32,000 nucleotides of DNA from positions 1,211,343 to 1,243,342 of the forward strand of contig CP002278.1 of the NCBI GenBank assembly GCA_000166095.1. The letters are read 5' to 3'. Shown here in pieces: positions 1 through 32,000 of this stretch; position 1 is the stretch's first letter, and each line of letters begins with the position of its first letter. The translations under genes and the position numbers were made by a program. The notes below the pieces were generated by a model that worked only from the letters and a program-made list of their open reading frames with translations, was not told where the DNA came from and made no database searches. The stretch comes from Methanothermus fervidus DSM 2088. Lineage in GTDB: Archaea; Methanobacteriota; Methanobacteria; DSM-2088; Methanothermaceae.

Positions 1-278
1 TTATGATTTTCATTTTTGATCCCTCTGAAACTTGTGGATACCCATTAGAAAAACAATTTGCATTATATAAAAATTTAAGGAAAGTTTTTAATGTTCCTAT
101 AATTTCTGTTTTTAATAAAATAGATTTGGTAGAAAATCTTAAATATTTGAAAAAATATATTAACAAAGTAGAAAATCCAATTTTAGTATCTGCTACAGAA
201 GGAAAAGGACTAAAAAAATTAATAGCTAAGTTGGAGGAATTGTATGAAAGATTGGAAAGAAAAATTTGGAAAACCTGA
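1..278 (+). CDS. GTP-binding protein (TRAFAC GTPase, Nog1/Drg-like), C-terminal fragment; 5' end lies outside the window
   Basis: Frame is open from the window edge (codons begin at nt 3) to the stop at 276-278. G4 motif NKID occurs in SVFNKIDLV and a G5-like SAT in LVSATEGKG. Confidence 0.6.
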   Translation, partial: MIFIFDPSETCGYPLEKQFALYKNLRKVFNVPIISVFNKIDLVENLKYLKKYINKVENPILVSATEGKGLKKLIAKLEELYERLERKIWKT

Positions 279-720
279 AGAGTTCTTCAGGAGGAGAGGC
301 TTTATGATAGATAAAATGATGGAAGACATGATAAACACAATGAAAAAGATGCATGAAGAGTTTGAAAGAAGATTGTCAGAATATACAGAATTTTTACCAG
401 CTAAACCTTCTGTTGACGTTATTGATGCTGAAGACAAGATAATAGTTAAAACTGATCTTCCTGGTGTAAAAAAGGAAGATTTAGATGTAAAGGTTTCAGA
501 AGATACTGTAACAATTAGTGCTAATGTTAGGGAAGAATTAGAAGTTGAAAAAGGAAACTACTTTAAAAAAGAGAGAAGATATGGAGAAGCTCACAGGGAA
601 GTAAAATTACCAGCAAAAGTTAAACCAAAAGAAGCTAAAGCAAAATTTGAAAATGGAGTATTAACAATAGAAATTCCTAAAAAAGAAGTAAAGGAAAAAG
701 TTAGTGTTAAAATCGAGTAA
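244..720 (+). CDS. hsp20: Small heat shock protein, Hsp20/alpha-crystallin family
   Basis: Alpha-crystallin domain pattern: DVIDAEDKIIVKTDLPGVKKEDLDVKV...GEAHREVKLPAKVKPKEAKAKFENGVLTIEIPK. ATG 244 is preceded by GGAGG (233-237). An alternative ATG at 304 is also preceded by GGAGGAG (290-296). Confidence 0.9.
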   Translation: MKDWKEKFGKPEEFFRRRGFMIDKMMEDMINTMKKMHEEFERRLSEYTEFLPAKPSVDVIDAEDKIIVKTDLPGVKKEDLDVKVSEDTVTISANVREELEVEKGNYFKKERRYGEAHREVKLPAKVKPKEAKAKFENGVLTIEIPKKEVKEKVSVKIE

Positions 721-1327
721 CTTGCTGCATTATATACTTCATAACCTCTTTATCTTTTTTTGTTCCAACTTTTTTAACGAGTTTTTTCATTTCTTTTATA
801 CGTTCTATATACCTTTCTCTAGTCTTTTTATCAGCAATTTTAAACCTACTTGAATATATTAAAGATTCAATTATTGCATAAGTTGCGCGATTCAATGGTT
901 TAATGCAATTTTTCATGATAATTTCTTTAACTTTTGCATTTACTAAGTATAGAGTAGATTTTCCCAATGAATCTTTTTTATTTATTTTTCTTGTTTTATA
1001 AACAACGTTTGTGAAAAATGCATCTGCATCTTTTAAAACGACATATCCTTTATATTTTTTAAAATAATTAAGTTTTAAATCTGTAAATGTTGACAATGCA
1101 AAAATGCATGGATCATCTAAAATGTTAACTGCAAATTTTCCTTCTCTTAATATATTATTGAGAGTGTGTGTGCCTTCATAGAGGTATAAGGTTATTTCTT
1201 TTTCATTTCTACATAATACACCAATTGGCGCTGCATTACCACTTCCATCTTCATTTACTGTTGTAACTATTGTTTCATAAAGTGCTCCCCGCTCCATTTT
1301 TAATTTACTTAGTCCTAAATTTTGCAT
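707..1327 (-). CDS. DUF447-like FMN-binding split-barrel protein (uncharacterised archaeal/H4MPT-associated family)
   Basis: N-terminal YETIVTTVNEDGSGNAAPIGV resembles the split-barrel flavoprotein/DUF447 signature. The start overlaps the upstream stop as TAATG. An alternative start is at 1297. Confidence 0.5.
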   Translation of the reverse strand: MQNLGLSKLKMERGALYETIVTTVNEDGSGNAAPIGVLCRNEKEITLYLYEGTHTLNNILREGKFAVNILDDPCIFALSTFTDLKLNYFKKYKGYVVLKDADAFFTNVVYKTRKINKKDSLGKSTLYLVNAKVKEIIMKNCIKPLNRATYAIIESLIYSSRFKIADKKTRERYIERIKEMKKLVKKVGTKKDKEVMKYIMQQVTRF

Positions 1328-1797
1328 TATTTAAGCACCGAACCTTTAATTACAGCATCAATAATACAATCAAAATTTATTTCTTTATGCCAGCCAGCTT
1401 TTCTAAATACATCCATAAAACAAGCCCCTATAATTTTACCTTCCTCTGTCAAAACATTGTTTATTAACTTTTTAACTTCTTCAACATCTACACCAATTTT
1501 CGGCATTGCAAGACCGCCAAGCAACACTAAAGCATCTGCTTTTGCTTCAACCTTCTCACCTAATTCTACGCCATAAGAAGTCAAAATTAATTTCCTTGCC
1601 TTTTTTACATCAGTATTGGGGATAAATATATTATCTTTATCCCTTAATGCATATGCAAACAATTGTGCAAATGGTGTACAAACTCCTGGAACACCAGCAT
1701 AAGCAATTTTTTTACAACCCCCCACTGCCTCTTTCAATGCATTAAGATTTCCTTTTATGCCTTTAAATTCACTTATCTTCTTCAATTCTCTCACCAA
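1327..1797 (-). CDS. Conserved hypothetical protein (methanogen-type, function unknown)
   Basis: 156-aa ORF with coding-like composition, coupled to the downstream DUF447-like gene. Start is TTG 1797 or GTG 1794, with no internal Met until late. No motif I can name. Confidence 0.45.
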   Translation of the reverse strand: MVRELKKISEFKGIKGNLNALKEAVGGCKKIAYAGVPGVCTPFAQLFAYALRDKDNIFIPNTDVKKARKLILTSYGVELGEKVEAKADALVLLGGLAMPKIGVDVEEVKKLINNVLTEEGKIIGACFMDVFRKAGWHKEINFDCIIDAVIKGSVLK

Positions 1798-1855
1798 AAA
1801 ATATTTTTTATTATTTATAAAAAAACGGTATTGATAAATTTTAGGATTGGTTCAT

Positions 1856-2413
1856 ATGAAAGAAATTGTCATGCTTAAAAAAGCATTAAAAATATTAACA
1901 TACTCTAAAGCTTTTGCTTTTCTTATACCTGAAACAGGGACAAATATTGTAATGTCAAAGAAAAATCCAAAAAATAAGGAAGATATAGCAGGGATTCCAG
2001 GAAGAATAAGAAAATTTAAGGATAAAGCTATAGTATGTGAAGATCCAAAATTTGGCGCTTCCTCACATCTCGCAAATTTGATTTTGACATTGCAAAAATA
2101 CGATCCTGAAAAAAGAAGTGCTATAAACATTAAATATGATAAAAAAATTATTAAAATAGCTAAGGATATAAACTTAACAATATCAAGTTATGATAGAAGA
2201 GAGGAGCCAAAGAAAATTAAGGAAAAGGAAGGAAGTACGATATCTTGGGGTGCCAAAGCAGCTATAGACAAAATTGGCCAAATTCCAGATTTAATATATC
2301 ACAAAGGAGATTGGGGAAAAGAACCAATGATAAATATTGTTGGGACTGATCCAATCAATTTAGCTAAGTTAACAGTAAAAATTGCCAAAATTTATGTTGG
2401 TGAAAAGATATGA
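1856..2413 (+). CDS. ThiN-type thiamine-phosphate synthase domain protein (putative)
   Basis: [26 protein letters not shown] and GDWGKEPMI resemble the archaeal ThiN family as I recall it. ATG 1856 lies behind AGGA (1843-1846). The ORF track starts at TTG 1847. Confidence 0.5.
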
Positions 2414-3417
2414 AATATAAGATGTATAATGAACTTCAAGACCAACCAAAATCTATTATAAATACTTTAAAACATGAAAAGTCCCATATGAAGGAAATTT
2501 CTGAAAAATTTAAAGATTTTGACAAAATATATCTTGTTGGATGTGGTAGTTCCTTGTCAACTTGTTATTCTGTCAGAGATGCATTGTCAATGCTCTATGA
2601 CACAAATATCGAAGTATTTACAGGATATGAGTTTTTTTATCATAAAAAAATTTCAAATAAAAATGCAGGAGTAATTTTTACCTCACAATCTGGGGAAACT
2701 GTAGATACAATAGCTGCTCTCAGAAAATCACAAAAAATAGGAATTGAAAATGTGGTAATAACAAACGAAAAAAATAGTACGATGGCTAAAGAGTGCAATG
2801 ATGTCATATTAACAAGATGTGGTCGTGAAAGTGCAATTGTGGCAACCAAAACATATGTAACACAACTTTTCTCACTTTATTATATATTGTTTGGAATGAA
2901 AGAAAATAAAAAAATAATAAAGGAGTTAGAAGCTCTGCCAAAAATTCTTAGGAAGATTATTGATGAGAGTGAGGAAAAAAACAAAATATTAGCTAAAAAA
3001 TACAAAGATAAAGAAATATTTTATTGTATTGGCAGTGGACCAAATTATGGTCTTGCATATAAATTGGCAATGACTATGTTAATGGAAGGTGCCCACAAAC
3101 ATGCATGCCCTCTATATTCTGGTGAATTTAAACATAGCTTAGTTGAAAGAATTGAGAATGGAATTCCAGTAATAATATTAAATGCAGATTTTCCAGGCGA
3201 TAAATTAACAATTCAGGCACTGGAATTCTGTAAAAAAGTAGGTGCTGACGTATTATTATATGATATGAAGGATTATTGCGACATAGATAAATTACTTTCG
3301 CCATTTGTTTTAGTTTGTCCTTTAGAGTGGTTTGTATATTATTTGGCACACTATAATGGTAAAGATCCAGGTAGTACGCGCCATATAGATAAAATAAGAA
3401 ATAATGATGATTTATAA
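2410..3417 (+). CDS. SIS-domain sugar-phosphate isomerase/deaminase (GlmS isomerase-domain-like, no glutaminase domain)
   Basis: Two SIS signatures: [13 protein letters not shown]...[15 protein letters not shown] in the first half and [20 protein letters not shown] in the second. There is a 4-nt ATGA overlap with the upstream gene. Confidence 0.75.
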
Positions 3418-3431
3418 GGGGATGTGGAAAT

Positions 3432-3632
3432 ATGGGTAACCTTAGGTATTTAGTTATTTTAATTCTTTTTATAGCGGTTATTGCCTTTATTTGTGGTTCA
3501 GTAGTTGGAATTGTTATCGGAATTTCTGAAAACTTCAAAAATTATGGAACCATGAAAATAAACCAATACAATATAACATTTCCATTTCATCTAACTAAAG
3601 TTATGGAAAATTCTTTCTGCTTAGAAAAATAG
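3432..3632 (+). CDS. Small hypothetical membrane protein
   Basis: 66-aa ORF with one N-terminal TM helix (LVILILFIAVIAFICGSVVGIVIGI). GGGGAT lies about 8 nt upstream of the ATG. It fills an otherwise empty gap. Confidence 0.35.
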   Translation: MGNLRYLVILILFIAVIAFICGSVVGIVIGISENFKNYGTMKINQYNITFPFHLTKVMENSFCLEK

Positions 3633-3643
3633 GAAGGGATAAA

Positions 3644-4822
3644 TTGCAAAGGGTAAATGGTGGAGTATGCACAGTCAAAAACATTAAAGCATCAGGATGT
3701 AAAAATGGAAAACATGGTGTTGGAATTTTATTAACAAAAAATTGTGAGGCTGCAGGGGTTTTTACAAAAAATAAAATAAAAGCAGCCCCTGTTAGATTAA
3801 CAAAAAAAGTATTAAGAGATGGGAAACTTTCTGCAATAGTTGCCAATAGTGGCAATGCAAATTGTTTTACAGGTAAAAAAGGCATGGAAGATGCTATAAA
3901 AATGCAGGAAATAACTGCTGAGAAACTAAATTTAGATCCAAATGAGGTTGCAGTTGCATCAACAGGTATAATTGGTTTAAGAATGCCAATGGAAAAAATA
4001 ATTCCTCTTATAAATAAAGCATCTTTAAAATTAAATAATTCCCCAAAAGCTTCAAGAAAATTTGCAAAAGCAATAATGACAACAGATACATTTCCAAAAG
4101 AGTTCGCTGTTGAATTCAGGCTTAAAAATGGTGAAAAATGTAGAATTGGTGGAGTAGCTAAAGGTGCTGGTATGATATCTCCAAATATGGCTACTATGTT
4201 ATCCTTTATAACCACAGATATAGATGCTAGCGCAGATGAATTATATGAGTCTCTAAAGATTGCTGTAGATCGTAGTTTTAATATGGTGGTTGTTGATGGC
4301 GATCAAAGCACTAATGACATGGTATTAATTTCTTCAACTAGAGAATCTGGAGAAATTGATGAAAAGTTTCAAACAGCTTTAAATTTTCTTTGTGAAGAGT
4401 TAGCTAAGATGATAGCAAAGGATGGAGAAGGTGCAACAAAATTCATAGAAGTTATAGTTAAAAATGCAAAATCGTCTGAAGATGCAAAGAAAATTGCCAA
4501 ATCCATTGTGTCTTCTCCACTTGTTAAGACAGCTGTTTTTGGATCTGATCCAAATGTAGGTAGAATAATAGCAGCCATAGGATCAACAAATTGCGATGTT
4601 AAGGAAGAAAAAATAAATATAAGATTAAAATCTGTTACAGATGTTAACATTGTTAAAAATGGTGAAATAATAAAAAGTAAAATACCCTATGCAAGAAAAG
4701 TAATGAATGAAAAAGAAATTAAAATTATTGTGGATTTAAAGTTTGGAAATTCCTCAGCAAAGGCATATGGTTGTGATTTAACATATGATTATGTTAAAAT
4801 AAATTCAGAATACAGTACGTGA
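3644..4822 (+). CDS. argJ: Bifunctional ornithine acetyltransferase / N-acetylglutamate synthase ArgJ
   Basis: ArgJ family pattern throughout. The autoprocessing site PNMA|TMLSFITTD has its nucleophile Thr codon at 4193-4195. TTG start is preceded by AGGAAGGGA. Confidence 0.92.
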
Positions 4823-4826
4823 TAAA

Positions 4827-5708
4827 ATGGCAAAAAAAATAGAAGTTCTTATTGAAGCATTGCCATACATCAAGAAATTTCATAAGAAAAAAATGCTAAT
4901 AAAATACGGTGGACATGCAATGATAGATGAAGATATAATGAATTCAACTGCAAGAGACATTGTTTTACTTAAATATGTAGGAATAGAGCCTGTTGTTGTG
5001 CATGGTGGAGGTCCAGAGATATCTAGGGCTATGAAAAAAATGGGTAAAAAACCTAAATTTATAGACGGATTACGAATCACTGATGAAGAAACAATGGATA
5101 TTGTTAAAATGGTCTTGGTTGGAAAAATAAATACTGCAATAGTTGGTACTATATGTTTCCATGGAGGCAAGGCCGTAGGATTATCAGGAAAAGATGGCCA
5201 ATTGTTAATTGCAAGAAAAAAAGCTCCTCAAGTAATTACAGATAAGAGTGGTAAAAAAAGAAAAATAGACCTTGGCTTAGTTGGTGAAATCGAAGAAATA
5301 AGACCATCTATAATAAATTTACTTACAGAAAATGATTATATTCCTGTTATATCCCCCGTGGGCGTAGATAGAAATGCTAACACTTTAAATTTAAATGCAG
5401 ATACAGTAGCTGGTGAAATTGCAAGTAAAATAAATGCAGAAAAATTGATAATTTTAACTGACGTGCCTGGGATATTGGAAGATCCTAAAGATCCAGAAAC
5501 ACTCATTAAAAAACTTACAGTAGAAGAATTACAAGAATTGATTAAAAATGGAACTATAAGAGGAGGAATGGTTCCAAAGGCGTTGACATGTATTGAAGCT
5601 TTGAATTCTGGAGTATCTTCAGCTCATATAATTGATGGACGCATTAAACATTCATTGTTGTTGGAGATATTTACTGATGAAGGAATTGGAACTATGATAG
5701 TTCCATAA
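4827..5708 (+). CDS. argB: Acetylglutamate kinase ArgB
   Basis: Amino-acid kinase family: [29 protein letters not shown]. Sits directly downstream of argJ. Confidence 0.92.
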
Positions 5709-6681
5709 TTTTCTTTTTTATTTCCTCAGCCATCTCCATAGTCTTAAGATTTCCACCAAGATCAGGAGTTACCTTTCCCTCCCTAAGGACCTCAATCAAA
5801 GCATTCTCAACCAAATCACCTTCTCTCTCAAATCCAAGATGCCTCAACATCATAACTGAGGATAGGATCATTGCAGTTGGATTTGCAATCCCTTTACCTG
5901 CAATATCTGGAGCAGATCCATGTACAGGTTCGAAAAGCGAATTTTTTTCACCTATATTTGCAGATGGTGCCAATCCAAGACCACCAACTAAACCAGCAGC
6001 CTCATCAGAAAGTATGTCCCCATATAGATTTGTTGTGACCAAAACATCAAAATCTTGTGGTTTTGTTATTAGGTAGAGGGCCATTGCATCAACATAAACA
6101 TCCTCAGCTTCAATCTCTGGATATCCTTCAGCAACCTCATAAAATACTTCCCTAAACAACCCATCTGTCTTCTTAAGGACATTTGCTTTATGTACAGCAG
6201 TAACTTTTTCATTTGCAATTTTGAATGCAAACTCACAAATCCTTTCACATGCTTTCCTAGTTATAACTCTAACAGCTTCAGCTCCTTCATCTGTATATCT
6301 CTCTATTCCAGAATATAGGCACTCTGTATTCTCTCTCACTATTGTTAAGTCTATATCTTTCCTAATACATTCTATTCCAGGATAGCATTTAACTGGTCTT
6401 ACATTTGCGAAGAGGTCTAGTTCTTTTCTTAAAGTTATTATTGCACTTTTTTGTCCAGGAACTGTAGTGACAGCTCCAAATAAAATAGCATCGGATTTTT
6501 TTGCCTTTTTTAAGCTTTCATCAGGTAAAGTATCTCCATATTTTTTAAAACATTCATAACCAGCATATGCTTCTATAAATTTTATGTTGAGGTCTAGGAT
6601 GGAAAGCACTGATAATGCGGCATCCATGACTTCCTTCCCTATTCCATCTCCTTTAATAACTACAACCTTTTTCTTTCCCAT
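5692..6681 (-). CDS. Isopropylmalate/homoisocitrate dehydrogenase family enzyme (LeuB or AksF type, not distinguishable here)
   Basis: Beta-decarboxylating dehydrogenase motifs: [52 protein letters not shown] 6681 is preceded by GGTTGAG. The ORF track starts at TTG 6693. Confidence 0.88.
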
Positions 6682-6791
6682 ATTCTCAACCAAATTTTTT
6701 ATTCATAACTAAATTTAAGGTCAGTTGTGAAAATAAGTATATAGTAACTTATGTGAAGTGGTAATGTAATGGATGGAAGTAGGTGAGTCAC

Positions 6792-7121
6792 ATGAAAGTT
6801 CATTTACAAATTTTTGTTGAGATAGAAAATTTGGGACGTGTAATAAATATACTTTCTAAGGAAGGAGTTACAGGATTTTATTTAATTGAATATAGGGGAG
6901 TATCTCCACAGGAATGGGAAGGTTTTACAATTCAAGAAGATCCAAAATCTGTTGTATCATTTATTAAAGATGTTGCACAAAATGCTATACTGGTATCTTG
7001 TGTAGTTGATAAAGAAAAGGCATATGATATTAGAAAAGAAATAAACAGGAAATTAAGCGATGTAAAATATACAATAATGGAAATTCCAATAAAAAGCATT
7101 GTTGTAAATTTTGCTGATTAG
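6792..7121 (+). CDS. P-II-like (GlnB-fold) small protein, function unknown
   Basis: MKVHLQIFVEIENLGRVINILSKEGVTGFYLIEYRG parallels the PII N-terminus (beta-alpha-beta, then the T-loop position). GGTGA lies 5 nt upstream of ATG 6792. The ORF track starts at GTG 6783. Confidence 0.5.
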   Translation: MKVHLQIFVEIENLGRVINILSKEGVTGFYLIEYRGVSPQEWEGFTIQEDPKSVVSFIKDVAQNAILVSCVVDKEKAYDIRKEINRKLSDVKYTIMEIPIKSIVVNFAD

Positions 7122-7130
7122 GTGATAAGT

Positions 7131-7982
7131 ATGAAAGCTGTGATACCTGCGGCGGGATTAGGTACTAGACTTTTACCAATTACTAAAGCGCAGCCAAAGG
7201 AAATGTTACCTGTTTTTGATAAACCGGCTATTCAATATGTTGTAGAGGAGGCTGTGGCAGCAGGAATTGATGATATACTTATAATAACTGGTAAAGGTAA
7301 AAGATCAATAGAAGATCATTTTGATAGATCTTTTGAATTAGAATATTTTTTAAAAAAGAATAATAAAAATGAGATGCTTAATGAAATTGAAGAAATTTCA
7401 GAATTAGCTGATATTTATTATGTAAGACAAAGAGAACAAAAAGGATTAGGGGATGCTATATATTGTGCGCGTAAGCATGTTGATGGAGAAACATTTGCTG
7501 TATTGTTGGGAGATACAATAACATATTCTAAGACACCATGCATTAAAAAATTAATGGAGATGTATAAGATATACAAATCCAGTATTGTAGCTGTTGAAGA
7601 GGTTCCAAGAAAAAAAGTAAGTAGGTATGGAATAATAAAGGGAAAAGAATTGAAAAAAAATATTTATTTGGTTGAAGACATGGTTGAAAAACCTAAAATT
7701 GAGGAAGCACCGTCAAACCTAGCTATAATTGGTAGATATATCCTTGAACCAGAAATATTTGATTGTATAAAAGAAACAGGTCCAGGAGTTGGTGGTGAAA
7801 TACAACTAACAGATGCAATGAGATTGCTAGATAGAGTATATGCTTACAAGTTTTCTGGGAAAACATATGATATTGGAAATAAAATAGATTGGCTAAAAAC
7901 TTCTATAGAATTTGCACTTAGAGAAAAAGATATTAAAGAAAAACTAAAACCTTGGCTTTCAAAAATTATTAAACAAAACTAA
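7131..7982 (+). CDS. galU: UTP--glucose-1-phosphate uridylyltransferase
   Basis: KAVIPAAGLGTRLLPITKAQPKEMLPV, GLGDAI and VEKP motifs. GGTGA (7121-7125) lies 5 nt before ATG 7131. The ORF track starts at GTG 7122. Confidence 0.92.
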   Translation: MKAVIPAAGLGTRLLPITKAQPKEMLPVFDKPAIQYVVEEAVAAGIDDILIITGKGKRSIEDHFDRSFELEYFLKKNNKNEMLNEIEEISELADIYYVRQREQKGLGDAIYCARKHVDGETFAVLLGDTITYSKTPCIKKLMEMYKIYKSSIVAVEEVPRKKVSRYGIIKGKELKKNIYLVEDMVEKPKIEEAPSNLAIIGRYILEPEIFDCIKETGPGVGGEIQLTDAMRLLDRVYAYKFSGKTYDIGNKIDWLKTSIEFALREKDIKEKLKPWLSKIIKQN

Positions 7983-7988
7983 TAAAAA

Positions 7989-8062
7989 TCCCGGCTGCCG
8001 GATTTGAACCGGCGACCCGCGGATCTACAGTCCGCCGCTCTACCAGACTGAGCTAAGCCGGG
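7989..8062 (-). tRNA. tRNA-Tyr (anticodon GTA)
   Basis: Hand-folded 74-nt cloverleaf: acceptor CCCGGCT/AGCCGGG, D arm GCTC-AGTCTGGTA-GAGC, anticodon arm GCGGA-CTGTAGA-TCCGC, T arm GCCGG-TTCAAAT-CCGGC, discriminator A. The C1:G72 pair is typical of archaeal tRNA-Tyr. No encoded CCA and no intron. Confidence 0.93.
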
Positions 8063-8099
8063 ATATCTTTACTCACAAGATATTATAAAAAAGTTCTTA

Positions 8100-8107
8100 T
8101 ATATAAA
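8100..8107 (-). promoter_or_regulatory. TATA box candidate for tRNA-Tyr
   Basis: The minus strand reads TTTATATA, which matches the archaeal TATA consensus. It is centred about 40 nt upstream of the mature tRNA 5' end, implying a short leader. Confidence 0.4.
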
Positions 8108-8116
8108 TTTTTCTGT

Positions 8117-9307
8117 TCATGTAATCAATGCATAAATCAATGACAATATTATTGCTATAACACCTAATTCCCATCTTCCAATTTGCCATCCAATAAAAGT
8201 CATTAAAAAGACAAAAATAAAAATCAAAATTCCTTCTCCCTTCCTATTCAATGCAAAATTTATTAAAGTTCTAGTGAAATCTGAAGGAATAAAATAAGCA
8301 TAAGTACCATTTGCAAGATTAAAAACTACTGTAGAGCTTGGATGCCAAAACTTTACATCATCAGATAAATATGCATTTTCACCAGCTTCTTTCCTAGTTT
8401 TACCTACTCCAGCCCTTATTTTAACATCGTTTACTTGACTTTCCCAAATTGCTTCTAATATTGCTTGTAATGCTAAATCTTTTGTTGGCATACTTGCAAC
8501 CAAATCATCGCCACCTTTACGATAACCTTCTATTTTTCCTTCTCGTTCTTCGATTCTTTTCTTTATTTTTTCCATCACTAAACTTAAAAAGTCTCTACCA
8601 TATTTCTCAATAAATTTTGTGGAATTTATTACATCAAGAAAAAGATAATTGCCATGAGTAGAATATGTTTCACCAATTTTTGAAATTTTTGATGGAAAGA
8701 GAAGTGCAAATTCCCCACCAAATTTTGTAAAAGCCACTCCTGGTATTTCACCGACTTCATTAGTTAACTTTATAGCTCTTTCTACAGCTGCTGCAGCGGT
8801 CATTCCTACGGCAGCCCGCACATTTAAATTTTTCTCACCACCCAATGCTATAAGCTTTATTGCTATTTTTATTGCTTCATTTTTTGATATTAATCTTGCT
8901 AATATTTCATTAGGACCTTTTTCTACAATTTCTCCTCCTTCATTTTTGATTGTATCAATAAATTCATTCACATCAGCTTTTTCTGGAAGTTCAACATATA
9001 GATATCTATCACTGCCAACAATTATATCACTTAAAAGTGCACGTTCATTTATATCTTTCTCAGGTTTTTTTAATTCAACAAATCTACCATTTCGAGGCAA
9101 AGCAAAATTTAGTTCTTCAACTAAACTTTCAAATATGCTATTAGAATCAATTTTTGCCTTTTTAAGTTCTATCAACATAGTTTTTGTATCGTTCATCATT
9201 TTAACATATTTTTCTTCGTCTTCTGTAGTTGGACGATAATCAGTCCCAATACTAATAATCCTTTTTCCAATAAAAAAACTTAAAATAAAGCGTAGGATCC
9301 TACCCAT
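8117..9307 (-). CDS. Membrane-anchored protein with GGDEF/Cas10-palm-like GGDD nucleotide-cyclase signature
   Basis: YLFLDVINSTKFIEKYG(x27)RKGGDDLVASMP...VKIRAGVGKT matches the GGDEF palm layout in both order and spacing (metal Asp codon 8633-8635; GGDD codons 8504-8515). Additional GG[DE] motifs: NEGGEIV and KFGGEFALLF (8708-8719). The C-terminus has two TM helices (ILIFIFVFLMTFIGW, LGVIAIILSLIYALI). ATG directly follows the upstream TAG and is preceded by GGAGGA. Confidence 0.6.
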   Translation of the reverse strand: MGRILRFILSFFIGKRIISIGTDYRPTTEDEEKYVKMMNDTKTMLIELKKAKIDSNSIFESLVEELNFALPRNGRFVELKKPEKDINERALLSDIIVGSDRYLYVELPEKADVNEFIDTIKNEGGEIVEKGPNEILARLISKNEAIKIAIKLIALGGEKNLNVRAAVGMTAAAAVERAIKLTNEVGEIPGVAFTKFGGEFALLFPSKISKIGETYSTHGNYLFLDVINSTKFIEKYGRDFLSLVMEKIKKRIEEREGKIEGYRKGGDDLVASMPTKDLALQAILEAIWESQVNDVKIRAGVGKTRKEAGENAYLSDDVKFWHPSSTVVFNLANGTYAYFIPSDFTRTLINFALNRKGEGILIFIFVFLMTFIGWQIGRWELGVIAIILSLIYALIT

Positions 9308-10327
9308 CTACTTTTGTCCTCCTTTTTCCAATGTAACCTCAAATTCACCAGGATTTTCAAGTAATACACTAGGTCTCACAGCAACTATTGGAAATCTCCA
9401 ACTACCAATTCTTGCGGCAATTGTACTTGCTATATTCCTGGAATTCCTTTTTACCAAAGCATAATCATGATTATTAACTGTTATATTGACATTGTATGGT
9501 GATTCTTCCATTACATCTTCTGAAGGCAACACATTTAATTCAAAATGGTTTTTCCGCATGAAAATATCATTTCTAACAGCTACAAGTGGACTATATTCTA
9601 ATTCTAAATTATCTCTGACAGTTACAGCTATGTTGCCAGCATATTTAACAACTTTTTTATAATCTTGTGGATTAACAAGAACAAATATTATATAGTTTCC
9701 TTCTTCAATATTTTCAACCATCTCTAGAACATTTTTTAAGACAGGAATTTTCATGAACACTTCTTCAACTTTTGACTCTAATCCTTCCTCATAAACCTTA
9801 ATTCTACTTATAGCTTCTTTAGCTATTGCTATGCCACTAAGCTTTTTCCCATGTCTTACATTATAGTAATCAAAACCTTTGTCTTTAAATTTGTTTAAAG
9901 CATCTAAAGTGATTTCTTTTATTATGTCTTTGACCTTCCTTACTTTTGGAATCTTTCCAATTACTATTTTATTATTTTCAAATGTGTAGGGAACTCTTCT
10001 ACTATCAATATTTTTAAATTCATCTCTAAACTCTCTAAAATTGTCATTTGACAATATTTTTGCATCTTCTTCTTCTGCCAACTTTAAAATATAATGATCT
10101 GCATTTGTACCTGCAGGTACTTCCTTAATTATCCCCTTTTTTATGTATTCCTTATATTTCTCTTCATCATCAATCTTATGTTTCAAAGAAGCGTCAGCAA
10201 CGACTATCGGTTTAAAACCAAGTTTTTTTACAGCCTTTATAGCTTCGATAATTCTTTTCATTATCGCCTTATTCTGATGGTGGGCAATATTTGATGCATC
10301 TATAATCATTTTCAATGGATCACCCAT
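9308..10327 (-). CDS. NYN-domain (Zc3h12a/N4BP1-like, PIN-fold) ribonuclease fused to an uncharacterised ~200-aa C-terminal domain
   Basis: MIIDASNIAHH...KPIVVADASLKHK...GIIKEVPAGTNADHYILKLAEEEDAKILSNDNFREF follows the RNase_Zc3h12a motif order, with acidic residues at the expected positions. An alternative start is ATG 10309. Confidence 0.75.
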   Translation of the reverse strand: MGDPLKMIIDASNIAHHQNKAIMKRIIEAIKAVKKLGFKPIVVADASLKHKIDDEEKYKEYIKKGIIKEVPAGTNADHYILKLAEEEDAKILSNDNFREFRDEFKNIDSRRVPYTFENNKIVIGKIPKVRKVKDIIKEITLDALNKFKDKGFDYYNVRHGKKLSGIAIAKEAISRIKVYEEGLESKVEEVFMKIPVLKNVLEMVENIEEGNYIIFVLVNPQDYKKVVKYAGNIAVTVRDNLELEYSPLVAVRNDIFMRKNHFELNVLPSEDVMEESPYNVNITVNNHDYALVKRNSRNIASTIAARIGSWRFPIVAVRPSVLLENPGEFEVTLEKGGQK

Positions 10328-11063
10328 TTTTTCTTTTATATTTACCTAATATTTTCATTTTTCCTTCTACTTCACATAATTTTACTTTTATTTCTTTCTC
10401 ATTCACCAAATACACATTATAACTATTTGGATTTTTTGCTCTAAGTGATGGAGATGAAACTGTACCTGCAGTTGCAAAAACACAACCTTCTAAATTCCAT
10501 GAATATGGTACATGTCTATGTCCACAAACAACAAGATCCACATCGTATTTAACTAAAGATTCTAGAATATCACCAGCGTCAAGAAGTACATTTCTTTCTC
10601 GTCCTGTTTTTGGAACGGGGATGATATGATGATGCAAGGCTACAATTTTGAATTTATTTTTTGCTTTTTTCAATTCTTTTTCAAGCCATTTTTGCTGTTC
10701 TCTTCCTATCTTTCCACAATCTAAATCAGGTTCACTACTGTCAAGTCCAATAACAACAAACTTTTTATTCTTATTTTTAAGAACACCTGATCTTGGACCA
10801 ATAACTTCTTCAAATACTTCATAACCTACGTGTCTAGCATCATGATTTCCTGGTACAGTTATAGTAGGTATAATCTCTGAAATTTCATCTAAATATTTTT
10901 TTGCTTCTATAAATTCCTGATAATAACCATTGTTTGTTATATCTCCACTTACAATAACTACATCAGGGCGGATGTTTTTAACCTGGTTCAGAGCTTTTTT
11001 TAATAATTTTTCCTTAAATTTGAATTCACCCACATGAAAATCTGAAAGGTGGGCAATTATCAA
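10320..11063 (-). CDS. Calcineurin-like metallophosphoesterase, Icc/CpdA-like (possible cyclic-nucleotide phosphodiesterase)
   Basis: Motif series LSDFHVG, SGDITNNG, PGNHD, ALHHH, CGHRH. The TTG start immediately follows the NAC stop codon, with GAGG upstream. Confidence 0.8.
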   Translation of the reverse strand: MIIAHLSDFHVGEFKFKEKLLKKALNQVKNIRPDVVIVSGDITNNGYYQEFIEAKKYLDEISEIIPTITVPGNHDARHVGYEVFEEVIGPRSGVLKNKNKKFVVIGLDSSEPDLDCGKIGREQQKWLEKELKKAKNKFKIVALHHHIIPVPKTGRERNVLLDAGDILESLVKYDVDLVVCGHRHVPYSWNLEGCVFATAGTVSSPSLRAKNPNSYNVYLVNEKEIKVKLCEVEGKMKILGKYKRKNG

Positions 11064-11405
11064 TTAACTCAGCCTCATAATTGCTTCTGCGATGTCACCA
11101 TTACTTTCTTTTAAGGCTTTTTCAGCCTCATCCCTACTAACTCCTGTTTGTTCCATAACAAGCTTAATATCTTCTTCAGGTATTTTTTCCTCAACTTTTC
11201 TTTCTTCAACTTTACCAGTCACTTGATATGTCTTTTGACCCATTAGATCCATCAAAGTTACACTGGGATTCTTTATAACAAGCTCTTTGTCATTCATTTT
11301 AATAATAACTTCATTAACACCTTTTAATTCTTCCATTTTCATTCCCATTTGCTTCATAACTTTTTGCATACGTCTCAACTGTCTTGGATCCATACCAGGT
11401 ATCAT
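11064..11405 (-). CDS. nac: Nascent polypeptide-associated complex protein (archaeal NAC, with C-terminal UBA domain)
   Basis: MDPRQLRRMQKVMKQMGM N-terminus, NAC beta-barrel segment, and C-terminal UBA-like VSRDEAEKALKESNGDIAEAIMRL. ATGA overlap with the tgtA stop. Confidence 0.92.
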   Translation of the reverse strand: MIPGMDPRQLRRMQKVMKQMGMKMEELKGVNEVIIKMNDKELVIKNPSVTLMDLMGQKTYQVTGKVEERKVEEKIPEEDIKLVMEQTGVSRDEAEKALKESNGDIAEAIMRLS

Positions 11406-13366
11406 TCACTCCACTCCTTTCTATTTTTTACAGCCACTCCTCTCTCAAACTCCATCATTTCATAGCTAGATAATACAGCTTTACCAAATGCGATTAATTC
11501 ATCATCCTTATTAACAACTAAAACTTCGTCATTTGCTCTTATCTTTTTATCACAATCTATAATAAATTTGGCAAATACATTTCTACCAGCTTTTACGAAT
11601 GGTTCTGCTTCCTCATTAACAACGACTCTATTTAATGGATATTCTCTATTTTCATGTAATTTTTTTGCTCCATCCCAAGTTAGTATTATAAACCCATCTG
11701 GTGGTCGTATAGTAGCTAAAAGAACATCGTCTTCATAAATATACCTTATTCTCCCAGTTTTTCTACTTCTCAACACTCTAATATTTCCATTAAATAAGGC
11801 TTCTCCACTTCCTTCACCAAATTGATAATCAGCCATTAATTTTACTATTTCTAGATCTTCAATTTTTGTTTCTATTTCTATATCATCTCTGTATTTATTT
11901 GATAAACCAAGATCAAATCTTTCATTTACAAGTTCATTGACAAGAACTTCTTCATATTCTTCAAACAAATCCTCAATTTTTTTAATTAAAAATTCTTTCA
12001 TCTCTAAATCATAATTTTTTGGAACTTCGCATTGAGCAAGAGGATATAATTCATCTACGCCTAGAGGAATTATACAAAATGGAACATCCACAACAAAAAA
12101 TTGGGATTCTTCTATAGGTTTACTAGAATTTCCTATACGATAGAATCCTTTAATTTTCTTAGGAATATTTCTATTGTATGGTTTACCATAAGAAGGTAAC
12201 AATATTGCCCTACTCCTTTTTGGTAATTGTTTAATTTTTTTAAAATGACGATATATTTCCACACGTCTTAAACTTTCAGGGCCTAAGTAAAAGAATGCTG
12301 AAGGTTTTGTTACAGGATCATATTTTTCTATAAATTTTTTATATTTAAGAAGTTCTCTATAAGCATCTAAAAGTGTTGGATGAGATCTACATCTTTTTTC
12401 AACAAGTTCCATCAATGATCCATCATATATTGCCTGCCTAACTCTTCTCATCTCACTAAAACTTACATAAAGATTATGTTGAGATATCAATTTATATCTT
12501 TCATCTTTTTCCATTCTCCTCAATTCCTCAGGCGTATATTCTAGACATATTGGACATGTGCATGGCATTTCTTGTAAATCTTGGAGTTTATAAGTTCCAT
12601 GTGGACTTAAAAATCTATCATCTTGTGCATATAACATATAAGCGGCTGAATCAAATAAATCACAGCCCATAGCTACCATCAATGCAAATAACATTGGATG
12701 CCCAGCACCCATAAGATGTATAGGACGAGAACGTGGTAAATGTTGAACTGAAGACATGACTATATTTACTATTGTTCTGTAATCATAAGATTCAAGTAGT
12801 GGAACAACAGCGCCTATTGGATGCACATCAAAAGAATATTTACTTAATTCCTTTGCACAACGGGCTCTAAGGTCAGGATATGTTGATCCTTGTACTACAG
12901 CATTAAGTAGCATATCTTTCCTATAATCTAAAGATTCTATAGCTCTTTTAATTGTTATGTCTAATTCTTCTTCTGCTCTTTTTCTACTAACATATGGTGG
13001 TGTGGGTATATCTAATGAAGTTCCAATATCTGAACCTATTTTTTCTTGGAACTCAATTATTTCTTTATTACTAACATCAATATCTCCATATTTAGAAAGT
13101 TGGAAAGAACCTGAATCAGTCATTACAACTCCATCAAAATCTATTAATTTATGTACACCTTTTTTAATTGCTTCTTCTCTAAGTTCTTCATCTCTGTAGA
13201 TTATATATGCGTTAGTAATGACTATCTCTTTGTTAAATTTTTTTATGTCAAATTCTTGTTTTTTTGGATGAATAACTGGCATTAAGGTAGGGGTTTGAAC
13301 TTTTTTATTTTTCACTGTAAATATGCCAATTCTTCCAAGTCCATCTTTTCTCTTTATTTCAAACAT
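11402..13366 (-). CDS. tgtA: Archaeosine tRNA-guanine(15) transglycosylase with C-terminal PUA region
   Basis: TGT TIM-barrel motifs (VMTDSGSFQ, HLMGAGHP), Zn site CTCPIC, and a long C-terminal extension ending in a PUA-like segment. 654 aa is typical of ArcTGT. GGTGA lies 7 nt upstream of the ATG. Confidence 0.93.
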   Translation of the reverse strand: MFEIKRKDGLGRIGIFTVKNKKVQTPTLMPVIHPKKQEFDIKKFNKEIVITNAYIIYRDEELREEAIKKGVHKLIDFDGVVMTDSGSFQLSKYGDIDVSNKEIIEFQEKIGSDIGTSLDIPTPPYVSRKRAEEELDITIKRAIESLDYRKDMLLNAVVQGSTYPDLRARCAKELSKYSFDVHPIGAVVPLLESYDYRTIVNIVMSSVQHLPRSRPIHLMGAGHPMLFALMVAMGCDLFDSAAYMLYAQDDRFLSPHGTYKLQDLQEMPCTCPICLEYTPEELRRMEKDERYKLISQHNLYVSFSEMRRVRQAIYDGSLMELVEKRCRSHPTLLDAYRELLKYKKFIEKYDPVTKPSAFFYLGPESLRRVEIYRHFKKIKQLPKRSRAILLPSYGKPYNRNIPKKIKGFYRIGNSSKPIEESQFFVVDVPFCIIPLGVDELYPLAQCEVPKNYDLEMKEFLIKKIEDLFEEYEEVLVNELVNERFDLGLSNKYRDDIEIETKIEDLEIVKLMADYQFGEGSGEALFNGNIRVLRSRKTGRIRYIYEDDVLLATIRPPDGFIILTWDGAKKLHENREYPLNRVVVNEEAEPFVKAGRNVFAKFIIDCDKKIRANDEVLVVNKDDELIAFGKAVLSSYEMMEFERGVAVKNRKEWSE

Positions 13367-13377
13367 ATAAATGTCAC

Positions 13378-14511
13378 CTATTGAATGGTTTCTTTAATTT
13401 TTTTCAAGCGCTTACGCATCATCAATATTCTTTCCCTAGAATTCTTTGGACGTGGTTCATTACAACCACAGATACATTTATCAAACTGTGGACATACAAT
13501 ATACTTGGCCTCATAACTATTTATCTCAATCCCAAATTTCTGTGCATTTTTAATAGCCCTTGTATTTGCCTCAGCTTTCCCTAAATACAATGGAGTTCTA
13601 GCTGAGGAGGATAAATATTCCTTATGTCTTGCCTTCTTTCTTTCAATTTTTCTTCTCTTTAAAATTTTTTCTGCAGGATCATTTAAATTTGGATCTCTAA
13701 ATGGTATTCCCACATCACTTAAGGCTATCATTCTTTCATCATCAACATTAAGTTGTTTTTTTATGAGGGAAGGATTTGGGGATGCTATAGTCCCTCCACG
13801 TTTTCTACCAAATATAGGACCTTCCCCTATATAAAATCCCACTTCAATCATCCCAGATCTTACTGGAGCAGCAGATGTATAAGTTGTTAAAATACTATTT
13901 TTATTCATAACCCTAATAACTTCATTGAAAAATTCAACAGTGTATAATTCTGGAGATCTTAAAGGACTATAAGCATCTAAAAATACCACATCATAATAAT
14001 CAGATTTTAAATTTTTTATAACATCTCTTGCATCATTACAGAATACATTAATTTTTATGTTTTTTCTCTTGTCTTTTGTTTTGTTGTCAATTTTTTTCAA
14101 TACTCCCTCTTCATAAAGTTTCTTTTTATATACAGTTTTAATAAGCTTGTGAGAATCTATGGGACTTGGTATTAACGTTGCTAACAATAATACTTCTTTT
14201 GATATTTCAATCATGTCTATTTTTAAATTATTTTTCTTTTTATGAATTAATGCAGCAGAATTATAACCCAATCCTGAACATATGTCCAAAACTTTGAGTT
14301 TTTCTTTTTTTAATACTTCAATAGGTTTAACAAATTTTTCAAATGATTCTGTAATTGCACCATGGATTGTATGCATCGTTTCATTAAAATTAGATTTAAC
14401 TGTATATGAACCATCTTTAGTCTTAATTAAATATTTCATTAATTTACCTTTGACGTTGTAACCTTCTAGATACTTCTTCAGTAATTTGGAGACTCTACTG
14501 TCTAATTTCAT
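13378..14511 (-). CDS. MnmC-like (DUF752/COG4121) SAM-dependent methyltransferase with Cys-rich C-terminal extension
   Basis: DGSYTVKS..NETMHTIHGAITESFEKFV, LDICSGLGYNS, VVFLDAYSPLRSPELYTVEFF...TTYTSAAPVRSGMIEVGF parallel the MnmC methyltransferase domain. The C-terminus contains CPQFDKCICGC. Confidence 0.7.
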   Translation of the reverse strand: MKLDSRVSKLLKKYLEGYNVKGKLMKYLIKTKDGSYTVKSNFNETMHTIHGAITESFEKFVKPIEVLKKEKLKVLDICSGLGYNSAALIHKKKNNLKIDMIEISKEVLLLATLIPSPIDSHKLIKTVYKKKLYEEGVLKKIDNKTKDKRKNIKINVFCNDARDVIKNLKSDYYDVVFLDAYSPLRSPELYTVEFFNEVIRVMNKNSILTTYTSAAPVRSGMIEVGFYIGEGPIFGRKRGGTIASPNPSLIKKQLNVDDERMIALSDVGIPFRDPNLNDPAEKILKRRKIERKKARHKEYLSSSARTPLYLGKAEANTRAIKNAQKFGIEINSYEAKYIVCPQFDKCICGCNEPRPKNSRERILMMRKRLKKIKETIQ

Positions 14512-14546
14512 ATTTGTACCATAATTTTGTTAAAATTAGAGATTAA

Positions 14547-14596
14547 TCAGTATTTCTTTTTCATCATCAAAATTCAGATAGCGAAATGTTCATCAT
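14547..14596 (-). ncRNA. C/D-box sRNA candidate (2'-O-methylation guide)
   Basis: The minus strand reads ATGATGA(C)-ACATTTCGCTAT-CTGA(D')-ATT-TTGATGA(C')-TGAAAAAGAAATA-CTGA(D). The core is 50 nt with 12- and 13-nt guides and is fully intergenic. Confidence 0.55.
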
Positions 14597-14606
14597 GCTA
14601 TTATAG

Positions 14607-14614
14607 TTTATATT
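14607..14614 (+). promoter_or_regulatory. TATA box candidate for the radical SAM gene
   Basis: TTTATATT lies about 35-50 nt upstream of the candidate starts (TTG 14650, GTG 14662). Confidence 0.3.
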
Positions 14615-14649
14615 AGTGAATTAATAATATTTTTTCAAATAAAACTTTT

Positions 14650-15357
14650 TTGGGGATTATAGTGATAATTTCTCATTTTTCAGTAAGTGACAAGATAACA
14701 ATTTTAGTTGCTAGATGTAATTTTAAATGTAAATATTGTTTTTTCAAACCTTTTAGAGAGATAGATATAGATGTAGAAAAATTAATAAAAATCACTAAAA
14801 AATTAAGAAAGCAATTTAAATTAAATAAAATCATGATTGCAGGTGGAGAACCTACTTTGGAAAAGGACCTGCCTGAATTTGTAAAATTATTAAAAGAGAA
14901 TAATTTTTATGTTATAATTTCAACTAACGGATATTATTTATGTGAAATGTTGCATAAACTAGAGGCAGATGAAATTCATATTGATTTAAAAGCATTGGAT
15001 AACAAGATTCATAAAAAGTTAACAGGCTCATCAAACAAAAAAATTTTGAAATGCATTGAATACATAGGACTAAGAAAAAATAGGCTACCTTTTAGAGTAG
15101 AAGTATGTACTGTGTATATTCCTGGAATTGTTGAAATCAATGAAATAAGAAATATAGCTAAATTTCTTAGTAAGTGGGATTTACACTATAGGATAACTGG
15201 TCATGTGCCAGTTACTTTAAATGTTCGTAGGCCTACTAGAGATGAATTATTATTTGCTAAAAAGGAAGCTTGTAAATACCTATCTAATGTTACGTCTTCA
15301 CTAGATTTTAAAAGACATAAACCTTCACAAATCAAGATTAATCCTGAGGAGTTGTGA
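14650..15357 (+). CDS. Radical SAM protein (small activase/QueE-like size class; exact function unresolved)
   Basis: CxxxCxxC cluster motif in ARCNFKCKYCF, then IAGGEPTL and IISTNG. GTG 14662, behind GGGG (14652-14655), is an alternative start. Confidence 0.75.
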   Translation: MGIIVIISHFSVSDKITILVARCNFKCKYCFFKPFREIDIDVEKLIKITKKLRKQFKLNKIMIAGGEPTLEKDLPEFVKLLKENNFYVIISTNGYYLCEMLHKLEADEIHIDLKALDNKIHKKLTGSSNKKILKCIEYIGLRKNRLPFRVEVCTVYIPGIVEINEIRNIAKFLSKWDLHYRITGHVPVTLNVRRPTRDELLFAKKEACKYLSNVTSSLDFKRHKPSQIKINPEEL

Positions 15358-15646
15358 CTCTTTCAATAATTCTTTTACCTGCCACTACTTCGTCTACACT
15401 TTGAATTGATGCACCATATTCACTTATTGCATTTGTTATTTTTTTGTAGTTTAAATCATTTCCCTGTATTGTTACTTTTATTGTTTCTGTGTCTTTATCA
15501 ACTTCCATAAGGCTTATATTTACGCCTTCTACTCCTTCAACCTTACTGAGATGTTTTGCAAAAACAGGAAGGGCTGGTTCATGGGGCTTAAGAACATCTA
15601 AAACTATCCGTATTAGACCTTTACTCACTTTCGGATTACCTCCCAT
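15338..15646 (-). CDS. DUF211 family protein (uncharacterised archaeal)
   Basis: GLIRIVLDVLKPHEP...VEGVEGVNISLMEVDKDTETIKVTIQG...GASIQSVDEVVAG matches the DUF211 pattern as I recall it. GGAGGT sits just inside the ORF, making GTG 15628 an alternative start. Confidence 0.65.
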   Translation of the reverse strand: MGGNPKVSKGLIRIVLDVLKPHEPALPVFAKHLSKVEGVEGVNISLMEVDKDTETIKVTIQGNDLNYKKITNAISEYGASIQSVDEVVAGKRIIERVTTPQD

Positions 15647-15702
15647 AGAAGATTCTTTTTGGATATTATACTTTGTAACTATTGTCTATTATCGTTTTCC
15701 AA

Positions 15703-15710
15703 TATATAAA
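15703..15710 (-). promoter_or_regulatory. TATA box candidate upstream of the DUF211 gene
   Basis: The minus strand reads TTTATATA, about 60 nt upstream of ATG 15646, in the only sizeable gap of this gene string. Confidence 0.35.
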
Positions 15711-15760
15711 TATTTTTTGTTTTTAGATTTGTTAGTGAGGAAATTTATGATCTCAAAAAT

Positions 15761-16516
15761 TCAATTAATGAATTTTACATATTTAAGAAGATCAATTGCA
15801 TTTTTAACCTCAGATTCTAAATTTAAAGATAGATATGCTTTTTTACCCAATGAAAAACTTGAGGATAATATCATTTGTTTTTTGCCAATTAATTCAACCC
15901 CATTGACTGGTGTATGACCTACAACCATTGCATTACATCCAACTTTCTCTAGAAATCTATCTATATCAGAAAGTGAGTAATCACCATATCTATTCCAAAT
16001 TAATTCATATAAGATGGGATCATCATAATCTTTAACTTTCATAATATCTTCAATACTTTCTATATATCTAGAAGGACCTGCATGGGAAATAAATACTTTG
16101 TTAGAGGTCCTAACAGCTAAATGAAATTTCTTAAAAAATGTTTTAAACTCATCTAATATTTCTTTCCATCCATCTCCAAATTTACTTTTCAATAATCTTT
16201 CAAACATTATTGTGAGATTTATACCACCTTTGTAGATGGGAATTCCTGTAATCACAGACCATTCATGATTACCAAGTAGAAGATATATATTTTTTTCGCT
16301 CTTAAGTAAGTCTCGAACTTTGTATATAATTTCGACAGATCCATCTTCCTTTAAATCCATTGCATGGATTAGATCACCTGTAAATACAAAATATTCGTGC
16401 TCACCACTTTCCCAAATTTTAATATATTTATTAAAATCTTTTAAATTTCCATGAATATCAGTAACTACTAAAAGCTTACCATTATTTGATAATTCAATTA
16501 GAGGATCTTTCATCAA
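15761..16516 (-). CDS. PPP-family/ApaH-like metallophosphoesterase (Ser/Thr phosphatase-like)
   Basis: VVTDIHGN, FTGDLIHA, LLGNHE, ISHAGP and VVGHTP motifs in canonical order. Confidence 0.8.
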   Translation of the reverse strand: MMKDPLIELSNNGKLLVVTDIHGNLKDFNKYIKIWESGEHEYFVFTGDLIHAMDLKEDGSVEIIYKVRDLLKSEKNIYLLLGNHEWSVITGIPIYKGGINLTIMFERLLKSKFGDGWKEILDEFKTFFKKFHLAVRTSNKVFISHAGPSRYIESIEDIMKVKDYDDPILYELIWNRYGDYSLSDIDRFLEKVGCNAMVVGHTPVNGVELIGKKQMILSSSFSLGKKAYLSLNLESEVKNAIDLLKYVKFIN

Positions 16517-16901
16517 TACACCTTACTTCAGTTTTTGAAATTTCATCTAAAATTCTTATTGATTTTGATTTAACAATCCAAGCAATAATAACGTCAAAAA
16601 TTACTGGAAACCACAAAATCTTTGAAATGTTTCGCAACAATGTTTGTTTGTAAGTTAAATCTTTTTCTTTAGATACAACCTCTAAATTTTGTAAATTTTT
16701 TCCAATAGTTTTGCCAAAATTTTTTTCAAAATATGTAAAGTATGCTAGCGTTATCGCTATCAATACTACAATCCAATAGTTATATATGGGATAAAGTTTG
16801 GATGCTACAATCAATGGGTAAAATATTAGAGCTAGTAGCCATACTATTATTGTAACAAATACTGCATCAATTACAAATGCAATAAATCTTTTTTTATACA
16901 T
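16494..16901 (-). CDS. RDD-family integral membrane protein
   Basis: KRFIAFVIDAVFVTIIV opening typical of RDD domains. About three predicted TM helices. Confidence 0.6.
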   Translation of the reverse strand: MYKKRFIAFVIDAVFVTIIVWLLALIFYPLIVASKLYPIYNYWIVVLIAITLAYFTYFEKNFGKTIGKNLQNLEVVSKEKDLTYKQTLLRNISKILWFPVIFDVIIAWIVKSKSIRILDEISKTEVRCIDERSSN

Positions 16902-16910
16902 TTTTGAACC

Positions 16911-17924
16911 TCAACAAACTCTTGGTACTGGATCAGCAACAGGAGTTTCCAATATTCTTTTTCCACCCACAGAAGTCTTAAGTATTACATGTTTGTCGTC
17001 TGTTACTTCTCCTATTATTTCAGCGTCCTTACCATGTTTTGTTTTTTTCACAGCTTCCAAAACATCCTCTGCTAAATCTGATTCAACTCCTATAATTACT
17101 TTTCCTTCATTTGCTACTTCATATGGATCTATACCTAACATTTCTGAGGCTGCAACAACTTCTTCTTTTATAGGTATTTTGTTTTCATATATTAACATTC
17201 CAACTCCAGATTTGGATGCCATTTCATTCAATGCATTAGCTAATCCACCACGAGTTGGATCTTTCATGGCTTTGACTCCACCAACATTTAAAGCAGCTTC
17301 AACCACATCCCATACAGGTGCTACATCAGATTTTAAATTTGTTTCAAATCCAAATCCTTCACGATGAGCCATTATTGCCATGCCATGATCGCCAACAGTT
17401 CCACTTAATATAATCTTATCCCCTACTTCTAATCCAGAATCTGGTTTTATTTCACCATTTTTTGCAATTCCGATGCCGGTTGTCGTTATTATTATATCAT
17501 CAAATTTATTTTTCTCAATAACTTTAGTGTCTCCTGTGATTATTGAAATTCCTACTTCCTTACAAGTTTTATTCATTGATTTTATTATTCTCTTAAGGTC
17601 TTTTTTTGGAAATCCTTCAGATATAACTAGAGCACTAGCTATGGCAAGAGGTCTTGCACCCATCACAGCAAGATCATTCACAGTACCTGAAACAGCTAAT
17701 TTACCTATATCACCACCTGGAAAAAATATTGGATCTATTGTATGGCTGTCAGTAGTTACAACTATCTCACTTTTTCCTAATGGAATAGTGGCACCATCAT
17801 CTAACTCATCGAGCCCTATACCGCCATTAACATTTTTATTTTCTAAATTAGATAGTATTATCTCAGATATCATTTTTTGCATCATTTCTCCGCCTGCGCC
17901 CTCTGATAATTTTATTTTTTCCAT
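16911..17924 (-). CDS. hypE: [NiFe]-hydrogenase maturation protein HypE
   Basis: PurM-like fold motifs (DDGA, GDTKV, GDHG, KDPTRGG) and the diagnostic C-terminal PRVC. Confidence 0.93.
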   Translation of the reverse strand: MEKIKLSEGAGGEMMQKMISEIILSNLENKNVNGGIGLDELDDGATIPLGKSEIVVTTDSHTIDPIFFPGGDIGKLAVSGTVNDLAVMGARPLAIASALVISEGFPKKDLKRIIKSMNKTCKEVGISIITGDTKVIEKNKFDDIIITTTGIGIAKNGEIKPDSGLEVGDKIILSGTVGDHGMAIMAHREGFGFETNLKSDVAPVWDVVEAALNVGGVKAMKDPTRGGLANALNEMASKSGVGMLIYENKIPIKEEVVAASEMLGIDPYEVANEGKVIIGVESDLAEDVLEAVKKTKHGKDAEIIGEVTDDKHVILKTSVGGKRILETPVADPVPRVC

Positions 17925-17938
17925 TTTACATCACCATT

Positions 17939-18502
17939 TTATTGTAAATAACCTGTTATTATGGAAATTGGATTATTAGCTAACATCATGGTTCCCCTAT
18001 CTAAAATACGACCTTTGGAAATATTAACTTCGATTATCTCTGTTTTAAAGCCTAAATTTTGTAAGGTGTGCACAGCTTCAACTTTAGTCTCCAAAAGAAT
18101 CGCAGTTATAACTATCCTACCATTTTCTGTAAGTTTTTTACTGCCAATATTCAAAATTTCCTGTAATTTACCTCCACTTCCGCCTACTATCATTACATCA
18201 AAATTTTTTAAATTTTTTAAGACTTCTGTTGCTTCACCATGTATTATGTTTACTCTATCTAATAAACCTTGTTTTTTGAGGTTTTTACGAGTTAGATTTA
18301 TAGCTTTAATATTTTTGTCTATGGCATCAATTCTACCAGCCTTTTTTGCTAATTCTATGGTTATGGCCCCAGTACCACATCCAACTTCCACAACATAATC
18401 ATTTTTCTTAATTCGCGCCTTACATAAAACCAAACATCTAATTTCTTCTTTTGTTGGGCCTGGTACATCCTTACTCTTCAGTATCTCTTCATCACTTATC
18501 AA
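17939..18502 (-). CDS. cbiT: Cobalt-precorrin-6B C15-methyltransferase (decarboxylating) CbiT
   Basis: [17 protein letters not shown] and [19 protein letters not shown] motif; about 187 aa as for CbiT. Confidence 0.85.
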
Positions 18503-19058
18503 GCATTACACCTTCCCAACGTTTAAACAAATCATGTTTTATTTCCAAAATATCTAAAATTTTCCCAACAATGAAATTGATAAGCTCATCAATGGTTTTT
18601 GGATTATGATAAAATGCTGGGGCTGCTGGAAGAATTATACCTCCTTCCTTACAAATTTTTAACATATTCTCAAGATGAACAAGTCGTAATGGTGTTTCAC
18701 GAGGTACAAGAATTAGTTTACGCTTTTCTTTCAATGCTACGTCTGCGGCCCGTGTTAATGCATTGTCTGTATATCCATGTGCAATGGCTGATAAAGTTTT
18801 CATTGTACATGGGATTATTACCATTGATTCAAATAAAAAAGATCCACTGTTTATTGGAGCTGTTAAATCTCTATATTCAAAATAATAATCACTTTTTTCT
18901 TTTAAATCATTTACAGACAATCCAAGTTCATATTTCAAAATTTTTTCTCCTATTTCACTTACTATTAAACCTGTTTCTTTACCAACCTTATTAAGCACTT
19001 CTAAAAGTTTTACAGCATATATGACCCCACTGGCACCTGTAATACCTACAATTATCAT
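18492..19058 (-). CDS. ubiX: Flavin prenyltransferase UbiX
   Basis: [52 protein letters not shown] and [10 protein letters not shown]. Confidence 0.9.
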
Positions 19059-19063
19059 TCAAA

Positions 19064-20230
19064 TCACTCTAAATTGAAATAATCGTTTAATTCAAATTTT
19101 TTAAATTTACTAAGCTCTTCCTTAGGAACATATAAACATATTTCTGCATGATCAAATTTGGCGTTTTCTAATGCTTTCACTAATGTAGAAACATCTGATA
19201 AATATGCTATGTTATTATACTCATCTACAACTTGTATTTTTGTTTCATCAAGACGTGGATATTCTGGCATGCTTACTATCACATAATCTCTATTTTCAAC
19301 CTTCATATCCTCTGCAATCTCTTCTTCAATTTTTCTAATCTTTCTATCATCTATTTCAAAAACCTTCTCTGGTTTTGATAAATTTGCTAATTTTATAGAA
19401 GATGCAATTTTTAAAAGATTTCTACGATCTAATCTATCTATAATATCTTTTGCTATTCCATTCTTTTGTTTTCTGCAAATTGCAACAATATCAATATCAT
19501 CATACCTGTATATTTTCTTAGGATCAATAATACCATCAGATACTAACTTTTTTAAAGCTTTACCAAACATCGCATTTGCAATTCTTGTTGTATGATGTTG
19601 GTAAACAGTAGGATACATGAAATATCGTGCTAACAATGTTGATTCTGCAGCCTGAACTCCTTTTTTATCAAGAACTATATTTTTTTCAATCCTCATACTT
19701 GAAATAAGTCTTTCAATGTCAATTATTCCATATGCAACGCCCGTGTAATAGGAATCTCTAAGAAGATAATCCATTTTATCAACATCTAATTCACTGGATA
19801 GCATCTGCCCAAGAATGCCCTTACCTTTAATTACATCGGTTATTTCTTTTACTTGGAATTTTTCACGTAAAATGTCTGCTATAACTGATTTTTTAATTAC
19901 TTTCACTGTTAAATCCTCATGAGAATATCCTAATATATTTTCTGAAACATGAGAAAATGGACCATGACCTATATCATGAAGTAAGGCAGCTATACGAACA
20001 ATTTCTTTTTCTTCTTTACTTAAATTAAGACTTTCAGCTAATGAAGATGCAAGATACAAAGTTCCTATTGAATGTTCAAAACGGGAATGATTTGCTCCAG
20101 GATATACTAAGTAAGAAAAACCAAGTTGTTTCACTCTTCTAAGTCTTTGAACAGGGTATGTATCAATTATCTTAATTTCAAAATCATCTAATTTTAAATT
20201 TCCATGGATAGAATCTCTAATAAATTTCAT
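19064..20230 (-). CDS. HD-domain phosphohydrolase (COG1078, dGTPase/SAMHD1-like)
   Basis: NHSRFEHSIGTLYLA, AALLHDIGHGPFSH and DVDKMDYLLRDSYYTG. Confidence 0.85.
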   Translation of the reverse strand: MKFIRDSIHGNLKLDDFEIKIIDTYPVQRLRRVKQLGFSYLVYPGANHSRFEHSIGTLYLASSLAESLNLSKEEKEIVRIAALLHDIGHGPFSHVSENILGYSHEDLTVKVIKKSVIADILREKFQVKEITDVIKGKGILGQMLSSELDVDKMDYLLRDSYYTGVAYGIIDIERLISSMRIEKNIVLDKKGVQAAESTLLARYFMYPTVYQHHTTRIANAMFGKALKKLVSDGIIDPKKIYRYDDIDIVAICRKQKNGIAKDIIDRLDRRNLLKIASSIKLANLSKPEKVFEIDDRKIRKIEEEIAEDMKVENRDYVIVSMPEYPRLDETKIQVVDEYNNIAYLSDVSTLVKALENAKFDHAEICLYVPKEELSKFKKFELNDYFNLE

Positions 20231-20231
20231 T

Positions 20232-22878
<2,647 letters not shown>

Positions 22879-22880
22879 TT

Positions 22881-23432
22881 GTGAAAGAAATAAGTTTAAA
22901 TCTTGCATATAAACTTTTAGCACCACGACCTACAGTTATTGTTACAACAATAAGTAAGGATGGAATTGTCAATGCAGCACCATTCTCATTTACAATGCCT
23001 ATATCGATGGATCCACCTATTGTTGCATTCGCTTCAGTTCCAGAGCATGACACAACAAAAAATATAAAGGAAACTAAAGAATTTGTAATGAATCTTGTAC
23101 ATGAAGATATAATTGAGATGATGTGGATCACAGCTAAGAAATTTCCTAGAGATGTAAATGAGTTAGAGAAGGCTAATTTGACAGAAATAAAATCAAAAGT
23201 CGTCAGTCCTCCAAAAATAAAGGAATCGTTTGGGCATCTGGAATGTAAAGCTATTAAAATTGAAGAAATAGGAGATCATTGTTTAATAGTTGGAAAAGTA
23301 GTAAATGCGACTGTCAAGAAAAACTGCATTAAAGATGAATTGCTAAATGTTGAGAAAATTAAACCCGTACTTCATGTTGGTGGTAAGAAGTTTGTAATTG
23401 GAGACCATGTGAGGTTTATTCATGACATTTAA
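22881..23432 (+). CDS. Flavin reductase-like (FMN-binding split-barrel) protein
   Basis: LLAPRPTVIVTTISKDGIVNAAPFSFTMPISMDPPIVAFA is typical of the flavin reductase-like domain. GTG start. Confidence 0.8.
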   Translation: MKEISLNLAYKLLAPRPTVIVTTISKDGIVNAAPFSFTMPISMDPPIVAFASVPEHDTTKNIKETKEFVMNLVHEDIIEMMWITAKKFPRDVNELEKANLTEIKSKVVSPPKIKESFGHLECKAIKIEEIGDHCLIVGKVVNATVKKNCIKDELLNVEKIKPVLHVGGKKFVIGDHVRFIHDI

Positions 23433-23829
23433 AAAAATAATGATTGCAACTGATGGGTCAGAGAATGCTGAAAAAGCTGCAAAAGTAGGTATAGATTTAG
23501 CTAAGTCTGTAGGTGGAAAGGTAATAGCAGTATATGTGATGGATGAAAGACTCATGCAACCTTATGATGTGATGGAGGATGAAGGAAAAAATGCACTAAA
23601 GAGAATTCAGAAGATTGGTCGTAAGAAAAATGTAGTTGTGGATGAAATACTAATTTTAGGCAATCCTATTGAAGATTTACCTAAGATTGCCAATAAAGTA
23701 AATGCTGACATTGTAGTATTGGCATCGCAAAGTAAAGGCAAATTTGAGAGAATAATACTTGGAAGTACAACAAAAAGCATGTTAGAAAATTGTAATGTTC
23801 CTCTATTGATCACGCCGCAAAAATATTAA
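23422..23829 (+). CDS. Universal stress protein (UspA family)
   Basis: KKIMIATDGSENAEKA...ADIVVLASQSKGKFERIILGSTTKSMLENCNVPLLI. Confidence 0.88.
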   Translation: MTFKKIMIATDGSENAEKAAKVGIDLAKSVGGKVIAVYVMDERLMQPYDVMEDEGKNALKRIQKIGRKKNVVVDEILILGNPIEDLPKIANKVNADIVVLASQSKGKFERIILGSTTKSMLENCNVPLLITPQKY

Positions 23830-24635
23830 CGACTTTTCCTTACGTCCTCTACAGTATATGGAATGTTTTCTTTTTCAAGTTTTTCTAATACTCTTTCGCT
23901 CATTCTGCCAACTGCTAATATTAGACTACTTAAACCTCTGTTTGCAGCATGTATCGCACATTCTGGTGCCGCAAACTCAAAATCATATTTTATTCCTAAT
24001 TTGTTTGCAACTGCCCTTGCTATCGTCCCCATGATTCCAACTCTATCAAAAGATTTTTCCTCAATAATTTTTTTTATTTTTTCAAAATCACAAGCTTTTG
24101 ATCCACCTTCAAACATAGTGGGAAGAACAAGTATTGTTACTTCTCCTTTTGGAACATTAATTGTACCTTTTATATCCATAACAGCTACATCTTCTCCATC
24201 ATTAGCATTTGTTATAGCTTTAGCATATGCACCAGCCGCATTTGCTGGAGAATCTATCTTTTTTGCATACAAAACACCATTTTCTAGAAACAATTCAACA
24301 TAATCTCCTTTTTTTATTTTTCCTTTTGCAATTGCTGGCCATATGGTTTTATATTTTCTCATTACATCAAGTATATCATTTATATATTCTTTCATAGACA
24401 TTGCATATTTTCTTAATTTTTCAAGTCCTTTTTTTGTGAGTCTATATTCAGATCTTCTATGGCCATATTCTACATATCCTTCTTTAACCAAACTTTTAAT
24501 ATTTTCAGACACTGCTTGTACGGTTATTCCAATCTTTTTTGCTATGTCGCGTTGTCTCAAATGTGGTTGGCTTCTCGCTATTTCAGCAAGTATTTGAAAA
24601 CGTGTTAATTCTCCTTTTCCTTTAAAAATTTTCAT
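23826..24635 (-). CDS. Winged-helix transcriptional regulator with uncharacterised C-terminal domain
   Basis: N-terminal wHTH: LTRFQILAEIARSQPHLRQRDIAKKIGITVQAVSENIKSLVKEGYV. The C-terminal ~170 aa are unassigned. ATGA overlap with the upstream gene. Confidence 0.7.
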   Translation of the reverse strand: MKIFKGKGELTRFQILAEIARSQPHLRQRDIAKKIGITVQAVSENIKSLVKEGYVEYGHRRSEYRLTKKGLEKLRKYAMSMKEYINDILDVMRKYKTIWPAIAKGKIKKGDYVELFLENGVLYAKKIDSPANAAGAYAKAITNANDGEDVAVMDIKGTINVPKGEVTILVLPTMFEGGSKACDFEKIKKIIEEKSFDRVGIMGTIARAVANKLGIKYDFEFAAPECAIHAANRGLSSLILAVGRMSERVLEKLEKENIPYTVEDVRKSR

Positions 24636-25999
24636 ATAGGCACTCCTAATTTGTTATCTAAAATTTGATCAAACAAATCTATGAAATCTGCTTCCCTATC
24701 TTGAGGTATATATGCACCACAAGCTACGGCATGTCCTCCTCCATTTCCTCCAACTTTTTCAGATATTTTCTTTATGAGTTTACCAAAATGTATATTTTTA
24801 AAGTAAAATAATCTAGAGCAACGTAAAGACACTTTTACATAATTTTCATCTACATATGTAAGACCAAGTATTGGTTTCCTCCAATCACCATAAGACAATG
24901 CCAAATTAGCAACCGAACCAATTGCCTCAGGTTTTATATCATCTATGAAATATTGTAAATTTTTTTCTTGTGATATAGCATATCTCACAGATTTAACACT
25001 CTTTGCTAAATACCTTCTATGTTCTCTTAATATCTTTTCCAATTTCTTTAAAGTGTTCCCTCTTTCACCTTTTAAAATTTTAAGCGCTATATCAAACTTT
25101 TTATTTCTACTACATGCATTTATGGCAGTTGAAAATTCTGTTAGATCTCTTAACAATGAATATCTTTCTTCAGGTAAAAAATCATATACTTCTCCACTAA
25201 TAAGTTTTGGAAGATATTTTGAATATTTTCGTGGAACCTCTTTATTAAGCATTTTTATTAGTTCTATAAAAAGTTTTTTCTTTTCTTCTCCATTAAGATC
25301 AGATAGAGTCCTCCACTTTTCACCATCTTTACGAGGTATTTTCAATTTTTTAAGTAATAAAATACATTCTGTCTTATTATTAGTTATTGGCAGCTTAACA
25401 TCATTAAAATAAGATAATGCAATATGTATAGGCCTAGTTTGCCTACCATATATTGTAAGATCTTTAGAAACTTTTAATAACTTTAAACTGATACTATCAT
25501 TCAATATGTACCTATTTAATCCTCTAAGCTGACCAATGCTATTTTGCATATCTCCAATTGCAGATAATACCCCAATCCAGCTCAATTCCTTTAAATTAAA
25601 AGTTTTAGATAATAGATATGCTAAACCTCCCCCAGAAATTTCTGTTGACCCATCTATTCCATAAAACATGGGGTTTATTTCTATAAAATTTTTATCATCT
25701 TTTGGCTTACGAATCGGCGGATGATGATCTAGAATTAATATTTTACCTTTTTCTTCTAATTCTTGCCCAGAGCCCAAATCAGAAAAAATCGTGAGATCAG
25801 AATCCATGTCCACTCCATCAATTTCATCAATGTTAATAAATTCTATTTTATAATCTTTGCCTAATTCTTCCATTAAATAAGATAATATTGCACCTGCGCA
25901 TATTCCATCACAATCTATATGTGTGTATATGTTTACATTTTCTGCTTCTTCAATAACTTTTTTTGCATGTAGAAATTTATGAAGTAACTCAGATTTCAT
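24632..25999 (-). CDS. DHH/DHHA1 phosphoesterase, archaeal RecJ-like nuclease
   Basis: DHH motifs IYTHIDCDGICAG, FSDLGSG and ILILDHHPP; DHHA1 motif GGGHAVACGA near the C-terminus. Confidence 0.85.
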   Translation of the reverse strand: MKSELLHKFLHAKKVIEEAENVNIYTHIDCDGICAGAILSYLMEELGKDYKIEFINIDEIDGVDMDSDLTIFSDLGSGQELEEKGKILILDHHPPIRKPKDDKNFIEINPMFYGIDGSTEISGGGLAYLLSKTFNLKELSWIGVLSAIGDMQNSIGQLRGLNRYILNDSISLKLLKVSKDLTIYGRQTRPIHIALSYFNDVKLPITNNKTECILLLKKLKIPRKDGEKWRTLSDLNGEEKKKLFIELIKMLNKEVPRKYSKYLPKLISGEVYDFLPEERYSLLRDLTEFSTAINACSRNKKFDIALKILKGERGNTLKKLEKILREHRRYLAKSVKSVRYAISQEKNLQYFIDDIKPEAIGSVANLALSYGDWRKPILGLTYVDENYVKVSLRCSRLFYFKNIHFGKLIKKISEKVGGNGGGHAVACGAYIPQDREADFIDLFDQILDNKLGVPI

Positions 26000-26265
26000 C
26001 TCATCGCCTTAATCAACCTACTAATTTTTTTCATTATTTCTATTTTACTTTTAGTTTTTTTAATGCGCAACCTACCTTTTCTTTCCCACCAGCTTCTTGG
26101 ATAATATTTATTTTTTTCTATTTCTGGTTCAAGACCAAGTTTTTTGGCAGCTTCATACATTTCCTTAATTGTTGGATCCTTTACTGCGTCTTTTTTTGGA
26201 ATTTTACGACCTTCTTTACGTGTCTTCTTAGAATCTATGTTTGCTGGCCATATGACGGCTTCAAT
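25996..26265 (-). CDS. srp19: Signal recognition particle protein SRP19 (absent from the ORF track; non-canonical start)
   Basis: Hand translation of the minus strand gives (M)[88 protein letters not shown]. This matches the archaeal SRP19 pattern (IWP.YID...R.EGR..P, YPR.WW..GR). The stop overlaps the RecJ-like ATG as ATGA. The only upstream in-frame candidates are ATT 26265 (7 nt after GGAGG) or ATA 26253. Confidence 0.8.
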   Translation of the reverse strand: MEAVIWPANIDSKKTRKEGRKIPKKDAVKDPTIKEMYEAAKKLGLEPEIEKNKYYPRSWWERKGRLRIKKTKSKIEIMKKISRLIKAMR

Positions 26266-27049
26266 CTTCCATCCTCCTGAATTCCCTAAATATTTCTAAT
26301 ATCATTTCACGCACTGTATATTTATGAGGAATTATAGGTACTATCGCATATTCAAATAATGTATTAGCTGTTATGGGTCCTATTGCAGCAGCTAAAACCT
26401 TTTTACTAGATAAAACTTTTATGACTTCATCTTTTTTATTTCCTGCAACTTTAAATAAGTTTTTAACTGTTAATGGACTTGTAAAAGTTATTGCATCTAT
26501 TTCATTGTTTATTATTTTATTTATTAACTTTTTTATCTTGGAAACATCTTTAGGTAGAGTTGATTTATAAGCTTCTGCAACATAAACATTTGCTCCCATT
26601 TCTTCCAATGATTTAATCAATGTTTTTCTTGCTGCTTTAGTGCGCGGTATAGCAACGTTTTTATCTTTCATATCATAATTTTTGAGAGTTTCTATAAGAC
26701 TTTCAGTAACATATTCTGGTGGTTCAACATCTACTTTTAAGCCTTTTTCAATAACTGTTTTTTTTGTTTTTGGACCTATAACCGCTATTTTTGCATTTTT
26801 ATTTAATTTTTTAGGGAATTGAGGACAACATTCCAGAAGTGCATCCACTGCAAAAGGAGAAGTGAAAATTACCCAATCAAGTTTATCAGCAATTTTACAA
26901 ATTTTCATGAGTGATTCTGTACAAAGCTTTTTTAATTCTAAAGTAGGCACAACTAATGCCTTGCCACCATGCTTTTCAATAATATCAACAGCTTCCTGAG
27001 CTCTATCTTTAGGTCTAGTGACGGCAATAATTTTATTCTTCATCTCCAT
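26261..27049 (-). CDS. hemD: Uroporphyrinogen-III synthase HemD
   Basis: [13 protein letters not shown]...VVPTLEL and later FTSP repeats typical of the HemD two-domain fold. Coupled to cobA. Confidence 0.8.
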
Positions 27050-27767
27050 CCCATTCCTCCAAAATTATGTCCTCAAACATTTTAATAACTTCACCTACTA
27101 TTATTATTGCGGGGGGTTTAATATTATCTTTTTTGTAGATATTATCTATTGTACCTAGGATTATTCTTTGTTTAGGAGTTAATCCTTTCTCTATTACACA
27201 AACTGGAGTCTTTGGATCTCTATATTTCATTAATTTTTTCATGTTTTCTTTTAATTTTCCAACACCCATAAGTATAACTAATGTATCTGCTTTATAATCC
27301 CATTTAACATGTTTTTCATCTTTTTTAGGGTCTTCATGGCCTGTTACAACCGTAAAAGAACTTGAAACTTTACGATGTGTCAATGGTAATCCTATGGATG
27401 TAGGTACTCCTATGGCAGAGGTTATGCCAGGTATGATTTTAAAAGGAATATTTTCTTTCTTTAATTCAAGTATTTCTTCACCGCCTCTACCAAATACGAA
27501 AGGATCACCGCCTTTAAGCCTTACAACAACCTTTTTTTTCTTACCTTCTTCCACTAATATCCTATTTATCTCTTCTTGTGTTTTATAGTGTTTCCCAGAT
27601 TTTTTACCCACGTAAATTAGTTTTGCATCTTTTTTTGCATAATTAAGTATTTTTTTATTGACTAAACGGTCATAGATGATAACATCTGCCTTTTTTAGAA
27701 TTTCCAATGCTTTTAATGTTATAAGTTTTGGATCTCCAGGACCAGCTCCAACTAAATAAACAACCAT
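27033..27767 (-). CDS. cobA: Uroporphyrinogen-III C-methyltransferase (SUMT)
   Basis: [49 protein letters not shown] and PGITSAIG. Confidence 0.9.
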
Positions 27768-27813
27768 GAAATCACCAGGAAATGTTAAATATAAGAAAAG
27801 TTAAATATAACTA

Positions 27814-28386
27814 ATGAAAAGGGAGGTGAAAACAATCTCTATTCTCTTAAAAAATCGACATATAGTATTACTCTCCCTGTTAATTGTCGTGGCAATGTTT
27901 TTTGTAGGAGTTGTTAATGCAACAAACATGACTAACGACTCCATAAGAATCCCATCACAAACGAATATCGATCCTACTGTAAATATATATGGAACAGTTT
28001 ATAATGGTTCATCAAATTATGGATTGGAAAATTGTACCATAAAAATTTTTGATTCAGGAAACAATTTTATAACACAAACAGTGACAGGACCTCAAGGTTC
28101 TTATTATGTCAGTTTCAATAGTTCAGAAACAAGATTTTATGTGACAGCCCTCAAACCAGGTTATTTGTCCTACACTAGAGAAATAAACGTGACTTCTAAT
28201 GTAACTAATCCTGCTGACCCTAACCTTTATGGTATTGCAAATTTCAGATTATATCCTTTACCAGCTTACAGCGGAAATGCGTCAAGCTTTCTTTTGAACG
28301 TGGGTGCGATTCCAAATGGTTTTATTAAATTTACAAGCAGCAAGATCAAATGCATCAGTAAACAGCCAAGTACCTCCCTACAGTAA
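27814..28386 (+). CDS. Secreted surface protein, N-terminal part (signal peptide + carboxypeptidase-regulatory-like beta-sandwich); probably the 5' portion of a frameshifted larger gene
   Basis: Signal peptide MKREVKTISILLKNRHIVLLSLLIVVAMFFVGVVNA. CarboxypepD_reg-like IYGTVYN...CTIKIF...TQTVTGPQGSYYVSF...YVTALKPGYLSY. The last ~20 codons look non-native. Confidence 0.7.
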   Translation: MKREVKTISILLKNRHIVLLSLLIVVAMFFVGVVNATNMTNDSIRIPSQTNIDPTVNIYGTVYNGSSNYGLENCTIKIFDSGNNFITQTVTGPQGSYYVSFNSSETRFYVTALKPGYLSYTREINVTSNVTNPADPNLYGIANFRLYPLPAYSGNASSFLLNVGAIPNGFIKFTSSKIKCISKQPSTSLQ

Positions 28387-30337
28387 AGGTGAAGCCACGC
28401 CATTAGAGGTCATATTACTTAGTGGTAATTTGTTAGAAGGATTATTAAATGTAAATTCAACTGATGATCAAGGTTTAGTAACCGGAGGAATAGACCCCAA
28501 CAATTTGCCTCCTTTGTTACGGGATTTAGGAATTAGTGCGGGAGCTCTACAGGGAGCTGCTTATTCAAGTACCAATCCCCCACAGGCAAGTGCAAATAGT
28601 AGTGTTGCAGGTTTGCAACTAACTTTACTGAATCTCGTGCAACTCATAAACTTAGGACTTATAACTTCAAATAGTAGTGTGTCACCGGATTTTAACACCG
28701 GAACTTTATATACTTCTTCACGTACTGGCACTATCGATACAATATCAGTTCTTAATGGAACACTTACGATCGATGCTTTAAATGTCAATGCAACGGCCAT
28801 TGCCAATGGTAAACCTGGAGGAGCTTCTGCACTTTATAATTGGAGTGTAGCTGACATAAAACTCTTAGGTACAAGTATCTTGGACCAGTTAAGATTAAAT
28901 GGGTTTGTCGAATTGCCAGGAGTACTAAGGATAGCGATAGGCAACAAAACTGAGGTGGTTTCTCCTGATGGTACCTACGCATTTGCTTGGGGAGATGCCC
29001 TAATCATAGAGCTTTTCAATGTCTTGCCCGGATATCAACTAATAACTTTAACCCTTGGCCATGCTGAAGCAACAGCAAGCGTGCCTTTAGGCGGTTTAAA
29101 ACCAGGATTAGACGTTGGGATTAAAAAACTCGTGAATACTACAACACCTAATTACATGGATGAAGTTGAGTTTACATTAGTTGCATATAACAATGGTCCT
29201 GGCAATGCTTCAAATGTTCAAGTAGTTGATCAATTGCCTAACGGTCTTAAATGGATTTCTGATGATTCTAATGGATCATATAACCCTTCAACAGGTATTT
29301 GGACAATAGGTAATCTAAATAATGGTAGCAGTGTAACATTACACATCAAAGCTCGTGTAATTATTTCCAACACCACCATTACTAACCTTGCTAGTATTAC
29401 AACCCCAGATGAAGACATGAATCCAGACAATGACAAAAGTTTAGTAGTATTATATGTTCCACCAGCAGCAGATCTCTCAATAGAGAAGAATGCAAGCGCA
29501 ACAACTGCAAGACTTGGAGACATAGTTACATTCACAATAACAGTCATGAACAATGGACCAGACAATGCAACAGATGTGAATGTAACAGATATGCTACCTT
29601 CTGGACTTGAATTTGTAAGCTGGAATGCAACAAAAGGAACCTACAATTCAACATCAGGAATCTGGAATGTTGGAAATCTAACAGCTGGAGAGACAGCAAC
29701 CTTAAATATAACAGCTAAGGTAACTGCATCAAACACAACAATTGTGAATGTTGCAAATGTGACAAGCAGCATCTATGATCAGAACACAACAAACAACAAT
29801 GCTCCAGTTACAGTAACTGTAACAGCACCAACAAACTTCACACTAAGCAACTTGACAGTCACTCCAACATCTGGAGTTGCACCACTAACAATAACTGCAA
29901 CTTGTAACATCACAAACACTGGAGGAACAGCTGGAAACTACACAGCAGTACTCTACATTAATGGTTCAGCAGTTGCAAATCAAACAATAACACTAGGTCC
30001 GGGAGAGACAACAACCGTGAACTTCACTTACACCTTAACACAACCAGGAACCTACAACGTTACAATAGGAAACTTAACACCAGTTACAGTAACTGTAACA
30101 GCACCAACACCTATACCAACACCAACGAAACCACCTGGAAAACCACATGTTCTAAAACCACCAAAACTAAAGATAACTAAGCCACCAAAACCAACAAAGA
30201 TCAAATTCTTAAAGAGAGGAAAAGAAAAGATAGGTAAAAAGAAAATTAAGATACCAGTTACTGGAGTGCCTCTAACTTATCTATTACTTGGATTAATCCT
30301 GATAATCCTTGGACTATCAGATAGAAGAAAAACATAA
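28304..30337 (+). CDS. Surface (adhesin/S-layer-like) glycoprotein, C-terminal part: two DUF11 repeats, CARDB-like domain, Pro/Lys/Thr linker, IPVTG + TM + basic tail
   Basis: DUF11-type repeats (VEFTLVAYNNGPGNASNVQVVDQLPNGL..., VTFTITVMNNGPDNATDVNVTDMLPSGL...). CARDB-like LTITATCNITNTGGTAGNYTAVLYINGS. C-terminus IPVTGVPLTYLLLGLILIILGLSDRRKT. No signal peptide of its own. The frame opens only at 28298. Confidence 0.75.
   Translation: MRFQMVLLNLQAARSNASVNSQVPPYSKGEATPLEVILLSGNLLEGLLNVNSTDDQGLVTGGIDPNNLPPLLRDLGISAGALQGAAYSSTNPPQASANSSVAGLQLTLLNLVQLINLGLITSNSSVSPDFNTGTLYTSSRTGTIDTISVLNGTLTIDALNVNATAIANGKPGGASALYNWSVADIKLLGTSILDQLRLNGFVELPGVLRIAIGNKTEVVSPDGTYAFAWGDALIIELFNVLPGYQLITLTLGHAEATASVPLGGLKPGLDVGIKKLVNTTTPNYMDEVEFTLVAYNNGPGNASNVQVVDQLPNGLKWISDDSNGSYNPSTGIWTIGNLNNGSSVTLHIKARVIISNTTITNLASITTPDEDMNPDNDKSLVVLYVPPAADLSIEKNASATTARLGDIVTFTITVMNNGPDNATDVNVTDMLPSGLEFVSWNATKGTYNSTSGIWNVGNLTAGETATLNITAKVTASNTTIVNVANVTSSIYDQNTTNNNAPVTVTVTAPTNFTLSNLTVTPTSGVAPLTITATCNITNTGGTAGNYTAVLYINGSAVANQTITLGPGETTTVNFTYTLTQPGTYNVTIGNLTPVTVTVTAPTPIPTPTKPPGKPHVLKPPKLKITKPPKPTKIKFLKRGKEKIGKKKIKIPVTGVPLTYLLLGLILIILGLSDRRKT
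29804..29833 (+). repeat. 30-bp exact direct repeat, copy 1 (encodes PVTVTVTAPT linker)
   Basis: ccagttacagtaactgtaacagcaccaaca is identical to 30080-30109. Confidence 0.9.
30080..30109 (+). repeat. 30-bp exact direct repeat, copy 2 (encodes PVTVTVTAPT linker)
   Basis: Identical to 29804-29833. Both copies sit at domain boundaries of the surface protein. Confidence 0.9.
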
Positions 30338-30344
30338 CGCCTAC

Positions 30345-30359
30345 TTTTTTATTTTTTTT
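30345..30359 (+). terminator. Oligo-T transcription terminator candidate for the surface protein gene
   Basis: T6 then T8 runs (ttttttatttttttt) begin 8 nt after the stop codon. Archaeal RNA polymerase terminates at oligo-T tracts. Confidence 0.5.
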
Positions 30360-31008
30360 ACCACTCTACAATACCCCTAAAAAATTTAATCCCATCTTCT
30401 GAACCTAAAATAGATTCCGATGCTCTTTCAGGATGAGGCATTATTGCACAAACTAACCCACTTTTATCACATACACCAGTTATTGAATCTATAGAGCCAT
30501 TCAAATTTTCTTTATGAAATTTTAAAACTACTTGGTCATTTTTATAAAGCTCATCAACATCTTTAACGTAATATCTACCCTCAGCATGTGCAATTGGCAT
30601 TTTAATTATTTCATTTTTAGAATAAAGGTGTGTGAAAGGAGTTCTTGTTGTCTTAACCTTAAGTTCTGTCCATCTGCAAATAAATTTAACATTTTTATTG
30701 ATTGTAAAAACTCCCGGTACCAGTGATGCTTCTGCAAGTATTTGAGCACCATTACAAATTCCTAAAACTGGTTTTTCATCTTTTACCAATTCTTTAATAC
30801 CATCTATTACAGGAGTTACGGATGCTATAGCACCTGCCCTTAAATAATCACCATATGAAAAACCACCAGGTATTATAGCAGCATCTAAATGAGATATATC
30901 TCTTTGGTCCCATCGTATATACTCTGGCTTTCCACCAGCAAGTTTTACTGCATGATAAACATCTCTATCACAATTAGATCCTGGGAATCTAATTATTCCA
31001 ATCCTCAT
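30358..31008 (-). CDS. purQ: Phosphoribosylformylglycinamidine synthase subunit PurQ (glutaminase)
   Basis: [16 protein letters not shown], the nucleophile elbow GICNGAQIL and MPHPER. Confidence 0.92.
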
Positions 31009-31256
31009 GATATCCGCTTCACATCTATTTTATAATCATGAATAACTGGATTACATAACAATCTTTTGCACATATCTTCCACACTATCTACTACACTTTT
31101 CTTATCTTTTCCATTCATTTCGAAATATATTAGATTTGCAGTCCTTGTATTTTCCACGTCGTAACCTAAGAGGGATAATCCTTTTTTTATTGCCAAAGCT
31201 TCAGGATCTAACATTCCCTTCTTTAGCTTTATTTTAATTTTTACCCTATATTTCAT
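31005..31256 (-). CDS. purS: Phosphoribosylformylglycinamidine synthase subunit PurS
   Basis: 83-aa protein with the [23 protein letters not shown] pattern. Lies between purC and purQ with ATGA overlaps. Confidence 0.85.
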
Positions 31257-31966
31257 ATTTTGTCACCTATTATCTCTGCAACTCTTTTGTATGCTTTTCC
31301 AACTCCTGATCTACCCTTCCTAAATATGTCTTTGTCAAAAGATTCTTTAGTTTTCTTTTCCCATAACCTACAAGTGTCAGGACTAATTTCATCGCCTAGT
31401 ACTAATTTTCCATTTTCATCTATTCCAAATTCAAATTTAATATCAGGGAGTATGAAACCCTTTTTATCTAAAAATTTTTTCAAAATTTCATTTGCTTTAA
31501 GTGCTATACGTTTAATTTCTTTAAGTTCTTTTTTATTTGCTATACCTAAAGCTTCAGCTATATCATCATTTAACATAGGGTCTCCATATTCATCACTTTT
31601 ATAATCCATTTGTACTATGGGTTTTTTAAATTTTTCCCCTTCCTTAAATGGATAACGCTTTACAATGCTCCCTGTAGCTATATTTCTAACTATAACTTCT
31701 AAGGGTATCATTTTAAGTTTTGAAACAAGCATATATCTTGGTTTTAATAACTTAATAAAATGAGTATTTATTCCATTCTCCTCTAAAACCTTAAAAAGTT
31801 TTGCAGATATTATAGAACAATAATATCCTTTTTTATGTATTTTATCTTTTTTTGCACCATCTCCAGCAGTTATGTCATCTCTAAATTTAATTATTAAATG
31901 GGAAGGATTATCAGTTTCATATACATCTTTTACTTTGCCTCTATGCAACAATTTCCCAAGTTTCAT
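31253..31966 (-). CDS. purC: SAICAR synthetase PurC
   Basis: [19 protein letters not shown] and LPDIKFEFG motifs. GAGGTG lies 8 nt upstream of the ATG. Confidence 0.92.
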
Positions 31967-32000
31967 TTATTTACACCTCAAAAACTATTTGCGAAAAATT

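Follow-up and report, generated by a model that had tools for sequence, protein, structure and literature searches.

Within the 32,000-nucleotide stretch of Methanothermus fervidus DSM 2088 DNA analysed here (the window), two adjacent genes form a conserved pair. One encodes P3, a membrane protein with palm domains that appear closest in sequence to those of class III adenylyl cyclases, and the other a ribonuclease fused to a new domain, X, which is the conserved partner of P3 and the shared element of the pair. Tentatively, and at somewhat short of an even chance, we read X and P3 as a housekeeping nucleotide-signalling module specific to Methanobacteriales and Methanopyrales, which here would regulate RNA cleavage, with a neighbouring metallophosphoesterase (MPE) as a possible eraser of the signal.

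Gene organization

The earlier note had described three minus-strand genes lying without intergenic space, namely those of MPE, the NYN protein and P3, and their coordinates were reproduced from the ORF list (Table 1). The junctions were likewise read in the sequence as described: the TTG start of the MPE gene directly follows the TAA stop of NAC (gagTAATTGataatt), the first 8 nt of the NYN gene coincide with the last 8 nt of the MPE gene, stop included (ATGGGTGA), and the ATG of P3 directly follows the TAG stop of the NYN gene, with GGAGGA 9 nt upstream. The tRNA-Tyr(GTA) gene lies 53 nt 3' of the P3 stop on the same strand and is followed by a T-run.

Table 1. Features of the gene string in the window (positions counted from its first letter).
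Feature	Position	Strand	Extent	Basis or remark
tRNA-Tyr(GTA) gene	7988..8063	-		ARAGORN, Rfam; terminator-like site
P3 gene	8117..9307	-	396 aa, stop codon included	ORF list
P3 membrane hairpin, two hydrophobic helices	8120..8245	-	residues 355-396	AF2 model, conserved hydrophobicity
P3 C-terminal intact palm	8273..8653	-	residues 219-345	palm-only profile, Foldseek, invariant residues
P3 N-terminal palm, probably degenerate	8681..9010	-	residues 100-209	hhalign, Foldseek
P3 N-terminal (beta-alpha)3 domain	9011..9268	-	residues 14-99	secondary structure of AF2 model, invariant columns
NYN protein gene	9308-10327	-	339 aa	ORF list
Domain X	9323..9934	-	NYN protein residues 132-335	conserved partner of P3
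NYN endoribonuclease domain, Zc3h12a/Regnase-type	9938..10315	-	NYN protein residues 5-130	PF11977, Foldseek, invariant columns
MPE gene	10320..11063	-	247 aa, TTG start	ORF list
NAC (nascent polypeptide-associated complex)	11064..11405	-		Pfam NAC + UBA; outside proposed module
tgtA, archaeosine-type tRNA-guanine transglycosylase (TGT + C2 + PUA)	11402..13366	-		Pfam; outside proposed module

This tight spacing is not peculiar to the window. In a set of 80 genome loci, NAC and MPE are separated by a median of ~3 nt and NYN and P3 by 6 nt, the MPE-NYN median being -12 nt, and the genes occupy an identical position, with tgtA, NAC, MPE, a tRNA gene and metabolic genes as neighbours; a Methyltransf_30 gene belongs to the same string. 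The median gap between tgtA and NAC (-1) is as small as those of the trio, so that a three-gene unit cannot be delimited by close spacing alone, and synteny inside one order is weak evidence for shared function. The tgtA-NAC-MPE-NYN-P3 string is vertically inherited core genome.

Architecture of P3

The AF2 model of P3 has a pLDDT of 84.9. The N-terminal domain is highly conserved (G21, T22, E31, Y34, N39 ... D100, R101) and, by hhalign comparison, unrelated to the palm domains. It had no match in Pfam or the PDB, and a weak match to the CARF3 model of PADLOC was obtained with 2/14 members only. Judged from its sequence, the remainder of the soluble part appears to be a tandem of palms from an internal duplication, with residues 96-210 aligning to 212-346 in hhalign (probability 96.5%, E=9e-10, 109 columns); in Foldseek, the whole of P3 aligns to the C1-C2 tandem of AC9 and soluble AC.

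The intact C-terminal palm contains D225 (codon GAT at 8635-8633), S229-T230, R/K263, G265-G266-D267-D268 (8515-8504) and R298. The residues on which the earlier palm assignment had turned, D225 and GGDD, are retained without exception in 29 homologues, and likewise in P0128, the Methanopyrus relative. In the degenerate palm, E106 occupies the D225 position and E134 the D268 position, and both D267 and the S-T loop lack a counterpart. The membrane hairpin comprises helices 356-376 and 380-395 in the AF2 model, joined by a very short loop, and its hydrophobic character is conserved; one to two TM segments were predicted for the orthologous group of P3 in a pangenome study (PMC11915815).

Relationship of the palms to class III cyclases

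Profile searches and the AF2/Foldseek comparison agree in placing P3 inside the palm/nucleotidyl-cyclase fold, as had been proposed, and the core order beta-alpha-alpha-beta-beta-alpha-beta is present in the model. Within that fold, both approaches point to class III adenylyl cyclases, rather than GGDEF or Cas10, as the closest family. A palm-only P3 profile matched the cyclase domain of Rv1900c with E=5.4e-5 and Ma1120 with E=2e-3; D225, D267 and R298 align with the two metal-binding Asp and the conserved Arg of these two enzymes, R/K263 falls at the position of the base-specifying Lys in the same palm-only alignment, and the LipJ cyclase was matched by 4/15 members. Foldseek returned a probability of 1.0 for Ma1120, Rv1900c, CyaB, AC9 and soluble AC, with TM-scores (target) of ~0.5 (0.49-0.55 for Ma1120 and Rv1900c), and the best 50 PDB matches consisted almost entirely of class III adenylyl cyclases, with GTP cyclohydrolase III also among them. 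Neither full-length P3 nor any of 15 palm-only sequences matched Pfam Guanylate_cyc, even with matches considered to E=10. Beyond beta-4, P3 cannot be aligned with class III cyclases, and hence no P3 residue is assignable as the transition-state Asn or Arg of alpha-4 or as the second residue of the specificity pair.

The likeness to class III cyclases (mammalian AC C1/C2, soluble AC, Rv1900c/LipJ and Ma1120) comprises the palm fold, both metal-binding Asp, the aligned phosphate-binding loop after beta-1 (F-x-D-x-x-x-S-T) and R-x-G-x-G strand, and anchoring in the membrane; as in members with pseudo-heterodimeric cores, there are two palms per chain, one of them degenerate. P3 differs in that its palms measure only ~110-125 aa each, with an unrecognisable dimerisation arm and alpha-4 Asn/Arg region, that its hairpin reads GGDD instead of x-G-D-x, and that its anchor is a C-terminal two-helix hairpin instead of a 6-TM bundle; it also has an extra N-terminal alpha/beta domain and an obligatory partner, domain X.

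Of the GGDEF/Cas10-type palm claimed in the earlier note, the nucleotidyl-cyclase-type palm with its conserved catalytic Asp was retained, but the family was not, since the nearest relatives are class III cyclases. With a cut-off of 40 bits, the mCpol model NF033576 scored 13.5 bits for full-length P3 and 15.5 bits for the palm alone, and only 1/15 members matched it. P3 was also considered as a GGDEF diguanylate cyclase and rejected: the motif is GGDD[LF], Pfam GGDEF was unmatched, and no GGDEF protein occurred among the PDB sequence matches at E<=10.

A metabolic role without cyclase activity, in which P3 would be a hydrolase like GTP cyclohydrolase III (an archaeal enzyme with a palm fold, catalysing purine-ring opening in GTP), is quite improbable. 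The P3 family is archaeal too, the enzyme (2qv6) appears among the Foldseek matches over 259-277 aligned columns, and one P3 palm sequence weakly matched the GTP cyclohydrolase IIa/III model. However, that match scored 11.8 bits against a cut-off of 306, the TM-score (target) is 0.30-0.33 compared with ~0.5 for cyclases, and a membrane anchor with a dedicated partner domain would be unusual for a biosynthetic enzyme.

The NYN protein and domain X

The earlier description of the second gene as a Zc3h12a-type NYN RNase with an unassignable C-terminal domain was upheld by Pfam, Foldseek and residue conservation. Its N-terminus is assigned by sequence to the Regnase/Zc3h12a type with conserved acidic metal ligands: PF11977 matched residues 7-130 with E=2.4e-23 (83 bits vs a cut-off of 23), and Foldseek matched ZC3H12B/C, MCPIP1 and KHNYN with TM-scores (target) of 0.6-0.7 at 26-31% identity, protein-only RNase P also being among the matches. 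In the family alignment, the invariant residues include D10, N13, D77 and D95, conservation of E99 reaches at least 90%, and S93-N94-D95 is conserved; from the alignment, we take the acidic residues and N13 to be the equivalents of D141, D226, D244, D248 and Asn144 of MCPIP1. Compared with Regnase-1/MCPIP1 (Zc3h12a), KHNYN and N4BP1, the likeness lies in an NYN domain above the Pfam gathering score with conserved acidic metal ligands; the differences are that neither a CCCH zinc finger nor a KH domain is present, and that the NYN domain is instead fused to the lineage-specific X, which is nuclease-free in Methanopyrus.

Domain X spans ~200 aa and is conserved more strongly than the NYN domain. 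No relatives were matched in Pfam, the PDB or NCBIfam, and the corresponding part of the AF2 model, with pLDDT <50, is unusable. In Methanopyrus, domain X is a stand-alone protein of 238 aa without NYN (hhalign 99.7%, E=4e-25).

Distribution and linkage

The P3 family, of ~400-aa proteins, was found in Methanobacteriales and in one Methanopyrus relative only, and the X family is limited to the same two groups. The genes for X and P3 are adjacent in all 75 of the 75 measurable loci with a gap never >194 bp; they overlap by 8 nt in Methanobrevibacter, and the stand-alone X gene of Methanopyrus ends 1 nt before the P3 homologue. This co-occurrence across two archaeal orders fits a partner or sensor role of X.

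Such cohesion does not extend to the trio. The Methanopyrus locus has no NYN domain and no phosphodiesterase nearby, and in Methanobrevibacter MPE is separated from the NYN gene by further genes, one of which runs on the opposite strand. Because X-P3 thus occurs without NYN or an adjacent MPE, and MPE is split off in Methanobrevibacter, MPE, NYN and P3 are not one evolutionary unit, contrary to the earlier note, which had joined them in a single system. Co-occurrence beyond close relatives therefore holds for X with P3 but not for the NYN domain and adjacent MPE.

The claim that no such system had been described also needs narrowing. The NYN/X gene and P3 correspond to "cluster D" (OG0001213 and OG0001214) of the pseudomurein-specific genes in the pangenome study cited above, which reported their adjacency and their presence in Methanobacteriales plus Methanopyrus without functional analysis, and in which the label 'nucleotide cyclase' came from a single superfamily match in the Methanopyrus member (PMC11915815). 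The pairing of NYN with a putative cyclase had accordingly been listed before. The genes, phyletic pattern and adjacency are the same in both accounts, and the tandem palms, the status of X as the element truly shared, the catalytic residues and MPE are undescribed in the former.

These data also bear on the possibility that the genes serve antiviral signalling, after the manner of type III CRISPR, CBASS, Pycsar or Panoptes; a messenger made by an mCpol/Cas10-like GGDD palm would then control a nuclease effector. P3 resembles the mCpol/Cas10 palms of Panoptes and type III CRISPR in its minimal palm with an invariant GGDD hairpin and in the nuclease encoded nearby, here together with a phosphodiesterase; Cas10 likewise has two palm domains, one degenerate. 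One member matched mCpol weakly (E=0.087 full length, 0.02 palm only), and the N-terminal domain gave the CARF-like match noted above. Nevertheless, P3 stays far below the mCpol cut-off, no mCpol structure is among the top Foldseek matches, and in both sequence and fold P3 comes closest to class III cyclases. No CARF, SAVED or 2TM-beta effectors, CRISPR-Cas genes or variable defence locus were found beside P3 among the neighbours in the 80 loci or with PADLOC, whose defence models gave no significant match for the gene string. Plasmid and phage collections contained no match for P3 and no significant one for the tgtA-NAC-MPE-NYN-P3 string. The genes are single-copy and order-wide, and lie in the core genome, consistently flanked by tgtA-NAC on one side and housekeeping genes on the other, and not in a defence island, and their distribution is not patchy but tracks the phylogeny of two sister orders. 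An antiviral function is hence very improbable, and what is inherited vertically here is a housekeeping module rather than an antiviral island.

The metallophosphoesterase

MPE matched Pfam Metallophos at 5e-23 and contains the motifs DFHVG (D-x-H), GDITNNG (GD), GNHD (GNH[DE]), HHH (H) and GHRH (GHxH). Its closest solved relatives in the PDB are GpdQ (1.6e-11) and Rv0805 (4e-7). Against NCBIfam, only partial matches were obtained, far below the cut-offs of both equivalog models: 59.6 bits for CpdA (cut-off 225) and 51.3 bits for SpdA (cut-off 400). The NCBIfam and PDB matches support the earlier placement among GpdQ/Rv0805/CpdA-type phosphodiesterases, and by sequence MPE is best classed as a calcineurin-like metallophosphoesterase of that kind. 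All five motifs of the reported Icc/CpdA series are indeed present, as they are in CpdA/Icc, Rv0805, SpdA and GpdQ; the series is, however, common to the whole calcineurin-like superfamily, so that it neither singles out CpdA nor allows the MPE substrate to be inferred. The nearest named relatives include phosphodiesterases that hydrolyse cyclic nucleotides, and GpdQ, the nearest solved one, is a glycerophosphodiesterase with broad specificity.

We give about even chances to the view that only X and P3 form a functional unit, and that MPE is an unrelated housekeeping enzyme inherited beside NAC and not acting on the P3 product. MPE adjoins NAC within a few nt in all loci, whereas breaks are most frequent at the MPE-NYN junction, which exceeds 100 bp in 12/71 loci and reaches 1.4 kb with inserted genes; at locus L078, the inserted ORFs include one on the opposite strand. 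Moreover, MPE is missing beside X-P3 in Methanopyrus and from the pseudomurein-specific groups of PMC11915815, and its low CpdA score and glycerophosphodiesterase relative point the same way. Against this, most loci of Methanobacterium and Methanothermobacter show an overlap between MPE and the NYN gene, as the negative median gap reflects, and cyclic-nucleotide enzymes are among its relatives.

Proposed function

In the signalling module that we propose, P3 would be anchored by its C-terminal helical hairpin, with the palms on the cytoplasmic side forming an internal pseudo-dimer like that of class III cyclases. The C-terminal palm keeps the metal Asp (D225, D267), the phosphate loop (S229-T230) and the basic residues R/K263 and R298; the degenerate N-terminal palm is probably regulatory, comparable to the C1/C2 arrangement of mammalian cyclases. 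From a purine NTP, P3 would make a (cyclic) nucleotide signal, and domain X, always encoded directly upstream of P3, would bind P3 or sense its product. As X is fused to a Regnase-type NYN endoribonuclease in Methanobacteriales, the module would act there by regulating RNA cleavage. The GpdQ/Rv0805-type MPE, two genes upstream of P3, could remove the signal, which is the weakest step. The data show how the genes are arranged and which domains they encode, the internal duplication in P3, the conserved residues, and the phyletic distribution and synteny; from these we infer the catalysis, the product and the roles of X and MPE, as well as the generator-effector-eraser mechanism put forward in the earlier note. 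A ligand-sensing role of X is a guess, and X could equally bind RNA or act as a structural subunit only. Two published observations are in line with the signalling reading: there is a report of cAMP in Methanobacterium thermoautotrophicum (cited in PMC5217372), and archaeal CYTH proteins annotated as cyclases are without cyclase activity (PMC8233210).

Cyclase and polymerase palms share a common fold, and the P3 palms could alternatively have RNA ends as their substrate, in a nucleotidyl transferase or polymerase reaction, or simply hold nucleotides, with X as an RNA-binding or adaptor domain and NYN processing tRNA, rRNA or mRNA at the membrane, without a diffusible messenger. Such a complex would suit a gene string rich in tRNA and translation functions (Methyltransf_30, archaeosine TGT, NAC and tRNA-Tyr directly downstream), the membership of the protein-only RNase P nuclease among NYN domains, and the RNA ligase gene two genes downstream of P3 in Methanopyrus. 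We regard it as unlikely, although less so than the hydrolase and antiviral readings: the nearest sequence and fold matches of P3 are cyclases, the residues that align serve catalysis in cyclases, membrane anchoring would be left unexplained, and the tRNA context is not retained in Methanopyrus. For the proposed signalling module, the finding amounts to a conserved gene pair of pseudomurein-wall methanogens that joins a membrane cyclase-like protein to an X partner, here fused to an RNase.

Organization and conservation of the gene string

The metallophosphoesterase (MPE), the NYN protein and the palm-domain membrane protein (P3) are encoded downstream of genes for a tRNA-guanine transglycosylase (TgtA) and the nascent polypeptide-associated complex (NAC). 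The TTG start of MPE directly follows the NAC stop, the MPE and NYN genes share an 8-nt overlap (ATGGGTGA), and the ATG of P3, preceded 9 nt upstream by GGAGGA, directly follows the TAG of the NYN gene. All structural statements of the earlier note on the trio were confirmed against the ORF table and the sequence, and every motif it quoted was found.

Features of the gene string, of its surroundings and of P3 (positions in the window)
Feature	Positions	Strand	Extent	Source
Archaeosine-type tRNA-guanine transglycosylase (tgtA)	11402-13366	-		ORF table
NAC	11064-11405	-		ORF table
MPE	10320-11063	-	247 aa	ORF table and sequence
NYN protein	9308-10327	-	339 aa	ORF table and sequence
P3	8117-9307	-	396 aa	ORF table and sequence
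P3 part 1, short N-terminal helix				
P3 part 2, conserved (beta-alpha)3 domain	9011-9268	-	residues 14-99	
P3 part 3, palm, probably degenerate			residues 100-209	
P3 part 4, intact palm			residues 219-345	
P3 part 5, two C-terminal hydrophobic helices, very short loop between				
Methyltransf_30 gene	13378-14511			
Second calcineurin-like metallophosphoesterase	15761-16516	-	251 aa	
tRNA-Tyr(GTA)	7988-8063	-		
PII-like protein (PF10126), then GalU-type NTP transferase	6783-7982	+	112 aa, 286 aa	

Two genes of the string, those for TGT and Methyltransf_30, concern tRNA modification. The tRNA-Tyr(GTA) gene, found 53 nt past the P3 stop and closed by a terminator-like stem and T-run, may be co-transcribed with the string. 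The second metallophosphoesterase (Pfam Metallophos, 1.1e-17) is found ~5 kb upstream on the same strand. Convergent with P3, the PII-like and GalU-type genes abut at 7121/7122 with zero intergenic bases; a comparison with 80 other genome loci did not find this pair adjoining P3. A scan for bacterial sigma-70 promoters, a model not meaningful for an archaeon, gave sites no more numerous than in shuffled sequence.

The order tgtA-NAC-MPE-NYN-P3 was kept in 80 genome loci wherever the contig was long enough. In Methanobrevibacter sp. DSM 116169 (L078), three small ORFs separate MPE from the NYN gene at 3487-4685, one of 97 aa on the opposite strand and two, of 176 and 88 aa, on the same strand; NAC and MPE are 6 nt apart there, and NYN and P3 overlap by 8 nt. 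Similar extra DNA at the MPE-NYN junction was seen in loci L055, L058, L066, L071, L075 and L076. Two loci assigned to other groups, L030 (Bipolaricaulota bacterium MAG) and L031 (Methanomicrobiales MAG), carry MPE-NYN-P3 at 53-63% identity, the latter together with tgtA and NAC, and are probably mis-binned Methanobacteriales contigs.

Junctions of the gene string across the compared loci (intergenic gaps are approximate)
Junction	Median gap (nt)	Loci with gap >100 bp	Largest gap (bp)
tgtA-NAC	-1	1/54	933
NAC-MPE	3	4/70	263
MPE-NYN	-12	12/71	1441
NYN-P3	6	5/75	194

When 1.84 billion representative proteins were searched with a P3 profile, the matches were a single full-length cluster, a distant relative that is also of full length (P0128, 452 aa) and fragments. 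The named close homologues are all from Methanobacteriales, and P0128 derives from a Methanopyrus genome, the assembly of which is named Methanopyrus sp. KOL6 (PMC11915815). There, the gene of a 238-aa protein stops 1 nt short of the P3 homologue. This protein is homologous only to the C-terminal part of the NYN protein (residues ~132-335), termed domain X (hhalign 99.7%, E=4e-25, over residues 132-332); it lacks an NYN domain, and the 17-kb locus holds no metallophosphoesterase. Given this Methanopyrus arrangement and the breaking MPE-NYN junction, the evolutionarily stable unit is X plus P3, and the NYN nuclease is a fusion specific to Methanobacteriales. Co-occurrence outside close relatives thus holds for the pair X and P3 and fails for the trio. 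In Methanopyrus (L081 7283-11732), stand-alone X and the P3 homologue share a same-strand string with ThiC, whose gene overlaps that of the P3 homologue by 4 nt, and with an RNA ligase (PF09414); the ligase, two genes downstream of the P3 homologue, may or may not be relevant to an RNA-related role.

P3 is a minimal tandem-palm protein

No Pfam domain matched P3, and NCBIfam gave a sub-threshold mCpol match (E=0.087). The AlphaFold2 (AF2) model, built from 29 homologues, was confident (pLDDT 84.9), and its Foldseek matches in the PDB were almost only class III adenylyl cyclases, including the AC9 C1-C2 core, soluble AC, OaPAC, Ma1120, Rv1900c and CyaB, with TM-scores (target) of ~0.5 against single-domain cyclases. 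A palm-only profile (residues 208-348, Methanopyrus relative included) searched against 177,635 PDB sequences retrieved the Rv1900c cyclase domain (E=5.4e-5) and Ma1120 (E=2e-3), with no other family under E=1. In NCBIfam searches, 4 of 15 palm-only members matched the LipJ cyclase and 1 of 15 mCpol. In the alignment, D225 matches the Asp of F-T-D-I-V-G-S-T, D267 that of the G-D hairpin and R298 the Arg of R-I-G-I-H, all three invariant in the P3 family; position 263, which alternates between R and K, coincides with the base-specifying Lys. Profile and structure searches therefore uphold the palm/cyclase fold proposed for P3, with class III cyclases, rather than the GGDEF or Cas10 proteins named in the earlier note, as nearest relatives. 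GTP cyclohydrolase III likewise turned up in the Foldseek output, and we give a hydrolase of that type a slim chance. Taken by itself, the intact palm is probably catalytically competent.

Comparison of residues 100-209 with 219-345 by hhalign revealed an internal duplication (109 columns, probability 96.5%, E=9e-10). The N-terminal palm has E106 at the D225 position and E134 at that of D268, and neither D267 nor the S-T loop has an equivalent there. An internal repeat obtained by pairing GGEF 197-200 with GGDD was dropped, as the hhalign register differs. Pseudo-heterodimeric class III cyclases combine one catalytic and one regulatory site, and P3 follows the same logic in much reduced form; because of this two-palm layout, Foldseek aligns the whole chain to C1-C2 tandems. 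P3 is membrane-anchored and combines an intact cyclase-type palm with a probably degenerate one. With so short a loop between them, the membrane helices look more like an anchor than an external sensor, and the substrate side would be cytoplasmic. The sole length variation in this loop is a 10-residue insertion in some Methanobacterium homologues (P0048; loci L011, L015 and L019-L021).

The (beta-alpha)3 domain matched PADLOC CARF3, in 2 of 14 members, with E=0.011 when P3 was searched at full length and E=9e-4 when the domain was taken by itself, and neither PDB nor Pfam yielded CARF support. It carries a strand followed by I-G-T, which we take to resemble the first CARF motif. This match is a weak lead and not a finding; if real, the cyclase-like P3 would carry its own nucleotide-sensing domain.

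NYN protein and domain X

Residues 7-130 of the NYN protein passed the gathering threshold of PF11977 (E=2.4e-23), and the modelled domain superposed on ZC3H12B/C, MCPIP1 and KHNYN at 26-31% identity, with TM-scores (target) between 0.6 and 0.7. Conservation extends to the acidic metal ligands D10, D77 and D95 and to N13 and E99. Domain X is conserved beyond the level of the nuclease domain. Profile searches of Pfam, NCBIfam and PDB sequences gave zero matches to X, a search for more distant relatives gave the same family only, and hhalign found it unrelated to P3. The AF2 model was good for residues 1-125 only; residues 125-339 were unusable (pLDDT <50) owing to the shallow alignment. X is accordingly a new domain and, being strictly paired with P3 in two orders, is a candidate for a new nucleotide receptor or a new subunit of a cyclase.

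Metallophosphoesterase

MPE matched Pfam Metallophos (5e-23), and its motif series, read in the earlier note as that of cyclic-nucleotide phosphodiesterases, is present but shared by calcineurin-like enzymes as a whole. Among solved structures, MPE comes nearest to GpdQ (1.6e-11), a glycerophosphodiesterase, and to Rv0805 (4e-7), a cyclic-nucleotide phosphodiesterase, and the NCBIfam CpdA and SpdA models matched partially and far under their cut-offs. These results place MPE in a phosphodiesterase-rich branch of the superfamily, its sequence leaving the substrate unspecified. A putative eraser role is doubtful. MPE is tied to the pair by synteny alone, inside one order and at a junction that breaks, and the chances are about even that it is an unrelated neighbour, which is compatible with X and P3 as the module.

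Discussion

The gene pair has been noted in print. A pangenome study of pseudomurein-containing archaea listed it as 'cluster D', comprising OG0001213 (Zc3h12a NYN) and OG0001214 ('nucleotide cyclase', polytopic), with MPE not among the genes listed; according to its supplement, the cyclase label came from a single Gene3D/SUPERFAMILY hit, obtained with the Methanopyrus protein, and the NYN group's Methanopyrus representative carried no NYN annotation (PMC11915815). Both supplement points agree with our analysis. No functional study of the pair was found in the literature, including by M. thermautotrophicus locus tags. The module at this locus is real, conserved and uncharacterised; its basis is a minimal tandem form of the class III cyclase palm that is new, as is the partner domain.

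An antiviral signalling role is very unlikely, because the string holds an identical core-genome position in all loci compared, no PADLOC model matched significantly, P3 relatives were absent from 72,556 plasmid and 50,697 phage records, and the distribution of the pair tracks phylogeny; the neighbours, moreover, are tRNA-modification, translation and biosynthetic genes. As this distribution matches that of pseudomurein, it may reflect an envelope role or, equally, shared ancestry of the two orders.

Domain X is strictly co-inherited and translationally coupled with P3, and in Methanobacteriales an intact Regnase-type nuclease is fused to X, with the phosphodiesterase-type MPE upstream. At the membrane, P3 would synthesise a (cyclic) purine nucleotide; X would bind either P3 or this product and, in Methanobacteriales, thereby control the RNA cleavage carried out by the NYN domain. 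Breakdown of the signal may fall to MPE. The interpretation of the trio as generator, effector and eraser is partly supported and does not hold in its strong sense. Overall, a module with P3 catalytic and X as its functional partner is a serious possibility, somewhat short of probable, and an RNA-processing complex operating with no diffusible messenger is unlikely.

More speculatively, the catalytic module might comprise P3 as an unrecognised minimal, membrane-anchored tandem-palm cyclase, the missing cyclic nucleotide source of pseudomurein methanogens, and X as a new class of nucleotide receptor or cyclase subunit, which in Methanobacteriales gates a Regnase-type RNase, a combination we consider rather improbable. 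The product could be, for example, cAMP, for which measurements exist from several archaea and which has been reported in Methanobacterium thermoautotrophicum (Leichtling et al. 1986, as cited in PMC5217372). The CYTH proteins that carry an adenylyl cyclase annotation in archaea are triphosphatases instead (PMC8233210). The cyclase reading is worth testing for these two reasons, and P3, with intact catalytic residues throughout a methanogen order, is a concrete candidate for the archaeal cyclase question. If true, this would be a housekeeping, second-messenger-controlled RNA decay pathway in archaea. Even if the module proves inactive, the three-part, defence-like reading of the locus would be corrected. 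The X/NYN and P3 genes are a signature of methanogens with a pseudomurein wall, which include the dominant human and ruminant gut methanogens, so that a lineage-specific signalling route would have practical interest.

Follow-up and report, generated by a model that had tools for sequence, protein, structure and literature searches.

The open reading frame at positions 8117 to 9307 of the window, i.e. the whole 32,000-nucleotide stretch of Methanothermus fervidus DNA analysed here, encodes a membrane-anchored protein with two palm domains. At a probability of roughly 0.55, we regard this protein as a divergent, lineage-restricted member of the palm superfamily that works as a single-chain pseudo-heterodimer nucleotide cyclase, and whose nearest detectable relatives are class III cyclase domains. 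This reading is carried by an internal duplication of the palm domain, by the conservation of the putative metal and phosphate ligands in the second copy, and by profile and structure matches, all of which are laid out below together with the readings that compete with it.

Results

The product of the open reading frame is M. fervidus WP_013414340.1 (ADP78062.1, UniProt E3GX67), annotated in the databases as 'conserved hypothetical protein'. Its orthologue clusters, about 500 in number, belong to the Methanobacteriales without exception, and among 1.84 billion representatives the family is strictly confined to Methanobacteriales and Methanopyrales. The gene was found in all examined Methanobacteriales as well as in Methanopyrus, whose protein is a distant full-length relative (about 33% identical). 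In M. thermautotrophicus the orthologue is WP_048060765.1. Single-sequence searches of the full protein against Pfam, NCBIfam and the PDB gave no usable match; hits to influenza HA2 and BES1_N obtained in such searches were discarded as noise.

The AlphaFold model of the 396-residue protein (pLDDT 85, pTM 0.76) consists, in this order, of an N-terminal alpha/beta domain, two palms that share one topology and, at the C-terminus, a membrane hairpin of two helices. The corresponding features of the window, with the evidence on which they were placed, are:

8117..9307, minus strand: whole coding sequence, 396 aa (open reading frame list, exact-sequence look-up)
9017..9268, minus strand: N-terminal alpha/beta domain, residues 14-97 (secondary structure of the model, conservation)
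8672..9016, minus strand: degenerate N-terminal palm copy (N copy), residues 98-212 (hhalign against the C copy, model topology, Methanopyrus alignment)
8273..8662, minus strand: catalytic-looking C-terminal palm copy (C copy), residues 216-345 (invariance, profile and Foldseek matches, codons)
8123..8242, minus strand: C-terminal membrane hairpin of two transmembrane helices (hydropathy, model helices, published transmembrane prediction)

The N-terminal alpha/beta domain, which follows a short amphipathic helix (residues 2-13), adopts a beta-alpha-beta-alpha-beta-alpha topology in the model and contains many invariant polar residues (T22, E31, N39, E88, S93). It matched no PDB entry or family. 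The domain shows no similarity to either palm copy and is thus not a third repeat. A possible CARF identity came up through one PADLOC CARF3 match (E=0.011), which was absent in 13 other members, and a PDB search with the profile of the domain did not retrieve any CARF protein; the single, non-recurring match was therefore dismissed as chance.

A first-pass annotation of this DNA, made from the letters alone, had proposed a C-terminal double transmembrane anchor that would place the cyclase-like part at the membrane. Both points are supported here, the tether being the C-terminal helical hairpin. Its helices span residues 356-376 and 380-395 in the model and are separated by a loop of about three residues (377-379, within GRWEL), the Kyte-Doolittle profile has its peaks around residues 365-370 and 385-387, and the published prediction for WP_013414340.1 gives two transmembrane segments and no signal peptide (Lupo et al. 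2025). With R354 and K355, just before the hairpin, on its cytoplasmic side, the soluble domains would face the cytoplasm.

Both palm copies follow the order beta-alpha-beta-beta-alpha-beta-alpha-beta-beta in the model. Alignment of residues 98-212 with residues 216-345 by hhalign yielded a probability of 96.2% (E=2.2e-9, 109 columns), and with the Methanopyrus sequences added a probability of 97.6% (E=3.6e-12, 111 columns). An internal duplication of the palm domain is thus proven. All motif strings quoted in the first-pass annotation are present in the 396-residue frame where it had placed them, and the upstream repeat it had noticed is real as a duplication, but its register has to be corrected: the GGDD of the C copy pairs with GPNE of the N copy (E134 opposite D268) and not with NEGGEIV, which is strand beta2 and has EREGKIE as its partner in the C copy. 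What had been taken for a third GG[DE]EF-like motif, KFGGEFALLFP, is the terminal beta-hairpin of the N copy and pairs with NLANGTYAYFIP of the C copy.

Judged by its residues, the N copy is degenerate. E106 and E134 sit at its two metal positions, with Thr replacing E106 in Methanopyrus; family-wide, S141, K142, T170, E176, R177, K195 and E199 are invariant. Searched alone against the PDB, the N-copy profile retrieved a designed repeat protein and GST kappa only, i.e. nothing meaningful. The suggested tandem of a degenerate N copy and a catalytic-looking C copy is hence borne out by hhalign, model topology and conservation.

The C copy is the best-conserved region of the protein (33 of 130 positions invariant). 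Its presumed active-site residues are encoded at:

8633-8635, minus strand: metal Asp D225 (codons re-translated)
8618-8623, minus strand: phosphate-loop residues S229-T230
8519-8521, minus strand: R263, at the class III substrate-Lys position
8504-8515, minus strand: GGDD, residues 265-268 (codons re-translated)

Across 25 aligned Methanobacteriales orthologues with 45-55% identity, D225, S229, T230, F232, G237 and E260-G261-Y262 are invariant, and so are G265-G266-D267-D268, P274, K276, R298, G300 and G302. The majority of these residues is kept in the Methanopyrus homologue. The invariance of D225 and G265-D268 against a degenerate N copy, which the first-pass annotation had named as a check, was therefore found, and the spacing it had read from D225 (G237 at +12, G266 at +41) is correct. 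Throughout the family, the beta1-alpha1 loop reads F-[ILMV]-D-x-x-[DN]-S-T, the GGDD motif extends to GGDD[LFV] and position 263 is basic (R/K). Strand beta4 of the C copy reads R298-A-G-x-G302; in the model this strand (297-302) is followed, after two residues, by a helix (305-317). Eight positions after D225 the family has an Ile (I233) that hardly varies.

Every residue class that two-metal chemistry would need (D225, D267-D268, S229-T230 and R/K263) is invariant across two orders. The class III dimerisation arm is absent from the C copy in the predicted structure, and the class III transition-state Asn and Arg were not located in the sequence alignments, which end at beta4. This Asn/Arg pair and the substrate-specifying Asp, all of which fall past the alignable region, could be provided by the N copy with its invariant K142, R177 and K195.

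In profile searches of the PDB, the full-length profile found class III cyclase domains only (1ybt, E=0.012), and all significant matches of the C-domain profile were class III cyclase homology domains, with Rv1900c (1ybt) at E=5.3e-5 and Ma1120 (4wp8) at about 5e-3. Hereby D225 and the Asp positions of GGDD align column for column with the metal Asp of 1ybt and 4wp8, and R263 coincides with the Lys column of Ma1120. Foldseek returned 47 matches at E<=1e-3, which are mainly class III cyclases, including fused AC9 and soluble AC, with probabilities of 0.96-1.00 to many cyclases; the remaining ones are engineered ferredoxin-fold proteins and the GTP cyclohydrolase III of M. jannaschii. Class III cyclases lead this list by E-value, with TM-scores of only about 0.5 relative to single-domain targets. 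Model and Foldseek matches together corroborate the palm fold of the nucleotide-cyclase superfamily that had been proposed from the letters. Gene3D 3.30.70.1230 and SSF55073 match the Methanopyrus member in the data of Lupo et al. 2025, and the M. fervidus protein shows both the ferredoxin-like fold and the metal ligands of this superfamily, as well as counterparts of the class III metal/phosphate loop F-x-D-[IV]-x-G-[FS]-T and of the second metal Asp (x-G-D). Among curated models, Pfam Guanylate_cyc (PF00211) matched neither the full protein nor any of 14 isolated C domains at E<=10, a threshold at which these domains hit zero Pfam families; a LipJ cyclase model matched 3 of the 14 members weakly (best E=0.0056), and PycC gave a weak match to the Methanopyrus protein (E=0.03).

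Like Rv1900c (1YBT/1YBU) and Ma1120 (4WP8), the family places its metal Asp residues on beta1 and in the beta2-beta3 hairpin, and it has in common with class III cyclases the F-x-D-x-x-x-S-T phosphate loop, the basic purine-specifying position and R-x-G-x-G on beta4. Membrane attachment is common to both. Fused pseudo-heterodimers of this class (C1-C2 of mammalian AC, 6R4P; soluble AC, 4CLK) are likewise tandems with one degenerate copy. In contrast, class III cyclases show x-G-D in place of GGDD, are anchored by an N-terminal or 6-TM module instead of a C-terminal hairpin and do not have the extra N-terminal alpha/beta domain, whereas the M. fervidus protein stays below every curated threshold, has no arm and offers no identifiable Asn/Arg pair. 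Superposition of the whole chain of the predicted model on C1-C2 of AC9 or soluble AC by Foldseek gave TM-scores of 0.20-0.24 with an rmsd of about 20 A; with the two palms superposing so poorly, a canonical head-to-tail composite site is putative. By its missing dimerisation arm and its Cas10-style GGDD, the C copy forms a deep branch of its own within the cyclase superfamily.

Upstream of the tandem-palm gene, the window contains:

9308..10327, minus strand: partner gene, 339 aa (Pfam, PDB matches, locus survey)
9938-10309, minus strand: NYN/Zc3h12a-type RNase domain of the partner, residues 7-130 (Pfam PF11977, E=2.4e-23)
9335-9931, minus strand: highly conserved domain of the partner of about 200 aa, residues 133-331
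9317..9322, minus strand: GGAGGA Shine-Dalgarno sequence inside the last codons of the partner (sequence read)
10320..11063, minus strand: metallophosphoesterase of the GpdQ/Rv0805/CpdA (class III phosphodiesterase-like) branch (Pfam Metallophos)

In 84 of 85 loci the partner precedes the tandem-palm gene and is encoded by the same strand. At the sole locus without a partner match (L071), the two upstream open reading frames are unrelated to the partner, which makes it a true exception. In M. fervidus the stop codon TAG of the partner (9308-9310) directly abuts the ATG of the tandem-palm gene (9305-9307), an arrangement by which the latter is, as read from the DNA, translationally coupled to the former. 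The NYN domain has PDB matches to ZC3H12/KHNYN and is modelled well, while the conserved C-terminal domain reaches a pLDDT of 30-50 and matched no Pfam or PDB family by sequence or profile. Fused to the NYN RNase in Methanobacteriales, this domain of about 200 residues stands alone in the Methanopyrus orthologue, an M. kandleri open reading frame (L085:5283-5999) that aligns to partner residues 133-331 with E=2e-30. We regard the NYN-less form as ancestral. The pair has been described as 'cluster D', specific to pseudomurein archaea, by Lupo et al. 2025, who list the NYN protein as OG0001213 and place WP_013414340.1 in OG0001214, 'Nucleotide cyclase'.

The metallophosphoesterase gene overlaps the start of the partner gene. 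Its product has PDB matches to GpdQ (1.6e-11) and Rv0805 (4e-7) and scores 59.6 bits against NCBIfam CpdA, below the cut-off of 225. It is found upstream in 71 of 76 loci, is absent in Methanopyrus and Methanosphaera and belongs to a widely conserved housekeeping gene order (arcTGT-NAC-...); a signal-degrading role is possible, with a linkage looser than that of the partner. The operon arcTGT-NAC-phosphoesterase-NYN is conserved across genera and is not a defence island. RNA-related neighbours are the archaeosine TGT, tRNA-Tyr and the NYN partner, and an RNA-ligase-like gene lies near the Methanopyrus copy. Neighbours besides the partner vary between lineages.

Discussion

In the mechanism that we favour, the C copy would bind NTP with two divalent metals via D225 and D267/D268 and would let a ribose hydroxyl attack the alpha-phosphate. 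This would yield a cyclic nucleotide, in the simplest case a purine 3',5'-cNMP such as cAMP, with R/K263 occupying the position of the purine-specifying Lys of class III. The N copy, whose first metal ligand is lost family-wide, would complete or regulate the site, similar to C2 or the degenerate site of fused class III enzymes, and the C-terminal hairpin would keep the protein attached to the membrane at its cytoplasmic face. The obligately co-expressed partner would either regulate the cyclase or be regulated by it, and the CpdA/Rv0805-like metallophosphoesterase would be a candidate for degrading the signal. As GGDD is the motif form of Cas10 and mCpol, an oligonucleotide product would also be conceivable.

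The latter thought leads to an oligonucleotide cyclase of the Cas10/mCpol type, whose palms would hold acceptor and donor ATP like Palm1 and Palm2 and whose product, an oligoadenylate (linear or cyclic) or else a cyclic dinucleotide, would be sensed by the partner domain to control the NYN RNase. We consider this unlikely, although the invariant GGDD sits, as in Cas10 and mCpol, on a minimal palm that lacks the class III arm, and Cas10 Palm1/Palm2 show the same order of a degenerate followed by an active copy. mCpol (of Panoptes systems) and Cas10 are likewise accompanied by a second gene with a nuclease, comparable to the obligately linked partner with its nuclease and conserved domain, and the mCpol model (NF033576) gave a faint match (E=0.017). 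This match, however, was obtained for 1 of 14 members and reaches 15.7 bits against a cut-off of 40, the top 50 Foldseek matches include no Cas10, mCpol or GGDEF structure, none of their chains is among the PDB profile matches, and the phosphate loop is class III-like. Moreover, PADLOC found nothing significant for the family, CRISPR, CARF or SAVED context is missing, the conserved partner domain matches nothing, and the Methanopyrus partner comes without a nuclease. The gene is a universal, single-copy member of a housekeeping operon and not of a defence island. Of the two likenesses drawn in the first-pass annotation, that to pseudo-heterodimeric class III cyclases therefore stands, whereas that to Cas10 (GGDD, missing arm) is real but weak.

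It is quite unlikely that the protein is a palm enzyme outside signalling, either a hydrolase like GTP cyclohydrolase III or a nucleotidyltransferase with RNA as substrate that joins the NYN RNase in processing or repairing RNA at the membrane. The M. jannaschii GTP cyclohydrolase III/IIa (MJ0145, 2QV6) is also an archaeal single-chain tandem palm of the same superfamily and was found by Foldseek (E=3.8e-4), the RNA-related neighbours, including the RNA-ligase-like gene in Methanopyrus, would suit such a role, and 'nucleic acid metabolism' is allowed for cluster D by Lupo et al. 2025. However, the two palms together superpose poorly on 2qv6 (TM 0.33, rmsd 15 A), the faint match to the GTP cyclohydrolase IIa model (NF002587), seen in one member, is negligible at 12 bits against a cut-off of 306, and the M. 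jannaschii enzyme is soluble and performs hydrolysis. A membrane anchor would be unusual for such enzymes, NYN is dispensable in Methanopyrus and the other neighbours change from lineage to lineage.

Improbable as well, in our view, is an inactive pseudo-enzyme whose pocket would bind nucleotide or metal only and which would serve the partner as membrane receptor or scaffold. The canonical Asn/Arg pair and arm that were not found, the N copy that is already degenerate and the extreme sequence divergence from all active families fit this picture, but the residue classes for two-metal chemistry would hardly be expected to persist across two orders in it, nor would the C copy be expected to be the best-conserved part of the protein.

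A GGDEF-type diguanylate cyclase making c-di-GMP, as the label chosen in the first-pass annotation implied, is largely refuted. GGDEF cyclases such as PleD belong to the same superfamily and have a helix directly after beta4, the spacing of D225, G237 and GG265-266 matches that of PleD, some orthologues read GGDDF, and the palm is minimal and armless. Nevertheless, Pfam GGDEF (PF00990) matched neither the full protein nor the 14 domain sequences even at E<=10, which adds to the missing structure and profile matches mentioned above, and the phosphate loop is of the class III type (FxDIxGFT). PleD binds guanine through N335 and D344 on alpha1-alpha2. The guanine-binding Asn/Asp of GGDEF cyclases have no equivalents in the M. 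fervidus protein, where Ile233 takes the position of the Asn, and c-di-GMP has not been found in archaea (PMC10249747).

A function in the pseudomurein wall, e.g. envelope-homeostasis signalling or nucleotide activation of a wall precursor, is hardly tenable: the strict distribution, the membrane location and the recovery of the gene when Lupo et al. 2025 screened for genes that pseudomurein archaea alone possess would agree with it, but cluster D is not linked to the pseudomurein clusters A or B and was judged probably unrelated by these authors, the two orders, which both contain pseudomurein, may simply share ancestry, and the partner is an RNase fusion.

The novelty of the protein had been overestimated at first, as the published 'Nucleotide cyclase' orthologous group and the annotation of the M. 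kandleri homologue Q8TZ32 as 'Predicted diverged member of adenylate cyclase 3 family' precede it. A full-text literature search for the latter phrase returned no paper, and the family goes unmentioned in the arCOG paper. These earlier sources, cluster D and Q8TZ32, give a label only; what the present analysis adds is the division into domains, the duplication, the residue-level analysis, the weighing of class III against GGDEF and Cas10, and the NYN-less partner.

The detection of cAMP in Methanothermobacter, Haloferax and Saccharolobus (then Sulfolobus) solfataricus dates from 1986, whereas a 2023 review knows of no archaeal enzyme making, degrading or sensing it, archaeal CYTH 'class IV' candidates having been shown not to be cyclases (PMC10249747). 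Given its distribution, the kept two-metal residue classes, the phosphoesterase neighbour and the coupled, RNase-bearing partner, the tandem-palm family offers a concrete and cheaply testable candidate cAMP synthase, accessible to assays of recombinant protein and to the genetic system that exists for Methanothermobacter. More speculatively, and with the odds clearly against the full picture, the protein may be the long-sought cyclic-nucleotide synthase of pseudomurein methanogens, i.e. the source of the Methanothermobacter cAMP or of another cyclic mono- or oligonucleotide. With its partner it would then form a housekeeping second-messenger module, in which the membrane-bound cyclase controls the NYN RNase through a hitherto undescribed sensor domain of about 200 residues and the phosphoesterase acts as off-switch. 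The logic of such a module would parallel the signalling from Cas10 to CARF nucleases, in a universal, single-copy and non-defence setting. If the protein proves inactive or not a cyclase, it remains a lineage marker already catalogued in the literature. Its architecture, which combines a degenerate with an active-looking palm, no arm, GGDD and a transmembrane hairpin, blurs the boundaries between class III, GGDEF and Cas10/mCpol proteins and bears on how these families diverged.

Gene identity and conservation

The open reading frame at 8117-9307 (minus strand) codes for a cyclase-like protein of 396 aa, identified by exact-sequence look-up as Methanothermus fervidus DSM 2088 WP_013414340.1 / ADP78062.1 / UniProt E3GX67, 'conserved hypothetical protein'; the G+C content of the window, 31%, is in keeping with this species. 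About 500 clusters of homologues, each of ~400 aa and all from Methanobacteriales, are likewise unannotated and carry no precomputed Pfam domain. The first-pass annotation had read a GGDEF/Cas10-like palm with an internal duplication and a double transmembrane (TM) anchor into this protein, and every string that it quoted is found in the ORF translation at the residues named there. Re-translation of the codons places D225 at nt 8633-8635 and GGDD265-268 at nt 8504-8515. These residues, which it had singled out, are invariant in an alignment of 25 orthologues (45-55% identity), as are S229, T230, F232, G237, E260-G261-Y262, P274, K276, R298, G300, G302, R305 and E310. The Methanopyrus homologue, only ~33% identical over the C-terminal palm (C-copy, residues 216-345), keeps most of them. 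The C-copy pattern is thus more than chance.

Predicted fold and membrane tail

Modelled with AlphaFold2 from the alignment, the protein gives a confident structure (mean pLDDT 85, pTM 0.76, every segment at least 50) with the following elements:

N-terminus: short helix
Residues 16-97: beta-alpha-beta-alpha-beta-alpha domain
Residues 102-203 and 220-339: two consecutive units, both beta-alpha-beta-beta-alpha-beta-alpha-beta-beta
Residues 356-376 and 380-395: two C-terminal helices

TM-grade hydropathy windows centred on residues 365-370 and 385-387, the model helices and a published prediction of 2 TM segments without a signal peptide for WP_013414340.1 (PMC11915815 supplement) agree on the C-terminal double anchor. 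R354 and K355 lie just before the first TM helix, and the inter-helix loop comprises ~3 residues (377-379, within GRWEL); from this we infer a cytoplasmic soluble part and a tail that enters and leaves the membrane. Only this otherwise very short loop would be exposed outside the cell. In two proteins of one Methanobacteriaceae sublineage (P0048 and P0049) it carries a 10-residue insertion, LMGRDLGGYV (alignment columns 385-394).

Tandem duplication

Profile-profile comparison matches residues 98-212 (N-copy) to residues 216-345 with a probability of 96.2% (E=2.2e-9, 109 columns), rising to 97.6% (E=3.6e-12, 111 columns) when Methanopyrus sequences are included in both profiles. Judged by these profiles the internal duplication is real, and the model shows the same order of elements in both copies, in line with the proposed tandem of a degenerate and a catalytic-looking palm. 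The N-terminal alpha/beta domain resembles neither copy in the same type of comparison. The repeat first proposed was out of register by seven residues: E106 corresponds to D225, 'GPNE' to 'GGDD' (E134 to D268), S141-K142 to T275-K276, VRAAVGMT to IRAGVGKT and E176-R177 to E310-[R/N]311. Hence 'NEGGEIV', taken for the counterpart of the GG motif, is strand beta2, and 'KFGGEFALLFP', listed as a third motif, is the terminal hairpin of the N-copy rather than another GGDEF-like signature.

The N-copy is indeed degenerate: E106 is replaced by Thr in Methanopyrus, helix alpha1 is ~13 residues shorter than in the C-copy, and the N-copy profile alone finds no relative in the PDB. Its residues S141, K142, T170, E176, R177, K195 and E199 are invariant across both orders (Methanobacteriales and Methanopyrales), which suggests that the N-copy contributes to a shared site and is not a mere spacer.

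Relation to known palm families

Single-sequence searches were uninformative except for a faint mCpol match (E=0.087); it was the profile searches that decided the question. The full-length profile retrieved only class III adenylyl cyclase catalytic domains from the PDB (Rv1900c, 1ybt, E=0.012, and Ma1120), and with Methanopyrus included the C-copy profile matched 1ybt at E=5.3e-5 and four Ma1120 entries at E=0.005-0.009. In these alignments the first metal-binding Asp (FTDIVGST) is matched by D225 and the second (GD) by D267; S229-T230 coincide with the Ser/Thr phosphate loop of class III, and R263 takes the place of the Lys that specifies purine in Ma1120. The palm fold is further supported by Foldseek, which returned 47 PDB matches for the model at E<=1e-3. 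Class III cyclases form the majority (among them fused AC9, soluble AC, OaPAC/bPAC, Ma1120, Rv1900c with TM 0.55 relative to target, and CyaB), the remainder being engineered ferredoxin-fold proteins (4ney, 4hhu, 4nez) and the tandem-palm GTP cyclohydrolase III of M. jannaschii; guanylyl cyclase Cya2 comes next, at E=1.1e-3.

The GGDEF label does not hold. GGDEF, Cas10 and mCpol chains are absent among the top 50 Foldseek matches in the PDB, and the Pfam GGDEF and Guanylate_cyc models match none of 14 isolated domains even at E<=10. The NCBIfam LipJ cyclase model matches 3 of 14 members (best E=0.0056), the mCpol model one (15.7 bits, cut-off 40) and the GTP cyclohydrolase IIa model one (12 bits, cut-off 306); PADLOC PycC matches the Methanopyrus protein at E=0.03. 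No curated cyclase model reaches its cut-off for the tandem-palm protein. Further caveats qualify the cyclase reading: the model of the C-copy lacks the class III dimerisation arm, a helix starting two residues after beta4; the transition-state Asn/Arg pair cannot be aligned; the hairpin carries GGDD, the motif seen in Cas10, which is another departure from class III; and superposing both modelled palms at once on C1-C2 enzymes fails (TM about 0.2, Foldseek). Given both the class III matches and these departures, we conclude that the protein forms a deep branch of its own within the nucleotide-cyclase superfamily, closest to class III, and is not a GGDEF domain. The first observation is confirmed and its interpretation partly supported, the palm fold, tandem arrangement and membrane anchor being retained.

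Distribution

Searching 1.84 billion representatives with a profile gave one full-length cluster, one distant full-length relative (the Methanopyrus protein) and fragments, with only 54 matches at E<=1e-3. In M. kandleri the family member (AAM01324.1 / Q8TZ32) bears the annotation 'Predicted diverged member of adenylate cyclase 3 family'. Scanning one genome per GTDB species yielded 197 relatives, the best 80 of which come from Methanobacteriales genera only (Methanobacterium, Methanothermobacter, Methanobrevibacter, Methanosphaera and termite-gut lineages), save two odd MAG labels. These two contigs, labelled 'Candidatus Bipolaricaulota bacterium' (L032) and 'Methanomicrobiales archaeon' (L034), carry Methanobacteriales-typical copies (54% and 50% identical to the protein described here) and are probably mis-binned rather than true occurrences outside the order. 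In two metagenomic proteins isolated pieces of the family are fused to unrelated sequence: residues 69-135 in P0139 (447 aa), and in P0152 (251 aa) the last hairpin with the TM tail, preceded by a vWA-like N-terminus. Either real domain shuffling or artefacts of assembly (chimeras) or pseudogenes may account for them.

Operon and partner gene

The cyclase-like gene is the last of a minus-strand operon, transcribed in the order methyltransferase, archaeosine TGT, NAC, metallophosphoesterase, NYN protein and cyclase-like gene.

10320-11063, minus strand: metallophosphoesterase
9308-10327, minus strand: NYN gene (partner), 339 aa
9335-9931, minus strand: C-terminal ~200-aa domain of the partner, 79% mean column identity
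8117-9307, minus strand: cyclase-like gene
7988-8063, minus strand: tRNA-Tyr (GTA; ARAGORN and Rfam, 70 bits), 53 nt downstream of the cyclase-like gene, may be co-transcribed

The TAG stop of the partner abuts the ATG of the cyclase-like gene, whose GGAGGA Shine-Dalgarno sequence lies within the partner's last codons. In 84 of 85 fetched loci the partner is directly upstream on the same strand; the sole exception, a Methanobrevibacter MAG (L071, 2697-5194), proved genuine on checking. Its upstream position holds a P-loop-containing 204-aa ORF and a 125-aa ORF. In M. kandleri the abutting upstream gene (L085:5283-5999) encodes 238 aa without a Pfam match or an NYN domain, which align to partner residues 133-331 (E=2e-30). 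Judged by this alignment, the ancient module thus consists of the ~200-aa domain and the tandem-palm membrane protein, the NYN RNase being a Methanobacteriales fusion. The ~200-aa domain exceeds even the cyclase-like protein in conservation, has no match in Pfam and PDB searches, reaches a pLDDT of only 30-50 in AlphaFold, and appears to be an undescribed domain family.

The operon metallophosphoesterase most closely resembles GpdQ, Rv0805 and Icc and matches the CpdA cAMP-phosphodiesterase model below its cut-off. Of the 76 loci whose upstream sequence is long enough, 71 have it, but it is absent beside the cyclase-like genes of Methanopyrus and Methanosphaera; its link to the cyclase-like gene is suggestive only. 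A second calcineurin-like metallophosphoesterase (15761-16516, minus strand) is more YfcE/ApaH-like than CpdA-like and unrelated to the operon in position. Convergent with the tRNA-Tyr and the operon, a gene pair at 6783-7982 (plus strand) joins a PII-like gene (PF10126, 'homolog of nitrogen regulatory protein PII', E=5e-47) to a sugar-nucleotidyl transferase gene (PF00483), stop meeting start at 7121/7122. Elsewhere in the window, 28001-30000 has a G+C of 0.386 against about 0.31 in the rest, overlaps a 677-aa ORF (28304-30337, plus strand) and gave no Rfam match.

Proposed mechanism and significance

The analysis establishes the fold and the duplication, shows that the residues for binding two metals and phosphate are conserved, and documents the anchor and the partner coupling; the mechanism proposed here goes beyond these. 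The C-copy would bind an NTP and two divalent metals via D225 and D267/D268; S229-T230 would contact the phosphates, and R/K263 would lie close to the base. By analogy with fused class III cyclases, in which a degenerate copy stands beside an active one, the N-copy would pack on the C-copy and supply or regulate the rest of the site. The product would be a cyclic nucleotide, released on the cytoplasmic side of the membrane, and the partner would regulate the enzyme or respond to it. Alternatively, the product may be an oligonucleotide, as the hairpin motif GGDD is common to Cas10 and the C-copy. A cyclase mechanism is attractive because cAMP has been measured in Methanothermobacter, while in archaea neither a synthase nor a phosphodiesterase or receptor for cAMP is known (PMC10249747).

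Orthologous groups confined to archaea with pseudomurein were the target of a screen by Lupo et al. (mSystems 2025, PMC11915815). Their 'cluster D' combines OG0001213 (Zc3h12a-like NYN ribonuclease) with OG0001214 ('Nucleotide cyclase', >1 TM segment), the group in which their supplement places WP_013414340.1. There, Gene3D 3.30.70.1230 / SSF55073 is triggered only by the Methanopyrus member, all Methanobacteriales being blank. Superfamily label, TM anchor, NYN pairing and lineage restriction are thus already public as one-line annotations. In the literature we found no description of the tandem duplication or of degenerate and active copies, of a residue-level comparison of class III with GGDEF/Cas10, or of the NYN-less ancestral partner, and no experimental work on the family. 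The tandem-palm protein, flagged in databases and one paper, will not surprise a specialist who knows the Methanopyrus annotation; it is a specific, testable candidate for the old question of archaeal cAMP synthesis.

Follow-up and report, generated by a model that had tools for sequence, protein, structure and literature searches.

The locus analyzed here is located in a 138-nt spacer between a minus-strand gene encoding an MnmC-like methyltransferase and a divergent radical SAM gene of Methanothermus fervidus DSM 2088, and was studied within a window of 32,000 nt, that is, the whole stretch of DNA that was analyzed. M. fervidus DSM 2088 is a hyperthermophile featuring a genome of 1,243,342 bp with a GC content of 31.6% (PMC3035299), and the assembly used here is a single contig with the same length and GC content. 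On the minus strand of the spacer, from position 14596 to position 14547, all four boxes (C, D', C', and D) were read from the sequence in perfect form and with archaeal spacing, with a box C of the RUGAUGA type near the 5' end and a box D CUGA near the 3' end (Table 1). The C/D layout that had been proposed for this strand in the original prediction, including the boxes, the guides, and the succession of CTGA, ATT, and TTGATGA, was recovered at all coordinates as described. No open reading frame of at least 40 amino acids was found over the element on either strand.

Table 1. Features of the minus-strand element and its surroundings (positions refer to the window).
Feature	Position	Strand	Basis or remark
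Archaeosine tgtA, downstream of the methyltransferase gene	11402-13366	-	
MnmC-like SAM methyltransferase (Methyltransf_30), ATG at 14511	13378-14511	-	Pfam
35-nt spacer, box D to methyltransferase ATG	14512-14546	-	T4 run at 14535-14532; GGU Shine-Dalgarno remnant at 14520-14518
Box D, CUGA (DNA CTGA)	14547-14550	-	Direct reading
D guide/spacer, UGAAAAAGAAAUA (DNA TGAAAAAGAAATA), A-rich, orphan	14551-14563	-	rRNA/tRNA target scan
Box C' region, two readings	14561-14570	-	Both parses returned by pattern scan
AUU (DNA ATT), D'-C' loop in the 3-nt reading	between 14574 and 14570	-	Sequence reading
Box D', CUGA (DNA CTGA)	14574-14577	-	Direct reading and sR39 alignment
D' guide, ACAUUUCGCUAU (DNA ACATTTCGCTAT), 12 nt	14578-14589	-	Pairs with 23S rRNA 2036-2046 (GUAGCGAAAUG)
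Box C, AUGAUGA (DNA ATGATGA)	14590-14596	-	Direct reading; invariant in alignment with sR39 members
Putative promoter, A-run (BRE-like, GAAAAAA) followed by TATA-like ATATTATTAA	14621-14636	-	Predicted

The internal box pair can be parsed in two ways because of the run UGAUGAUGA (DNA TGATGATGA). In the first reading, box C' is UUGAUGA (TTGATGA, 14570-14564), leaving a 3-nt D'-C' loop and a 13-nt D guide, while in the second reading it is AUGAUGA (ATGATGA, 14567-14561), leaving a 6-nt loop and a 10-nt D guide. The 3-nt spacer and the 13-nt guide that had been claimed for this region are thus present, but the second parse had been overlooked. In nearly all other C/D loci of the genome, box C' is AUGAUGA, the forms listed being AUGAUGA or GUGAUGA. 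Both loop lengths fall within the 3-9 nt that separate D' and C' in archaeal C/D sRNAs, and the spacers of 12 nt (D') and 13 nt (D) agree with the usual length of about 12 nt; the 10-nt D guide of the alternative parse is short and may impair the RNP. Neither a terminal stem nor a significant fold was detected beyond that of shuffled sequences (z = 0.40), and the flanks of the locus, UAGC and UUAA, form no stem. Lack of a terminal stem is common among archaeal C/D sRNAs and typical of those from hyperthermophiles. Furthermore, C/D sRNAs of hyperthermophiles are often circularised (PMC3695527).

Regarding transcription, the TATA-like element TATTATTA that had been reported at 14629-14622 (minus strand) is indeed present and forms part of the putative promoter, an assignment resting on AT-rich sequence within an AT-rich spacer. 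As the archaeal TATA element is positioned at about -26, promoter geometry predicts that the sRNA would start near 14600-14598, i.e., 2-4 nt before box C. The 35-nt spacer downstream of box D is too short for a separate TATA element (about -26) plus a leader, and no hairpin terminator was detected in it by the sigma-70/terminator scan, of which only the absence of a hairpin was used, the sigma-70 model being inapplicable to an archaeon. For these reasons, the sRNA most likely resides in the leader of the methyltransferase-tgtA transcript, from which it would be trimmed out after RNP formation. Trimming from transcripts is the model given for most archaeal C/D genes by Tripp et al. 2017 (reviewed in PMC7994747). 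On the opposite strand, TTTATATTA (window 14607-14615, plus strand) is a near-consensus archaeal TATA element, which would serve the divergent radical SAM gene. The TTG start of the latter at 14650 (plus strand) is doubtful, and a GTG at 14662, following GGGGAT (14652-14657), looks better.

To search for targets, both guides were compared in the fixed D/D'-box register with both rRNA operons and 40 tRNAs of M. fervidus, as the original prediction had suggested; the D' guide found a partner in the 23S rRNA, but the D guide did not. The D' guide forms 11 contiguous base pairs (10 Watson-Crick and one G-U) with the organism's own 23S rRNA in both operons, whereas the runner-up match comprised 8 bp at 23S C1299. 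The nucleotide at N+5 is paired with the C of UAGC, corresponding to C2040 (E. coli C1934), which is precisely the site predicted before. This position lies in domain IV, just 3' of helix 69 and 5 nt 5' of the m5U1939 site in E. coli numbering. Among shuffled guides, 0.98% reached at least 10 Watson-Crick pairs covering N+5 against the same rRNAs and tRNAs, as did 1.6% of 12-mers drawn at random from the genome, so that the chance of such a guide-target match is about 0.01. The domain IV target named in the original prediction (GGUAGCGAAAUUCC) was right in substance with respect to pairing and site, but one base was wrong: the target region of M. fervidus reads GGUAGCGAAAUGCC, ending in AAAUGCC and not in AAAUUCC, and the differing base, the G of AAAUGCC, is the partner of a C in the guide. 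In archaea, helices 68-71 of domain IV, where this site lies, have been documented as a hotspot of guide-directed methylation (PMC4644070, PMC7994747).

The D guide, by comparison with the at least 9-10 bp of complementarity including N+5 that characterize archaeal guides and that were seen for the D' guide, had no specific target in rRNA or tRNA. Its best match consisted of 8 scattered base pairs, and the longest contiguous run covering N+5 was 6 bp. The 11-nt complement of the D guide occurs in 56 copies in the genome and is thus too common in this AT-rich sequence for a target to be assigned. The A-rich stretch may act as a filler holding the two box pairs at the needed distance, in which case the RNA would function as a single guide by means of the D' half.

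Comparison with the Rfam collection yielded nothing at the locus at gathering thresholds, while with E-value reporting every match at the locus was a C/D family. Among these, sR39 (RF01122), a C/D box sRNA first described in Pyrococcus, is of particular relevance, its consensus D' guide AAUUUCGCUAG being almost identical to that of the window locus. The locus scored 22.6-24.1 bits against sR39, well under the gathering cut-off of 50, and nevertheless represents the best sR39 match genome-wide (24.1 bits, E 3.7e-5), covering model positions 5-38 only. Full membership in RF01122 was therefore rejected. Aligned with sR39 members, the locus agrees in every column of box C, the D' guide core UUUCGCUA, and boxes D' and C', all of which are invariant; the D' guide AAUUUCGCUA(G/U) is followed directly by box D' at the locus, and the N+5 register is the same, which gives the same predicted target, the C of 23S UAGCGAAAU. 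In contrast, the sR39 D guide of the form (C/G)UAC(U/C)C(C/U)CGCAA (CUACUCCCGCAA or GUACCCUCGCAA), which complements 16S rRNA, and the GGC/GCC terminal stem are replaced in M. fervidus by the A-rich UGAAAAAGAAAUA devoid of a target and by stemless ends. The sR39 D guide was also sought elsewhere in the M. fervidus genome, where only the antisense of 16S itself was found; the 16S sequence that it targets is still present. Based on its sequence, the locus is classed as a C/D box sRNA whose 5' half is homologous to sR39 and whose 3' half has diverged.

To determine how widely this guide is distributed, one genome per species (185,579 species) was scanned with the pattern ATGAWGA-N1-4-TTTCGCTAN-CTGA-N2-9-TGATGA (guide UUUCGCUAN). 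All 12 loci obtained are archaeal, originating from Methanocaldococcus (two), a Methanococci MAG (one), Thermococcus or other Thermococci (eight), and an unclassified archaeon (one), and the seven that were scored all exceeded the sR39 gathering score (62-78 bits compared to 50). Another relative is MKAsR43 of the hyperthermophilic class I methanogen Methanopyrus kandleri, which was detected by RNA-seq with 64,100 reads (Dennis et al. 2015, PMC4644070 supplementary file 1). Its D' guide GCGUUUCGCUAG has the same register as that of the window locus. It retains an sR39-type D guide (UUACUCCCGC), which the window locus does not, and its boxes are degenerate (D' CCGA, C' GGAUGAC), whereas those of M. 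fervidus are perfect. The shared D' register of MKAsR43 and the sR39 RNAs indicates that the guide-target pair is old and expressed in at least one relative. Furthermore, guide and target co-vary: Methanocaldococcus combines 23S AAAUUCC with the guide AAUUUCG, and M. fervidus combines 23S AAAUGCC with the guide CAUUUCG. The sole distal guide difference from sR39 (A to C) thereby matches the U-to-G change in the 23S rRNA of this lineage, and the AAAUGCC variant also occurs in the nearest relatives of M. fervidus.

The gene context of sR39 differs from that of the window locus, since it neighbors Maf/L7Ae in Thermococcus, whereas in Methanococci the adjoining genes are SufBD, rhomboid, or RNA polymerase A''. 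As these neighbors are unrelated to tRNA modification, the tRNA-modification genes of the window were rejected as being linked in function to the sRNA. The original prediction had emphasized the position next to tRNA-modification genes, and the methyltransferase and tgtA genes do adjoin the element, but the association is not conserved and therefore looks incidental; methyltransferase-tgtA is probably a co-transcript of the sRNA and not a functional partner. Regarding the Thermococcus arrangement, the sR39 gene of Thermococcus sp. JdFR-02 (L010:3753-4274) is located approximately 95 nt upstream of the L7Ae gene and is co-directional with it, with Maf on the other side, and a second sR39 locus (L013) likewise has Maf as a neighbor. 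Placement of an L7Ae-binding guide RNA just before the L7Ae gene might have a bearing on L7Ae autoregulation.

Among closer relatives, a search for the guide pattern in 329 genomes of the class including M. fervidus, which is the only one of its order in the collection, returned no copy in the 328 others. Two pattern matches in one genus were regarded as chance, consisting of coding-like sequence without C' and D boxes. Conservation of the boxes in orthologous intergenic regions, which the original prediction had proposed as a check, was not observed, as no C/D sRNA was found upstream of the methyltransferase orthologs (48-59% identity) of five relatives. In two of these, G002 (L021:1300-1350) and G001 (L023:1310-1360), an A-rich block with (C/T)ATGATG(A/G) and AAATTTT(C)ACATTG precedes the methyltransferase gene, and nothing comparable was obtained for G003. 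The block can be aligned, though weakly, to either the region of box C or that of box C' of the window sRNA (shuffle P values of 0.003, 0.05, and 0.5) and could be a decayed remnant or chance; given the weak alignment and the ambiguous register, it was not accepted as a remnant of the sRNA. Archaeal C/D genes are described to turn over and move fast, with few of them in lineages that are less thermophilic (PMC7994747). Absence from the relatives is thus not decisive, considering this rapid turnover and a collection without a congeneric genome.

The occurrence of similar elements throughout the M. fervidus genome was evaluated with the strict pattern RUGAUGA-N10-14-CUGA-N2-8-NUGAUGA-N10-14-CUGA, which returned 14 distinct loci, compared to none in 25 second-order Markov versions of the genome, and a slightly relaxed scan yielded 15 C/D loci. 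Genes for the protein machinery are also encoded, with adjacent Nop5 and fibrillarin genes at genome coordinates 1107226-1108544 and an L7Ae gene at 433802-434080. Together with the other loci, these genes indicate that the C/D system is in use by the organism and that the window locus is one standard-looking member. The other loci (e.g., 103953, 111053, 450139, and 556593) have the same boxes AUGAUGA/CUGA, a length of 48-56 nt, and no terminal stem, and in several of them a good guide is likewise accompanied by an orphan one of AT-rich sequence. They differ in their guides and targets, the window locus being the only one aimed at 23S domain IV helices 69-71. Five or six of the loci lie at most 60 nt upstream of a co-directional open reading frame and three just after one. 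The published annotation of M. fervidus comprises only 50 RNA genes (PMC3035299), so that the approximately 15 C/D loci are probably missing from it. Rfam thresholds alone would annotate none of them; in the window, the sole match at gathering threshold is a tRNA gene (7989-8062, minus strand, 70.2 bits).

Several of the loci outside the window have features of their own. At genome position 476199-476246 (plus strand), a C/D unit (UUGAUGA...CUGA...GUGAUGA...CUGA) is placed within a tRNA with the anticodon loop CUCCAGA (Trp), and its D guide AGAUCUGGAGUC complements the anticodon stem-loop. This unit, one of the 15 loci, represents the known guide arrangement of the pre-tRNA-Trp intron, which is expected there. 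Tandem or overlapping units are present at 226489-226594 (minus strand), where the D box CUGA at 226539 shares UGA with the next C box, and three guides with a common middle box pair were found at 556374-556456 (plus strand). Both of these arrangements look like polycistronic sRNA clusters.

Apart from a guide RNA, the position of the element calls for considering a k-turn in the methyltransferase-tgtA leader, the boxes of which would bind L7Ae (and Nop5/fibrillarin) and thereby tune transcription, processing, or translation, with guiding being secondary or absent. In line with this possibility, the interval from box D to the ATG measures 35 nt, lacks terminator-like sites, and is too short for a promoter of its own, and five or six C/D loci of the genome lie within 60 nt upstream of open reading frames. 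Moreover, L7Ae has been reported to bind k-turns in the leaders of archaeal mRNAs (PMC5539422), and a gene whose 5' side is overlapped by a C/D gene is reported to be expressed at a lower level (PMC7994747). Such a function is nevertheless unlikely to be the main one, because a D' guide that is common to sR39 RNAs in unrelated gene contexts and has co-varied with its rRNA target argues for selection on guiding, and the orthologous methyltransferase genes of the relatives do not have such an element. It is, moreover, compatible with the guide-RNA reading. By extension, and with a similarly small probability, the sRNA could be an obligatory leader part of the methyltransferase/tgtA operon, in which assembly of L7Ae, Nop5, and fibrillarin chooses between release of the guide and read-through with translation. 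If so, rRNA methylation capacity would be coupled to tRNA modification in a hyperthermophile, the A-rich "guide" would be recruited intergenic sequence, and a half-sRNA captured by an active promoter could persist.

The divergence of the 3' half also raises the question of whether the locus is a decaying relic of an sR39 gene that once carried two guides, having lost the D guide and the terminal stem, and with an RNA that would no longer assemble stably or function. In favor of a relic, the 3' half bears no relationship to sR39, the 16S-directed D guide of sR39 is at no other locus although its 16S target persists, the D spacer is possibly only 10 nt long, and the RNA is missing from the rest of the class. 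Four perfect boxes and a D' guide fitting the lineage-specific rRNA would, however, be unexpected under neutral decay at 31.6% GC, and other sRNAs of the genome likewise have a single guide next to an AT-rich spacer, making a relic highly improbable. Even less credible, to the point of being nearly negligible, is a chance constellation of motifs in an AT-rich intergenic spacer: the motifs are individually short, and C-box heptamers alone occur about 520 times in the genome, but the full pattern was never produced by the simulated genomes, the guide-target match has its own low chance probability, and the 5' half is nearly identical to that of sR39 members.

With high confidence, we thus regard the locus as a minus-strand C/D box sRNA of about 50-55 nt that is predicted to guide formation of Cm at 23S C2040. 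The boxes and their spacing, the 11-bp target, the sR39 register, and the machinery encoded by the host together support the earlier C/D interpretation, each of the expectations that can be read from sequence having been borne out. In all likelihood it is a genuine archaeal C/D guide RNA of an ordinary type, namely a diverged sR39 relative missed by standard annotation. Its RNA would most likely be made from a promoter near 14621-14636 and be released at a weak T-run or trimmed from the methyltransferase-tgtA leader. Boxes C and D would fold into a k-turn and boxes C' and D' into a k-loop, both bound by L7Ae, with Nop5 and fibrillarin joining the RNA afterwards. Pairing of the 12-nt D' guide with GUAGCGAAAUG in 23S domain IV would then present the C opposite the guide's fifth nucleotide, counted upstream from box D', for 2'-O-methylation by fibrillarin. 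Expression of the sRNA, RNP assembly, methylation, start site, and co-transcription are what we infer from these features, and no report on a C/D sRNA, small RNAs, the transcriptome, or a modification map of M. fervidus was found in the literature searched.

The mechanism is the established one, and the understanding of C/D RNP function remains unchanged; what is new here is this additional member, the fact that only half of it has diverged from sR39, and the co-variation of guide and target. Covariance models of dual-guide families overlook relatives that retain one guide only. For M. fervidus, a hyperthermophilic methanogen, the analysis contributes a guide RNA with good support, together with a predicted Cm in the subunit-interface region of the 23S rRNA. 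For the family, the range of the sR39 guide-target pair comprises Thermococci, Methanococci, Methanopyrus, and Methanothermus, and in the last of these the guide has kept pace with a lineage-specific rRNA substitution.
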